Shown: positions 1 through 64,000 of the stretch, one piece after another | Layout: every line of letters begins with the position of its first letter | How positions within the stretch are numbered: position 1 is the stretch's first letter | The notes under the pieces: generated by a model | What the model saw: only the letters and a program-made list of their open reading frames with translations | Told to the model about the DNA's origin: nothing | Database searches by the model: none | Made by a program: the position numbers and the translations under genes | IMG/VR virus record: IMGVR_UViG_3300031555_003590 | Span: 1 to 64,000 of that record | From: a virus | Taxonomy: Duplodnaviria > Caudoviricetes | Direction: 5' to 3' (one strand) | DNA: 64,000 nucleotides

Positions 1-52
1 TAATATATTTACAATATCTTGATATACTAGAAATACCAATATTTTGAGATAT
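1..52 (-). CDS. 5' fragment of a third tail-tip paralog (I/M-SQNIGISSISRYCKYI...), runs off the window edge; apparent start is ATA
   Basis: RBS GAAGGTGA at 60-67. Translation matches the IG(V/I)xxIAR N-terminal motif of 3740..4591 and 285..1024. Confidence 0.5.
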   Translation of the reverse strand, partial: MSQNIGISSISRYCKYI

Positions 53-284
53 ATATTTATCACCTTCTTTTTGAGACAATATAAAAATTATTGTCCAATT
101 TAATTATTATAAAAAATAATTAACTCAATAATGATCTTCTCTATATTATTACTCCGGTACTCTAAGTATCAACATTTTCATATGTAAGTACAGGTTCATT
201 TAATAAATAACAATCAAGAATATCAGTCTAGACAGTATCTTGAAGTATATATGATAAATACTAATTTATATAGTTTCATTATTT

Positions 285-1024
285 TTAAGATTCGTTCGAT
301 AGCCAGATATCACGAATTCCGTGCCAAACTAGATATTCACTGCTCCTTGATGTTTGATACATGGCAACAGCAAGCATTGTATAGGTTACATCTGTTAAAT
401 CGAATGTATATTCTATAATATCTTTGTCCATCAGTTCACCGCTTGATTGGATAGGGCTCCCGAGATAAATATATCCCATGTTATCATGGTGTCTATAAAG
501 GTCAAAATAACATCCGTAATCGCTGTGACTGTTTATACTGGTTCCTCTGATTTTTAAATATTTATATCCTGTCGGATCGATATGTGTAACACCTATACTT
601 GTTTTATATCCACTATCTCCTGTATCACGAATAGTGTCGGAAAAATAATAGCCAGCTGTATATACACCTGAAGATGTAGGCATGGCTCCAACGACACCGG
701 GAACGTCCGATGAACTACTCATATGTTTAAAATACCGCAAGTCACAACTCATCTCATAAGTATTGGCATACTCGATGTCTTCCGGTGTATTACTTGGTCC
801 TAATGCACTTCGAGAATTACCAGCTCGAAATGCCCACTCTGGTAATGAAGGAGCACTAGATACACCTGTTCCCTGAAAGATGAATTTATCTCCACCGAAG
901 AATTTTCTAGCTATTCCACTAACTCCTATAAAACCATTACTTACACTTCTAGCAACCCCCCCACTCCAATATTTGGGGTTTCTATTTGTCTTGCTATACT
1001 AGATACACCTAAATCAATTGACAT
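285..1024 (-). pseudogene. Tail-tip / receptor-binding paralog, frameshifted at a G7 tract (956-962); G8 would give a 246-aa protein
   Basis: GGAGG RBS, then ATG at 1024: MSIDLGVSSIARQIETPNIGVGG, stop at 941-943. Adding one G gives VARSVSNGFIGVSGIARKFF..., which reads openly into ORF 285..752. Confidence 0.8.
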
Positions 1025-1043
1025 AATAATTTACCTCCAATAT

Positions 1044-2873
1044 TTATTCATATTGGAGGTAAATTCTACCAGTAGTTAGAGCAGTAGTACCAGCAGTCAT
1101 AGCACCAGTACCAGCATATATACGTCTAGCAGCAGCAGTACCAATAGCAGGTTCAGCAGGATACAATGTACTAGTGGATACAGATGAACCAAGTACACTA
1201 GTTTTAGTAGCAGTATTACCAAGCGTAATAGTACCTCTTGCAGATCCAGATGTTCCAGGAGCTACTGCAAGTACCTGAACATTTGATACAGCAGTTGCAG
1301 TATCAGAATTATATGCTTTACCATAGATATACTTAGATTGTGCTAAATAAGTATGTGCATTAACTGCAATAGTAGCACCAGCAATAGCAGTATAAGTAGT
1401 AGCATTGCCAATTGTAACAGTTCCAGGAGCTGATGAAGCAGTACCAGGACTCATTGATGCTATAATATAATTACCTAAAGTTGAACTACTAGCTGTATAT
1501 GATTTACCATAAATGTATCTACTGCCATTCATATAAATATGACCAGTATGAGTAGTATTGCCAGTAATAGTGACACTTGAACCTTTTAGGTTAGTAAGTA
1601 TTGAAGTGTTTCCTAGTTCTAAATTACCAGCAGCTGAACTAGCTGTTCCTGCATTCATTTTAGCTATAATTAAACTAGATACGGCTGTAGCTGTAGCCGA
1701 AGCATATGCTTTGCCGTAAATATATTTACCAGTATTCATTGTAAAATTGCCATTACTAGTAGTTCCACCAGTACCTAAAGTAATAGCACCGCCATCAGTA
1801 TTAATATTAATACCTGTAACAGTAGTTCCATTTGATTTAGCTTGGATTTCATTATTATCAATTTCAATATGGGCAGATGTTCTAGTACCACCTATAACAA
1901 GTGCAGGACCATTATCTGCAATACCAGACATATCTGTTGTTTTAGATAATACTAATGTTCCAGTAAATGTTTTATCACCAGCAATAGTTTGTGCACCAGT
2001 TGTAATAGCACCAGCTGCTGAAGCACTGGCAGCTGCCATTGCAATAGCACCAGAAGAAATAGATAGACCATTTCCTGCAGTAACTTTAACGTGACCATAG
2101 TTACTAGTAGTACCAACCCCATATGTAGTATCACTTGATGCATGAGAAGTAGGAGCTTTTCCATTTAACTGAGTTTGAATAGCAGATGTTACTCCATCTA
2201 AATATCCTAGTTCAGTACTAGTAACTGCTGATACAGCTACTTTTCCATTTGCATCTGAAACTAATGCTCTACTAGCAGTTAGATTACTACTAGTAATAGT
2301 AGTAGCACCACCAGTAATAGTAGCTTGTGCTCCTATATCTACTGGAGTGGGCTTATTATGTTCACCATAAATTTTATATCCATTAGAATTATCATCTATA
2401 CAATCATAAAGTATAAGAGAATTTGATAAATCAGAAAAAGTGTCATGATTAGAATTATATAAATTTAATCCACGTCTAGTAGTAACATCTGATTTTACAT
2501 TAAGATTTTGAATTGAAACAGTATTATCAGTATTTAATACACGCATTTCTGATTCAGTATTATTATCAATTCCTGTGATAAGTGGATTATTTTTTTCAAT
2601 AGTTAAATTACCACTCATTGTATCTCCGGTTTTCTTTACTGCTCCAATATCATCTGGGGTAATAGGATCACTACCGCTACTAGTATGTGTACTAGCATGT
2701 GATGGAACCATATCAGTAGGTACTTTATTATTTTCATCTGTATATAATATATTTACTTTCTTACCATTATTATCTACTAATGCTGATACTGTAGTTCTAG
2801 GATAAATATAAGTACCATCATCATTATGCAAAGTTTGAATTTTTGCATTTGTGGCCATATAATTCACCTCCAT
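1044..2873 (-). CDS. Tail fibre protein, paralog B
   Basis: Ser/Thr/Gly/Ala-rich fibre motifs (GDTMSGNL, IYGEHNKPT, ELGYLDGVTSAIQTQLNGK, YGHVK). N- and C-termini are shared with 4610..6220. Confidence 0.8.
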   Translation of the reverse strand: MEVNYMATNAKIQTLHNDDGTYIYPRTTVSALVDNNGKKVNILYTDENNKVPTDMVPSHASTHTSSGSDPITPDDIGAVKKTGDTMSGNLTIEKNNPLITGIDNNTESEMRVLNTDNTVSIQNLNVKSDVTTRRGLNLYNSNHDTFSDLSNSLILYDCIDDNSNGYKIYGEHNKPTPVDIGAQATITGGATTITSSNLTASRALVSDANGKVAVSAVTSTELGYLDGVTSAIQTQLNGKAPTSHASSDTTYGVGTTSNYGHVKVTAGNGLSISSGAIAMAAASASAAGAITTGAQTIAGDKTFTGTLVLSKTTDMSGIADNGPALVIGGTRTSAHIEIDNNEIQAKSNGTTVTGININTDGGAITLGTGGTTSNGNFTMNTGKYIYGKAYASATATAVSSLIIAKMNAGTASSAAGNLELGNTSILTNLKGSSVTITGNTTHTGHIYMNGSRYIYGKSYTASSSTLGNYIIASMSPGTASSAPGTVTIGNATTYTAIAGATIAVNAHTYLAQSKYIYGKAYNSDTATAVSNVQVLAVAPGTSGSARGTITLGNTATKTSVLGSSVSTSTLYPAEPAIGTAAARRIYAGTGAMTAGTTALTTGRIYLQYE

Positions 2874-3013
2874 ATAAATTTTTATTATTTAAATAATATT
2901 TATTCATAATTATAAATACAATCCCCTTTCTATATAATATTTGTTACTTTTTTATTACTTTAATGGTTCCGAATGAAATTATATATTCTCATAATAGGAA
3001 GGAGTGAATATAA

Positions 3014-3163
3014 TTGAAGAAAAATAAAAAGAAACTTAATGGTAGAGATGATGTTATTATTGTACATGAAGAAAATCCATATCTTAAACATAAGAAAAAT
3101 AGTAAAAAATATTCCATAATTAAAAAAATTTTTAAACCAATAAGATATAATGAGAAGGGATGA
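3014..3163 (+). CDS. Small basic hypothetical protein (49 aa, TTG start)
   Basis: Promoter motif at 2977-2989, RBS AGGAAGGAG, open frame MKKNKKKLNGRDD..., followed by a hairpin. Confidence 0.45.
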   Translation: MKKNKKKLNGRDDVIIVHEENPYLKHKKNSKKYSIIKKIFKPIRYNEKG

Positions 3164-3306
3164 TTATCCCTTCTCATTATATTCTTTATTAATATTATTC
3201 TAGGGTAGAATAATCTACTACAATAGTATCTAGATATTCAATAGATTCATATATCATGGTTTCTACTTCTTTAGTATGAGTGTTTAATTAAATTTTTATT
3301 ATATCA

Positions 3307-3714
3307 TTATTCAGTAAAATCTGCAGGTGCTTTTGTACTCGCAATACCTTTAACACCTAAAGATTTAAACCAAGCATATTGCTCTGACTGAGTCATATCC
3401 TCATCAAGTTCATCTAAATTAACATCCCCAGAAGCTATTTTAGCATTGAGAGAAGCAGAAAAAAGAGTTTCATTACTAATGAAATACTTAGGTACAAATA
3501 ACTCACTCATTTTAGCATTCGCTTCATCTACAGTCATCGTGCTAGTACATAAAGTTGTATCAAAATTACCAATAATTTCTATAAAACTATGCATCATATT
3601 ATCAGAATTAATCTGCCTAATATTATGATCTGAAAGACCTATAATTGAAAATGCTGATCGAGCATTTTCACCAAGATAATCAATTAAATTTCCTTTAAAA
3701 TATGCGATAGTCAT
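3307..3714 (-). CDS. Hypothetical tail-associated protein (possible fibre chaperone)
   Basis: ORF with AGGAGG RBS, last gene of the 6220-3307 cassette. Confidence 0.55.
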   Translation of the reverse strand: MTIAYFKGNLIDYLGENARSAFSIIGLSDHNIRQINSDNMMHSFIEIIGNFDTTLCTSTMTVDEANAKMSELFVPKYFISNETLFSASLNAKIASGDVNLDELDEDMTQSEQYAWFKSLGVKGIASTKAPADFTE

Positions 3715-3739
3715 TGTTATTTAATTCCTCCTTATATTA

Positions 3740-4591
3740 TTAAGATTTTACTCCTACAGCTTTATCTACTATAAAATCTGTTGAATAATTAATTGTTGTA
3801 GTTGTTAATAAAGCACCATTATTAGGATTAATTTCATATAGATAATTTCTATAAGTAATAAATATTCTAGAATCTAGTCCAATAATACCCATAATACTAC
3901 TATTACTACTAAGCGGTGAATCATATGAAGTAAAATTAGATTGTACAAGATCAGTATAAATTCCAGATGCAGAATTTTTTCCTATACTTAATTTTTGACT
4001 ATCATTATATCCATATCGGGCTATTATTCCAGATTTATTTCCTCCATAAGAACCGGCATAAGTAAAATTATCATCACTAATACTACCTGAAGATATAATA
4101 CTTAGATTAGATGAGTTACGAACATATGATGTATAAGAATTATCATCATAACTATACATCCATGTTCCTATACTTACACCTATTCCTGTAGGAGAAGTAA
4201 TAGAGTTAATAACACTAAGATTTTCTAAATTAAGTTGTTGATATGTTTTAGTAGAATTATTATAAATCCAATAATAACCATCTACTCCTTGTGGTATTTC
4301 TTCCCACCAGTCAGTACTTAATGTTCTAACAATAGCACCAGTATCTGGATTTATTTCATTTAATTCTTGATATGTTATATCTGTATATCCTTCACTATCT
4401 TCATATTCATTATAATGAATATGAAGAATCATTTCTCTACCAGTAAGACTACTATAAAACAATCTAGCTATACCATCGGAATCACCAATCCAGGCTTTTA
4501 TTGCTTTTCTAGCAATATTATCTACACCAATCCACATATTTTTACAATTTTGAGCAATATTATTTACTCCGATATTAATTGCTTTACTCAT
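3740..4591 (-). CDS. Tail-tip / receptor-binding protein, paralog A
   Basis: Three IG(V/D)xxIAR-type N-terminal repeats followed by a Ser/Tyr-rich, beta-propeller-like region; directly downstream of the fibre gene. Confidence 0.6.
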   Translation of the reverse strand: MSKAINIGVNNIAQNCKNMWIGVDNIARKAIKAWIGDSDGIARLFYSSLTGREMILHIHYNEYEDSEGYTDITYQELNEINPDTGAIVRTLSTDWWEEIPQGVDGYYWIYNNSTKTYQQLNLENLSVINSITSPTGIGVSIGTWMYSYDDNSYTSYVRNSSNLSIISSGSISDDNFTYAGSYGGNKSGIIARYGYNDSQKLSIGKNSASGIYTDLVQSNFTSYDSPLSSNSSIMGIIGLDSRIFITYRNYLYEINPNNGALLTTTTINYSTDFIVDKAVGVKS

Positions 4592-4609
4592 AATTAAAAA
4601 ACAACCTCC

Positions 4610-6220
4610 TTACTCATACTGAATATATATTTGTCCAGTAGGAAGTTCAGAAGTTCCAGAAGTTAGAGCAGTTGTTCCCGCTGTGATGTTGCGCACCTGA
4701 GCGAGGGTGAGGGATTGATAGCCGCCCGTGATGATCCCCCTCGTGCGGGTCGTCGCGTAGACATTCAGATCCGTCTCATATGTGTTGTATGTGTCTGTGG
4801 TCTCGTCGGCGGCTTCGGGGCTGATGAGCGTCCAGCCCTGATTGCCGAGCGCCTGTATGTTGATCGTCATGTCAACGTCAACCTCTCCCGGCACGAACAC
4901 TTCAAGATAAGCTTTTGCGCCGGAGTAGCTTTTGGGTATCGAAAGCCTGATTTTGGAGACAGGTCGCTTGCTGCCGCTGAAATATGACACATGAAGTGCT
5001 TCCGCGCCCGGATAAGACGAGTATGTCGCCCCTGCAATCACAAAAAGGCTGACATGCGCCGATGATCCTGAGACCTCTATGCTGAAAGCCCCCATATTCC
5101 GCGTCACGCTTGAGCGGGATGAGGCTATTCTATACCAGCCTTCCGCAATAGGGAGAACCCCATTAAGTTCTGAGCCATGAGCAGCTTGGATATTAGTTCT
5201 AACAATTGCATCATCAACATTAGATAATGTATTATCTGCTGCTCCTACTTCATTAGCAGTATAAGTAGGTTTAGTAGATGCTTTAGCCCATTCAGGTACA
5301 GTAGGATCTGTTTCAGTATAACTAGTAAGATATCCACTATCATTTGTTAATTCACTAGTTTTAGTAGGAACAACAATAGCATCTATTAAACTCTTTAATA
5401 CAACACCTTGAGCAGCAGATAAAGGTTTAGTAGACACATTAGTAGTTAAATTATCAATAATATCAGATACATTGACTTTATTAGTAGTAATTGCATCAAT
5501 TAATGATTTATTAGATTTAATATATGCTACAATTTCACTTAATTGATCTAATGTAGTATCATCACTATCTGCTAATGTATTAAGTTTTGTAGTTAATTCA
5601 GTTATTAATAAACGAACATCATTATGTGAAGTATTATCAGTATTATGAGATGAAATTTCTTCATCAGTATATTTATTAGCAGTAGATAAAGCATTATCAG
5701 CACTACCAATAGGATCAGCACCTACTTGTTCTGCAGTAACACTATGAGGATTATTTTTATCACTAGTATGATTATCTAAATTAGTCTGAACAACTGAAGC
5801 TGCTCCAGCAGTTTCTACATTACTTAATTCATCAGGTAGTTGTTCTAGTGGAACTTTACCACTATCATCTAGTGTTGCTACACCACCTGGTACTCCTTTA
5901 GCATCTTCATAAATAGGTTCTGGTAATAATTCTACATCCTCGCTATCACTGCCGTCATCTGAATATACTAGATTATTTAATAATTGTCTAATATCTTCAT
6001 GTGCATTAGAATCAGTATTATGAGCTTCTATTTCTGAGCTTACATCAACATTAATATCATCTGGTAACATTTCAGATGGAATTTTATTATTTTCATCTGT
6101 ATAAACTATATTAACTTTTTTACCAGTATCATCTACTAGCGCACTAACTGTAGTACGTGGATAAATATCAGTAGTACCATCAGAACTAACTAAAGTTTCA
6201 ATAATAGCTTTAGTTGACAT
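4610..6220 (-). CDS. Tail fibre protein, paralog A, with an internal high-GC domain
   Basis: HNTDSNAHEDIR, NPHSVTAEQVGA, TKTSELTNDSGY and ETDPTVPEWAK fibre motifs; C-terminal GQIYIQYE. Confidence 0.8.
   Translation of the reverse strand: MSTKAIIETLVSSDGTTDIYPRTTVSALVDDTGKKVNIVYTDENNKIPSEMLPDDINVDVSSEIEAHNTDSNAHEDIRQLLNNLVYSDDGSDSEDVELLPEPIYEDAKGVPGGVATLDDSGKVPLEQLPDELSNVETAGAASVVQTNLDNHTSDKNNPHSVTAEQVGADPIGSADNALSTANKYTDEEISSHNTDNTSHNDVRLLITELTTKLNTLADSDDTTLDQLSEIVAYIKSNKSLIDAITTNKVNVSDIIDNLTTNVSTKPLSAAQGVVLKSLIDAIVVPTKTSELTNDSGYLTSYTETDPTVPEWAKASTKPTYTANEVGAADNTLSNVDDAIVRTNIQAAHGSELNGVLPIAEGWYRIASSRSSVTRNMGAFSIEVSGSSAHVSLFVIAGATYSSYPGAEALHVSYFSGSKRPVSKIRLSIPKSYSGAKAYLEVFVPGEVDVDMTINIQALGNQGWTLISPEAADETTDTYNTYETDLNVYATTRTRGIITGGYQSLTLAQVRNITAGTTALTSGTSELPTGQIYIQYE
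5841..5941. repeat. 101-bp direct repeat, copy 1 (copy 2 at 9741..9841, 1 mismatch)
   Basis: Both copies encode EDVELLPEPIYEDAKGVPGG(V/I)ATLDDSGKVPLEQ. Confidence 0.95.
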
Positions 6221-6260
6221 ATATAAACACTTCCTTTCATAATATTTATTTAAAACTTTA

Positions 6261-6291
6261 ATTAGAGGTGGGTGATTTACCCACCTCTAAT
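6261..6291. terminator. Intrinsic terminator hairpin
   Basis: ATTAGAGGTGGGT-N5-ACCCACCTCTAAT. Confidence 0.7.
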
Positions 6292-6304
6292 ATTATTAAT
6301 TATT

Positions 6305-6541
6305 TTATAATATTAAATTTTTAATTCCGGTATTTTCAATTTTCAGATATGGTTTAGTATAGAATTCTTGTTTTTGTCTATTAATAAAAATTTGATTATA
6401 TGGAAAATTAATTTTATTATCAATAACAAATTTAAATTGAACTCTACTACCATCATCATTACTACAATCAGGATTATTACATACATAATGAGTATCTGAA
6501 ATGAGAGTAGTATTATTAGTCATACATTTAGGACATAGCAT
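6305..6541 (-). CDS. Small Zn-ribbon protein
   Basis: CPKC...CNNPDC. Confidence 0.6.
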   Translation of the reverse strand: MLCPKCMTNNTTLISDTHYVCNNPDCSNDDGSRVQFKFVIDNKINFPYNQIFINRQKQEFYTKPYLKIENTGIKNLIL

Positions 6542-6549
6542 AATTATAT

Positions 6550-6978
6550 TTACCTCCTACCAAATAATGTATAGTGAGGTTTTTCTTCATTAAACCATTT
6601 ATAACGTAACCAATCATCTACTAATACTGCTATTATAGATAATCCTATCCATGCAATAATAAATGGTAAACAAATTTGCCCCATTATATTAAATGGTAAA
6701 TTTGAATAATCCCAAATATTTAAATTAAGCCATACATTTAAAATTATTCCAGATAAAAATTCTACTATAGTTACTATAATAGATCCGATTATACCTTGAA
6801 GAATTAATGACATATTCCAAGGAAAGAATTCATTAATTGCTCCTATTAGTATAAAACATAATCCACCTACAACACCCATAGTCCAATGAGTATGACCTCT
6901 CCATAATATTTCAATTATTAAATATAATATACCACCGGTTAGAAATAATGAAACTGCCTTTTGTATATGATTTTTCAT
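6550..6978 (-). CDS. Membrane protein of the 'putative ABC permease' type common in Firmicutes phage tail/lysis modules
   Basis: Four hydrophobic segments; IEILWRG-THWTM-GG and WDYS-LPFN-GQICL motifs. Confidence 0.75.
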   Translation of the reverse strand: MKNHIQKAVSLFLTGGILYLIIEILWRGHTHWTMGVVGGLCFILIGAINEFFPWNMSLILQGIIGSIIVTIVEFLSGIILNVWLNLNIWDYSNLPFNIMGQICLPFIIAWIGLSIIAVLVDDWLRYKWFNEEKPHYTLFGRR

Positions 6979-6980
6979 TA

Positions 6981-7667
6981 TTATACACCATTAGTTGAAG
7001 TAAGGATTTGTTGCATATTAGTGGCTAGGTCTTCAGGAAGATTATCAGCACTATAGGTAATAGATTGAATCTCTTCTAAAGTTTCTGCTCTACGAACCCA
7101 AGTAAGCAAATGATTGCATAAAGTAGTATGATATAATTTATGAGCAGTAGCTGCATTAGCAATATTAGTAATTTCTTCTGCAGTAAACATACGACAAAGA
7201 GAACCATCTGCATGATATGGATACTCAGTAGCACCCTGTTGAACAGCGGTAAATGCATTAGTTAAGTTAATTTGATCAGTTTCTTGTAATGAAAAATGTT
7301 CAGTACCTACTGAAGTTTCTACATCCATACCAGTTACAATAGCTTTATTGCATGCAGTAGAAATTTCTTGTTCTTTATTAGCACGGGTAGGTTCTAACAT
7401 CATTGCCGATTTAGTAGCATTAAGTTCTTCGTCAGAACGTTTAACTACTTCACCATTCTCATATTTGTATAATGGAATCATAAGTTCAAAATCAAATAGA
7501 ATAGGATTTTCTTCTCCATCAGAGAATAAACGGAACTGATAACCACCTTGTTCATTAATACAAATATCACTTTCTTTAGGCTGTTCAAATGCATCTGAAA
7601 ATCCTTTAATGATACAATTATTTTCACCAATGGTAATATAGTGTTTATTATAGAACATTTCTTCCAT
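6981..7667 (-). CDS. Tail fibre assembly/chaperone protein (DUF4376-like C-terminus)
   Basis: HFSL..TDQINL...YHADG..CR.FT..EI motif; lies downstream of a fibre gene. Confidence 0.7.
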   Translation of the reverse strand: MEEMFYNKHYITIGENNCIIKGFSDAFEQPKESDICINEQGGYQFRLFSDGEENPILFDFELMIPLYKYENGEVVKRSDEELNATKSAMMLEPTRANKEQEISTACNKAIVTGMDVETSVGTEHFSLQETDQINLTNAFTAVQQGATEYPYHADGSLCRMFTAEEITNIANAATAHKLYHTTLCNHLLTWVRRAETLEEIQSITYSADNLPEDLATNMQQILTSTNGV

Positions 7668-7710
7668 ATGTTAAATCTCTCCTTATTTATATTAAATAAA
7701 GTTTATTTTA

Positions 7711-7861
7711 GAACAGCTGGAACTGGCACCCTCCCCATATTCGTTGATGCATATGTCATTCTCAATTAGTGCACGAGATATGTGTGGCCCGTCTGACCAT
7801 TTGTCGATAATACATCCGTCCTCACGGGTGCGGATGTAGTGTCTGTTGTAAACTCGTCCAT
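7711..7861 (-). pseudogene. High-GC frameshifted, truncated paralog of the 6981..7667 chaperone N-terminus
   Basis: AGGAGG RBS, MDEF/YNRHYIRTREDGCIIDKWSDG...DICINEYG../QFQLF aligns with MEEMFYNKHYITIGENNCIIKGFSD...DICINEQGGYQFRLF. Confidence 0.8.
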
Positions 7862-7873
7862 GTGCATTCCTCC

Positions 7874-10162
7874 TTACAGGTTGGCGTCGATATAGATTGT
7901 TTCGTAATTACCAACAACGGTTGCCGCATGGGGTTTGCTGGCAATTTGTTCCTCTGAAGTTGCTATTACGATTAAACCATTACTGCTCTTGTAAAAAACA
8001 AGATCTGCCTCTCTATTCGGATACACTCCTGTTTCAACATTGAAAGCCAGTAATGTGCTGATCGGCGAGGGATTTGCTCTCATTTCTACAGGAGTCGGAA
8101 TGAAAAACGCCACTTCATTTGTTGTAGCATTTGCGCTTCCGGCAAATTTTCCATAAGCAGGTGGTATTGCCAGAAAATACCTCTGGCACTTCGCCAGCTC
8201 CAGCGCCTTATTGGGAGGCGGGTCGTTGAGCACCCAGTTTCCGTCCGCATCTTGATGGGCGAGGGTCTGGACAGAGCCAAGTTCGAGTTTGGCGGCAAAT
8301 ATTTTGACTTTTTTTGCTTCACGGGCAAAAATCACAAATTGAACCAATTGTGCACCTGATATTTGCCACCTAAGCACAATGTCATCAAAAGAAGTGTCAA
8401 GCACTACAGCATTTGTACTTTCAAATATTTCTGTTGCTGTCCTAAGTCCCGAATCTGTAAGAACAGATAAAGTTACAGTTTTATTAACATAATCTGCAGG
8501 ATCGCAATCTAATTTTTGAAAGAAATAATGTTTGGCAGTATTTGCTGAATTGTCTAATATAATCCCATCTTCATCTTCTTGTAAGATTAGAGGTTTTTCT
8601 AATTTCCATCTATCAATGCTATATACTGAACCAGTAGAAATATACCCTCTTACTGCCTTCGTCCAGTCCACATAATAGGTCGTGTCATCCACGCTTACGC
8701 TGCCATATACCCCATCAGCATAAAGCGCTTTTGTATACGTTGTCACTGTCCCCACCTGCGTTGTCAGTCCCGTGTCGCTGTAGTATAACGTATCCGGTGG
8801 AACAATGTACCCGTTCCGCTGGTCAATTACATTGTCCGCGGCGAAGTACCAGTTATCTAATAAATTTGGGTTAGAGTGTTGTGAACCAACAAACTCCCCT
8901 GTAATAGGACTATATTGTTCACATATAATATATTGCTCAGTATAATCAGGTATTTCATTTAATACCCAATTACCATTATTATCTTGATGAGCTAGTGTTT
9001 GAATATCTCCTAGTTCTAATTTAACTGCTTCAATTATTGCTTCTCCTTCACCCTCTAGATTAAACCCAACTCTAATATTACCACTAATTTCATTAGGTAG
9101 TGTAACAGTTGTATATGTTAAACCATTGCTTATATATTCACTTCTTGCATATGCATTTACATCTCTTGCATATGCATTTACATCATCGGTAATACTAATT
9201 CTAGCTCTTGAAGTTCCTGATACCACCTTCATAGAAATAGTAACAGTTTTTCCAGTTAAACATTCAGAATTATAAATATTTTGTAATAAAAATATTGAAT
9301 AATCAATAGAAGTAAATTTAATACCATCATTTTGTAATACTATAGAACTTTTAGGATTATTAAATCTCCATCTATCAAATGCATTACCGGTTATAAATCC
9401 AATCTGCACTAAATTCCAATCTACATAATAAGTTGTATTAACAGTAGTTTCAGTACCATCATCACTAGTAGTAGTTTCTGATATTACAATTCTTCCATAT
9501 ACTCCATCACCATAAAATACTTTCGTAGAACCATCAACTGTACCTACTACTGTTTGTAATGTAGTATCACTATAATATTGAGTACCTTTATTAACAAAAT
9601 ACACCATCTGATTTCTATTAACTGGTTTTACAAAATACCAGTTATGTAGTAGATTAGGATTGGAAGAAGCTGCACCAATCATACTAGGTGTAATAGGATC
9701 ACTACCATCATTAGCATGTGTACTAGCATGTGTAGTTAATTGTTCTAGTGGAACTTTACCACTATCATCTAGTGTTGCTATACCACCTGGTACTCCTTTA
9801 GCATCTTCATAAATAGGTTCTGGTAATAATTCTACATCCTCAGATTCACCTTTAAGATATACTGCTCTACTAAATTTTTCTTCTAAATATGCATTGGTAT
9901 CAGCATTTTGAATAAATGCTAATCCATTAGTACAATCAACAAGAACTTTTACAATTGCATTTTGGGCAAATAAATCACTTAATTGAGTAACATCATTTCT
10001 ATGTGCATCAACAAATGTAAAATCCTTACTAGTTTCAATACCATTAACATCAGGATATACAACAGTTAATCCATTAATACTAGAATAATCTAAAGGTGAT
10101 TTAAATAATACTTCTGATCCATCTGTAATTGTATAATCAATTATTGCTCTAATATTAGCCAT
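7874..10162 (-). CDS. Tail fibre protein with two tandem SNPNLL-x-NWYF (CBM-like) domains
   Basis: Duplicated domain SNPNLL..WYF...DRW...KLELG..QTLAHQD; C-terminal ELAKCQRYF motif of Firmicutes phage fibres. Confidence 0.8.
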   Translation of the reverse strand: MANIRAIIDYTITDGSEVLFKSPLDYSSINGLTVVYPDVNGIETSKDFTFVDAHRNDVTQLSDLFAQNAIVKVLVDCTNGLAFIQNADTNAYLEEKFSRAVYLKGESEDVELLPEPIYEDAKGVPGGIATLDDSGKVPLEQLTTHASTHANDGSDPITPSMIGAASSNPNLLHNWYFVKPVNRNQMVYFVNKGTQYYSDTTLQTVVGTVDGSTKVFYGDGVYGRIVISETTTSDDGTETTVNTTYYVDWNLVQIGFITGNAFDRWRFNNPKSSIVLQNDGIKFTSIDYSIFLLQNIYNSECLTGKTVTISMKVVSGTSRARISITDDVNAYARDVNAYARSEYISNGLTYTTVTLPNEISGNIRVGFNLEGEGEAIIEAVKLELGDIQTLAHQDNNGNWVLNEIPDYTEQYIICEQYSPITGEFVGSQHSNPNLLDNWYFAADNVIDQRNGYIVPPDTLYYSDTGLTTQVGTVTTYTKALYADGVYGSVSVDDTTYYVDWTKAVRGYISTGSVYSIDRWKLEKPLILQEDEDGIILDNSANTAKHYFFQKLDCDPADYVNKTVTLSVLTDSGLRTATEIFESTNAVVLDTSFDDIVLRWQISGAQLVQFVIFAREAKKVKIFAAKLELGSVQTLAHQDADGNWVLNDPPPNKALELAKCQRYFLAIPPAYGKFAGSANATTNEVAFFIPTPVEMRANPSPISTLLAFNVETGVYPNREADLVFYKSSNGLIVIATSEEQIASKPHAATVVGNYETIYIDANL
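9143..9184. repeat. Perfect 21-bp tandem duplication, in frame (DVNAYAR x2)
   Basis: TCTTGCATATGCATTTACATC at 9143-9163 and 9164-9184. Confidence 0.95.
9741..9841. repeat. 101-bp direct repeat, copy 2
   Basis: Matches 5841..5941; the copies are exactly 3900 bp apart. Confidence 0.95.
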
Positions 10163-10176
10163 TATCTATCCCTCCT

Positions 10177-10383
10177 TTATTCAGCTACTGTTTCTTCTTC
10201 AGTAGTTGTTTCTTCAACAACTTCAACTGTAGCAAGTCTACTAGTTGTAATTGAATTTTCTAATTCTTTAAGTCTTGCATCTGTAGTAGTTCTAGGTGCA
10301 TATAAAATATCTGTTTTTGATCTAAGTTCAACTAACATTTTATCTAGACCATTAGGATCTAAGAATTGATATTCTGTAGCCAT
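10177..10383 (-). CDS. Small hypothetical tail-region protein
   Basis: AGGAGG RBS; FLDPNGL motif; acidic tail. Confidence 0.65.
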   Translation of the reverse strand: MATEYQFLDPNGLDKMLVELRSKTDILYAPRTTTDARLKELENSITTSRLATVEVVEETTTEEETVAE

Positions 10384-10467
10384 AAATATATTCCTCCTTA
10401 TATTATAATAATTATCGTTACTTTAATGGTTTCACATAATCAATTATATTGTATAAATTAAACAAAT

Positions 10468-10497
10468 ATAGAGGAGGGAATTAATTCCCTCCTCTAT
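10468..10497. terminator. Perfect 30-bp palindrome / terminator
   Basis: ATAGAGGAGGGAATT|AATTCCCTCCTCTAT. Confidence 0.75.
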
Positions 10498-10506
10498 TAT
10501 TATAAA

Positions 10507-12123
10507 TTATACTGTATAATTATATACCTTAGTGGCATTAGTTAAAGGAGTATTGGTACTAGCAGATTCAATAGTAATATAAGTCCAATCAGATTGACTA
10601 CCAGTATAATTTACAGTTCTAAGTGCAGAACAACCATAGAATGCTCCACCACCAATAAATGACAGATTTCTATAAATAGTAACTGTAGCTAACTTTGTAC
10701 AATTTTGGAATACAGCTCTGTCAAGACTAGTTATTTTTGAAGGAATAACAATACTAATTATTCCAGTAGCCTGGAATGCAGCACGGCCAATATATGTAAC
10801 ACTATTAGGAATAGTTACATTCTTTAATAGAGCACAATTCATAAATGCACCAATACTAATTTCAGTTACACTATTAGGAATATTTACAGTAGTTAAATTA
10901 ACACAAGTATTGAATGCGTAGTCATCAATGCTTTTTACTGTATTTGGAATATTTACATTAACTAAATTATTACAGTTAGCAAATGCATTATCTCCAATAC
11001 CCACTACTGTATATGGAATTCCATCCTCACCAGTAAATGTACCAGGAATATTTAATTCAGTAATTGTACTATTATATCCAACCATAGATCTATTTTCTGC
11101 AGTTACAATAAATTCAGAAGGATTAACAATACTCCATTGTACTTCCTTAGTAATTGTAAATCCATCACTCCATTTATAGTTATCAAGAGGAGTGAAAGTA
11201 GTAGTATAGGTACCTAAAGCAGAAGAAGAAGTTGTACCACCAATTGTCATCTTATTAGAATCATATCCATTAAAAATGGGAGTAATTTCATTACCAGTAT
11301 AAATATTATTTACAGTAGATACTATAGGAACTTCAATAGTAGCCTTATCGATCATCCAATCTACATTCTTAGGATCACTAGTACCATCTTCCCATTCATA
11401 ATTATCAATTGGAACAAATGTAGCAGTATAAATTCCAGATTCAACTGCACTAGTAATTCCACTAATGGTTAGTTTGGTACTATCATAATTAACCCATTCA
11501 GGAGATTGTTCTGTTCCATCATATACTAGCATACCAGTGGTTGTAGGAATAATATTTGTATCATCATCATGAATTATCCATTGAACTTCTTTTCCATTGA
11601 TAGTACCATCAGACCACTGATAATTGATAGTTGGAACAAATATAGCAGTATAAGTACCAGCATTAATAGCAGTATCCCCAGTTACAAACATCTTATTAGA
11701 ATCATAATTATTCCATTCAGCAGTAATAGTAGATCCAGTATAATTATATTCTGTAGCTTGAGTAGGTACTGTATCAATAATTGCTCTACCGATAGACCAT
11801 TCAATAGTAATAGGATCTATGGAACCACCCTGCCATATATAATTAGTAGTATCGTTTAATGTAAATATAACATTATATTTACCAGCTTCAATTGCGCTAG
11901 TAATTCCACTAATAGTCATTATACTAGCATCATATCCAGACCATTCAGGAAATTGTTCTGTTCCATCATATATTAAATTATTATTAACTAAAGTTGGATA
12001 TTGTACTACAGTTATACCATCTAGTATATTTAAACTAACAGTACCTTCAACAGAATGAAATTTTTTAATATCACTTGGAGTAAATCCCCATAATACTTTT
12101 ACTGTTTTTAAAAAAGTACTCAT
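10507..12123 (-). CDS. Virion surface protein: four Ig-like repeats plus BspA-type leucine-rich repeats
   Basis: Four ~73-aa Y(D/T)G..W..YD..(M/L)TISG..A..AG.Y...F....Y.W.DG repeats; C-terminal IPNSVTxIxxxAFxxC LRR_5 repeats. Confidence 0.8.
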   Translation of the reverse strand: MSTFLKTVKVLWGFTPSDIKKFHSVEGTVSLNILDGITVVQYPTLVNNNLIYDGTEQFPEWSGYDASIMTISGITSAIEAGKYNVIFTLNDTTNYIWQGGSIDPITIEWSIGRAIIDTVPTQATEYNYTGSTITAEWNNYDSNKMFVTGDTAINAGTYTAIFVPTINYQWSDGTINGKEVQWIIHDDDTNIIPTTTGMLVYDGTEQSPEWVNYDSTKLTISGITSAVESGIYTATFVPIDNYEWEDGTSDPKNVDWMIDKATIEVPIVSTVNNIYTGNEITPIFNGYDSNKMTIGGTTSSSALGTYTTTFTPLDNYKWSDGFTITKEVQWSIVNPSEFIVTAENRSMVGYNSTITELNIPGTFTGEDGIPYTVVGIGDNAFANCNNLVNVNIPNTVKSIDDYAFNTCVNLTTVNIPNSVTEISIGAFMNCALLKNVTIPNSVTYIGRAAFQATGIISIVIPSKITSLDRAVFQNCTKLATVTIYRNLSFIGGGAFYGCSALRTVNYTGSQSDWTYITIESASTNTPLTNATKVYNYTV

Positions 12124-12190
12124 GAATAGTTATACCTCCTTTAATTGACATATATAAACATTCTTTTCATAATATTTAGATAAATAATTA

Positions 12191-12301
12191 TTAAAAATAT
12201 TCAATATCATTCATTTTAGCTGCAGTACATAATATTGCTGCAATAAAACCTACAAAAGCTGACAATGGTACAATCCATAATAAATGTAATATATTTATCA
12301 T
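12191..12301 (-). CDS. 36-aa single-TM membrane protein
   Basis: GAAAGGA RBS; MINILHLLWIVPLSAFVGFIAAILCTAAKMNDIEYF. Confidence 0.6.
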   Translation of the reverse strand: MINILHLLWIVPLSAFVGFIAAILCTAAKMNDIEYF

Positions 12302-12444
12302 ATTATTATTTCCTTTCAATATAATATTAGCAAGTAAATTATAAAATTGTGATATGTTAATAAATTAATTTTATTAAGTATATTATCAATTTACACAGCT
12401 TCTTAATATTAATTATTAATAAATATAATAGGTAGGTGAATTAA

Positions 12445-15400
12445 ATGTATGATAATATTATAAGTTTAGAAAATCTAGAATATGGTGCATATATTTTAGA
12501 TTATGAAGACAATTATGCATTAAGTGAAAATGTTAAATATGCTGGTGCAGAATTTAACAAACTTCATGTACGTAAAGTTAGACTTCCAGAAGGTAGAGGA
12601 AATATTATTTTCTTATTATCTAATACATTTGATAGTACCATTAAAATGTTAAATGGTAATAATTTTCTAATTCCTCCATCATATAATAAAATCTTTTATC
12701 CACAAATGATTACTTCACAATTTATGAGTAAGCGCATTAGAATCAATAATTCAAAAATTAGATCAGAAAGAAATAATATTATCAATAAACAAACAAAGAT
12801 GAAACCATATCCATCTAGAGTTATTCAAAATAAATCAATGGATAATATTTTCTTTATTACTAGTGATATTTTTGAAGCTACATTACCAATCATGAAAAAT
12901 TATACTCCAAAAAGAATTTATCAAGAATTTTATCCACAATTTATTTCAATATTAAAAGGGTATTGTCCAGAAAAACCAGCTGTTAGTAAAAATAATAACT
13001 GGGATAATAGAATTCTATTAATTGATGTAGATGGATTTAAATTTGATATTAATTCATCATTAATTAATAATAAAATGAATCCATTATTTATGATTTATTT
13101 AGCTTTCTTAAGAAATAAATCATTATCATCATTAAATGTTGATATTGATATGATGATTTGTAGTAAGAATTTATTTATTAAATTTAATCCTGCTAAAACT
13201 ACTAAAGATGATTGGTCTATATTTAAACGAGCATTATTCCGTATCATGAATGTTAATTTAGATGATTATACTAATAATCTTTCAGATACAGATAAAAGTG
13301 AACTTAGTTTATCAGTAAAAGATAATATCATAGATAATGTAATAAATGATACAGTTGAAGTATATGGGCAGATGGCTTCTACTACAACTAAGATTGCACT
13401 AGCTAATGCTATTGAAACTAAAGTTAAAAAGAATATTACTGATAAAGCTGTAGTATCAAAAGCAATTAGAAATGATGTAAAAGCCGTAGCTGATACGTTA
13501 AATCAAGATAAAGAAACTCCAGAACAATTCTTCATGAAATATGTAGATCCAAGAAGTGAAAAATTATTTAATACATTTAGTAAATATGAACCATTAGGTG
13601 TTAGTACTGGAACTATTATTGATGAAGACGAATTAGATGACGAAGAACTTGAAATGATTGATTCAGAAACATTAGAAGATGATGTTAAGGATGAAATTAA
13701 TGATGTATTAACTGCAGATGAAGAAGTAGTTGCAGAAGTATTAGAAGAAATTCAAGATAAGACAGCTCCTATGAAAAATCCTAAAACAGCACCTGTGAAT
13801 AGTGCTAGGGATTTGAAATTAAGAGAAGAGCAGAAAAAATTAGTAATTAAGAATGAAACTATCGAGCAGGTACTCGCAAGAGATGCATCAAATATTCCAG
13901 TAGAAAATGTTGATAAATCAGCAGTAATGCATACTTCAAATGAAAATATGAAGAAGATTACATTTACTAATTTTGATAAAACATATATTGAAAAATTATA
14001 TACTAAAGATTTATTGTCATGCTTTGATATGCTAAAAGATAAATCTTCTCCATTTTATATTACTGGAATTGATATTAAAGATACTTCTAATACCATGAAT
14101 TATCAGGATACATGGACAGTTCATTTAGTAGATGAAGTAAATAAAAAGCATACAATTAAAGTTGATATTCCAAAATTTCAAAATAATCGTTTTATGTTAA
14201 TTGATGGAACTAGGTGGATTATATTAAAACAAAATTTTTATAATCCATTAGTAAAAGATACTCCTGATACAGTTATCCTAACTACTAACTACAATAAAGT
14301 TACAATTACTAGAAAATCTACTAAATCATTATCTACTATTGAAAGAATATTTTCTTTAATTAAGAAGACTGGGGACACTAATGTATTTACAAATGGAGAT
14401 TCCAGTAGAAGTAATATGAAGTATATTTCATCATTAGAATATGATGAATTATCAAGAAGATTATTTAAATTTGAATCCAATGGATGTGAAATTTATTTCT
14501 CCAGAGATTATATTAAAGATAATTTATCTGATAAGATTCCTAATAATATGAAGGGTAATGAATTCTTCATTGGAATTGAAAATAATTCTCCTATTATTAT
14601 TAATGAAGATACTGGATTAGATAGATTAGGTAGAACAATCGCTGAAATTATTGAATCAAATTTATCAGATGAATATAAAGAATTATATAAATCAATTAAA
14701 GCACCTAGCCAATCAATGTATGCAGAAGGAAAATTGGCAGGTGAAATGATTCCTATTATTGTAACATTAATGGTATGGAATGGATTATCTAAAACTCTAG
14801 ATAAGATAGGTATGAAATGGACATTTCATCCTAATTCTAAAAAAGTTACAAATCCAATACCAGGTATGAAATATATTAGATTTAGTGATGGTATACTCGA
14901 GTATGAAGCATTAACATATGCTGAATTAATCTTAAATGGATTAAATAAACTTAAACCTGAAAAAATGAAATTTGAAGACTTTGATTCTGAAGTTGGTTAT
15001 GCAGATTATGTATATTCTCAATGGGGATCGTATAATGGTATTACTGAATTAAAAAACTTCAATGAATTCTTAATTGACCCAATTACTAAAGTAACTTGTA
15101 GAGATTTATTCTTACCTGAAGAAGCTGATGCTTTATTAATTTATGCAGTAAAAATGTTAGCAGATAATGCATATAAATCTAAAGCGTATGATGGTTCATA
15201 TCGTGTAAGATCAATTGAAATGATACCAGCTATTTTGTATTCTTGTATTGCTAATCAATATAAAGCTTATGTTAAAAGCGGTAGACGTATTCCAATGACA
15301 TTAAATCAAAGAGTAGTAATTTCTAAATTAATTTCTGAAAAAACTGTAGAAGCATATTCTACTCTAAATCCAGTTATTGAAGTAAGTAAAACTCATACTA

Positions 15401-17416
15401 TTTCTACTAAAGGATATAGAGGTTCTAACTCCGATCATTCTTATGATGAAGAGAAACGTTCTTATGATCCATCTGCAGTTGGAAAGATAGCAATTAGTAC
15501 TAGTCCTGATGCCAATGTTGGTGTTAATAAGCAGATAGTCGTTGAACCTACAATAGCTAATGCAAGAGGATATCGTGATCAAGTTGATGATCCAAATGAG
15601 TTAAAGGATATTAATGTTTTTTCTCCAGTAGAAATGTTAACTCCAGGAACAGCTCGAAATGATGATCCAATTCGGACAGCGATAAACATACAGGACACAT
15701 TATACCCTGCTGTCGCTGTAAAACCACACAAATGCGGGGAGTCCCTTAGAGCATGAACTACCACGACTGACAGTAATGTACAGTGCAGTAGTAACTGTAA
15801 TGAGTTACGGGCGGTAAAAACGTTCATGATTGGGTAATCCGCAGATATTATTCTGTACTTTAAAAATAATTTTCCTAATGGAAATGGTGACGAAGTAAAG
15901 TTAATTCGTCAATATATTCAAGAAGGATTGTCTAATAATGAAATATTAGAAAAGATTGGTAAAGAAAAACTAAATATTATGTCAATCTATTTGGAAGAGA
16001 AAAACAACGCTTCAAGAAAAATAATAAAATCAGTACAGAATAACTTTCAACGACTATCGAAAGCATAGCATAAGATATAAAAACTTATGTGAAGAAGCAA
16101 GTAGAGTACGGCTATACTGATAATAGTATAGTGGGTGAGAATACCTTAAATGGAAACGTGTGGCACTATATATGATAATACTATATAGCGAAGATATAGT
16201 CTGGCTATTATGGAAACATAGTAGGTTTATAAAAAGAGCAGCCAAACAATCATCTCATGTAGTACCAGTAAAAGATGCAGCACCTTCATTAGTATCTAAT
16301 GGATATGATGAAGCAGTTCAATTCCATTTATCAGATGATTTTGTTATTAATGCAGAAGAAGATGGTAAAGTAATTGATGTTAATGAAGAATTAGGATTTA
16401 TTGTAGTAGAATATAAATCTGGTAAGACTAGAGCTATTAATACTAAACCTGAAGTTGTTAAAAACTCCAATGGAGGTTTCTTCTTATCTAACCAACTTAC
16501 TCCCACTCATACTAAAGTAGGAGAAAAATTTAAAAAAGATGAACCACTAGCATATCATGATAAATACTTTAAATATTCTAAAATGAATGGTTTGCGTTAT
16601 TCAGTAGGACCAATAGCAAAAATTGCATTTATGTCTTCTTATAATACATATGAAGATGCAGGTTTATGTACTGAATCATTTGCCGATCGTATGAAATCCA
16701 GTATGGTATATCAAGAAACTGCAAAATTTAAAAAGAATAATAATATTCTTGATATGGTTAAAATTGGTGATCATGTTAATATTGGTGACCCATTAATTAA
16801 ATTTGATGTATCAGTAGAAGATAATGAATTAGCAAAGTATTTATCTAAATTATCTGAAGATAATGCTGCATTATTAGAAGAAGAAACTAAATCTGATATT
16901 AAAACTAGTCATGCTGGTAAAGTAATTGATATTAAAGTATATACTTTGCTTGACCCTAGTAATTTATCTCCTTCTCTAGGTAAAATTGTTCAACAATATT
17001 TTGATAAATCAATTAATACAAAAGAATATTTAAGTAAATTTGATAACAATGATAGTATTATGAAAGCAGGCATTCTATTAACTGATTCTAATGAACCTAT
17101 TAAAAATAGATATAATACTATTAAAGGAAATAAAGGTATTGATGTTTTAATTGAAATTTATATTGAACATGATGATGTAATGGGTGTTGGAGATAAAGTT
17201 GCATTATATTCCGCAAATAAACAAATCATTTCAGAAGTAATTCCTAAAGGTTGGGAACCTTATTCTGAATTTGAACCAGATGAAGAGATTAGTGTATTTA
17301 CCTCACCTGGAACTATCGCAAGGAGAATGACTAGTAGTGTTATTGCTATTTCTTCCGCTTTTAAATGTTTAATCTATCTTAAAAAGAGAATAAAGAAGGA
17401 AATAAAGTATAAATAA
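12445..17416 (+). CDS. Phage multisubunit RNA polymerase beta-like subunit; exons 12445..15683 and 16237..17416 (1472 aa spliced)
   Basis: Beta motifs DD.IRTAI^AAKQSSH, YNTYEDA, GDKV...NKQII and PG.IARRMT. It ends early, as in the split beta subunits of phiKZ/AR9-type phages. Confidence 0.9.
15684..16236 (+). mobile_element. Group I intron in RNAP gene (553 nt) with a degraded endonuclease remnant
   Basis: P1 ACAGCGAT/GTCGCTGT with U.G at 15683; P10 CTGCT/AGCAG; P AAATGCGGGGA, Q AATCCGCAG, R TTCAACGACTA, S AAGATATAGTCT; terminal G at 16236; splicing restores the frame. Confidence 0.93.
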
Positions 17417-17444
17417 AAAGAAGGGAGGATATCCTCCCTTCTTT
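17417..17444. terminator. Bidirectional terminator (perfect 28-bp palindrome) between convergent genes
   Basis: AAAGAAGGGAGGAT|ATCCTCCCTTCTTT. Confidence 0.8.
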
Positions 17445-19467
17445 ATTTTTCAATTAATATTATAAATTCCTTATTACCTTCAAAATGAGATTTATTATAT
17501 ATAGCATTGATAATATTATATTTATACTTCTCAGTTTCATCTACTACAAACAAGTACTTTTTACATTTGAATCTATTTAAACATTCATCTATCCAGTCAT
17601 CACATGATCTAGTATCTACTGGTACTTCTAACCACTGTTCTTTATCTGAATAGGGTGAACAAGTAAATAGACACTCATATTCACCACTAGAATCAAAAAT
17701 GTTTTTACATTCTATATTAACATCTATATTATCTAAATTAAACCATTTTATATTTTCTTTAAGAAATTGAATAAGCCTAATACTTTCATTAACATGAATG
17801 ATACTAATATCTTGACCAATATATCGTTTACCTAAACTAATAGTACCTAACATTCTACCACTAAATCCACTAAATGGATCAAATATCTCACTACAATCAC
17901 TAAGATATCTATTAATCAACATCTTAGCTCTACCTGCTGAAAATACTGATACCTTAGGTGCTATTTTACTAACATTGAATCCTTGTAGTAATTTATTAGG
18001 ATTAAGATGAGTTTGATAAATAATCCTATTCTGAATACATTCTTTCAGTAACTTATCGTCATGCCACGCATCATATGGTGATATCTTACCACAACGACTA
18101 GCACGATAAATACTTGGATGAAAATGTTGAATTAATCTATCACCAATTCTAGTATTTAAAGATAAATTTTTATGATATTTATCATCACAATTCAGCATAA
18201 TCAATTTATTAAAAGAATTAATTAATTCTTTATTATTGTATTTTGGTTCAGGAAATGGCATAGCTCTACATAATTTAAATTGATATTCTACATATTCATC
18301 ATAATTTAACATTAATAATTTAACCATTTCTTCAAAACATTTACTAAAATTCAATTCTTGAATAAAGAAATAATTGATAGTATCAACTATAGATAATGTT
18401 CTTTTTTCATCATATTCTTCTCTACTATGAATACCATCATAATCACAAATATCAGCATGAAAATATGCACCATCTAAATCTACTACCATTACTAATTCAT
18501 TTGTAAATTTATTATAAATCCCATAGTCCCATATATGAATTGTTTCACCAATCATTGGATATTCAGATAATAAATAAAAATCATTGCTCAAATGAGATTC
18601 ATTAAAAGCTTTTTCAAATTTTATAGCAAATTTATTTATTTTACCAGATGAAGATAATGCTTTCTTACTTCTCTTGGCTTGCTCTTCACTAGTTAATTTA
18701 TTCCAGTTATCCTGATGAAGTTTAGATATTCTCATTTTTTCTTCTAATGGTAAATTATTTGCCCTATCTTTAGCTTTTTGAGAATAAGCTTCTTTTTCTT
18801 CAGGCGATAGGTTATCATGCCATTCTTTTTTAGAATTGGCATAATCAACTTTTTCTTCATCATCTAAATCATAATACCACTGATGACTTCTTTTATAAAT
18901 ATCAGCTTTTTCTTCATCTGATTTCAATTTATTAACATCATTCATATGAGCAGCTCTAGCTTGCTTCTCTTCCATAGATAATGAAGCATTATATGCTTTC
19001 ATTTTTTCAGATTTATTTAGTCTATCATTCTCACGCTCTTCAGGAGTCATGTTTTCATATTGCTTTCTAGCAATAGCACTTTTCTCTTCAGGCGTCATTT
19101 GTTTTCTTTTTTCTTTTATCATTGTTTGCATTGGTTCAGTGCGTTTCTTTTTATCCTCTGAAGAAACAGTTTTCCAATGCTTTACTAATCCTTCAGAATT
19201 CTTTTTATTAATTATAGCTTGCTCTTCAGGAGTTCTTCTTGCTAATTGATCTCTAGTTCTTTGAGCATGAGCTTCTTTTTCTTCAGGAGTTTTATTTTCA
19301 TAACGTTCTTTTTCAATTTGAGACTTATATTCTTTCATACATTTCCTACAAAAGTTAGGAGTATTATTTTTATTACGAGTATAAAATGTATTTAATGGTA
19401 TTGAATATTTACATTTACATTTATTACATTCTAAATCAACAAATTTACCAACTCTACTATATGACAT
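17443..19467 (-). CDS. Fusion: Zn finger + (S/T)PEEK helical repeats + Vsr/EDxHD-like endonuclease + amino-DNA-methyltransferase
   Basis: CNKC..CRKC; roughly ten (T/S)xEEK repeats; WDYGIY...DLDGAYFHAD; FDPFSGFSGR (motif I) and FTCSPY (motif IV-like). Confidence 0.7.
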   Translation of the reverse strand: MSYSRVGKFVDLECNKCKCKYSIPLNTFYTRNKNNTPNFCRKCMKEYKSQIEKERYENKTPEEKEAHAQRTRDQLARRTPEEQAIINKKNSEGLVKHWKTVSSEDKKKRTEPMQTMIKEKRKQMTPEEKSAIARKQYENMTPEERENDRLNKSEKMKAYNASLSMEEKQARAAHMNDVNKLKSDEEKADIYKRSHQWYYDLDDEEKVDYANSKKEWHDNLSPEEKEAYSQKAKDRANNLPLEEKMRISKLHQDNWNKLTSEEQAKRSKKALSSSGKINKFAIKFEKAFNESHLSNDFYLLSEYPMIGETIHIWDYGIYNKFTNELVMVVDLDGAYFHADICDYDGIHSREEYDEKRTLSIVDTINYFFIQELNFSKCFEEMVKLLMLNYDEYVEYQFKLCRAMPFPEPKYNNKELINSFNKLIMLNCDDKYHKNLSLNTRIGDRLIQHFHPSIYRASRCGKISPYDAWHDDKLLKECIQNRIIYQTHLNPNKLLQGFNVSKIAPKVSVFSAGRAKMLINRYLSDCSEIFDPFSGFSGRMLGTISLGKRYIGQDISIIHVNESIRLIQFLKENIKWFNLDNIDVNIECKNIFDSSGEYECLFTCSPYSDKEQWLEVPVDTRSCDDWIDECLNRFKCKKYLFVVDETEKYKYNIINAIYNKSHFEGNKEFIILIEK

Positions 19468-19507
19468 ATTAAGGTACCCCCTTATATCAATTAATATATT
19501 CTATAAA

Positions 19508-19614
19508 ATAATATATAATTATATCTACAGGTACACTTGCATGTAGTAAATAATTTATATTATTTATCTATATTTTACTATCAATTAAATATATCAATTA
19601 TAATTATATATTAT
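19508..19614. promoter_or_regulatory. Divergent pair of AATTATATATTAT early-type promoters
   Basis: Motif on the minus strand at 19508-19520 and on the plus strand at 19602-19614, each facing a gene start. Confidence 0.6.
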
Positions 19615-19669
19615 ACTTGTAATTATCAGTAATATTATAGTATATATTTATTAAGAAAGGAGAATAGTT

Positions 19670-19843
19670 ATGGCTAAGAATGTTACAAATAATAGTTCTA
19701 AATTTACACCTGAAGAACAGGCTCGTATAGATGCTGAAGTTAAAGCATATCAGGAAAAAGTTAGACAAGCTGAGATAGAAGCTGCTATTCGAAATAAAAT
19801 CTTAGATGAGCAATCTAAAAAGCCTGGCTACCAATATTATTAA
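19670..19843 (+). CDS. 57-aa coiled-coil hypothetical protein
   Basis: AAAGGAG RBS; MAKNVTNNSSKFTPEEQARIDAEVK...; followed by a hairpin terminator. Confidence 0.75.
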   Translation: MAKNVTNNSSKFTPEEQARIDAEVKAYQEKVRQAEIEAAIRNKILDEQSKKPGYQYY

Positions 19844-19928
19844 AATGATTAATAATAAAAATAATGGAGGTTTGTATAACCTCCATTATTTTTATTATAT
19901 TTTCTATGTTCTAAAAATCGATTTTATA

Positions 19929-20690
19929 TTATTTGCTATTAGTTACAATTTGTTGAGCTAAAGAATTAATATTTTTTAATTTAGTTTCATATTGAGTAAC
20001 TTTATTTTTTAGGGTAGTATTTTCAGATCTTAATTGACTAATAGTTTTATTTAATGCAGCAATTTGAGAAGAGGTTGCACTTGATGATGTACTACTAGTA
20101 GTACTAGAAGAAGCAGTGGTAGTAGTTTTAGGAATCTTCATATCTTCTTCATTAAGCCATGCAGGGTTATAAGTTGGATCAACAACTGTATGACTTTTAT
20201 CAGTATAAAGAATATAAGAAGGATTTACAGTGCTATCAGTACCTTTCTTCCAGAAAGTACCACCAGCAACTTGAGGAGTATAAGTAGGATAGTTAGTATC
20301 TGTATCAAATTCTAAATGAAGATGATAATCACCAGTTCCTTCTTTACCTTCATCAGCTAAAGGAGTACCTAATGTAACAGTATCTCCTTTTTTAACATAA
20401 ATTTTTGACATATGCATATAACGTGCAATTAAATCGCATGTTTTACGAGTTTTATGATTATAACAATCTTTATATAATATAGCAATACCGTAACCAAGTT
20501 TATTATCTTTTCCGGCTGCAACAACTGTACCATCACCAGATGCATACATAATATGATTGTCACTAGCTCCACCTTGAATAGTAGAAATATCTACTCCATA
20601 ATGTGCATAACCCCAATGTTTTTTATATTCTGCATTCTTATAACCACAAAGCATCATCTGTTTATCAAATGGCATAATTAATTTTTGCAT
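19929..20690 (-). CDS. M23 family peptidoglycan peptidase (endolysin-like) with Ser/Thr linker and C-terminal coiled coil
   Basis: HYGVD, YMHM and YHLH zinc-ligand motifs. Confidence 0.85.
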   Translation of the reverse strand: MQKLIMPFDKQMMLCGYKNAEYKKHWGYAHYGVDISTIQGGASDNHIMYASGDGTVVAAGKDNKLGYGIAILYKDCYNHKTRKTCDLIARYMHMSKIYVKKGDTVTLGTPLADEGKEGTGDYHLHLEFDTDTNYPTYTPQVAGGTFWKKGTDSTVNPSYILYTDKSHTVVDPTYNPAWLNEEDMKIPKTTTTASSSTTSSTSSSATSSQIAALNKTISQLRSENTTLKNKVTQYETKLKNINSLAQQIVTNSK

Positions 20691-20801
20691 AAAACTAATC
20701 TCCTTTCTATTTGATAATACTAATTATAAAATTGTGATAAAAAATAAGGGGACCCACTTATAATTTAATATATGTAACTTATCTGAAAGGAGATTTAAAT
20801 A

Positions 20802-21353
20802 ATGAAAATTGATTCTGCAATTAAAACATTTTATGAAAAATATAATCGAGAAGCAATTCAATCTATCGATAATATTTCTAATGATTATGGATTAAATATT
20901 TCAGATTCTATTATTAAAGCATTTAATATTAATGAAAGTTTTGATAAATTTAAAACATATCTAGAAGGATATACATCTTATAAAATTAATAATAAAGATG
21001 ATAAAATTGATCAAACTGCAATCAAAGAAAGAACTAAAGTCTTTATTGATACTAAAATATTTGAAAGTTGCGATATTAAATATAATCAACTTCCTAAATT
21101 TATCACTGGATATATTGAGGGTGTAAATTCTTTATGTGAAACAGTTGATAATATAAAACGGGAAATGATTGATGCTAATATTAAAGCTGAAGATATTGGA
21201 GATATCAATGAATTTGCTGATATGTTTATGGATAAACTTCATGAATCATTTGATCCAAGTATGGATAGAATCCTATGGGCTAGTGGATATAATGCTAAAC
21301 AAAGATTATCTAAAGAGAATACTGATAAACCTAAAGCTCCAATATTTTTATAA
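20802..21353 (+). CDS. Hypothetical protein
   Basis: ORF with AAGGAG RBS and a downstream terminator. Confidence 0.7.
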   Translation: MKIDSAIKTFYEKYNREAIQSIDNISNDYGLNISDSIIKAFNINESFDKFKTYLEGYTSYKINNKDDKIDQTAIKERTKVFIDTKIFESCDIKYNQLPKFITGYIEGVNSLCETVDNIKREMIDANIKAEDIGDINEFADMFMDKLHESFDPSMDRILWASGYNAKQRLSKENTDKPKAPIFL

Positions 21354-21361
21354 AAAAGAAA

Positions 21362-21388
21362 ATCAGCAGGGGAAATTCCCCTGCTGAT
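21362..21388. terminator. Bidirectional terminator
   Basis: ATCAGCAGGGGAA-A-TTCCCCTGCTGAT between convergent genes. Confidence 0.8.
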
Positions 21389-21404
21389 AAATAAATATTT
21401 ATAT

Positions 21405-21611
21405 TTAATCAATTGGTGTATTCATTAAATCATCACAATTTTCATACAATTCAACTTTTTCATTTGATTCAAAAAGTTCTTTCCAATTTTTATGATGACC
21501 ATTATATGCAGTTTCAATAAGACTTTTATCTATATCATCTAAAGTTTCAAAATCATCTTCTTCATATAATTCCTCTTTAACAGCCCAATCAAACATTTCT
21601 TTTTTAAACAT
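21405..21611 (-). CDS. Acidic small protein, candidate antitoxin
   Basis: Starts 2 nt after the RelE-like gene; C-terminal YENCDDLMN resembles RelB/DinJ-type tails. Confidence 0.45.
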   Translation of the reverse strand: MFKKEMFDWAVKEELYEEDDFETLDDIDKSLIETAYNGHHKNWKELFESNEKVELYENCDDLMNTPID

Positions 21612-21613
21612 TA

Positions 21614-22075
21614 TTAATTACCTCCATTATTAGATTTAATATTATTTTCTAAATCTTGAATAATACGTTCTAAAGTTTTAGCTTGTTTAGGTTTTAAGTC
21701 TTCATTTTTAGATTTAGAATAACATAATAATAGATAAATCGTATTATCTCCAGAAATATATGCATTTATAACTCTCATATCACCAGTATTACTAGCTTTA
21801 TTTGTTTTAGAATTCCATCTAAGTTTTCTAGCTTGATTTAATTTAGGATATCTAGCATCTTTTATTGGAGGATTATTTAACTCAGGATATATTGAAAGAT
21901 ATGTTTTTAAATTATCTAAACTTTTTCTATTAGTAATTTTTAACCAATCTTTTTCAAATGTTCCATATGACTCAACTGAATCTATAGTTTTGGCCATTTC
22001 ATATAAATCATTAATAGGTTCATCAGCTAGATCATCAAATAAATCATCATTAACTAAAATATTCATAATAAACAT
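21614..22075 (-). CDS. RelE/HigB-family toxin-like protein
   Basis: ARKLRW...MRVI.AYI....IYLLLCYSKSKNEDL pattern. Confidence 0.7.
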   Translation of the reverse strand: MFIMNILVNDDLFDDLADEPINDLYEMAKTIDSVESYGTFEKDWLKITNRKSLDNLKTYLSIYPELNNPPIKDARYPKLNQARKLRWNSKTNKASNTGDMRVINAYISGDNTIYLLLCYSKSKNEDLKPKQAKTLERIIQDLENNIKSNNGGN

Positions 22076-22142
22076 CTCCTTTTATTTTAATTAAAATAAT
22101 ATAATCAGTAGGGAGATATTCTCCCTACTGATTTATTTGATT

Positions 22143-22421
22143 TTAGAAACTAACTACTCTGATAGACTGACCAATATGGATTTCAGTATCAGTAACACCA
22201 ATATGCATCCACCCACCAGTTTCTTTCATTTCAATAGAATAAATTACATTGGTACCATAATTAATACCAGATGCATGATTAAGCATATAGATCAAATCTA
22301 TTGCAGCAGGAGTATTTCTATTAACACAAAGATATACCTCCTCAACCTTTGCATTAGTATATACGTTTCCATGAACCTCGCAATTTTCAGGTAATTTAAA
22401 AATGAATTCTTTGTTTTCCAT
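22143..22421 (-). CDS. Hypothetical protein
   Basis: ORF with RBS in an early-type operon. Confidence 0.6.
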   Translation of the reverse strand: MENKEFIFKLPENCEVHGNVYTNAKVEEVYLCVNRNTPAAIDLIYMLNHASGINYGTNVIYSIEMKETGGWMHIGVTDTEIHIGQSIRVVSF

Positions 22422-22447
22422 GTTGTCAATTCCTTCCTATTAATACA

Positions 22448-22726
22448 TTATTTTATATGAGTACCAAAATACATATATTCATCATCACAATGAATATACA
22501 TAAAGAAATAACTTTGATGACTATAATTATTGGAATAAATTATATATAGATTTCCATTAGTCATATCACAGCCAGCTCTTTCAGCTAACTTAGATTCAAA
22601 GATTCCTTCAGAAATAGAACTTCTTGTAAGTTTAAATAATGGATCTAAAATATGATATTTATTTTGAGTGCCAATTAATTCAACTTTAGTACTATCTTCA
22701 AGTTCAAAAATTCTATAATCTTCCAT
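22448..22726 (-). CDS. Hypothetical protein
   Basis: AGGAGG RBS; promoter motif at 22775-22787. Confidence 0.65.
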   Translation of the reverse strand: MEDYRIFELEDSTKVELIGTQNKYHILDPLFKLTRSSISEGIFESKLAERAGCDMTNGNLYIIYSNNYSHQSYFFMYIHCDDEYMYFGTHIK

Positions 22727-22813
22727 TATTATACCACCTCCTTGTAAAGATATTGTTGTTTTGGTACTATTAAAATAATATATAATTTCATTTAATGCTT
22801 ATACGGAAAGGAA

Positions 22814-23560
22814 GTGTATAATATGAATATGTCAAATGCTGTATCACATATAAAACTTCAATTAGGTCTTTATGGTATTACATTACCTTTTAAAGATGAA
22901 ACTACAGGTCAACCTTTACCAACAGAAAAAATTATTCATAATGTAATAACAACTGTTACAATTCCAATTTATTCTCAATTTGTACCATGGATAAGAGAAG
23001 GTACTATTGATGTTGATAAATTAAAAATAGTAGATAAAGAAAATGGTATTTATATGTTGCCTGCATTTTTAACAATAACACCAGTAATGTATGTTTCTAG
23101 TGTTGGATTACCTTATCATAACAATAGAGGCACTTATGGAGATATTGCTCCTGCATATGGTATCAATAGATCAGTTCAAGGTGTACTTACTAGTCAAGCA
23201 TATATGATGGTAGCAGGACAAATGAGATCTGAACCAACATTTGATTATTTAGGAAATAATAAAATTAGATTATATGGATATCCTAGAGTACCATTAACAT
23301 TTAAAGTAGCATGTCAACATGATCCAAATGGGGAATCTATTGAAGAAAGTTGTTATGACTCATTTATGCAACTAGCAATGTTAGATGTAAAACAGTTCCT
23401 ATATAATACTTTAAAATTATATGATGGAATTCCGACTGCTTTTGGTAATATTAATTTAAAAATTGATGATTATCAATCAGCTGAAGCTGATCGTAAAGCA
23501 TTACTTGATGATTGGAATGATCGATTTCATCTTGATATGGACTGGGAACAATTTATGTAA
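22814..23560 (+). CDS. Probable virion structural (neck/head-completion-like) protein
   Basis: IKLQLG N-terminus and C-terminal G.I.L..DDYQ.AE..R.ALL..W pattern resemble neck proteins of large myoviruses. Confidence 0.5.
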   Translation: MYNMNMSNAVSHIKLQLGLYGITLPFKDETTGQPLPTEKIIHNVITTVTIPIYSQFVPWIREGTIDVDKLKIVDKENGIYMLPAFLTITPVMYVSSVGLPYHNNRGTYGDIAPAYGINRSVQGVLTSQAYMMVAGQMRSEPTFDYLGNNKIRLYGYPRVPLTFKVACQHDPNGESIEESCYDSFMQLAMLDVKQFLYNTLKLYDGIPTAFGNINLKIDDYQSAEADRKALLDDWNDRFHLDMDWEQFM

Positions 23561-23591
23561 AAATAAAGTGGGAGGAATATTCCTCCCACTT

Positions 23592-24071
23592 TTATATATT
23601 TCTATCTAAATACCATGCATTATTTTCAGAAATCATATTATTAATCATATTTAATGAAATTTGATATCCAACCTTTTTAGTATTATTATTTACAACTTGA
23701 ATAATACGGGGGATATGTAATATATCATAAATTCTATTAATACTAATACTATTATTACCAGTTATTTCATATCTAATTCTTCTAACTTCAAATAGAAATC
23801 GATATGTTGGTACTCCTTCTTCTGATATACCATGATTTGTATATAAACTGTATCTAAAACCAAATACAAATAAATTTTTATTAGGTTTAAAATTTTTATG
23901 CTCAATTGGTAAAAATAGAATCTCATCAAATCCTTTGGATATATTTATTTTTATTTTATCTGACATTGGATAGTAATTTGGTATACCATTTATATCTGGT
24001 AATACATAATATTTATACGTATTTCCATATTCAGTAACATTCAATATAGGATCATTAAATATTTCTTTCAT
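23592..24071 (-). CDS. Hypothetical protein
   Basis: ORF flanked by terminators. Confidence 0.6.
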   Translation of the reverse strand: MKEIFNDPILNVTEYGNTYKYYVLPDINGIPNYYPMSDKIKINISKGFDEILFLPIEHKNFKPNKNLFVFGFRYSLYTNHGISEEGVPTYRFLFEVRRIRYEITGNNSISINRIYDILHIPRIIQVVNNNTKKVGYQISLNMINNMISENNAWYLDRNI

Positions 24072-24131
24072 AATTATTCTCCAGAATATAAAAAGAGAGG
24101 ATCCTATAAATGGATCCTCTCTAGTTATTCT

Positions 24132-24914
24132 TTATTCTCTACCAGCTACATCATCAGATTTTAATGCGAGTTTCATTTGAATATTTGGTTGAAATTCTAT
24201 AATCTCTTTATCATCTTCTTCATTATAACTATAGAATACATCAAATAAACCAAATACATTCATAGATACTTCAGATACATCTGTTCCATCAGCTTCTTTA
24301 AATTTTACTTTCAATACATTTACAATATGATCCATAAAGATACAGAATAAAGGAATGATAGCTTCAGAAGTTCTAAGATTAGTTTTATACTGATTCTTTA
24401 GTACATCATATGCATGTTCTTGAATCTCTTTATAATACTCTACATTTTTCTTAGAATTTAATTGTTGCCATCTAATACAATTTTGAGAAGTTCTATCAAT
24501 ATCACGAGAATTATCTTCATTAACTACACTTCTATTGATACCAATATACTCCATAATAGGCATAAAGTTACCAACTTTTTCATTATTCTCATCAGTAGAA
24601 TTAGTATAACCTAGATTAATAGAATTAAACATTTGAATAGTAAAGTTATTATAACTATTCTGTTTACCCTTTAAGAATTTGAGAATAGTCATAAATGTTG
24701 CATAGAATACAACTCCATATACTTCAGTATTACCGCTTTTCAAATAAATACTAAATTGTTCTTCAGCTGATCTAGCAGTCAAATCACAAACAAATTTTAC
24801 TTCAGTTCTATTATTAACTGCATAATCATTAAACCATCTTGTTACAAAAGTTTCCTTTTTAACTTGATTATTTACATCAATTACTTGTTCTTCTTCTTTT
24901 GGTTTTCTTGGCAT
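24132..24914 (-). CDS. Hypothetical protein
   Basis: 260-aa ORF with AGGAGG RBS. Confidence 0.75.
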   Translation of the reverse strand: MPRKPKEEEQVIDVNNQVKKETFVTRWFNDYAVNNRTEVKFVCDLTARSAEEQFSIYLKSGNTEVYGVVFYATFMTILKFLKGKQNSYNNFTIQMFNSINLGYTNSTDENNEKVGNFMPIMEYIGINRSVVNEDNSRDIDRTSQNCIRWQQLNSKKNVEYYKEIQEHAYDVLKNQYKTNLRTSEAIIPLFCIFMDHIVNVLKVKFKEADGTDVSEVSMNVFGLFDVFYSYNEEDDKEIIEFQPNIQMKLALKSDDVAGRE

Positions 24915-24983
24915 AATAAACTTAACCTCCTAAATTTCAATTATTAATTGTATTGATACATAATTAGAATATATAAATATATT

Positions 24984-27900
24984 TTATGTATCAATTAAAG
25001 AGGAATCAATTTTATACGCAGACATCATAGATTTACGTCCCTTCATATCTTCAGGTGTAGATCCCCTTAATAATTGGAATATTTTCATATCATTCTCAAT
25101 ATCAGAAATATTTACTCTAATTAACATACGAGTATTTGGTTCCATAATTGTAGTCCTAATATCATCTGCATCGTTCTCGCCTACATTACCTTCACACTAG
25201 TTCGCAACACTAGTGCAGTTCTCAGATACTATTCAATATCATGAACTTCTCTAGTTCTCACTAGATGCTGAGACTATATCTTATTTATCATTATGATAAA
25301 TATTAACCGCTTCGATTTAAGGGATTCTCACCCACCTGCATTAGCTTCAGGTCCTACTCCTATTGTTATACTATACTAGTATAACCTACGGGATAGTCGT
25401 TGAACTATATTCTATATTATGCAACTTTATTTTTTATACGTAATTTTGGTCGACGCTTATTAAAGACATCATATTTCAATGATAATTTTTTATATTTTGG
25501 ACTCATATATACAATCTTTGATAATGTTCTAATAGGAATATCAGTCATTTTAGATATTTTATCATATGATAAATCTTTATCAGTTAATAATTTGGCTGCT
25601 TCTTCTAATTTCTCAATTGGAAATTCTTCTTGAATAGCAGGTGGAATTATATTATAATCTTTAGCAATATGACTCCATGAACGACCTGTTCTTATTGAAT
25701 ATAATATAGATCTATTGATACCAGTTTCTCTTTCAATATCAATTAACCTAATATTAGGATCTTGACACATTTCACAGGCTTGTCTAATTTGTTCCTCAGT
25801 ATAAACATTTTCTGGATGATTGATTCCTTTAAAACTCATAAGTCCAAATTTTCTAGCATGTTCTTTATTTTCATCAGCAGTGCACCATTCCAGATTACCT
25901 ACCCAATTAAATTTAGGATTACCATTTAAATGGTTTACTTCTGGTTTATTCTCTGGATTAGGAATAAATGCTTCTGCAACTGCTCTATGAACACTAATAT
26001 GAAATGATTTTCCATTAAGATATCCATTTACACGCATACGACCAGTATTACTTACTTCTTGTTTAATAATTTCTCCACGTTTTCCAATAATTTCACCAGT
26101 ATTACTAACTAGATATCCAGTAGTTATACCTTTATGAATCACAGATCTCCATTCAGGATTAGCTAGATCATGAATATATCTATCCAGTTTTAATACTTCT
26201 TCAAATGTTAATTCAGATTCTGGAATTTTAAATAATTCCATAGATCTTTGATCTCGCATTTCTTGAATGGCTTCATTAAGAAGTTTCTTATCCAATAAAA
26301 TAACCTCCTTTCCATTATATTTGCTAATGGTAAGGTAATTAATTTTTGCATAATATAGAATCTTAGCTGCTGATTATCCAATCTCTAATCTTTTTACCAT
26401 ACCTGAATAATTAGTTCAGCCACTAGTTATATCACTATACTAGTTTGGTAATTAGAGCTCTAAGGAACTTCCAGCAATTCAATTAATAAGGCCTAGAGTT
26501 AAGCCTTTGAATCGGTGAGAAATAGTAGGTTGATATTTCTTTAAAATTTTTAGTACACCCAACATTGATAAATTATGTTCAGTACCAGTTTTAATATCCT
26601 TTAATACAAATGATTCTACTTTTGGAAATCCCCATTTACCTAGTATACAAATTAAATCTGATGCTTTCCTGAGTAATGATTCTGATACTTCAATTAGCTG
26701 CATCTTAGCATCAATAACACCTTTTATCAATTTATCTTTTTGATCATAATACATCTCAGGAAATTCTTCACCAATTCTATTTTGGATATAATTAATATTT
26801 TTATGGAATATTTCTACATACTTACTACTATTATTAGTATCAATATTATCATTATCAGAATTATATGCAATAGCTGCAAACTCTTCTAATATAATTTCTA
26901 ATAATCTATCATTAATTTTATAATGATCTACTAATAATTTGATACTATCTACATAGTTACTAGTAGAAGATAAGAATTCAATCCATTGGGTTTTATTTAG
27001 ATATTCAATTTCATCTTCATTATTATATCCTAATTTATAATCTTTACTAACTGCTTTTACATATCGATTGATATAATCTTCTTTATTAATAACGAATGGA
27101 TCCTTTTTATCATCAACACGATATAGAGGAGGTTCAGCTATAAATAATCTACCATCTTGAATAATTTCTGGATATAATTTAAAGAAGAAAGCCATGAGTA
27201 AACTGCGTATAAAGAGTCCATCAACCAATTGTGTTCACATTAGATTGCAAGTCTAATGCAGTTCTCTTATGAACTTCCCTATATTTCTATAGGAGTTCAG
27301 ACTATATCATCACTAATATCATTAGTGTCTCCTATTTCCAGTTACCATACTACTATTCCGTTTGTAGTATCCCTCATTAGCTTAGGGTGTACTCTACTAA
27401 CTACATATATATGTAGTGGTTCGATAGTCGTTGAACTTTCTATTTTAACGGAGAGTAAGTTAAAATAGTTTAGCTGCTGATTGTCCCAATGGGAGTTCCC
27501 AGCAATTAAAGAGATTTTAAGCGGACATTGAATTTTTATCCGCATCAGATGCAATAATTATTTTATTATATTGCAATTTACTAAGATCAAATTTACTTCC
27601 AACATTACATCCCATAATAGTAATAAGATCAGTAAATTCTTTATTACCTTTAGGGCCTACAATCTGATCTAATGTCATCTTGAAAACATTTGCACTGACA
27701 CCCCTTATTGCATAGAGTGCTTGGAATTTAGGATCTCTTGCTTGTTTTAAAGAGCCTTTGGCGCTATCTCCCTCAATTATATAGAGCTCTTTATATTCTT
27801 TCAATCCTTTGTTAGTACAAGGATCATAGTTTTTCATCTTATAAGATGACCAGTTAGTTAGAGCACCTTTAACAACTGCTGATTTTACTTTATCCCCTTC

Positions 27901-29097
27901 TCTACGAGCTTTAGCATTCATCTTAACAATACCAACTAACTCTTTTAATTGACCAGGATTCTTTTCAAAATAAGTTGTTAAATAATCACTAACTAATCCA
28001 ACTATAATTCTACGAACATCACTATTGACAACTTTATGTTTAGTTTGTCCAGTATATAATCTTTCATAATTAGTACGTAAAGCTACTGCAACTGATAAAC
28101 CTTGTCTAACATCATCCCATTTAATATCTAATGAATTCTTTTCTTTTTCAGATAATGTGTTTTTTGTTGCTTGTTGAAAGAATCTACAGATAGCTTCAAT
28201 AGTACCATCTAAATGATCGCCATTATCAACAGTATTATTTGAGTTGCTAAAACTATCAATATATGGAGTTAGTAAACTAGTAAATACAAATGCAACATCC
28301 AATGCCATAAAACGTTTTACATTTTCACCATCTAACTCTTCAATTATATTATCATCTTCTACAGTAAATCCAATTTTACTACTAATAAAATTTTCTTTAT
28401 TATTTCTTAATAAAATTTCATCAAATGGTTTGATATTATATTTTTCTGTAATTACTTGACCTTTCTTATTAGTATAAACAGAATCAATTGAAATCTTTTT
28501 CTTATTAAGAAATTGAAGATTCAATAATTCATTATGAATATCTTCCCAAACAATTTTTGTTTGTTTACCCATAACTTTAGAAGGTTTATATCTGATACTC
28601 ATACCATGTTTATCTGGAGAACATTTACCTTGATTCTCAGATACTTTAACACCTTCTTCAAATACTAAAGTCTTAAAAATATTTTCAGTACCGCCACGAT
28701 ATGAAGTAATTTCAACTCTTTCTGCTAGACCGCAAATGGCTAAGGTACCAGTACCATTTTGCCCAAGAGTTTCTGCTTTTAAACTAGCTTTATTAGATGT
28801 ATTAATATTAGAACCCATATTAAGGCTAGTATAAATTTGCTCTAAAATATTTGTAGGAATTCCCCTACCATTATCAATTATAGTAATAAACCCATCTCGT
28901 TCATCAAATTCAATATGAATTTTGTTACCAGGAGAACGAGGTGTTCTACACTCATCCAATGCATTATTTAAAATTTCATCTACTACAGATTTTGCACCAG
29001 CTTCATTAGAATAACTAATATATTGCCTATGTCTTACACGTATTTTTGAAATATCTGACTCTAGGTGAGTAAATACATCATCTTGGTATTTTGCCAT
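24984..29097 (-). CDS. gyrB: DNA gyrase/topoisomerase II subunit B; exons 29097..27538, 27225..26502 and 25183..24984 (827 aa spliced)
   Basis: E..NNALDE, DNGRGIP, GQTK, IIEGDSA; splicing restores DAD^VDG (TOPRIM) and RFKGL^GE. Confidence 0.93.
25184..26501 (-). mobile_element. Group I intron 2 of gyrB (1318 nt) carrying an HNH endonuclease
   Basis: P1 AAGGCT/GGCCTT with U.G; P AATTGCTGGAA, Q AATCAGCAG, R TTCAACGACTA, S AAGATATAGTCT; terminal G at 25184. Confidence 0.92.
25417..26295 (-). CDS. Intron-encoded HNH homing endonuclease (NUMOD4-like + HNH + HTH repeats)
   Basis: [43 protein letters not shown]...N..H. Confidence 0.92.
   Translation of the reverse strand: [292 protein letters not shown]
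27226..27537 (-). mobile_element. Group I intron 1 of gyrB (312 nt, no ORF)
   Basis: P1 GCGGAT/GTCCGC with U.G; P10 TCAAT/GTTGA; P AATTGCTGGGAA, Q AATCAGCAG, R TTCAACGACTA, S ATGATATAGTCT; terminal G at 27226. Confidence 0.93.
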
Positions 29098-29245
29098 ATA
29101 ATTAAATGCTCCTTTCTTTGATAGGAAATTATAAAATTTAATCCTATACTAATGTCATTATTAGAATATATAATTTAAATTCTTAATATTTAGAATGTTA
29201 TTGAATATAAAAATAATAATTTAAAAATAATAGTTTATTATTAAT

Positions 29246-29285
29246 AAATAAAAGAGGGGGGATACGTATCCCCCCTCTTTTATTT
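29246..29285. terminator. Perfect 40-bp palindrome / terminator
   Basis: AAATAAAAGAGGGGGGATAC|GTATCCCCCCTCTTTTATTT. Confidence 0.8.
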
Positions 29286-29293
29286 GTATTTTA

Positions 29294-29485
29294 TCAAGGT
29301 ATCTCTTTACATGATATAACACGTGTATGAAAGAATCCTCTAGATTTTAATTCATTTTCTGCTTTTTTAATAGCCAATTCAGCTTTAGTAGCTTTAACAA
29401 GAACGCTTTCTTCACGATTTGCACACATATTAACTTCACATATTACATTCCATGATTTCTTTTTAATTAATTTCATATCTTTCAT
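29294..29485 (-). CDS. Small hypothetical protein
   Basis: ORF with GAGG RBS just after the polymerase stop. Confidence 0.6.
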   Translation of the reverse strand: MKDMKLIKKKSWNVICEVNMCANREESVLVKATKAELAIKKAENELKSRGFFHTRVISCKEIP

Positions 29486-29489
29486 TCCT

Positions 29490-31340
29490 CTAATAATTCA
29501 TTTCCTTTTCTACCATTTGTAGTAGAGTATTTATATTTGGTAATCCAAAATAATTATATCCCATGGTAAGTATGTTATTACTAACATAGGTATTTACTGC
29601 TTCACCAGTGATATCCAAACTTCTAATATTGCCATTTTTATCTTTCTCTTTATATTGAGTATTAAGAGATTTATTAGACATTTCACCACTAATGAATTCT
29701 TCATTATTAAATGATGCTTTGTACAATAGAGTTCCTGGATCCATGTTAGAGGCAATCTTAATACTGGGATAAAATGCACCCATGTCGAAATCCATAGAAT
29801 TCTGAAATACATTATTACTTCTAGTGCCATTAACAATCATACCTACATGAGCGTTCCATTTAGGTTCAGCATTAATAGCACCTTTATATGAAGATTTCTC
29901 TTCATCTTCGTCTTCATCGCTGCCATAGAACTCTCTATCTTCATCTGATAATCCATCATCAATAATATTTATATTATTAGCTTGAACCCATCCTTCTTTA
30001 TTAAAATACATTTCACGTACGTTCCTGAGTAGATGAGTTTCTTTAAAGATTTTATTATATGGAGTAAGATTCTGATGAGATCTCATATAATATGTCATGA
30101 CATCTTTACATTTTCTTTCAATACCCATTGCTAGTAAAGTATCTTTTATATTATATATAATAAAGAGTAGCCAATCATAAAATGGAAATAATACTATATT
30201 AGCTTGATCAGGATATTCAACTTTTTTATCTTTTAATTCTCTATCTGCAATAGCATTTAATTTTACTGATTTTAGTTTGTGTTGTGACTTCCTAATACTC
30301 GCATATAAGCGCATAGAACATATATACATCGTATATGAAGAGCAGAAGAAATAATCATATTGTTTTTCTAACATATAAGTTGATTTATCAACTTTGAATG
30401 AACATCTTCTATCTTCTTCTTTAAAATCAGGATGACACATAATACTTTTAGGATCATAACCTAATGCAATAATTCTATATAATAAATATTGAACGTCGAA
30501 ACGCATATTCCAACATAAACAGAAATTAGGTTTTCTAAGATTAATTAATCTAAATGCATCTGCTATAAGATCAATTTCTCTTTCATATTCTCTGATATTA
30601 TAGTTAATATATCCATAAGTGTTATCGAATTCATTATGAATTCTTTGAATAAATTTTTCTTTATTATTGAATAAATCTTGATGAGCTTTCATTTGTTTTT
30701 CATATAAAGAATATCTTTTTTTATATTCTTCTTCTGATCTACCATTTCTAGATGGAACATATGGTCTCAATGCAAAAGTCCATGCTTCTTTAGTTTCTTC
30801 TAATATAATAGTAATCAAATTAACTGGAGAATATGCTGTATGTGCAATATCATCTAAATTAGTTTGATAATCAATTAAATCAGTTTCGATATCCATAAAT
30901 GCTACAGATAGTTTTGGACGTTTTAATTCATACTTTTGATACCAATTATCCATATAATAAAATTCTGGTTGGAAATCGCATCTATATGCATATGGCCATT
31001 TATATAATTGATTTAATATTCTTGAGTCTCGTTCATCTCTTGCTCTGTTTGCAATTTGAGTACCAAATGATCCAGATTCTTTTTGAATTACCTTTCTGAT
31101 ATCTCTAATGCGAACTGTTAATTTATCCATTCTTTCCATTCGTTCCTGAGGTTTATTATAAGTATAATCACGAAACTCAGGTTTTACAATATAGATATCA
31201 GCATTTGCAGGTTCATCAGTTTTACGTACTTCTCCATCTTCAGTCTTATAAATTACTTCGAATTTATCATTATAATCATTATCTTTATTTGGACGAATAT
31301 ACGTAACATTCAAAAGTGTAGGATTATTACCTTTAATCAT
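29490..31340 (-). CDS. Family B DNA polymerase, N-terminal subunit of a split enzyme (3'-5' exonuclease + motif A)
   Basis: ExoI DIETD, ExoII WNMRFD, ExoIII YNIKD, YKGA, motif A DFDMGAFYPS; no motif B/C (KxxxNSxYG, DTD). Confidence 0.88.
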   Translation of the reverse strand: MIKGNNPTLLNVTYIRPNKDNDYNDKFEVIYKTEDGEVRKTDEPANADIYIVKPEFRDYTYNKPQERMERMDKLTVRIRDIRKVIQKESGSFGTQIANRARDERDSRILNQLYKWPYAYRCDFQPEFYYMDNWYQKYELKRPKLSVAFMDIETDLIDYQTNLDDIAHTAYSPVNLITIILEETKEAWTFALRPYVPSRNGRSEEEYKKRYSLYEKQMKAHQDLFNNKEKFIQRIHNEFDNTYGYINYNIREYEREIDLIADAFRLINLRKPNFCLCWNMRFDVQYLLYRIIALGYDPKSIMCHPDFKEEDRRCSFKVDKSTYMLEKQYDYFFCSSYTMYICSMRLYASIRKSQHKLKSVKLNAIADRELKDKKVEYPDQANIVLFPFYDWLLFIIYNIKDTLLAMGIERKCKDVMTYYMRSHQNLTPYNKIFKETHLLRNVREMYFNKEGWVQANNINIIDDGLSDEDREFYGSDEDEDEEKSSYKGAINAEPKWNAHVGMIVNGTRSNNVFQNSMDFDMGAFYPSIKIASNMDPGTLLYKASFNNEEFISGEMSNKSLNTQYKEKDKNGNIRSLDITGEAVNTYVSNNILTMGYNYFGLPNINTLLQMVEKEMNY

Positions 31341-31431
31341 ATTTAAACCACCTCCAATAAAAATAAGTTTGGCAGTGATTTGGATTTAACCAAATCACCA
31401 CCATATACTTATTTTATTTTAATCTGACAAT

Positions 31432-31725
31432 TTAAATATGCCAGTGTTTATTTTTATTCTTCTTTTTCTTTTTCTTCTTTTTATCTTTTGTACTTAGATA
31501 GAAAGAATAGCTGGTAGGAACTTCATCTTTCTTCTTTTTCTTTTTATCTTTCTTTTTCTTCTTTGGTTTAGTATAATCCTTCACTACATCATAGATAGCA
31601 CGAGGAGTACCATTCTTTTTAGTACCAAGAACATACTTCTGAAGTCCTTCAGGACTAACTAACGTAGTTAAATTATCAACCAATACACTATTATTCTTTT
31701 CAGTTGTTTTAATTTCATCAGCCAT
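31432..31725 (-). CDS. Small poly-lysine protein
   Basis: Likely start MADEIK after AGGAGG; two runs such as KPKKKKKDKKKKKK. Confidence 0.7.
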   Translation of the reverse strand: MADEIKTTEKNNSVLVDNLTTLVSPEGLQKYVLGTKKNGTPRAIYDVVKDYTKPKKKKKDKKKKKKDEVPTSYSFYLSTKDKKKKKKKKNKNKHWHI

Positions 31726-31747
31726 TATTATATCCTCCTTATATAAA

Positions 31748-32725
31748 TTATCTATTAGGGTCACTCCAACGATCAGAAGTTCTATTAAATAAACGACTAG
31801 TGAACTCTAATGTTTTTTCTACTTTATCATTACTATGTTTAGACTTCTGAGCTTTATTATGAGCTTTTTCAAGTTCTTTAAGATCACTCTTGGATATAGA
31901 ATACATTTTCATCCAACGCTTTAAAACATCATGACGAAATTCTTTCTTCCACTCTGAATTACCAGGAATAAATTCTCTAAGAAATTCTTTAATAATTTTT
32001 TCATCACGTTTTCTAGCTTTCTTATTATTACAAATAAGAACTCCATGTCTGTTATAAGCTCTTTTAGCATTCTTGGATTCTTTTAAAATTTTAGATTGAG
32101 AGTAACCTTTACCTAGTTTACTTTTATATCCAATGACATCATCATCTTCTTTATCATCATCTTCATCAACATCATCAAAATTAATTCCAAAACTTTTAAA
32201 GAAATCATTTACTGGATTATCACTACCAGTATATTCAACTTCATCAATATCGTCATAATCATCATCTTCAATATCTTTATAATTATTAATGATAGTTTCA
32301 ACTAATTTACACATAGATTCTGTTTTATGATATCTAAATACACCATTTGGATCACGACTAATATTAAAGAATTTACTTTCAAGAGTTAATAGATTATTTA
32401 CAACCGGTAAATCAATTTTATTATAAATTTCATCATATTCATTTACTTCATAAAGATATTCAATACAAATATCAATCATAGTATTAGGAACATTTTTCAT
32501 GAATAATTTAATAATATTATTACCAAGAATATCAATATCAATATTTTTAATATCATCACTGAGATATAGAATACTATATCCATCAGGAATCTTATTAACT
32601 TTAATATCAGTCATTGTAGAAAATACTTTTCCATCTACTGAAGGTTCGTATCCTTCAACACTATTAAGTAGTACATCAGATGGAATAACATAGATTTTGA
32701 GATTGCTTTGATTCATTTTTTCCAT
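31748..32725 (-). CDS. Hypothetical protein with acidic middle and basic C-terminus
   Basis: ORF with RBS. Confidence 0.7.
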   Translation of the reverse strand: MEKMNQSNLKIYVIPSDVLLNSVEGYEPSVDGKVFSTMTDIKVNKIPDGYSILYLSDDIKNIDIDILGNNIIKLFMKNVPNTMIDICIEYLYEVNEYDEIYNKIDLPVVNNLLTLESKFFNISRDPNGVFRYHKTESMCKLVETIINNYKDIEDDDYDDIDEVEYTGSDNPVNDFFKSFGINFDDVDEDDDKEDDDVIGYKSKLGKGYSQSKILKESKNAKRAYNRHGVLICNNKKARKRDEKIIKEFLREFIPGNSEWKKEFRHDVLKRWMKMYSISKSDLKELEKAHNKAQKSKHSNDKVEKTLEFTSRLFNRTSDRWSDPNR

Positions 32726-32800
32726 TTTTAAATATACCTCCTTATTACATTATCTCACCTTTAGAATATACCATTATTATATCTTCTATTTTCATAGATA

Positions 32801-33040
32801 TTAAAATATAGATTCTTCATCTAAATCATCTCTAAATATAGATTTATCTCCTTTTCTTAATTTTTTAATAAGTTTTTTAGTACGCATAATACCTTCTTGT
32901 ATTTGTTTACCATATTCATCAATAAGGTCGTCTGGAATAATCATAACATCTTCTAAATTATTTAAATACTCTTCAATATGATCTGCAAGCTTTTTCATAT
33001 CTTCTTTAGTTGCAGTATTAGGATCAAATGCATCAAACAT
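32801..33040 (-). CDS. Hypothetical protein
   Basis: GGAGG RBS. Confidence 0.7.
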   Translation of the reverse strand: MFDAFDPNTATKEDMKKLADHIEEYLNNLEDVMIIPDDLIDEYGKQIQEGIMRTKKLIKKLRKGDKSIFRDDLDEESIF

Positions 33041-33130
33041 TTATAAATTTCACCTCCAATAAAAATCTCATATTACATTGATATATTTATAATATATCAT
33101 TTAAAATAAATTGAATGGAGGATAATTATT

Positions 33131-34414
33131 ATGCAACTTACCAATATTAAAGAATCTGGCACAAATAATATTTTAATGTGGGCTATTGCAAATGGTGCTG
33201 ATATTAAAAATGATCCAGCACTTCAATCAATTATTAGAGATGAACTTTCTTACATTGTAACAATTAGTGATATTAACTTTTTTGAATTATTTAGATTAAC
33301 TCAATTGTATCGTGATAGACTTCGTATTATTGATGAAAAGCAAGCTGAAATGCCTACTAGAAGTGAATTGCATAAATTGTTTAATGGAGTATATAAAGTT
33401 GATTTAGAAGATAGAAGTAAAGATATTCAATTAAGTGAATTAGTAGAATATTGTGGTGATATGTTTATTAATCTTGCAATGCAAATGAATGTTGATGATG
33501 ATATTATAAGTCCTAGTACAGTAAGAATGTTTTTACCAATGATTAGTCGTAAATTTACTATTCAAATTCCAGTTGAATTTACTGATATTCTAAATTCTAT
33601 GTCTGAAGACGAATCCAATCAAATTTATAATAATGATTATCCTAATACATTAAATACTATTATTGAGTCTGATACTCATGGAGTAAAAACTGCATTACAG
33701 CTTGCAATTATAAGAGCTACTTCTATTATTAAGTATAACAAGCAGTACGATAAGTATGTTAAAATTATTAAATATAATCCTTTGAAGACTTGTATTAATA
33801 ATAAATTATATAAATTTAGTTTATTAGGATTCTATAAAAGAGATAATGTTTCTAGAGGAGAAATTAGAATTGATTTATTTAATCCTAATAGAGAAAATAT
33901 GACCAATGCTCTTCACTATATGTCTAAAATAAATTCTCCATTAAAACTTGAATTTGCTATTCAACTTCCAATTCAATATATGCAGATGTTGGAAAATTCT
34001 TTTAGTGATGATTTATTAACAATTGCATATGAATCATCAATGTCTAATATCATTGATAGTGGTTTAATATTTGATGATTTTATTACTTCTGATTATGATG
34101 AAGAAAGTGAAGATGAAACTGAAAGAACTAAGGCCATTGAACATAATAATGAGATTAGTGCATATAAAGTTCGTATTACAGAAGCTAATCAAAGGACATT
34201 AAATGCAATGCCAATTCTTTTAAGTTCTGAAGGTGATGTTGATGTTACTAGTGTATTTTCAATGCTACCTTCTATTTATACTACTAGAGCAGTTATTAGA
34301 ATTGATATGAATAATAAACCTCTTACTCATTACGATCCAATCATTGATGAAATGTTTAAAGAAATTTATAAAGTTTCATATTCAATTATTGAAGATATTA
34401 ATAAAGCTAAATAA
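33131..34414 (+). CDS. Hypothetical protein
   Basis: 427-aa ORF, GGAGG RBS, downstream terminator. Confidence 0.75.
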   Translation: MQLTNIKESGTNNILMWAIANGADIKNDPALQSIIRDELSYIVTISDINFFELFRLTQLYRDRLRIIDEKQAEMPTRSELHKLFNGVYKVDLEDRSKDIQLSELVEYCGDMFINLAMQMNVDDDIISPSTVRMFLPMISRKFTIQIPVEFTDILNSMSEDESNQIYNNDYPNTLNTIIESDTHGVKTALQLAIIRATSIIKYNKQYDKYVKIIKYNPLKTCINNKLYKFSLLGFYKRDNVSRGEIRIDLFNPNRENMTNALHYMSKINSPLKLEFAIQLPIQYMQMLENSFSDDLLTIAYESSMSNIIDSGLIFDDFITSDYDEESEDETERTKAIEHNNEISAYKVRITEANQRTLNAMPILLSSEGDVDVTSVFSMLPSIYTTRAVIRIDMNNKPLTHYDPIIDEMFKEIYKVSYSIIEDINKAK

Positions 34415-34492
34415 AAAGAAAAGATAATAGATGTACAGATAATCCTCAGAAATGAGGATCTGTACATCTATTATTCTTATTTCCGTTCATTG

Positions 34493-35146
34493 TTAGCGTG
34501 AGGCAGCAATTGGACGAGTATTCAATGCAACTAATGCAGGAACAATAATAGCTGCCATATTCAATAAGAATTCACCATTTTCTTTAAAATACTTTTTAAC
34601 TTTCTTAAAGATATTTCTAGCTACACGTTTAACTCTTCCAACAAATCTGTTGAATCTTGTTCCTTTATCTAATTCATGAACTTTAATACCAGAATGCATT
34701 TCAAGCATTTGAAGTTCAGCATCAATATCCTTAAGTTTTATATTAATAACCGCAATCTTCTTTGCATCTTTCTTTTTACGAATATCAAGTTCACCAAGCT
34801 TTGCTCTAAGCATATCTCTACGAGCAAGTAATTGAATCATCTCAATATGATCTTGTTTCTTATCTTTAGCTCTTTTAATTGTTTGCTTGGTTTTTTGTTT
34901 CCAATACCAATCCTCTGTAATTACAAGAGGTCCGTTATTAGTTCTTGTATCAATATAAGGCATTGGAATTTCTCTAGGTTTAAACCATTTAGGAGGTTTA
35001 GGATATCTTTTTTCCATTTCTAGATCTGCATAATTAAATATCTTTTCTCTTTCTGCAGGAGTAACTTCTAATGGATCTTTTTTTCTAACAACATCAGTTT
35101 GAGAACTATACATTTTGACTGGTATTGTAGCATTCATCTGTATCAT
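34493..35146 (-). CDS. Basic coiled-coil protein with C-terminal hydrophobic segment
   Basis: ORF with AAGGAG RBS; FLLNMAAIIVPALVAL tail. Confidence 0.65.
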   Translation of the reverse strand: MIQMNATIPVKMYSSQTDVVRKKDPLEVTPAEREKIFNYADLEMEKRYPKPPKWFKPREIPMPYIDTRTNNGPLVITEDWYWKQKTKQTIKRAKDKKQDHIEMIQLLARRDMLRAKLGELDIRKKKDAKKIAVINIKLKDIDAELQMLEMHSGIKVHELDKGTRFNRFVGRVKRVARNIFKKVKKYFKENGEFLLNMAAIIVPALVALNTRPIAASR

Positions 35147-35227
35147 CTCCTTTTAGTAAAATATCTAGTATAATCAAAGCAAATATTTTATAATCCTCCA
35201 AATTAATTTGGATTCTTTTGATAATCA

Positions 35228-35287
35228 GGAATAGCACTGCAACTATCCATCTTTATATACTTATTAAAGTAAACACTGCAATTTACT
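35228..35287 (-). promoter_or_regulatory. Twin 5'-leader hairpins with an identical 8-nt loop (UUGCAGUG)
   Basis: ATAG-CACTGCAA-CTAT and AGTAAA-CACTGCAA-TTTACT (plus strand). Confidence 0.5.
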
Positions 35288-35302
35288 ATTCATATTATAG
35301 TA

Positions 35303-35320
35303 ATAATATATAATTGAAAA
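35303..35320 (-). promoter_or_regulatory. Early-type promoter TTTTCAATTATATATTAT
   Basis: Identical 18-mer at 47291..47308. Confidence 0.65.
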
Positions 35321-35374
35321 TAATAATATAAAGAGAGGGGCAACATAAAGCCCCTCTCTTTATATTATAAATTA

Positions 35375-38300
35375 TTATGGACGTGCCATTGTAGTTACAG
35401 ATCTAGTATTAGTTTTAGTGGCAGCGCTAAATGCTGAAGTAGAACTTTTAACTTTATTACGTGATCCTAACGAATTAATTGAATCTCTTAAACCTTTATC
35501 AACAAAATCTTTTTGATTAAGTGCAGTAAGTAAATCAGAAGAAGACCCAGTATTTCTAGTGATATATGTTAATTGAACTATAATTTCATTTAATAATCTA
35601 ATTGTAGTTTCAGGATCTATAGTTCTAGGAATATTAACTACTGGAATATTTGCATCACTTGAAGATTGATATACTGGTGGATTATAAGTAGAACTACTTG
35701 TACTAATTTGTTTTTGTTGATAATTATTTTGAGAAGATTGAGTTATTCCTGTTACAGTTGGAGTTTTAGTTGCATAATTAGATTGATGAATTGTACTTGA
35801 ATCAATATCATCTGCTCCACCTATAGCATCATTATTTTCCTTCCATTCACCTTTCATCTTGTCATAATAATACTTAGCATATTTCTGGCGTTCAGAAAGT
35901 TTTACCCATTCAATATTAGGATCAATACCTTCCCAATCTTTTAAGAATACTCTTGCAGCTTTAGAAGTACTTGATTCTGCAGTAGTCCAATTAGACATAA
36001 AATCTCTATAGCCACCATTTGAAGATGGTTGAATTGAATATTGTAATTGTGCTCCCATGTCATACCAATTCATACCAAGCTTATTTGCGAATTTCATTAA
36101 CCTAGTTGCAGCAGGACCAGTAAATTGACCTAAACCGAGACCAGGTCTAGGTATTCCATCATCACCTTTATATGCTTCTTCATTAATACTAAGACCCTTA
36201 CTAGCATAATCAGCAAATAGTTGTTCAGTGAATGATTTAGGATTTTCTAAAGCTTCAGTTTTCTTAGGACCAATTCGATATTTTTCATTATATATAGATT
36301 CGACTGCAGTTGGATCAATACCACTTTCATGAGACCAGTTACCAAGTACTCCAGCTATATTAATATCAGGAATATTATAATTCTTTAAAAATTGATATGT
36401 TTGCTTAGCATTCTCTTCAGCATCATCTGTTGTTTGAATATTAGCAATAGATGCAATTTCAGAATCAGAAAGTTCAACATTAACATCGTTTGATTCTATA
36501 TCATTAGATTCAGAATCACCAAATAAACCTCCAGAAATCCAATTTAATATTTTACTACCAAAGGATTTCAGTGTATTTAGTAATTTTGCAAGAGGAGATT
36601 CACTGTTAATTGTTGAAGTTCCATCTGTTGCATTTCTATTAACATCAGCCGTATGAACTGAATCAGATGTATTAATAAAATTAGATAATGTTGTACCAGC
36701 AGTTACATTAGAAAGAGGATTGATTGGTTTACCATTAGAATCTTCAATTTGATAATGTAAATGTGGTCCGCTAGAATTACCAGTAGATCCCATTTCACCA
36801 ATTTTATCACCAATACGAACTCGTGATCCAACTTTAATTGATGCTGGAATTGAATTGGCTTTAAGATGCATATTTTTAATAGTATATCCATCATCAGTTT
36901 TAATCCATACCATATTACCACCCATCTTAGTACTAGTACCAAGACCAGTATGGCTATCAGGTACACTTGATTCTACTAATGATACTGTACCATTATATCT
37001 TGAGCCAATATCAGCTGAATCTCCATAAGTTTCAGGACGAAGATCTATACCGTTATGGTAATCTTCTTTTGATCCATTACCATCTAAATCTCTCCATCCA
37101 AAATAGCTAGTAATATGTAATGGTTTATTAAGAGGATTTCCTCCAGATTTAATAGTAGATGATTGAGATTGTCCAGTTGATTTATTTTGAGATGCATTAG
37201 AACTATCTCCACCTACTCCTTCAGTGCTACTTGGAGATTCTTCAACAGTTGAGAATGCCTCACCTAATGAATCCCAACCAGATTCAAGTTTATCAATAAA
37301 CCAATTTTTGATTTTATCTATACCTTTTCCAATAAAATTTCCAATTCCATGGAATATTCCAATTGCACTCTGGAATAGTTTATTAATTCCAAATGATGCT
37401 TTCCATATTCCAGATAATGGATCTCCATTTTGAAGTTCAAGTTTGGTATTCCAAATATCCATAACTTTTCCATCATTAGCTAATGTTGAAATTTGTTCAT
37501 TTGCAGAATCTAAACTTTGATAGTTACCTTGAGTTATGGATACCATTTCACTGAAAGCTTTTGAAATTTTATTACCAACCCAATGAACTGCAGTTCTTGG
37601 ATAATTAATAAGTTTTGCAACTGTAAAAATTCCACTCATTATTCCATTAAGAGGATTTCCTTCATTTTCTTGTATAACGACATTACTTAATCCTTCAAAA
37701 TCGCCAGCTTTGGCATTTATACTTAATTCATCAATACCAGCATCAAGTGAATCTTTTGCAGTTTTAATAGTTTCCATTATTTCATTAAATGGACCCTTTA
37801 TCTTATTGCCCAACCAATGAAATGCAGTAGGAACGTAATGAATTATTTTATCAATACTAAATATTGCACTTCCAATTTTTCCAAGTGGATTCTCAGGATC
37901 ATCTTCAAGCACAATAGAACTTAGTGCTCCAAAATCTCCTGTTTTACTAGCAGCATTAAGATTTTCATGATTAGTGCTTAAAGTACTCATAGTATTTTTA
38001 ACTTTATTTACAATACTATTGAATTTATCTTTTATTTTAATACCAACCCAACTTATTGCTGCTGTAGGAACATTTAAATATTTAACAATATTAAATATTG
38101 ATTCAGTAAATCCTCCTACTGGGTTTTCTGGATCATTTTGGAATGTTAAATTTAATACTCCTGAAATATCTCCTCTTCTAGCTGTATCATTAATAGTACT
38201 AGTATTACTACTTAATACATCTATACTATTTTTAACTTTATTAATAGCTCCACCTATAACATTGCCAATTTTATTTCCAATAACTTTAAAAATAGCCTGT

Positions 38301-41300
38301 GGTATAATACTAATACGAGATGAAATAATTGCAGCTTTCATAAAACCATTCATCGGATTTTCAGGATCATCTTCTATTTTAAATAAATCTTTTAAATCAG
38401 ATGATTTATCTTTTAATAAATTTTTAGCATATTCTTGTTCATTTGATAATTTATTACCAAAATTCTTTATTTTATCAATAAAACCGCTAAATTTATCACC
38501 AATACCACTAGAAAAATTTTTAATATTAGATCCAATTGTTGATATAGTAGATGGATTTTTAGTGCCATCTTCATTAGTACTACCAACAAAGAAATTCTTA
38601 ATACCAGATCTAATTCCTTTAAGACCGCCAGATGTTTTTATACTTCCATCATCAGTAATTACTGGCATACCATTTTCATCATATACTGTTTTACCATTCC
38701 AAATACGACTAAATACTCCTTTATTAGTCATATCATTATACTCAGCAGTAGATAAATTTGAACCAGTTTGTTCATTATAATATTCTACTTGAGAAGACAT
38801 ATTAGATTGTTTTTGATCTAATTTATCTTCACCCATTAGAGCTTTATATGCTGCTTCCGCTAGAATTTGACGAATGCCTTTTCCATCATTTAATGGAGCA
38901 ATTATAAGATCGACAATTTCAATTAAACCTACATATGGAAGCCCGTCAAATACAGCACCTAGTGCAGCAGCAATTGTAGTCATCAATCCATCAACATCAT
39001 TAGGTGATACACTAAATAAATTTGCAGCATTCATTCCACCTAAAACAGCTCCACCAGCTGACATTACTGCAATACTAACACCTAATGTTACTCCAGCTCC
39101 TACTGCTTTACCAGTTTCTTTAGCAAAAATTTTAGTAACAACAGATCCGAGTTTCTTCAATACAGGTTCAGTAATTTTGGAAGTAAATTTTCCAATTAAG
39201 TCTTTTAATTTACTAGCAATTGGTTTGAATGTTTTACTTGATGCAAGTTTTTCTCCTAAATTTTTTAATACTTCAATTATTTTTTTAGCAATAGTATTAA
39301 GAGTACCACCTTCATCAAGAATACTATTAGTAAGTTTTTTAGTAGCTTTGCCTATAGGACCTACTCCTAATGTTGAACTTACTTGAGTTACAGCTTCAGT
39401 TCCACGACCAAGCATATCAGATGATTCTTCATCCATGCCTACTTTTTCTGCTATATTGCTTACAAGCCAATTAGCACCTTTACCAGCCACTGATCCAATT
39501 CCAGTTCTAAGTGCCATTTTACCCATAGCTTGCATAGGTTTAGATTTAAAAACACCTTTAGCTTTATTTAAGTTTTGTCGTGCTCTCATGCCACTTGCAG
39601 TTGCATCTCCATATTTAGCAGCATCCATAGCATTTAATCCAATACCATGTTGAAGTCCTGCAGACATTAAATTACTTCCAGCAACTAATCCAGCATTACG
39701 CCATATTGAATTTTTTGCTCTAGTTACATTTTGATTTACAATTTCATTTCCAGCTGCATCAGTATTTACATGAGTTAAATCTGCAAGAGGATTAAAATAA
39801 TCAATTTCACTATCGGCTTGAAATCCTAAAGGAGCTGTCAATGTATTAAGAACAACATTTTCTTTTTCTCCTCCATTTACAACCCAATCTAAAAGATTAC
39901 TTGCACCTTGTCCGAATTTTGTAAGAAGATCATCAAGCTTACCAGTAAATCCTAATACTGCTGCTATTAAAGCTGCAATTCCCATAGGACCGCCAAGAAC
40001 ATCTTTAATATTAGATAAAACCCCACCAATTTTATCCCAAATACTTGTTTTTTCTTCATCTGATTCTTGAGATTTCTTTTTCTGTCCACCCATTAAATTT
40101 TTTAATCTATTTAATATAGTGGATTTATTTGGATTTTTCTTAGCTCCTTCATCGATAAGATTAGTAACTTCTCTATGTTCGCTATCAGTTATAACATCAT
40201 TACTAGCAATGATAGATGCAGCTGCAGGAATAGTACTACTAATAATTTCATTATCATTATTATCAGATTTACCAATAGATTTCTTTTTACCAGTAATAAA
40301 CTTAATAATTTCATCTAATCTTTCATGTAATCCTTTATCATGAGTAAAAATAGATCCTTCTGTAGTTCCATGATCTGCAAGAGTTTCAACTGCATCTTTA
40401 GTTGCCTTTGTATTTTCAGCAATTTCAGATGTTAACTCAACAGTTTCTTCTTTAGTATAATCATCAATATTTAATTGATCTCTTTCAATATCTTGATTTT
40501 CTTTCCAAGATTCCCAATCTTTACGTCCACTTACACGGTGTCTCTTTACAACTTTAATCATTTTTCCAGGAGGTCCATCTGGATCTTGTACATAATCAGC
40601 TTCATAGCTATTATTATAATATCCGCTTTCAGCCTTATCCATATCAGCATCAGCTTTTTGAGATTTTATACGCTGATTAATCTTATCTCTACCTTCTTTA
40701 CCAGCAATCATTTTAGCAATAGAATTTAATCCACCACCAATAACTGCGCCACCAGTTTCAGTTCCTCCTCGAACAAGATTACCAATTGCTGTAATTGGAG
40801 CTTTAGCAACATTTAATGGGAACATTAAGAATTTCTTTAAAAGTCCACCCATTCCCTTGAATACTTTTCCAAATGCTGTATCGGCAACTTTACCAGCAGC
40901 ATTAGACATTCTTTCTTTAATTGCTTCTCCAATATTAGATAATGGACCCATAATATTTTTCTTTAATACAGAACCAAAGGAAGTCATAGTTTTACCAATC
41001 TGATATCGAATTGGATCTGTTATGTTATCTACAACTTTACCAATTAATCCTCTTCTTTTATCTCGATCTTTCTTTTTATCTCCTTCATGTTCTTTATCAC
41101 CAAATAATAGTTTTTTAATTTTTGATCCTATTCCACTTGTTTGACTAATTGCATTTCCTGCAATACCGCCCATTATAAGTCCAAGTGGACCTCCTAAAAT
41201 ACCAGCACCAAGCATTGAACCAATAGCTGTACTAAATATTTTATTACGTTTATTATCTATACTAGAATCCTTATCTTCTTTATCGCCATAATTAAAATAT

Positions 41301-43585
41301 CCAGCTACCGATTTAACCCATTTTGATGCATTTGAAGAAGTATTTTTTAATGCTGCTTTATAACCGCCTGGTCCAAAAATTAAATTATTAAAATATCCTA
41401 AATAACCACCATTTTCATTTTTCTTAACTTCATATTCTTTTCCATCTTTAGTATATTTATAACTAGAACCAGTAATTTTGTGTTTTAAATAACCAGCTAT
41501 ATTTTCATTATTATCATTAATTTTTAAAAGCTGATCTTTTATAAAAGAAGAACTTACTTGCCCTATATCAGTAATAATATTACCAAAAGCAGCTCTTACT
41601 TCTTCAGGAGATCCACTAAATATAGCTTTACGTAAATTGCCTCCGCGATGTTTAGCCCATCTACCAACTCTTTGACCAGTGGTTAGTTGTTCAGTAGTAC
41701 CATCTTCATTAGTTTGATTTTGAAGTAGATTAGGTTCATCATCACCTTTAATAGAAGATGAAGTAGAAGTTGTTGAAGTTGATGTATCAGGCTCATCTGG
41801 ATCATTAATAATTTTAGGTTTATATCCTAATGGAGGAGATACAAATTTATTTCCAAATCGTGCATATGGTTTCTTACGAGAATTTTTAGATCCCATCTGA
41901 AATACATTAATGCCAGTATCGAGTTTACGGAATATTTCATATAATACAATATTGGTATAATTAAAACCTGTAGCTGCTTTTGGATCAGAAATAGATGCAG
42001 TAGATGTATCTTCTATTTTACCATATCTAGCAAGAATAGTTTTTCGTTCATTCTCATGAGAATCTTCAACTCCAGATATATCAATATTATATTTATCATA
42101 TTCAGAAATAGCATTTCTAACTCTATTATTGCGATATATTGTATTTTTGCTAGCTTGCTGAGCAATGTCAATGATACCATTATTTGATGTAAGAGCAACC
42201 AGACCTTTTATAACTCTATCATATTCTTTTTGTTCATCTTTATCTATTTTAACGCCTTTCATGACATATTTATCAAAATACTCTCTAACTGCTTTTTCAT
42301 TCTTAAAACTTCCAAGTTTCTTTTCAGGACTTCTTTCAGTACTAAGTTGAGATAATAATAACTCATATGCCATATTAGATGTACTAGAAGTACCAATTGC
42401 ATCACGAACTTTAGAAGATGATGCATAAATACTACCACTATTTGCAGTTGTATTTAAAAATTCTTTATTAATTGCTCTTTGGGTTTTAAATGATCTAGAT
42501 CTATAATCATAGACTACATCATCTCCACCTAAAGCAACTAATATTTTTCTTAAATATCCTGGAATTGTATTAGTGATAGATTCACGAGTAATTGTATCAA
42601 AACTTGTTGCTTTAACATCAAATGTAGATCTTTCAGTAGATTGAGATTTTCTTGAAGCATCCAATCCTAAAAATTTTCCTAAAATTCCAGTTGGTCCAAA
42701 TGGATTATTTCTACCAGCATTTCCTAATCTAATTAAAGATTGCATTATTGTATCATTGACTGCACTATCTAATGCTTTTAAGTTTTTTTCTAAATTAGGA
42801 GATGCTTTATTTATACCAAAACCGATTACGGATTTAAATATATCTTGTGGAGAAGTTCCACTAATTATCATTGGTATCATTTGTAACATTGAAACCATGG
42901 GATCATTTTTAATTCTATTACCAACCAGCTTCTTATATGAGCTAAGATCAAACTTACCATTTTTGATCATACTTGATGAAAGATCATCTTCTTTATTATT
43001 CAAACTTCCACCAATAGCTGTAGTTGCTTCAATCATAGCTGAAGTATTCTTGGTAAGAACTTCAAGAATTTTATCTAATCTATTATTAACATTATCAAAT
43101 CCACTAGTGATAACAGCAGTTTGTTTATCAATAGTAGTATCAAGAGTTGCAATTGATGAAATTTGACTTTCAACCATTTGTTTAGATGATTCAACTACTG
43201 CTTTTGCAATTTTATTTGAATTCTTTTCATTTTCATTGAATTGAGCTTCTGCAATATCACTAGAATCAATATCACTATCAAATTCTAAATTAAGATCAAG
43301 ACCAGAATCATCAAACTCATCTTCTTTTTCCATATACCAACGGTATATGTTTTTAAAATTAGCTTGTGATTTAAATTGTTTAATTCTATTTGAAGCATTT
43401 TGTGACATACTTGCAAATCCGGAAGTAACTTGTGATATAGTGGATTTTGCTTCAGATAATGTTGAACTAGTTGTTGGCATTACTTCACTAATATAATCTC
43501 CAGTAGCACCAACAATATATCCTCCAGTTTTCTTTAAAAAATCTAAGTTAAGTTTTTTATTCTTAACAGCGATAGAAGAACTCAT
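35375..43585 (-). CDS. Tape-measure-like virion protein with C-terminal M23 peptidase and phage tail lysozyme domains
   Basis: 2736 aa; amphipathic Gly/Ala segments; ~56-aa D(D)PENP repeats; YHNGID...NMHL...STGNSSGPHLH; IAGVLGNWSHESG...GLGQFT. Confidence 0.85.
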   Translation of the reverse strand: MSSSIAVKNKKLNLDFLKKTGGYIVGATGDYISEVMPTTSSTLSEAKSTISQVTSGFASMSQNASNRIKQFKSQANFKNIYRWYMEKEDEFDDSGLDLNLEFDSDIDSSDIAEAQFNENEKNSNKIAKAVVESSKQMVESQISSIATLDTTIDKQTAVITSGFDNVNNRLDKILEVLTKNTSAMIEATTAIGGSLNNKEDDLSSSMIKNGKFDLSSYKKLVGNRIKNDPMVSMLQMIPMIISGTSPQDIFKSVIGFGINKASPNLEKNLKALDSAVNDTIMQSLIRLGNAGRNNPFGPTGILGKFLGLDASRKSQSTERSTFDVKATSFDTITRESITNTIPGYLRKILVALGGDDVVYDYRSRSFKTQRAINKEFLNTTANSGSIYASSSKVRDAIGTSSTSNMAYELLLSQLSTERSPEKKLGSFKNEKAVREYFDKYVMKGVKIDKDEQKEYDRVIKGLVALTSNNGIIDIAQQASKNTIYRNNRVRNAISEYDKYNIDISGVEDSHENERKTILARYGKIEDTSTASISDPKAATGFNYTNIVLYEIFRKLDTGINVFQMGSKNSRKKPYARFGNKFVSPPLGYKPKIINDPDEPDTSTSTTSTSSSIKGDDEPNLLQNQTNEDGTTEQLTTGQRVGRWAKHRGGNLRKAIFSGSPEEVRAAFGNIITDIGQVSSSFIKDQLLKINDNNENIAGYLKHKITGSSYKYTKDGKEYEVKKNENGGYLGYFNNLIFGPGGYKAALKNTSSNASKWVKSVAGYFNYGDKEDKDSSIDNKRNKIFSTAIGSMLGAGILGGPLGLIMGGIAGNAISQTSGIGSKIKKLLFGDKEHEGDKKKDRDKRRGLIGKVVDNITDPIRYQIGKTMTSFGSVLKKNIMGPLSNIGEAIKERMSNAAGKVADTAFGKVFKGMGGLLKKFLMFPLNVAKAPITAIGNLVRGGTETGGAVIGGGLNSIAKMIAGKEGRDKINQRIKSQKADADMDKAESGYYNNSYEADYVQDPDGPPGKMIKVVKRHRVSGRKDWESWKENQDIERDQLNIDDYTKEETVELTSEIAENTKATKDAVETLADHGTTEGSIFTHDKGLHERLDEIIKFITGKKKSIGKSDNNDNEIISSTIPAAASIIASNDVITDSEHREVTNLIDEGAKKNPNKSTILNRLKNLMGGQKKKSQESDEEKTSIWDKIGGVLSNIKDVLGGPMGIAALIAAVLGFTGKLDDLLTKFGQGASNLLDWVVNGGEKENVVLNTLTAPLGFQADSEIDYFNPLADLTHVNTDAAGNEIVNQNVTRAKNSIWRNAGLVAGSNLMSAGLQHGIGLNAMDAAKYGDATASGMRARQNLNKAKGVFKSKPMQAMGKMALRTGIGSVAGKGANWLVSNIAEKVGMDEESSDMLGRGTEAVTQVSSTLGVGPIGKATKKLTNSILDEGGTLNTIAKKIIEVLKNLGEKLASSKTFKPIASKLKDLIGKFTSKITEPVLKKLGSVVTKIFAKETGKAVGAGVTLGVSIAVMSAGGAVLGGMNAANLFSVSPNDVDGLMTTIAAALGAVFDGLPYVGLIEIVDLIIAPLNDGKGIRQILAEAAYKALMGEDKLDQKQSNMSSQVEYYNEQTGSNLSTAEYNDMTNKGVFSRIWNGKTVYDENGMPVITDDGSIKTSGGLKGIRSGIKNFFVGSTNEDGTKNPSTISTIGSNIKNFSSGIGDKFSGFIDKIKNFGNKLSNEQEYAKNLLKDKSSDLKDLFKIEDDPENPMNGFMKAAIISSRISIIPQAIFKVIGNKIGNVIGGAINKVKNSIDVLSSNTSTINDTARRGDISGVLNLTFQNDPENPVGGFTESIFNIVKYLNVPTAAISWVGIKIKDKFNSIVNKVKNTMSTLSTNHENLNAASKTGDFGALSSIVLEDDPENPLGKIGSAIFSIDKIIHYVPTAFHWLGNKIKGPFNEIMETIKTAKDSLDAGIDELSINAKAGDFEGLSNVVIQENEGNPLNGIMSGIFTVAKLINYPRTAVHWVGNKISKAFSEMVSITQGNYQSLDSANEQISTLANDGKVMDIWNTKLELQNGDPLSGIWKASFGINKLFQSAIGIFHGIGNFIGKGIDKIKNWFIDKLESGWDSLGEAFSTVEESPSSTEGVGGDSSNASQNKSTGQSQSSTIKSGGNPLNKPLHITSYFGWRDLDGNGSKEDYHNGIDLRPETYGDSADIGSRYNGTVSLVESSVPDSHTGLGTSTKMGGNMVWIKTDDGYTIKNMHLKANSIPASIKVGSRVRIGDKIGEMGSTGNSSGPHLHYQIEDSNGKPINPLSNVTAGTTLSNFINTSDSVHTADVNRNATDGTSTINSESPLAKLLNTLKSFGSKILNWISGGLFGDSESNDIESNDVNVELSDSEIASIANIQTTDDAEENAKQTYQFLKNYNIPDINIAGVLGNWSHESGIDPTAVESIYNEKYRIGPKKTEALENPKSFTEQLFADYASKGLSINEEAYKGDDGIPRPGLGLGQFTGPAATRLMKFANKLGMNWYDMGAQLQYSIQPSSNGGYRDFMSNWTTAESSTSKAARVFLKDWEGIDPNIEWVKLSERQKYAKYYYDKMKGEWKENNDAIGGADDIDSSTIHQSNYATKTPTVTGITQSSQNNYQQKQISTSSSTYNPPVYQSSSDANIPVVNIPRTIDPETTIRLLNEIIVQLTYITRNTGSSSDLLTALNQKDFVDKGLRDSINSLGSRNKVKSSTSAFSAATKTNTRSVTTMARP

Positions 43586-43703
43586 AATCTATCTCACCAC
43601 CTTTATCGTTATATTTTATTCCATAATTAAATAAAGTGTGGGCAATAAGTATTAAAAATGAATAAAAAATAAAAGGGGCGGAATTACTCCACCACCTTAA
43701 ATT

Positions 43704-44324
43704 TTATTTATATCTCTTCTCCTTCCATTCTCTAGATTTAATTATAAACTTACGATATGCTTCATATGTCTTAAATATCTTATATTTACCAGTACGAACA
43801 TCAAGACATTGTTCTCCTCTAGCCATTTCATAACTATTAGCTGAAACGATAATGTATACATCCTTATCAGGATTAGTATCAATAATAGTTTTAAAAAGCT
43901 GATCTTTGACATCGATAATATTATCAATGCTTAAACCACTATCAATTGCATCGAACATAAACCATACTTCAGAAGCATCATTATTATCTCTAATAAACTT
44001 ACCAATCTTACCAGCAGCAGTACCAAGATTAATATGAATTTGTTCTCCTTCTGAAGAACATGCTAACATAGCAAGCAGATCCATACTTTTATATAGAGCC
44101 GCTTGTCTAGCATTATTTCCTCCATCAGTAAGATTGTTATATTTCATATTAGGAATTCCTACTCTATTTAATTGATCTTTAATATAATAATCAATTAAAG
44201 TGGTTTTACCAGTTCCATTACATCCAACAAGAACTGTTACTCCAGGATTAATAGTAACATTCTTATATAAATATAATACACCATTATCAAAAGGATCTCT
44301 ATCAAGTTTAAAAGTTCTACTCAT
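43704..44324 (-). CDS. Stand-alone ABC-type ATPase
   Basis: Walker A GCNGTGKTT, signature SSEGE, FMFDAIDSGL. Confidence 0.8.
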   Translation of the reverse strand: MSRTFKLDRDPFDNGVLYLYKNVTINPGVTVLVGCNGTGKTTLIDYYIKDQLNRVGIPNMKYNNLTDGGNNARQAALYKSMDLLAMLACSSEGEQIHINLGTAAGKIGKFIRDNNDASEVWFMFDAIDSGLSIDNIIDVKDQLFKTIIDTNPDKDVYIIVSANSYEMARGEQCLDVRTGKYKIFKTYEAYRKFIIKSREWKEKRYK

Positions 44325-44336
44325 ATACTAATCTCC

Positions 44337-44633
44337 TCATACTTTTAATATTACACCTGATACAACTGTATCTCTTCTTAACCATTCTTCTTTATATGAT
44401 ATATTTTTCATATCATATAATTCAGTAACATCACCTCTTATATCATATAATTTATCTCTATATAATAACATAAAATGACAATCAATAGTTTCATATACTA
44501 TTTCTCCACCAAATCTTTCTTGAAGAATAACTGAGAAATAGTAACAGTATCCATTCATAAAAGTATCTTCTAATGATTCAGTGTTTCGTTTTTTAAAATT
44601 AAATATAAATTCTAATACAGGATCATTTGTCAT
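44337..44633 (-). CDS. Phage hypothetical protein
   Basis: F..GYCYYF..IL..RF.GEI...CHF....YDIRG (Cys/His/Asp pattern). Confidence 0.7.
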   Translation of the reverse strand: MTNDPVLEFIFNFKKRNTESLEDTFMNGYCYYFSVILQERFGGEIVYETIDCHFMLLYRDKLYDIRGDVTELYDMKNISYKEEWLRRDTVVSGVILKV

Positions 44634-44700
44634 TATAAATACCTCCTATATTTTTAATTAAAAATAAAGGTGGCACAATTAGTGCCACCTTTTATGTATA

Positions 44701-44826
44701 TTAAATGGATTTTAATTTACGAAGTTGACGATTAAGTTTTCGAATAATATTTTGATTCTCAACTGGATTAATACTTAACTTTTTAATTCGATTTTCTAGA
44801 TATAAAATTCTTACATTATTACTCAT
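44701..44826 (-). CDS. 41-aa basic hypothetical protein
   Basis: AGGAGG RBS; MSNVRILYLENRIKKLSINPVENQNIIRKLNRQLRKLKSI. Confidence 0.65.
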   Translation of the reverse strand: MSNNVRILYLENRIKKLSINPVENQNIIRKLNRQLRKLKSI

Positions 44827-44894
44827 AATTATATCCTCCTATATAATATTTTATGACGGAGTTTTAGTAAATATGTAATATTATTTATAATATT

Positions 44895-44980
44895 GAGCCA
44901 TAGGGCTTTCACCTATGGGAGTAAAGGTTGGATTAGTGCTGCAGCCACTTACCAACAGTCTGGACTCTGCCGACTAAGCA
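44895..44980 (-). ncRNA. tRNA-like structured RNA (D-arm-like and T-arm-like hairpins, no acceptor stem)
   Basis: GCTTAGTCGGCAGAGT resembles the D-arm; GTTGG/CCAAC with AGTG/CACT; CCATAGG-TGAAAGC-CCTATGG. Confidence 0.4.
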
Positions 44981-45035
44981 TAGATAAATTTTACTTTACT
45001 TTTTCATATTATGTACTTTTAAGAGATTTTCTTTT

Positions 45036-45113
45036 TGGTCAAAGTTAATAGGAGTCGAACCTAATCCCTCCGCCGTATGTGGCAGCGTGCTATTTCCGCT
45101 ACACTAAACTTCT
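45036..45113 (-). pseudogene. Atypical or degenerate tRNA with 3' CCA and a 6-nt ACATAC anticodon loop
   Basis: GGTTCGACTCC T-arm, GTGT/GCAC D-stem, CTGCC/GGCGG stem, weak acceptor stem. Confidence 0.6.
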
Positions 45114-45218
45114 AATCTCTGCTACACTAGTCTCGATCGCTGTACATTCAATCATTGAAACTAGTTTGTACAATGTAGCATACATAAATATGGCTTTATA
45201 CTCACTACTCAATATTAT

Positions 45219-45294
45219 TGGTGTGCCTGGCGGGATTCGAACCCACGACCCTTTGATTAAAAGTCAAATGCTCTACCGACTGAGCTACAGGCAC
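45219..45294 (-). tRNA. trnK: tRNA-Lys(TTT)
   Basis: GTGCCTG...TTTGA-CTTTTAA-TCAAA...GGTTCGAATCC...CAGGCAC-ACCA. Confidence 0.97.
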
Positions 45295-45300
45295 ATGTTT

Positions 45301-45450
45301 AAAAGGATTCACCGTGGGCTACTCACACATAGTTCTGTCGGTTAGTGTTACCGACGTACTATTATATGTTTTCACCTTTAGTATATAGGCTCACTACTTC
45401 CTATATACCCAGGGGCACGGCTACTCTACTCCCTGTAAATTAAACATATA
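45301..45450 (-). ncRNA. Unidentified ~150-nt structured RNA with possible pseudoknots
   Basis: TATATGTTT/AAACATATA, CAGGG/CCCTG, GTATATAGG/CCTATATAC and GTCGGT/ACCGAC stems; loop CCGTG pairs with 3' CACGG. Confidence 0.6.
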
Positions 45451-45514
45451 TTGTATAATTATCTTTGGCACACAACACACATCAAAGATGTTATATAATA
45501 TATGTAATTTATAA

Positions 45515-45590
45515 TGGCTGGGCTAGATGGATTCGAACCATCGGAATGCAGGAGTCAAAGTCCTGTGCCTTACCACTTGGCTATAGCCCA
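45515..45590 (-). tRNA. trnQ: tRNA-Gln(TTG)
   Basis: TGGGCTA...CAGGA-CTTTGAC-TCCTG...GGTTCGAATCC...TAGCCCA-GCCA. Confidence 0.97.
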
Positions 45591-45670
45591 ATATATAAAA
45601 AGGTTTAATCTATATCTCCCACCTTCAAGGATGCACTTTTAGTAGCATTACTTCGGGAATAATTTCCCTA

Positions 45671-45746
45671 TGGCTCCCCCAGTTGGACTCGAACCAACGA
45701 CACTGCGGTTAACAGCCGCATGCTCTACCGACTGAGCTATGGAGGA
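45671..45746 (-). tRNA. trnN: tRNA-Asn(GTT)
   Basis: TCCTCCA...TGCGG-CTGTTAA-CCGCA...GGTTCGAGTCC...TGGGGGA-GCCA. Confidence 0.97.
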
Positions 45747-45751
45747 ATATA

Positions 45752-46118
45752 AAGTACAGACAGATCAACATTTTACACACTAACCTAGTCCTAAGACTGC
45801 TAGTACCTCTCCAAACAATTATTGCTTTCCACGCCTCAAATGTTGATGTGACTCTGCCTGATATTTACTCTGAGCAGTCACTACCCAGTTGTCAACCCCC
45901 ACTTAATCCTGCCTATTCTAGGTATCGATGTGATTGACTGCTTATGCCTTTAAGCATCGGATATCCTACTTCACCCATTTCAGATAATCCGCATAGCCTC
46001 CTACTTGGCTCTTATAGGCTTGATTTGCATTTTTTGAATAGAGTGCTACTCCCACACGTTCCCATCTCTATTACTGTAGTCAGTAATCCAGCCAGGATAT
46101 ATCATTTCACCTGGACTT
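45752..46118 (-). ncRNA. Unidentified ~370-nt highly structured RNA
   Basis: GC-enriched, no ORF in the track, about 10 complementary stems including crossing pairs (see findings). Confidence 0.65.
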
Positions 46119-46120
46119 AA

Positions 46121-46461
46121 TGGTGCGGGTAGCCGGACTCGAACCGGCATGGATTACTCCGAGAGATTTTCATCACACTCTTGGTTATGAATTCCCAAGC
46201 CAATTCAAAGAATTGTTGTGCGCTGGAATACGTTTTTACCATATCATTCCTGACTTAGGTAGTAGGTCTATATTCTCTACACATTTATCAAATTATTTCT
46301 AATTTGAATTTAGCACGGCGTTCCCATTGAGCCATTCACCGTTTTAGCCTACTCCACTTATAAAGTTTCCTTCATAAGGCTCCACCTTTACTCAAGGCAA
46401 CTTACTATAGCAAGTTCTCAATGGAGAAGTCTCTTGTGTCTGCCAATTTCACCATACCCGC
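46121..46461 (-). tRNA. trnL: tRNA-Leu(TAA), intron-split; exons 46461..46427 and 46170..46121 (85 nt mature)
   Basis: GCGGGTATGGTGAAATTGGCAGACACAAGAGACTT^AAAATCTCTCGGAGTAATCCATGCCGGTTCGAGTCCGGCTACCCGCACCA. Confidence 0.93.
46171..46426 (-). mobile_element. Group I intron (256 nt, trnL/IC3-like) in the Leu anticodon, U^AA
   Basis: P1 CTT/GAG with U.G; P2 CTTATGAAG-GAAA-CTTTATAAG; P3 AGTAGG/CCTACT; P7 GAATA/TATTC; terminal G at 46171. Confidence 0.88.
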
Positions 46462-46471
46462 ATATTATATA

Positions 46472-46975
46472 TCAAATATATTTAAAATAAGTTTTCTCAA
46501 TTTTTTGTGCAGGAATTTTATCTATTTTATTATTTTGAATAGATGCACCATATTTACCTGCACATTCTTTACTACAGAAATGAGGTTTATTTCTATTTCG
46601 TTTATCAGTTTGAGCTTTAGTTGGAGTAAACATCTTACCACATATCGGACATTTAATATCTTTAACTTCAACTCTAATTGCATCATTTTTGGTATGTTCT
46701 TTACGAGGTTGGATATCTAAATTATGAGGCAAATTATTAACTACATTCCAATCTTTATGATGAATGGTATCAGTATCTTTTATAAGTTTATTTATTTCAA
46801 TCTCTTTTAACGCTTTTGGGTAAGAAATTGTTTTTGTCTTACCTTTTATATTTTTTGATTTAGATGAGTCATTTAAAACTATATGTAATCTACCATCATC
46901 TCTTAGATATGGACCGTAAACTTTATCATATTCTGAATATAATTTCAGAATAGGACTTAAATCTTTATTATCCAT
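46472..46975 (-). CDS. Free-standing HNH endonuclease with C-terminal Zn finger
   Basis: IHHKDWNVVNNLPHNL......EH; CPICG...FCSKEC. Confidence 0.85.
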   Translation of the reverse strand: MDNKDLSPILKLYSEYDKVYGPYLRDDGRLHIVLNDSSKSKNIKGKTKTISYPKALKEIEINKLIKDTDTIHHKDWNVVNNLPHNLDIQPRKEHTKNDAIRVEVKDIKCPICGKMFTPTKAQTDKRNRNKPHFCSKECAGKYGASIQNNKIDKIPAQKIEKTYFKYI

Positions 46976-47010
46976 ATTATTAAAACCTCCAATATATTAA
47001 GATGAAATAG

Positions 47011-47038
47011 CTGTGTCTGCCAATTCCACCACACCGGC
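47011..47038 (-). pseudogene. Orphan 5' half of a tRNA-Leu
   Basis: GCCGGTGTGGTGGAATTGGCAGACACAG versus the intact exon GCGGGTATGGTGAAATTGGCAGACACAA (24/28 identical). Confidence 0.8.
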
Positions 47039-47162
47039 AGATAAATGGCACTAACGTAGTTCCCACGGCTCTTTTTTCACCCTTCTTTATATAAAGTTAG
47101 GATGCCTCTCGCACTAGCTGTGCTAAGGTTTTAAGAATACTATATAGTATTCTTATTGCAAT

Positions 47163-47239
47163 TGGTGGGCCTTCAGGGGCTCGAACCCTGGACCTGCAGA
47201 TTATGAGTCTGATGCTCTAACCGGCTGAGCTAAAGGCCC
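47163..47239 (-). tRNA. trnI2: tRNA(CAT), most likely Ile2 (lysidine type)
   Basis: GGGCCTTTAGCTCAG...CTCATAA...AAGGCCC-ACCA; the acceptor resembles Firmicutes Ile2 and lacks the fMet C1:A72 mismatch. Confidence 0.9.
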
Positions 47240-47290
47240 AAATATATTGTTTTAATAAATTTAGATATATTGTAATTTAAATTCAAAGAA

Positions 47291-47308
47291 ATAATATATA
47301 ATTGAAAA
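47291..47308 (-). promoter_or_regulatory. Early-type promoter of the tRNA operon
   Basis: TTTTCAATTATATATTAT about 50 nt upstream of the first tRNA, after a terminator at ~47370-47402. Confidence 0.65.
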
Positions 47309-47410
47309 ATGAGGTTTATTTTTTAACCGTAAATATTTGTATATCTTTATTCACTTTTTATTTTAAAAATAGGATGGGGCAATTTTATATACCCCATCCT
47401 ATGATTATGA

Positions 47411-48646
47411 TTACTTCTGATTCTTAATAAAGTTTTTGACACGCTTGAAAGCTTCATCAGAACCAATAAGTCCTGCATTGTAATCAATGATGATCTCACT
47501 GATAACTTCATGACCATTATAAGATACAATCTTATTAGCCATATCATTATCAATTGCAATACCAGCATTCCGAAGATCACTTACGAAACTGGCACAATCA
47601 GTTTCGATAGCTACAGCATTGATATCTTCTTCAGAAGCTACATTCATGGGATCAGCTACTACAAGTTCTTCAGGTTCAACTTCTTCAGTTTCATCCTTAA
47701 TAAGATATGCACTGATTTTATCACAGGCATTCACTGCAGAGATCTCACCATTCTTGAATTCACTCAGAATATCATTGATGTTTTTATCATTGGCATATTC
47801 CATCAGATTAAATACCTGATCTTCATTGAGATGAACATCCTTGCTACTAAAGATATCCTGAACATTATCCATGAACTCAGTGACATTAGTAGCATGAACC
47901 TTATTATCAGTTTCTTCTTCAGGTGCATCATTGAGTACATTAACAACTTCATTAGGTTCAATATTACCATTGACAGGACTACCATAGCAGTACTGATAAG
48001 CTTCTCTAAGATAAGAAGTCATCTGATAAGAATGATTGGTGAGAATATCATCAGCCATTGCAACGTGATCATCTTGAACATTGATTTCATTATATACAAA
48101 GCCAACCTTATTAGCAAGCTTATACATAACTTCATTGAGTTCATTTACTTTCTTTTTCTTAAGGAATTGAGGAACTTCAACATCTTTCAGATCTTCATGA
48201 AGATCTTCAATGGACTTCTGAGTATTGATCCATTCAGAAGTATCCATTGCAGCCTGAAAGATTTCTTCCCATAACTTAGCAGCTTTCTTCATTCGATCAG
48301 TTGTTTTCTTACTTACCTTGTGAATTTCAGATATAAAATCTTCTTCAGGTTTATTGTTGTTTTCGATAAGATGTTCTTGTTTATGATCTTTAGATTTATT
48401 TTTCCCAATTCTAGGAATCTTAATATCGAAATTTAAAGAATCATCGAACCAGGAAGCAGAAGCCAATGCAATGAAAGCAGAACTAGTAAGAACTTCGATA
48501 CCATTTCTGGCAATAACATCAATATATTTATTACCAGTAGTATTTTTCTTCAGAACATTATCGAGTAGAATATTGCTACAAATACCAGTACCATAAATAG
48601 CAACAGCAGAGATTTTACCAACAGGGATAGTGATTTCTTTTTTCAT
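47411..48646 (-). CDS. Hypothetical acidic protein with N-terminal hydrophobic segments
   Basis: GGAGG RBS; 411-aa ORF. Confidence 0.75.
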   Translation of the reverse strand: MKKEITIPVGKISAVAIYGTGICSNILLDNVLKKNTTGNKYIDVIARNGIEVLTSSAFIALASASWFDDSLNFDIKIPRIGKNKSKDHKQEHLIENNNKPEEDFISEIHKVSKKTTDRMKKAAKLWEEIFQAAMDTSEWINTQKSIEDLHEDLKDVEVPQFLKKKKVNELNEVMYKLANKVGFVYNEINVQDDHVAMADDILTNHSYQMTSYLREAYQYCYGSPVNGNIEPNEVVNVLNDAPEEETDNKVHATNVTEFMDNVQDIFSSKDVHLNEDQVFNLMEYANDKNINDILSEFKNGEISAVNACDKISAYLIKDETEEVEPEELVVADPMNVASEEDINAVAIETDCASFVSDLRNAGIAIDNDMANKIVSYNGHEVISEIIIDYNAGLIGSDEAFKRVKNFIKNQK

Positions 48647-48681
48647 TTTAATTTCCTCCGATTTTTAATTTCATATTTTAA

Positions 48682-49083
48682 TTACATTTTGGAACCAATG
48701 GAAGCCATGTAGTTTATAACTTTTGCCATAACTTTTGCATAAACACCAAATGCTAAGCTGCATTGTTTAATAAAATCTGGATCATCAGCATTACAGTTGG
48801 TATCAATTGAAATAAAAACTGGATGATCATAATCAGCAATACCTTTGTTATTTACTCGAATCATAGAAACTTTATCATTGCTAACAAAATAGATCTTCCC
48901 AATTACATCACCGATATCAGGATTCCCACCAGTAGATGTAATCACATTGAATTCACGTTTTGAGTTGTAAATGTGAATAAATCTGGCAGGATAAGAGATA
49001 TCAAGAGTATAATATCCAATATCATTTACAGATGCATTTTCTATAAACTTCTTGACATCATTGAAAGTGTATGTATTTTCCAT
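48682..49083 (-). CDS. Hypothetical protein
   Basis: AGGAGG RBS; upstream TATATATTAT motif. Confidence 0.7.
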   Translation of the reverse strand: MENTYTFNDVKKFIENASVNDIGYYTLDISYPARFIHIYNSKREFNVITSTGGNPDIGDVIGKIYFVSNDKVSMIRVNNKGIADYDHPVFISIDTNCNADDPDFIKQCSLAFGVYAKVMAKVINYMASIGSKM

Positions 49084-49228
49084 TTGAAATTTCCTCCTAA
49101 ATTATAATCAAATTCCTAATGAATATAAACAATTATCTCATCTATATTCTACATTTATAATATATACACAAACTATTAGAAGATACGATAAAAAAAAGAA
49201 ATAGGAGCTATATAGCTCCTATTTCTAA

Positions 49229-50320
49229 TTAATATAATAGCATTTGTAAGTTAATTGGATACTCAAAGAATCGTTTATTATTTAATGCTTCTACTGATTC
49301 AATATCAATCTTATCAATGATTTGAGATTTAATAGAATCAATATCAGTATCAGATAATAAATCAAATTGAGTTTCAATACTAGTACATTGAAATGCTTGT
49401 TTAATATCATCTCTATAATCTTTTGGAAATAATTGAATCACCGAATCAATAGCTGAAAAATCTCTTAATACAATATCTTTATCTAATCCTTGTTTCAATA
49501 GATTCATAAACTTGCTATATCCAAATCCTTTTGCAGATCTAATATTTCTAATCTTACTTCCTTTAATAGATAATAATAAACGATAATAAAGTTCAGAATT
49601 GAATATAGTTAAATCAAATGGTGATTCATCTTTAATAATTGATTGTACTGTAGAATCAATATCACTACACACATTAAATTCAGAATACTTTCGTTTGATA
49701 TAAATAGTTGCAAAATTAGGATTAAATAAATATAATGTATCAAATATATCTCCAGTAATTATTACATTCTTTGCATTATTAAATGTTGATACGATATATG
49801 GAATAATACTTCCATCAAATGTTTTAGATTCTAAGAAATAACAATTTGGAATATATGATAAAATCAATTTAATTTCTGGAATAATAATTGTATTTAATAC
49901 ATCACCCATTAATCTAAACTGAGGATTTTGTGTATATCGATTGTAATAAAAATTTCTATAATATTTATTATATACTGACATTTGTTGCGGATATTGTTGA
50001 TCTAATGCAGTATGATATAAATATACTTTTACATTACATTTTTCTTTTAGAAAATAACTTCTATAATTACCAATCAAATTTAGAATAGATGATTCTAATT
50101 CAATCACTAATTGTTGTTTATGAAAATTGACTAAATTCAACAATCCTCGTTTCATACTTAAATTTTTTAATATACATTCAAAGTTAATAAATACATTAAC
50201 TTCATCTCCTGATTGAATATTAATTGTATGATTATGAATATGATGATTAATCATATCCCATTTTAATCTATATACTCCTGCTACTACACCTATTCCAGGA
50301 GTGTATGTTTCTATATTCAT
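49229..50320 (-). CDS. Divergent 5'-3' exonuclease / T4 RNase H (FEN/PIN-like) protein
   Basis: VIITGDIFD and H3TH-like IRSAKGFG; adjacent to primase; several catalytic acidic residues appear substituted. Confidence 0.5.
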   Translation of the reverse strand: MNIETYTPGIGVVAGVYRLKWDMINHHIHNHTINIQSGDEVNVFINFECILKNLSMKRGLLNLVNFHKQQLVIELESSILNLIGNYRSYFLKEKCNVKVYLYHTALDQQYPQQMSVYNKYYRNFYYNRYTQNPQFRLMGDVLNTIIIPEIKLILSYIPNCYFLESKTFDGSIIPYIVSTFNNAKNVIITGDIFDTLYLFNPNFATIYIKRKYSEFNVCSDIDSTVQSIIKDESPFDLTIFNSELYYRLLLSIKGSKIRNIRSAKGFGYSKFMNLLKQGLDKDIVLRDFSAIDSVIQLFPKDYRDDIKQAFQCTSIETQFDLLSDTDIDSIKSQIIDKIDIESVEALNNKRFFEYPINLQMLLY

Positions 50321-50331
50321 TAAAATACCTC

Positions 50332-51303
50332 CTATACTTTACTCTCTACAAGTTTTATTTTATCAATTTTAACTCCAACATCTTTTGATATAATATTTTT
50401 ATAAATTAATATAGATCCAAATATCCATTTATATTTTTTCAATTGACGTTTTAATTCTTTTTCATTTACGTCATTATCAATATAAATTTTTATAATGATA
50501 TTATTTCCAATAAATCCCTTTGAAATAGCATATTCAACTCCACTAATATAATCTGAACCTAATGTAGCTATATATGCAGAATTTTCATCATTAAAATTTT
50601 TATATATTGATAATACATCCATAACTCCTTCAGCAATATTAATTATAATTGAATCTTGTGTAAATAAATCTAATGTAGTTTTAATTGTATAGAAAGATTT
50701 ATTACCAGATGAAAATAATGTAATTTTTCTCCACCGATCACCTTCATCTGAAAATGATCTAGTTAGTAATACTGATTTATCATCTGATAAAAATGTAATA
50801 CTATCATTATTGCTTGGCATAGTATTTTTAATTCGCTGATTAGTTATATATGGAAATACTGAATTCATATCCCAGATAATTTTAAATTTATCAAAATCTT
50901 CTAATGTAAATCCATTACCTAATCTATGTTCTATATAAGCGATTTGTTTTGAATTTATTACAGGAACTCCAGTAATTAATTCAATATTAGTTTTTGTTAT
51001 AGAACCAATTTTATTGAATCTTTGATTATCAATTTTATTTATTAAATCGGATTTTATCCCAAGTTTTCTTAGAAAACTACTAGTAACTTTACCGCTCTCA
51101 TTACATTTAAAACAATTAAACAATAATGGCTCAGTTGGATTATTAAAATCGCATTTAATATAACAATGAGAATCATTTAAATCTTTTTGACTATCTCCAC
51201 ATATAGGGCAACGAATTCTATATTGAATTGAATTAACTTTTTTAAATACAGTACTATGATTTTGAATTTCATCTAGTACTCGTTGTTTAATATCATTTGT
51301 CAC
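50332..51303 (-). CDS. DNA primase (T4 gp61-like)
   Basis: CPICGDS...FNCFKC zinc-binding domain; TOPRIM IAEGVMD...YIDND...KD. Confidence 0.9.
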   Translation of the reverse strand: MTNDIKQRVLDEIQNHSTVFKKVNSIQYRIRCPICGDSQKDLNDSHCYIKCDFNNPTEPLLFNCFKCNESGKVTSSFLRKLGIKSDLINKIDNQRFNKIGSITKTNIELITGVPVINSKQIAYIEHRLGNGFTLEDFDKFKIIWDMNSVFPYITNQRIKNTMPSNNDSITFLSDDKSVLLTRSFSDEGDRWRKITLFSSGNKSFYTIKTTLDLFTQDSIIINIAEGVMDVLSIYKNFNDENSAYIATLGSDYISGVEYAISKGFIGNNIIIKIYIDNDVNEKELKRQLKKYKWIFGSILIYKNIISKDVGVKIDKIKLVESKV

Positions 51304-51361
51304 TATAATACCTCCTTAACCCTGAGAGTTTCTCTATATATAAACATAATATATATTTTTA

Positions 51362-51374
51362 AATTATATATTAT
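51362..51374 (+). promoter_or_regulatory. Early-type promoter of the tubulin gene, back-to-back with the primase promoter
   Basis: AATTATATATTAT on plus; TATATATTAT on minus at ~51346-51355. Confidence 0.55.
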
Positions 51375-51506
51375 GAATGTAAGAATATAAAAAATAAAAC
51401 TTAGCTATTAATTCTATAATGAAACAAGGAGGTATTTTCTTTATTTCTAAACAACTAACACATATCCTAGTTATAACTAAAATTTACTTTAAGGAGGATT
51501 TTTAAA

Positions 51507-52676
51507 ATGGAAAAGAAAATTTGTATAATTGGTGTAGGTAATTGTGGAAGTCAGGTAGCCCAACTTGCACAAAATAAGTATCCTGATTTATTTGATTGCA
51601 TCTATATTAATAGTAGTGAATCTGATCTTGCTATGGTACGTGGTGAAGATTCACTAAAATTCAAAATTGGTAAAAAGGAAGAAGTAGAAGGATCTGGTAA
51701 GAATCGTACCAAAATGAAAGAATATCTGATGACAGATATTAATAAAATTCTAACAGATGAATCTCTTCAAAGGACTATTGTAAATAAAAAATATTGTTTT
51801 ATTATTTCTTCCGCAGCAGGTGGTACTGGTTCTGGTGCAACTCCTGTACTAATGGAAATTATGCGTCAGATGTATCCTGATACTAATTTTGTTTTAGTTA
51901 GTGTACTTCCTCAAATTGCTTCTTCTCTTATGGAACAAGGCAATGCACTAGAATTTTTAAATGAACTTTATGATGTACTTGGTGAATCTACTACTTATAT
52001 GATCTATGATAATGAAAATACTTCTGATCTTCCTCCTACTAAAGCTCTTGAAGTAATCAATGAAAATATTGTAGAAGATTTACGAGTTCTTTCTGGTGTA
52101 GATAATTATCCAACTCCTTATGAAAGTATTGATGAAGCAGATATGGAATCTATTATAACTACTCCTGGTCGTCTGTTAGTAGTTAGACTTAATAAGAAAC
52201 TGACTGAAAAGGCTATGGAAGATAATAACCTTGATGAAATTATTATTAAAGGTATTAAACAGTCTGCACATGCTGAAACAGATCGTAATAAGAAAGTTGT
52301 TCGTTGGGGGATTATCACATATTTTACTGATGCAGTAAATAAACTATATACTTCTGATTTAGAAAAACTAGCAGATTTCATTGGTACTCCTATTGAAAGA
52401 TTTAATCATAATGCAATTAATAATAATAATGAGTCACTAAACTTCTTGTATATGATTGCTTCTGGTTTATCTCCAATCAATGATCGTGTTATCAAAATTA
52501 CTGATCGTATTTCAGAATTAAAAGCTGCACTTGCTAGTGATGATAGTTCTCGATATATTCTATCTGGTGATGGTGCATCTTATGATGTATTAGAAGCTCG
52601 TCGTAAAGCGGATAAAAGAGCTAATACTCCTGAAGAAATTAATCCTGCAGAGATCTTCAAAAAGTTTATGAAATAA
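51507..52676 (+). CDS. phuZ: Phage tubulin (PhuZ/TubZ/FtsZ family)
   Basis: IIGVGNCG, EGSGKNR, AGGTGSG signature, YDNE, IDEAD T7-like loop. Confidence 0.9.
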   Translation: MEKKICIIGVGNCGSQVAQLAQNKYPDLFDCIYINSSESDLAMVRGEDSLKFKIGKKEEVEGSGKNRTKMKEYLMTDINKILTDESLQRTIVNKKYCFIISSAAGGTGSGATPVLMEIMRQMYPDTNFVLVSVLPQIASSLMEQGNALEFLNELYDVLGESTTYMIYDNENTSDLPPTKALEVINENIVEDLRVLSGVDNYPTPYESIDEADMESIITTPGRLLVVRLNKKLTEKAMEDNNLDEIIIKGIKQSAHAETDRNKKVVRWGIITYFTDAVNKLYTSDLEKLADFIGTPIERFNHNAINNNNESLNFLYMIASGLSPINDRVIKITDRISELKAALASDDSSRYILSGDGASYDVLEARRKADKRANTPEEINPAEIFKKFMK

Positions 52677-52754
52677 AATAAAAATGGAGGGGATAAAACT
52701 CCCCTCCATTATCTACTTTATTTTACAATTAATTTATACAAGAGGTGGAGTTAT

Positions 52755-54053
52755 ATGGAAAATATTAAAACTAAAATTATTCAAGGTACAAAAGATAAAA
52801 TTGGTAAAACTGTAATTGAACCTTTAAATTCATTAGTAGATCAAAATATTTCTGATATCACAACCACTATTGGATCATTCGTAATTAGATCTATTAGAGG
52901 TAGATTTCAAAGAAGTATTACATTTACTATTGGTAATAGATATGCCGATATTTGGATGGAAGAAGCTCTATATGGCATTTTATATAAATATAATAATATT
53001 AAGAAAAGTAGTAGATTGGAATTAACTAATAATGCTAAAGTTAATGATGGAACTGGTATGTATTATCGACTTGATGATGGAACTCATAATTTGAAATATC
53101 GCAATTATGAAATTTTATTAGTAATTCAATCTACTAATACTGCAGGATTAAATGGAAGAAGTTATCCTAGTAGAATTTATACTATCATCACATATAACCT
53201 AAGCATTGATTTTGTTAGAGATTTTGAACGAGATATGATTTCTCATCGTAATAGTTTATTAAAAATTAAAGCTGATTCTCCTGTTGTAAATGTATATAGA
53301 GATCTTCATGAAGGTGATGGATACACTTATTGGGAGAGAATGGGAAATATTCCTAAACGTAGATTGAATACAGTATATCTTCCTAGAGAAACTAAAGAAT
53401 TAATTGTTAATACTGTAAATGAATTCTTTTCTAATAAAGAATATTATAAAAAACATGGAGTTGCTCATAATTTAAAAATTCTTATGCACTCGCATCCAGC
53501 TGGAGGAAAAGATACAATAGCTAGAATGATTGCATCTGAATGGAATAGAAATTTATATTACTGCACAGGTGGTAAAAATGGTTTATTTATTCCTAATGCA
53601 ATTACTGATAATAGTGATGATGTTAATTATCCTGTATTTTTAATTTCTGATATTGATAGATATCCTTATTTAATTAATGAACCAGATGTAAATCCAGACG
53701 ATGAAGGATCTAATAGAGAAGAAAAAATTAAACATAAACAAACTTTTGCAAATATGATTAATGCATTAGATGGTATTTTATCTGGTGAAGATAGAATAGT
53801 TATTATGACTACTAATCATATTGAAAAGTTTAGTGAAACATTTCTTCGTCCAGGTAGAATAGATTTAATTCTTAAATTAGATTATGTTTGCCCAGAAGTA
53901 TTTAGAAAATACGTTCATGATTTTTATGGTGTTGATTTACCAAAAAATATTAAAGTTAAAGAAAAGACTACAATTGCTATGATGCAATCTGATGTAGTAT
54001 TTATGAAGATGAGTGTTGAAGAGTTTCTAAATAAGTATACAATTAAAGAATAA
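52755..54053 (+). CDS. BCS1-like AAA+ ATPase with atypical Walker motifs
   Basis: RRLNTVYL, SHPAGGKD (Walker A), LISDID, INALDG, MTTNH...LRPGRID. Confidence 0.8.
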   Translation: MENIKTKIIQGTKDKIGKTVIEPLNSLVDQNISDITTTIGSFVIRSIRGRFQRSITFTIGNRYADIWMEEALYGILYKYNNIKKSSRLELTNNAKVNDGTGMYYRLDDGTHNLKYRNYEILLVIQSTNTAGLNGRSYPSRIYTIITYNLSIDFVRDFERDMISHRNSLLKIKADSPVVNVYRDLHEGDGYTYWERMGNIPKRRLNTVYLPRETKELIVNTVNEFFSNKEYYKKHGVAHNLKILMHSHPAGGKDTIARMIASEWNRNLYYCTGGKNGLFIPNAITDNSDDVNYPVFLISDIDRYPYLINEPDVNPDDEGSNREEKIKHKQTFANMINALDGILSGEDRIVIMTTNHIEKFSETFLRPGRIDLILKLDYVCPEVFRKYVHDFYGVDLPKNIKVKEKTTIAMMQSDVVFMKMSVEEFLNKYTIKE

Positions 54054-54089
54054 AAAAGAAAGAGGGATTTAAATCCCTCTTTCTTTTTT
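54052..54089. terminator. Perfect 38-bp palindrome / terminator
   Basis: AAAAAAGAAAGAGGGATTT|AAATCCCTCTTTCTTTTTT. Confidence 0.8.
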
Positions 54090-54146
54090 AATTAAAATAA
54101 TACCCTCTCACCCTGAGTAAAATGCAGTTCGAATTTTCAATTATAT

Positions 54147-54264
54147 ATACTATGTGTAAACATAGTATGTTTACATACTATGGTTACCACCATAGTATGT
54201 TAAACTATACTATCATAATATATGATATTGATATATCATATATTATGTTACAACATAGTAGTTT
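54147..54264. repeat. Cluster of alternating inverted ATACTATG/CATAGTAT repeats plus a 15-bp perfect inverted repeat
   Basis: Units at 54147, 54161, 54175, 54191, 54207 and 54254; CATAATATATGATAT-TGAT-ATATCATATATTATG at 54214-54247. Confidence 0.85.
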
Positions 54265-54300
54265 CTAAGTGGGATTTTCTTTTTTATAATTTTTTAAAAA

Positions 54301-55485
54301 TTATTCTATATTTAATTTATTTTCTATAATAGATATTCTGCTATTAATATTAGATAATTCTAATTGTATTTTGTATAATTGATTTGTTAACATATCACTT
54401 GGTAAATTATTTACTACTGAATCTAAAGTATGTTGGATTGATTTAACTTTAGAATTTAATTCTTTAACATCTTGATCACTAGCTTTAGATTTTAATTCAT
54501 TTTTCATACCACTAATTTCACCAATAGTAGATAAAGAATTAACTAAACTAGATACAGTATCATTTAAATTAATAAAGTCAACTCTATTAGCTTTATCTTG
54601 TAATATTTTATCTAAATTAGTAATATCAGAAGTATGTAATTCAGGTAAATCTCTAATAGTTAACATTTCACCTTTAGTAACTAAACCATTACTATCTACT
54701 TTAATTTTAGTATAAGTACCAGGTGTTATAGTTTTATTAGAAGATACTTTATTGGATAATTCTTTACTAATAGCATCTAATGAATGTTGAGAAGCTAAAT
54801 TGACTATATTAGATTCTATTTGATTTATTCTATTAATTAATTCCATTGGGATATCATTAATAGTTAATTTATCACCAGATAATACTCTACCATATTGATC
54901 AATAGTTACTTTTGCAAAAGTACCTGAATTAGTTTTAATACTAGGAATATCATTATCATTATCACTAGTTAATGATATTGAATTAATTGATGAAATAAAA
55001 TCTGATAATCCTTCAATTTTTGAAATTGGTAGTATAGGAATATCACTAGCAAGTAAATCACTAGTAGATATTATTCTACCATCTGAATTATAATTAACTT
55101 TAATTCCTGTACCTGATATTTCTTTTAGTGTACTAGATACAGGTTTAATCATTTCAATAATAGAAGATTTAAAAACATCAAAATCTCTATTACTAGCTTT
55201 ATCTTCTAATGACTTTCTTAAACTAACTATTTTATCAATTGATAATTCTGGAATGTCGGTATGTTCTAATTTAGTACCTTGTAAAATTAATCCATGTTTA
55301 TCATATGCTACTTTACAAGCTACACCAGGAGGAATATCAGTATTAGCATCTAATCTACGTTGATCGTTTATTTTTAATGCATTAACTGTTTTACTTATAT
55401 TATCTACTTTAGTAGATAATGATTCTACTAAATCTCTTAATTGAACAATTAATTCTGTATTCATAATCAATATCTCCTTTGACAA
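54301..55485 (-). CDS. Fibre-like virion protein with four GT(Y/F)xKVxVDxxGxV...DIPxL repeats and coiled coils
   Basis: Repeat motif typical of phage tail/collar fibres. Confidence 0.7.
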   Translation of the reverse strand: MSKEILIMNTELIVQLRDLVESLSTKVDNISKTVNALKINDQRRLDANTDIPPGVACKVAYDKHGLILQGTKLEHTDIPELSIDKIVSLRKSLEDKASNRDFDVFKSSIIEMIKPVSSTLKEISGTGIKVNYNSDGRIISTSDLLASDIPILPISKIEGLSDFISSINSISLTSDNDNDIPSIKTNSGTFAKVTIDQYGRVLSGDKLTINDIPMELINRINQIESNIVNLASQHSLDAISKELSNKVSSNKTITPGTYTKIKVDSNGLVTKGEMLTIRDLPELHTSDITNLDKILQDKANRVDFINLNDTVSSLVNSLSTIGEISGMKNELKSKASDQDVKELNSKVKSIQHTLDSVVNNLPSDMLTNQLYKIQLELSNINSRISIIENKLNIE

Positions 55486-55580
55486 AATTTGTAATATTTA
55501 TTAGAAATTGGTCAATTATTTAAATCGACTCAGTATTAACAGATAAATTTATAAAACTAGTAAAGGAGGTTGAATGATCA

Positions 55581-58500
55581 ATGCGTAATGATATGTACGA
55601 AAATAACTGGAGTCCATTTGATCCACAATGGTATTCAGCTGCTTTTGATCAGTTTGTTAGTACAGCTGATCAATTATTCAATCAGAATTTGATCATACAA
55701 CAAGGTTTCAAACTACCAGATGCTGATGGTTCTAGATCATCAGTATTTAGAAATGAAGCTGTATTAAATAATTCATTTAATGAACAAAAACTACGTGAAA
55801 CTCTAAAAGATATTTATTTAAACTCTACACACAAATTGATTGCTAGTAATCATGATAACACACATTTTTATCAATGGCATGGTTATATGTCAGATATGGA
55901 ATTAATCCCAAATACTAATATGTGTCAATTTAAAATTCCTACTGAAACATTTATCTATCCTAAAGAGCGAGATAAATATAAATTATCTCAATTCTATAAT
56001 ACTTGGATTAAACCTGAAGATATACTAAATAATTGGGAAGTATTTAAATGGCATTGTTTATTATTTATTGATCAACGTATCTATTCTGATTATGAATTAT
56101 ATATGGATGATCATGAAACTATTATTAGATTTAAATACTATGATTATTGGGTTAAAGTAAATCATTCTGTATATATTTATAAATTTGATACAAATGCTTC
56201 TTGTAGAATTAAAATTACTAGAGAATTATGTAAAAATCAATGGAATTGGAAATTACCAATTTCTTATATTGATAATAAGAAAATTGTTAATTTTAATAAT
56301 ATAATGGTAGCATTTAATAAAATTAGTGATACTACAATTCGTAAAGACGGATTAACTCATGTAGATGTTTTAGGTGATAATTTAGAATTTTTAAAAATTG
56401 AAGATGGATATATTGATTTATCTAAAATTAGTAATTTTAATAAAATTCTAATTGAATCTGAATCTACTGAATGGATATGGATGTCTATTATTGTACCTAA
56501 ATTTTTCCATGAGTATCCTATTATATTGCCTACAGATGTTGTATATAGGCCTTATGAAGCTGATCTACGTCCAATTGTTATTTCTGATAGTATGGATATT
56601 AGGCATACTAAAGTTGATACTAATAATGAACGTAAACAAGTGTACGTAGATATGAATGGTAAATTTAATGAAGAACATATTGGATGGAAACAATTAATCA
56701 GGCCAATAGTATTATCAGATGCTTTTGATAATCCATTTGATGAACCTTATACTTCATATATAGGTGAATTAAGTAACCTTAGAGATTTAACTGTAAAAGG
56801 TGCTGATACAATTGAAGAATTCAGATTCTATATGTCAGACAATCCTACTAATGAAGGTATATTAGAATTTGTTGATAAATTAACTAATGATATCAATAAT
56901 ATTCATACTTCATACAATGATTTTTTAATTAAACGACATATGGAAACTGATATGGAGTATGAATATCAATATAAAAAATTTCTTTCAATAATGGATGAAA
57001 TTAAGGAAGATAAATTATATAGCAACTGGTTTATTTATAATAATACTGAAGATGGTAATACAAAAGATTTATGGCATACAATTTCTAATCAAATTTATAC
57101 TCCTAGCGAAATGTATGATAAATATTCATTTGCAAACATTATTCAATCAATGCATAATAATGGTATACTATGGACTGATGCTGATAAATTTATGAATCAA
57201 CATCGATTCCGTAGACCTATTGATGAATTAGATTTTTGGACATTTGAATATGATATTACTAATGAAGTATGGAGACCTTATCATCTAAATGTTACTAGAC
57301 ATTTTCCTGATGTATATATACTAACAGATCCAGCACAAGAAATTCCTTCAACAAATAGAATATTTAAATCATTCTTCTTTTATAGTGATACAATGAATGT
57401 GCTTGATCAAAATGAAGATATTATCCGTGCTACTAGTAGTTGGGATATTGATATGCAAGAATATGAATATGATAAAGGTGCTATTTATCGTGATATCTTT
57501 ATGGAAAAATTTTATTGGATGGGTATTAAATCTATCTATAAAGGAATTACAGAAACTAATTCTAGATGGGAAGTATTGGAGTATGTAATTGATAATCCTT
57601 CATATGAACGTTTCAATCAGCTATTCTTAAATACCATGGATCCATATTTTAAAATGGGATTAGCTACATTTTTAAAGAGTTCTAATTATGAATTTCCATT
57701 TGATGATGCAGTAGATAAAATGAATGAAGCTATTAATCAACAATTCGTAGGTTATAAAAGAATAACTAATTTTGAAACATATCTAAACAAAACCTGGATT
57801 CCATCATATTTTGATTATGTTACAAAAATAATGGATGATTGGGATCCTGGAGATAGATTACTTCATCGTCCTAGATCTTCATTTGATGTTTTACGTTTAT
57901 TACCTCTACTCCTTGATGTTGAAAATAATATTTCAATTGCAGTAGGTACTGTATCTAAAACTTTATCTTGGATTTTAGAAAAATTAAAAGAAGAATCGTA
58001 TAATTTAAATATAGAAAATATTGAAACTATCCAATCTAAAACTGAAGAGATGTTAAATAATATTATTACAGTTTATAAATTTACTAAAGATTTAGATTTA
58101 GATATTTACAGTATTGAAGATTTAAATTATATTATTTCTAAACTTCAGTATCATATGAAACTAACTGATGAGTTAGAACAATTATTTTCAAACTCAAGAC
58201 AAGATATCCAAAATAATAATGTATATGAGAATAAAAAGAATAATTTATTAGAAATTACTAATACTAATTTAGATACTCTTTATAATTATATCATTAATAT
58301 TGGTGGAATGGTTCAAAATTTTGATATGGAAACATTTATGAAATCTATTAATGATCTTACTAGTTATTTTGAATATAATAAAGTCAATCCAAGTGATACT
58401 AGTTTAATTGGTTATATTAATAAATTTAATACACCTTGGTCTATTAATATTAAAGAATTACGTAATAAATTATTCCAATCAACTTCTATTATGTATGGTA

Positions 58501-61500
58501 AATTTGAACCTACTAAAGCTTATACTAATGATGAAGTAATTGAATTTGTTTCTTTAGTTAAGAATGTACAAAATGATCTTATATCATTTATTGATGCTAT
58601 TTCTAAATTCTGGAATGATATGGGATATTCTAAAGATGAAATTATAATTGATAAATTTGATAATGTAACTGAATTGCTTGATAAATTGATTTCAAATCTA
58701 TCCACATATATGAATTCTAGAGAAGAATTATTATCTAATACCAATTTAATATTAAATATCCTCAGTGATATATTAAAATACAATATTAGTGATAAAGAAA
58801 AAGATATTTATAATAATCTCTATGATAATATTAATAATATTATTTTATCTTTATCATATATTGCTGGAAGTAATAATAGAGATGAAGCTTTAAAATATTT
58901 TCAAGAATTTAAAACACATTTAGTGGATTGGAATTCATATTTATCAATAGAAGAAGAGGTATTTACTAAGTTAATTAATTTTACTGAACTTCCAATTGAA
59001 TTTATTGATAGATTACGTAAGGATGAATCTTTACTACAATCAATGTGTGAATATATGGATACTAATAATATACCATATGTTCCTGATACTGATTGGCCAA
59101 CATATTCAGATGTATATACAGTTGATCAGATTGAATTATTAAGTGGAGGATTTAATAATAAATTTGGTGAACTGGTAGTAGTTCCAAATTTAGGATCATA
59201 CAAAATAACAAAACTTGGTGATGATAATGGTACTGCTGAATTAATTGAAGATACTGGATATCGTAATACAGTATTTAGAGATCCAATGATTCAGTCTAAT
59301 CCATATGATACTATTACAAGTGGTAATGGAATGGGTATTACAGTTAAGCCAATTCATTCTAATAGAATCCCCATTATAAATGATGAAGTCATTAGTGTTT
59401 ATATTACTAGAATGCAGAATAGTTCTTATCTAATATCTGAAAATCTAAAAACTCCTAATCCTTATAATAATGATTCATTTACTAATTCACTTAATGGAAT
59501 TAGAGAAATAAAATCTGATTGGGATAATGTTATTAAATCATATACTGATCATATATCTGATAACGCTAGAAATTGTATTAATGAATTAATTAATATTCTA
59601 ATATCACTTATTGAACCTTGTGAGAATTTCATTGATGTTCGTAAAAAAGCTGATTTAGCAGGGTTAATTACTTTAATAGATTCATTTATTACTTCTTGCT
59701 TTAATTTTGCAGATATAAATAATCTTTTGAATACAGATTATTATTACTATGAAGATAGTATAAAAGTTATATTAACTGATTTACAAGAATTTTATGGAAA
59801 TGGCACTACATGGAATGACTCTACAGAACTTAAAAATTTATTAGATTCATCTAAATATCCTATTAGGTTATTCAAAGTTAGAGTAATTGATCAATTTCCT
59901 AATAGTAATGATAAAACTTCAATTATTTCTAAATATGACACTATTATGGAAAAGATTTCTACTATTGAATCTACTTTATCTGAACTTCCTAAACTTTTAA
60001 TCGATATTAATCCAATTATTCGTAATCTTGATAAAAAGATAACCGAAATTCCAAATGATATTATTAAAAATGATATTTGGTATAGAATTAAAATTATTAG
60101 AGTTGCATTAGAAGGTGAAGGGTATAAAATAGGAGATGTTGTATCTATTATTCCTGAGCTGCCAAAAGATTCTGAAGGTAATTATATTCGTGATATGGAA
60201 GACATAATCATGAATGATACAATTCTAGTTAGAGTCACAGAAGTAGTAGATAATAAAGTAACATCACTTGAGCCTATTATGGATTATGCAATACCTTATT
60301 TAATTTGGGGTATTCGTGAAACTAGAACTGTTGTTGGTACTGGTAGGGGATTAACTGTTGATGTATATTCATATCAGTTACAGCTATCTGATAGTAAACT
60401 ATTTGAAAATGAAGAATCAGATATAGCAACATTGCCACAATATAATGAAAATGATATGTTTGTATTCATGTTTGAAAATATTCATGATCTGAATATTCAA
60501 TATGAAATTTTTTATGGTGGTAAACAAATTACAAATTTCTTCCAGAGACATATTAGTAGCACTGATCCTCTCCATCCTACTGGTATTGATGCTATTTATT
60601 TAAATGCAAATGAAGTATCTAATTTAAAGAATTCATCTATTTATATTCCTGCAGAGCATTATTTTATTTATAAACTCGATCATATTACAATTAAAGATCC
60701 AGGTGCAGGATATTCAGTTGGTCAAGAAATATTTGTTGATCTAGAAACTGTTGCATTGAGATTAAAAATTGCAAGTCTTATTTTTGGACCATATAAGGGA
60801 ATTGAATCAGTAGAATTATCTGATGCTAGAATTAGTGTAGATGGTGGCAATCCAAGTTCTGAAAATGCAATGGTTGTAACTGATTCACTCAATAATATTG
60901 ATGATGAATTCAATAACGGATATTATGATCAATTGAATAATGAAGGAATTATTAAAGCAGCTACTAGATCTCTTGATGCTGATAGATATCAATTTATTTC
61001 TAATAGGTTTGATAATTTATCAGATGGGGATCGTAATAAAAATTTTATGTACCCAGATGTAGATATTCCTTTAGTAGAAGATGCCTCTACCAATGGTGAT
61101 CCAGATGATCATTTCTATTTAGGTAGTAGAATTGATAATTCTCAACATCCTATGTCAGATGATCATAAATGGAATGGTATTATGAATATTATTTCTCCTA
61201 CTGATCCATTTATTCCTGATGATAGAAGAATTCCTAATAATAAACCAATTAAAGGTGAATATCAGGAAATTGCACATTTAAGAATTCATAATTCAATTAA
61301 TGAAACTAATACAGATGTAAATAAAATATATAATAAATCTATAAATAATACAGCTATGATAGAAGGTGACTATGTAGTTGATAAATTTTCTCAATTACCT
61401 AAACATTTAAATGATTGGCCTGCTGCTAAAATTGGTAAATGTGTTATTGTTGAAAATGATGAAACTAATAATGGTCATAGAATGATGTACAGATTGAGAA

Positions 61501-63806
61501 CATTTGTTGCTGCTGGATTCTTTGTATACGATCTTCCTGAAATAGCTGATTATAAATGGAATAGTTTCGATATTGACTGGATGAATTGTGATTTTTATCC
61601 TGACCATCCATCTGATAAAACTAAGTATCCTGATGCTAATTGGAATAATTCAAAAACATTTTTATCAATACAACGAGATATTGTAGATGGAAATTATATT
61701 GATCAATTTCCAATTGAAGATTATAACAATACTACTTATATCCATAATATTACACTTGATGATCTTTCTGTTTGGAATGATACTAAACATGAATGGGAAG
61801 ATTTATATGATGAAACAAAATGGAAATTAGAAGTAACTAATGATGATATCAATCAAAAATGGGGATTTAAACTTTCCTATCTTGAAGAAGGAATATATTC
61901 ATATGATATGAAATTGTTTTTGAATAAAGTTCCTGATAATCAAATTAGAAATTCTAAATTAAAACGTAATGCAATTATGGATATAGCCGCATCTATTTCA
62001 GCAGAAGTTGATAATCCTAGTATCAATAGTTCTGTTAATACTGGTAGGCATTTACGTATCAGAAAATTATTCCCATATGAACAAAAAGAAACATTTACAA
62101 TTGGAAAGATGCCTGACGGTGGATATGTTGGTTATATAATGCATTTTAAAGTAAATCCATATATCCATTTTAAAAATGAACTTCATTTAGAAGACGTAAA
62201 AATCTATAATAAAACTGCTGGAAGATTTGAAAATATTCTTGATCCAAAAATGTTTGAGGTTATGTTTAAAGATGATAAAGCAATTGGAACTGGATATGAA
62301 ACTCAAACAAAAATAATTCAAACTGTTATTAGTTATCCTGGATCCGGATTTGTAGATGGTGAAGTTTGGGCATATAATCAAGAATATGGAGTTAGTGTAT
62401 TTGGAACCGTTACTACAAATTATCAAGGTGATGGAAATATTTTAACTTTTACTCCAATTCATACTGTTAATATCCCAACAGAAAGTATTGCATTAGAATT
62501 TCAAGTATTTCAAAGAGATAGTCAAGATCGTAAACAAATGGCTATTGTTACAATTGAATTTAATACTGAAAAAGTACAAGTTATTGGAGATGGATATATT
62601 CATAATGTACAAAATCCATATGCTCCTTTACCTAAAGAATTTAAGATAGTTTGTCAATATGATTTAGATACTCTTTGTGAATATGATGTAATAATTTCTA
62701 AAACTCCAAAACAGTGGAAGTTTATTGAATCAAAATGGATGATATGTCCTACATTCCATCTTCCTGATTATAATATTCAACAGAATAGAGTTTATATTCT
62801 AACTAATAAAGGAAGATTCCCATTACGTAATCCATCAACTGGTAAACCTTCAATCAATGTAATTCAAACTGATGATGGAACTGATGTAACTTTCTTAAAT
62901 TTATATAAACGATATGAACATTTAGAAGTTAGAACAGTTCCATATCCAATGAGATCTGTATATGTACAAAGAAGAATTCCTTCTTCTGGATTCATTGATT
63001 TAGGTGGCAAGATTAATAAACCTCTAAACAAAAAATATTTTGAATTCTGGGTAAATGGTAAATTATTATATGATGAAGTAACTATAATTACTCCTACTAA
63101 GATATTCTTACACGGATTAACATCATTGAAAAATTTAGAAATTATTGAAGTGAATCGAGATCCTAATGAATATTTTAGTGATTCATTTTTAGAGGTTGAA
63201 AATTCTGAACTAGGTAGACCATATTATCATTGGAATTATAAAACGTATTTAGATGATGCATTAGAAGGAGAATTAGAAGGAGATAACTATACACCTGAAG
63301 AACAAGAATATTTGTTATCTCCAGTTTGGAAACAAGTAGCAAAGGATCATCCTGAATTTAAAAATTATCCTCCTAATGTTGATATTGAAGATGATATTTT
63401 AGTACGTGTAGATGAAGATGATGAACCATTAGAAGATTTAGAAGAACCTAGTTATCAGTTTATGATTATCAATACTCCTACTATTGAAAGTCAGCCACTT
63501 ACAGACAGAAGTATTACTTTTGAACGTTTAGGTTTTACTCCAATGACTGATGAAATGATCATTGATATTATGAATGAAGAGTGGGCAGAAGAAATTGGAA
63601 ATGATTCATATTTTCCTGAACATTCTGTAATGACTGATGCTGAATGGTATGGATTAACTGCTAGATTATATGATGAATATGGAATTAGAGTTCATACACT
63701 TAATGAAAGTGCATATTCAATTACTGATAATAATTTATTGAGAATTAATAATAGTAGCAAACTCAGTAGAATTGTAAAAAATAATATTACATATGATCTA
63801 ACATAA
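55581..63806 (+). CDS. Very large virion structural protein (baseplate-like)
   Basis: 2741 aa; recurring GxG(Y/F)xxG(D/E/Q) strands and GxGxG(L/I)TV motifs seen in baseplate wedge proteins; AAGGAGG RBS. Confidence 0.6.
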   Translation: MRNDMYENNWSPFDPQWYSAAFDQFVSTADQLFNQNLIIQQGFKLPDADGSRSSVFRNEAVLNNSFNEQKLRETLKDIYLNSTHKLIASNHDNTHFYQWHGYMSDMELIPNTNMCQFKIPTETFIYPKERDKYKLSQFYNTWIKPEDILNNWEVFKWHCLLFIDQRIYSDYELYMDDHETIIRFKYYDYWVKVNHSVYIYKFDTNASCRIKITRELCKNQWNWKLPISYIDNKKIVNFNNIMVAFNKISDTTIRKDGLTHVDVLGDNLEFLKIEDGYIDLSKISNFNKILIESESTEWIWMSIIVPKFFHEYPIILPTDVVYRPYEADLRPIVISDSMDIRHTKVDTNNERKQVYVDMNGKFNEEHIGWKQLIRPIVLSDAFDNPFDEPYTSYIGELSNLRDLTVKGADTIEEFRFYMSDNPTNEGILEFVDKLTNDINNIHTSYNDFLIKRHMETDMEYEYQYKKFLSIMDEIKEDKLYSNWFIYNNTEDGNTKDLWHTISNQIYTPSEMYDKYSFANIIQSMHNNGILWTDADKFMNQHRFRRPIDELDFWTFEYDITNEVWRPYHLNVTRHFPDVYILTDPAQEIPSTNRIFKSFFFYSDTMNVLDQNEDIIRATSSWDIDMQEYEYDKGAIYRDIFMEKFYWMGIKSIYKGITETNSRWEVLEYVIDNPSYERFNQLFLNTMDPYFKMGLATFLKSSNYEFPFDDAVDKMNEAINQQFVGYKRITNFETYLNKTWIPSYFDYVTKIMDDWDPGDRLLHRPRSSFDVLRLLPLLLDVENNISIAVGTVSKTLSWILEKLKEESYNLNIENIETIQSKTEEMLNNIITVYKFTKDLDLDIYSIEDLNYIISKLQYHMKLTDELEQLFSNSRQDIQNNNVYENKKNNLLEITNTNLDTLYNYIINIGGMVQNFDMETFMKSINDLTSYFEYNKVNPSDTSLIGYINKFNTPWSINIKELRNKLFQSTSIMYGKFEPTKAYTNDEVIEFVSLVKNVQNDLISFIDAISKFWNDMGYSKDEIIIDKFDNVTELLDKLISNLSTYMNSREELLSNTNLILNILSDILKYNISDKEKDIYNNLYDNINNIILSLSYIAGSNNRDEALKYFQEFKTHLVDWNSYLSIEEEVFTKLINFTELPIEFIDRLRKDESLLQSMCEYMDTNNIPYVPDTDWPTYSDVYTVDQIELLSGGFNNKFGELVVVPNLGSYKITKLGDDNGTAELIEDTGYRNTVFRDPMIQSNPYDTITSGNGMGITVKPIHSNRIPIINDEVISVYITRMQNSSYLISENLKTPNPYNNDSFTNSLNGIREIKSDWDNVIKSYTDHISDNARNCINELINILISLIEPCENFIDVRKKADLAGLITLIDSFITSCFNFADINNLLNTDYYYYEDSIKVILTDLQEFYGNGTTWNDSTELKNLLDSSKYPIRLFKVRVIDQFPNSNDKTSIISKYDTIMEKISTIESTLSELPKLLIDINPIIRNLDKKITEIPNDIIKNDIWYRIKIIRVALEGEGYKIGDVVSIIPELPKDSEGNYIRDMEDIIMNDTILVRVTEVVDNKVTSLEPIMDYAIPYLIWGIRETRTVVGTGRGLTVDVYSYQLQLSDSKLFENEESDIATLPQYNENDMFVFMFENIHDLNIQYEIFYGGKQITNFFQRHISSTDPLHPTGIDAIYLNANEVSNLKNSSIYIPAEHYFIYKLDHITIKDPGAGYSVGQEIFVDLETVALRLKIASLIFGPYKGIESVELSDARISVDGGNPSSENAMVVTDSLNNIDDEFNNGYYDQLNNEGIIKAATRSLDADRYQFISNRFDNLSDGDRNKNFMYPDVDIPLVEDASTNGDPDDHFYLGSRIDNSQHPMSDDHKWNGIMNIISPTDPFIPDDRRIPNNKPIKGEYQEIAHLRIHNSINETNTDVNKIYNKSINNTAMIEGDYVVDKFSQLPKHLNDWPAAKIGKCVIVENDETNNGHRMMYRLRTFVAAGFFVYDLPEIADYKWNSFDIDWMNCDFYPDHPSDKTKYPDANWNNSKTFLSIQRDIVDGNYIDQFPIEDYNNTTYIHNITLDDLSVWNDTKHEWEDLYDETKWKLEVTNDDINQKWGFKLSYLEEGIYSYDMKLFLNKVPDNQIRNSKLKRNAIMDIAASISAEVDNPSINSSVNTGRHLRIRKLFPYEQKETFTIGKMPDGGYVGYIMHFKVNPYIHFKNELHLEDVKIYNKTAGRFENILDPKMFEVMFKDDKAIGTGYETQTKIIQTVISYPGSGFVDGEVWAYNQEYGVSVFGTVTTNYQGDGNILTFTPIHTVNIPTESIALEFQVFQRDSQDRKQMAIVTIEFNTEKVQVIGDGYIHNVQNPYAPLPKEFKIVCQYDLDTLCEYDVIISKTPKQWKFIESKWMICPTFHLPDYNIQQNRVYILTNKGRFPLRNPSTGKPSINVIQTDDGTDVTFLNLYKRYEHLEVRTVPYPMRSVYVQRRIPSSGFIDLGGKINKPLNKKYFEFWVNGKLLYDEVTIITPTKIFLHGLTSLKNLEIIEVNRDPNEYFSDSFLEVENSELGRPYYHWNYKTYLDDALEGELEGDNYTPEEQEYLLSPVWKQVAKDHPEFKNYPPNVDIEDDILVRVDEDDEPLEDLEEPSYQFMIINTPTIESQPLTDRSITFERLGFTPMTDEMIIDIMNEEWAEEIGNDSYFPEHSVMTDAEWYGLTARLYDEYGIRVHTLNESAYSITDNNLLRINNSSKLSRIVKNNITYDLT

Positions 63807-63857
63807 AAAGATTAAATTAAAGAGAGGGGATTATCCCCTCTCTTTAATTTTTAATAA

Positions 63858-64000
63858 TTATTTATTGGGGTTAGTTTTCTTATCGACCTTCTTATTAGAA
63901 GTACTACATTCAGTAATAATTTTCTTAGAATTATCCTGAATCATTGTAATGATGCTATCAGATTGTTCCATAATCTTTTTGTCAATATAATCAATTAATT
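63858..64000 (-). CDS. 3' end of a gene entering from outside the window
   Basis: Open frame ...LIDYIDKKIMEQSDSII...KTNPNK*, ending near the hairpin at ~63815-63848. Confidence 0.6.
   Translation of the reverse strand, partial: LIDYIDKKIMEQSDSIITMIQDNSKKIITECSTSNKKVDKKTNPNK

Follow-up and report, generated by a model that had tools for sequence, protein, structure and literature searches.

What is the gene of a homing endonuclease doing between two copies of the 5' half of the same tRNA gene? The question is raised by a short minus-strand segment of a giant phage, and I will call the window the whole stretch analysed around it, the first 64 kb (64,000 nucleotides) of a 292-kb virus record. 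An earlier note had proposed that a unit made of the HNH gene, a replacement 5' exon and an ORF-less intron invaded an intron-less tRNA-Leu gene and left its old half behind. The answer favored here keeps the invasion and changes the invader. Positions 47038-46121 are probably the footprint of a homing cassette that targets tRNA-Leu, in which an HNH gene and a whole spare tRNA-Leu destroy and replace the resident gene.

The only tRNA genes that ARAGORN finds in the window form one cluster, on the minus strand. Read in that direction, the relevant part begins with tRNA-Met(CAU) (47163..47239; 70 bits against the Rfam tRNA model), given here as the upstream neighbor for context, followed by a 124-nt spacer and a 29-nt tRNA-Leu 5' stub (47010..47038) that comprises the acceptor strand and D-arm and runs two bases into the anticodon stem. 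After the stub come a 34-nt leader (46976..47009) in which a GGAGG ribosome-binding site can be read at 46990-46986, a free-standing HNH endonuclease gene of 167 aa (46472..46975), 10 nt, and finally a tRNA-Leu(UAA) gene in three parts, all on the same strand: a 5' exon (46427..46461; positions 1-35, ending in GACUU, the last base being U34), a predicted ORF-less group I intron of 256 nt (46171..46426), and a 3' exon (46121..46170; positions 36-85) with a long variable arm and an encoded CCA. The arrangement is 99.9% identical in two independent JGI contigs, and contigs from four public faecal DNA runs span 46359-46702 and 46682-47400 with zero differences. Since every junction is confirmed by these sequences, the arrangement is not an artefact of assembly.

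Rfam, applied at its gathering threshold to the window and at E ≤ 10 to positions 45000-47400, reports four intact tRNAs and no group I intron or other family. The leader of the HNH gene has no similarity to any fetched locus. The same is true of two non-coding spacers on the minus strand within the cluster, 45747-46120 (374 nt) and 45295-45514 (220 nt), which also lack Rfam matches; the fold of the longer one is unremarkable (z -0.7). A promoter-like TTGGCA/TAATAT pair that overlaps the stub was rejected, such sites being no commoner than by chance.

That the HNH gene is bracketed by two tRNA-Leu 5' halves, as the earlier note had seen, is readily established. A 27-nt degenerate pattern that covers both (GCSGGTRTGGTGRAATTGGCAGACACA) has exactly two matches in the 64-kb window, 47038-47012 and 46461-46435, where 100 shuffles lead one to expect none. 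The stub and the 5' exon are identical at 24 of 28 positions; two of the four differences lie in the acceptor stem, and the surroundings are intact. Using a tRNA-Leu profile built here (searched with nhmmer), the stub matches positions 1-29 only (E 7e-5), the downstream copy matches positions 1-35, and 46170-46121 matches positions 36-85 (E 5e-7). The upstream copy therefore does break off at the start of the anticodon stem, ending in ACACAGC, after which the unrelated leader begins. Lacking the anticodon loop and the 3' half, it must be non-functional.

The downstream gene was likewise confirmed as an intron-bearing tRNA-Leu. ARAGORN, with introns allowed, reports a tRNA at 46461-46121 with a 256-nt intron, its boundary off by 1 nt and its identity mislabelled as Phe. 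With the intron set at 46426-46171, the product spliced in silico is a perfect 85-nt class II tRNA-Leu(UAA) with an encoded CCA, a result that holds when ARAGORN is given the spliced sequence. The acceptor strand of the 3' exon forms 7 of 7 pairs with that of the 5' exon and meets a C-C mismatch with that of the stub. With the tRNA-Leu profile no 3' stub is recognizable downstream of 46121 in the window to mark where the insertion ends on the right; the sequence that follows the CCA (UUAAGUCCAGG) resembles the start of an anticodon loop only loosely.

By its sequence and predicted fold, the 256-nt insert is a group I intron of the tRNA-Leu(UAA) type, IC3-like. The elements identified are P1 with a U34-G pair (CUU|CUCC pairing with GGUGGAG, U34 opposite G, drawn by hand and consistent with the MFE structure), P2 with a GAAA loop, P4, P6, P7 with a bulged A, P8 with an 11-nt CCUAAG/UAUGG receptor, P9, and a terminal G as the last base, followed by AAAAUC. 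The insert is more stable than chance would have it (MFE z -3.1, with 0 of 200 shuffles equally stable). RNAalifold, applied to 18 intron cores, recovered P4, P7, P8 and P9, with compensatory changes in 18 of 23 pairs, and the window intron keeps all 23 of these consensus pairs. From such features one would expect it to splice. No RNA sequencing run is listed as containing the locus.

The window copy is too diverged for the Rfam group I model RF00028, giving no match even at E ≤ 10, and it has no blastn match in GenBank phages. Related or neighboring introns do match that model: L156 with 74 bits, L142 with 62, L141 with 60 and L165 with 51 (the last three reaching the Rfam threshold), as does L123, a member of the window intron's own subfamily (44.5 bits, E 5e-8). 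A scan for the intron's core motif found 14 viral loci, all of them within tRNA-Leu genes and in the anticodon loop, most with a UAA anticodon and the intron after U34. These introns are either ORF-less (255-288 nt) or contain HNH ORFs. The core of the window intron is 71-81% identical to those of introns that bear the same HNH family (L153, L158 and L177); L069, L123 and L130 are ORF-less relatives with no HNH gene nearby. One contig from the DNA runs (X3, depth 3.3) joins 46170 to 46427, omitting exactly the 256-nt intron. I have not counted it as an intron-less allele of the window phage, since the similarity stops at the 5' end of the tRNA; with only 35 nt on the 5' side and a likeness threshold of 85%, it may be the intron-less tRNA-Leu of another organism.

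The 167-aa ORF matches PHROG families of HNH endonucleases with E values of 1e-11 and 1e-7. Pfam gives no HNH match to it at threshold and only a weak match to a zinc finger; PF13392 is found in the precomputed annotation of 13 of its homologues. There are 65 such homologues, about 165 aa in length and 40-57% identical. In their alignment (A1), 18 residues are invariant in the family, including the HNH histidines and four cysteines, and all 18 are present in the window protein. The motif HHKD..NN..N..H, likewise invariant in the alignment, is present as well. The protein combines an HNH core like that of I-HmuI with a C-terminal CxxC...CxxxC zinc finger. It models in AF2 with a pLDDT of 95.5, and its closest solved structure by sequence profile and by fold is I-HmuI (1u3e), weakly (E 0.02, 17% identity, TM 0.32). 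The only two proteins picked up by a direct protein scan of viral contigs, L002 and L003, were rejected as zinc-finger look-alikes of another family, not near tRNA-Leu.

A protein tree places the window HNH in a supported clade (98/88) of six free-standing enzymes with the same geometry. The adjacent tRNA contains an intron in four of the six and is intron-less in two, and two loci that differ in this way, the intron-bearing L165 and the intron-less L136, have HNHs that are sisters in the tree. The introns of the clade lie after position ~26 (L141), after ~32 (L142) and at 34|35 (window and L165). The intron of L141 (3018-3331) interrupts the gene after GACAU, where the D-arm gives way to the anticodon stem, and that of L142 (3007-3336) does so after ACGGA, just before C32; neither place is the classical U34|A35. 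In the tree as a whole, free-standing and intron-borne enzymes fall into largely separate clades.

In order to see what the family is tied to, viral contigs were scanned with a profile of the HNH protein and the resulting 63 loci sorted by means of ARAGORN and the tRNA-Leu profile. The HNH gene lies inside a tRNA-Leu gene or within about 80 nt of one in 56 of the 63, and 50 of those 56 are tRNA-Leu(UAA). In 28 loci the gene is within an intron of 626-720 nt at U34|A35 of tRNA-Leu(UAA); in 16 it lies 0-24 nt upstream of an intron-less tRNA-Leu; in 5, as in the window (which is additional), it precedes a tRNA-Leu(UAA) interrupted by a short ORF-less intron; in 7 it lies just downstream of a complete tRNA-Leu; and 7 loci are of other kinds. 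Assemblies provide two further intron-less cases (L136 and L138), and GenBank provides 11 further records of cultured phages with the HNH gene (9 from Salmonella and 2 from Klebsiella), of which the two inspected, PVP-SE1 and KP13-16, have it directly upstream of tRNA-Leu. The specialization of the family on tRNA-Leu(UAA) is thus supported. For a homing enzyme borne by an intron, as in 28 of the loci, the position implies a target at U34|A35 of intron-less alleles.

Orphan halves of tRNA-Leu are a trait of the family and not a peculiarity of the window. Next to free-standing HNH genes, 5' stubs occur in the window, L165, L185, L191, L136, L138, L197, L198 and PVP-SE1, and 3' stubs occur in L141, L165, L136, L138, L145 and L188. 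The halves tend to be broken at the anticodon stem-loop. Most 5' stubs stop within positions 27-30, the 3' stubs set in at 33-40, and the few bases missing from both kinds belong to the 5' strand of the anticodon stem and to the beginning of the loop. All three intron sites of the window's clade fall within this breakpoint region. In L136 and L165 two stubs flank the unit of HNH gene and tRNA, and the acceptor strands of the two are complementary, which indicates a single resident gene split by that unit.

What is the origin of the stub? The most direct answer comes from Seunavirus. PVP-SE1 and eight related records carry the HNH gene (in PVP-SE1 the locus L204, NC_016071.1 66004-66387, which has no CDS annotation in the RefSeq record), and about 680 bp is missing at that place in SPLA5a, 4MG and several Cronobacter phages. 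The order in PVP-SE1 is a 29-nt stub, the HNH gene, whose ATG abuts the stub, and a different, complete tRNA-Leu(UAA). SPLA5a and 4MG have no HNH gene and have instead an intact resident tRNA-Leu(UAA) that opens with the very 29 nt of the PVP-SE1 stub. The flanking DNA shared with PVP-SE1 is about 97% identical in SPLA5a and about 83% in 4MG. In Seunavirus the HNH gene is present or absent between genomes that are otherwise collinear. In alignments with PVP-SE1 the flanks resume past a shared ...GCACCA. The stub equals the resident gene of the relatives, and the tRNA adjacent to the HNH gene is wholly foreign. The comparison shows directly that a homologous cassette invaded a resident tRNA-Leu in PVP-SE1. 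An extra stretch of about 190 nt upstream in PVP-SE1, absent from SPLA5a and 4MG, contains an anticodon-loop-like AAUCUUAAAACC motif.

PVP-SE1 and the window share this geometry, with a 5' stub broken off at the same position and a 3' stub lacking in both. By analogy, the window phage would have undergone the same event, and the upstream copy would be, as the earlier note held, the remnant of an older, invaded tRNA-Leu gene. Relatives with an uninterrupted gene and no HNH, of the kind for which that note had called, were found for the homologue, in SPLA5a and 4MG. For the window phage itself no close relative lacking the HNH gene was found among viral contigs, in faecal DNA runs or in the phage L208 of the same study, and so the direction of the event there rests on analogy. 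The proteins encoded next to the locus (ORFs of 411 aa and 206 aa) have no relatives in viral contigs, for which reason no syntenic HNH-less relative could be found. L208, a 168-kb phage, has an intron-bearing tRNA-Leu with a D-arm like that of the stub; it was rejected as the window's empty site because its acceptor stem and genome differ.

It is in the nature of the incoming unit that the earlier note needs correction. The 3' half of the window tRNA matches the new 5' half in all seven acceptor pairs and the tRNA of PVP-SE1 is foreign throughout, which together indicate that the unit was the HNH gene plus a whole tRNA-Leu gene, and not the HNH gene plus a 5' exon and an intron.

The probable course of events can be pictured as follows. 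A free-standing, I-HmuI-like HNH gene would travel with its own complete tRNA-Leu(UAA) gene. During mixed infection the enzyme would nick or cut the intron-less tRNA-Leu(UAA) of a cassette-free phage in the anticodon stem-loop, at about canonical positions 27-35, a cut site suggested by the stub breakpoints and intron positions. Repair would copy in the HNH gene and the linked tRNA, and the resident gene would be destroyed, its first 29 nt remaining as a stub and the rest being lost. The spare tRNA would restore function, and the insertion would therefore cost the phage little. The spare copy must itself escape the nuclease. In the window, a group I intron splits it exactly within the presumed target and may thereby shield it, an arrangement that is clearly not obligatory; in relatives the intron-less spare copy is presumably protected by differences in sequence. 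The intron would then be an optional and possibly protective passenger. Against this, several intron-less spare tRNAs keep the canonical GACUUAAAAUC anticodon region. Similarity of the HNH proteins does not correlate with similarity of the adjacent tRNAs over 23 free-standing loci (Mantel r 0.01, p 0.43), and long-term joint travel of HNH gene and tRNA is consequently not demonstrated beyond PVP-SE1.

How does this picture fare against others? The closest to it is the strict form of collaborative homing, according to which the HNH gene and the ORF-less intron moved as co-adapted partners, the former encoding a nuclease that cuts the insertion site in intron-less tRNA-Leu and the latter conferring immunity. 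The position of the window intron, U34|A35, is just where the family is intron-borne in 28 loci, and the resemblance of its core (71-81%) is to introns that bear this very family. The intron sites at ~26, ~32 and 34/35 all lie within the stretch where orphan halves break, and introns are found beside free-standing HNHs in 6 of 31 loci (4 of 6 in the window's clade) as opposed to 2 of 53 background phage tRNA-Leu(UAA) genes (p 0.047, from a background sample that is biased and redundant). All the same, I consider the strict form unlikely. The earlier note had counted routine occurrence of the HNH gene beside intron-less tRNA-Leu against its reading, and such occurrence is what the survey found, in the 16 loci upstream and 7 downstream of the tRNA and in the cultured Salmonella and Klebsiella phages. 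The survey of co-occurrence that it suggested yields those 6 of 31 loci only, with the sister HNHs of L136 and L165 differing in the presence of an intron. The introns of the window's clade come from different lineages and occupy different insertion sites, and so were not inherited along with the HNH gene. No HNH gene lies near the ORF-less introns of L069, L123 and L130 that are related to the window's.

The stub might also have arisen at home, if breaks induced by the HNH caused part of the phage's own tRNA-Leu to be duplicated in tandem and one copy decayed, much as in the segmental amplification attributed to SegB, which cuts within tRNA genes and generates repeats bounded by microhomology (PMC13096335). 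The stub of L191, which agrees with the tRNA beside it in all of that tRNA's first 20 nt, is what such a duplication would leave. The stub of the window is not, given its 4 differences in 28 from the 5' exon, two in the acceptor stem, amid intact surroundings, and neither is that of PVP-SE1, which equals the resident gene of relatives and is unrelated to the adjacent tRNA. I regard local rearrangement as quite improbable. Alternatively, the HNH gene may once have been encoded by an intron in the resident tRNA-Leu and been stranded when a second tRNA-Leu overwrote the ribozyme core and the 3' exon. Most members of the family are indeed intron-borne, and the order of 5' exon and then HNH gene is common to both situations. 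A stub produced in this way should end at position 35, however, and the stubs end at 27-30 with no 5' intron sequence after them; in PVP-SE1 the ATG abuts position 29. This, together with the largely separate clades of free-standing and intron-borne enzymes, makes a stranded intron gene highly improbable.

Returning to a cassette of HNH gene and spare tRNA, a broader proposal may be made for the family, one that I offer tentatively and would not yet bet on. The HNH would have two interchangeable ways to insert without harm, a self-splicing intron or a spare copy of the gene. Leftover halves would serve as portable homology arms for homing into the tRNA-Leu genes of unrelated phages, introns in the spare tRNAs would be immunity devices, and the observed states would form a natural series in the assembly of a mobile intron.

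Several known systems resemble this one in part. Collaborative homing has been described for F-CphI and the psbA intron of cyanophage S-PM2 and for mobE and the nrdB intron of T-even phages (PMC3984707; PMC2790892). The window is similar in that its intron lies at the presumed target site of the nuclease. It differs in that the target is a tRNA gene rather than a protein-coding gene, that the incoming cassette supplies a replacement gene in full while only a stub remains of the old one, that the intron is dispensable in most relatives, and that cleavage is in this case putative. SegB, a GIY-YIG enzyme of the tRNA cluster of T4 and T6, cuts within tRNA genes and drives preferential inheritance and rearrangements (PMC2330249; PMC13096335). 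Like the window enzyme, it is a homing endonuclease of a phage, free-standing and encoded in the midst of tRNA genes. The window family, however, is HNH rather than GIY-YIG and is specific to tRNA-Leu, mostly UAA, whereas SegB shows no isotype preference and is not known inside tRNA introns.

I-HmuI, a nicking HNH enzyme encoded in an intron of Bacillus phage SPO1, is the best match by profile and by fold, is of similar size, and likewise has a beta-rich, DNA-binding N-terminus ahead of the HNH core. Its C-terminus is a helix-turn-helix, in contrast to the FCS/YacG-like zinc finger of the window HNH, and its target is a DNA polymerase gene. As for the intron, that of cyanobacterial and plastid tRNA-Leu(UAA) has the same host gene, the same site (U34|A35), a similarly small size, a GAAA loop in P2 and a receptor in P8. 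The cyanobacterial and plastid intron is ORF-less, whereas the window intron belongs to a family that resides in phage genomes and has many members with HNH ORFs.

A review of 2014 placed all phage introns then known in protein-coding genes. A full-text literature search, of incomplete coverage, found no published description of group I introns in phage tRNA genes or of a cassette of HNH and tRNA-Leu. The finding is best filed under the biology of free-standing homing endonucleases, as the case of an HNH specific to tRNA-Leu whose accompanying spare tRNA may or may not contain an intron. If the interpretation is right, then homing endonucleases and group I introns contend for phage tRNA genes as well as for protein-coding genes, and orphan tRNA fragments in phage tRNA clusters are scars of homing. 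One enzyme family and one 85-nt target would then present a natural series of states, through which the assembly of composite mobile introns from free-standing endonucleases and introns becomes testable. Since cultured Salmonella and Klebsiella phages carry cassettes and have cassette-free sisters, cleavage mapping and crosses are feasible by ordinary phage genetics.

Some observations on the surroundings of related loci may be recorded. Just downstream of the HNH-tRNA-Leu cassette of L165 there are a twister-sister-like sequence and an LSU-rRNA-like sequence (3910-3990 and 4243-4345); the twister-sister match is below threshold (31.7 bits against a gathering score of 34 bits), and the LSU-rRNA-like fragment is 100 nt with a score of 42 bits. 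L069, the phage whose intron is, among ORF-less ones, the most closely related to that of the window, has a full-length ROOL RNA in its tRNA cluster (5882-6477; 306 bits) and a fragment of a GIY-YIG-like ORF about 1.1 kb downstream of its tRNA-Leu. In L130, a tRNA-Leu(UAA) interrupted by an ORF-less member of the window intron's subfamily is immediately preceded by a 368-aa ORF (2860-3966) that, to the eye and in its N-terminal sequence, resembles TnpB/IS200-605 OrfB. L129 (6927-7759) and L131 (minus strand) have an intron of the same subfamily with a different HNH ORF, in a tRNA with a short variable arm whose loop reads CUC|AAAA, with C instead of U at the splice site and a CAA-like anticodon. 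Finally, L014, L080, L084, L052, L105 and L121 contain tRNA-like genes that ARAGORN left unresolved, with the D-arm of tRNA-Leu, long inserts, and anticodon-loop regions such as CUGUCCC or CUGUCUC.
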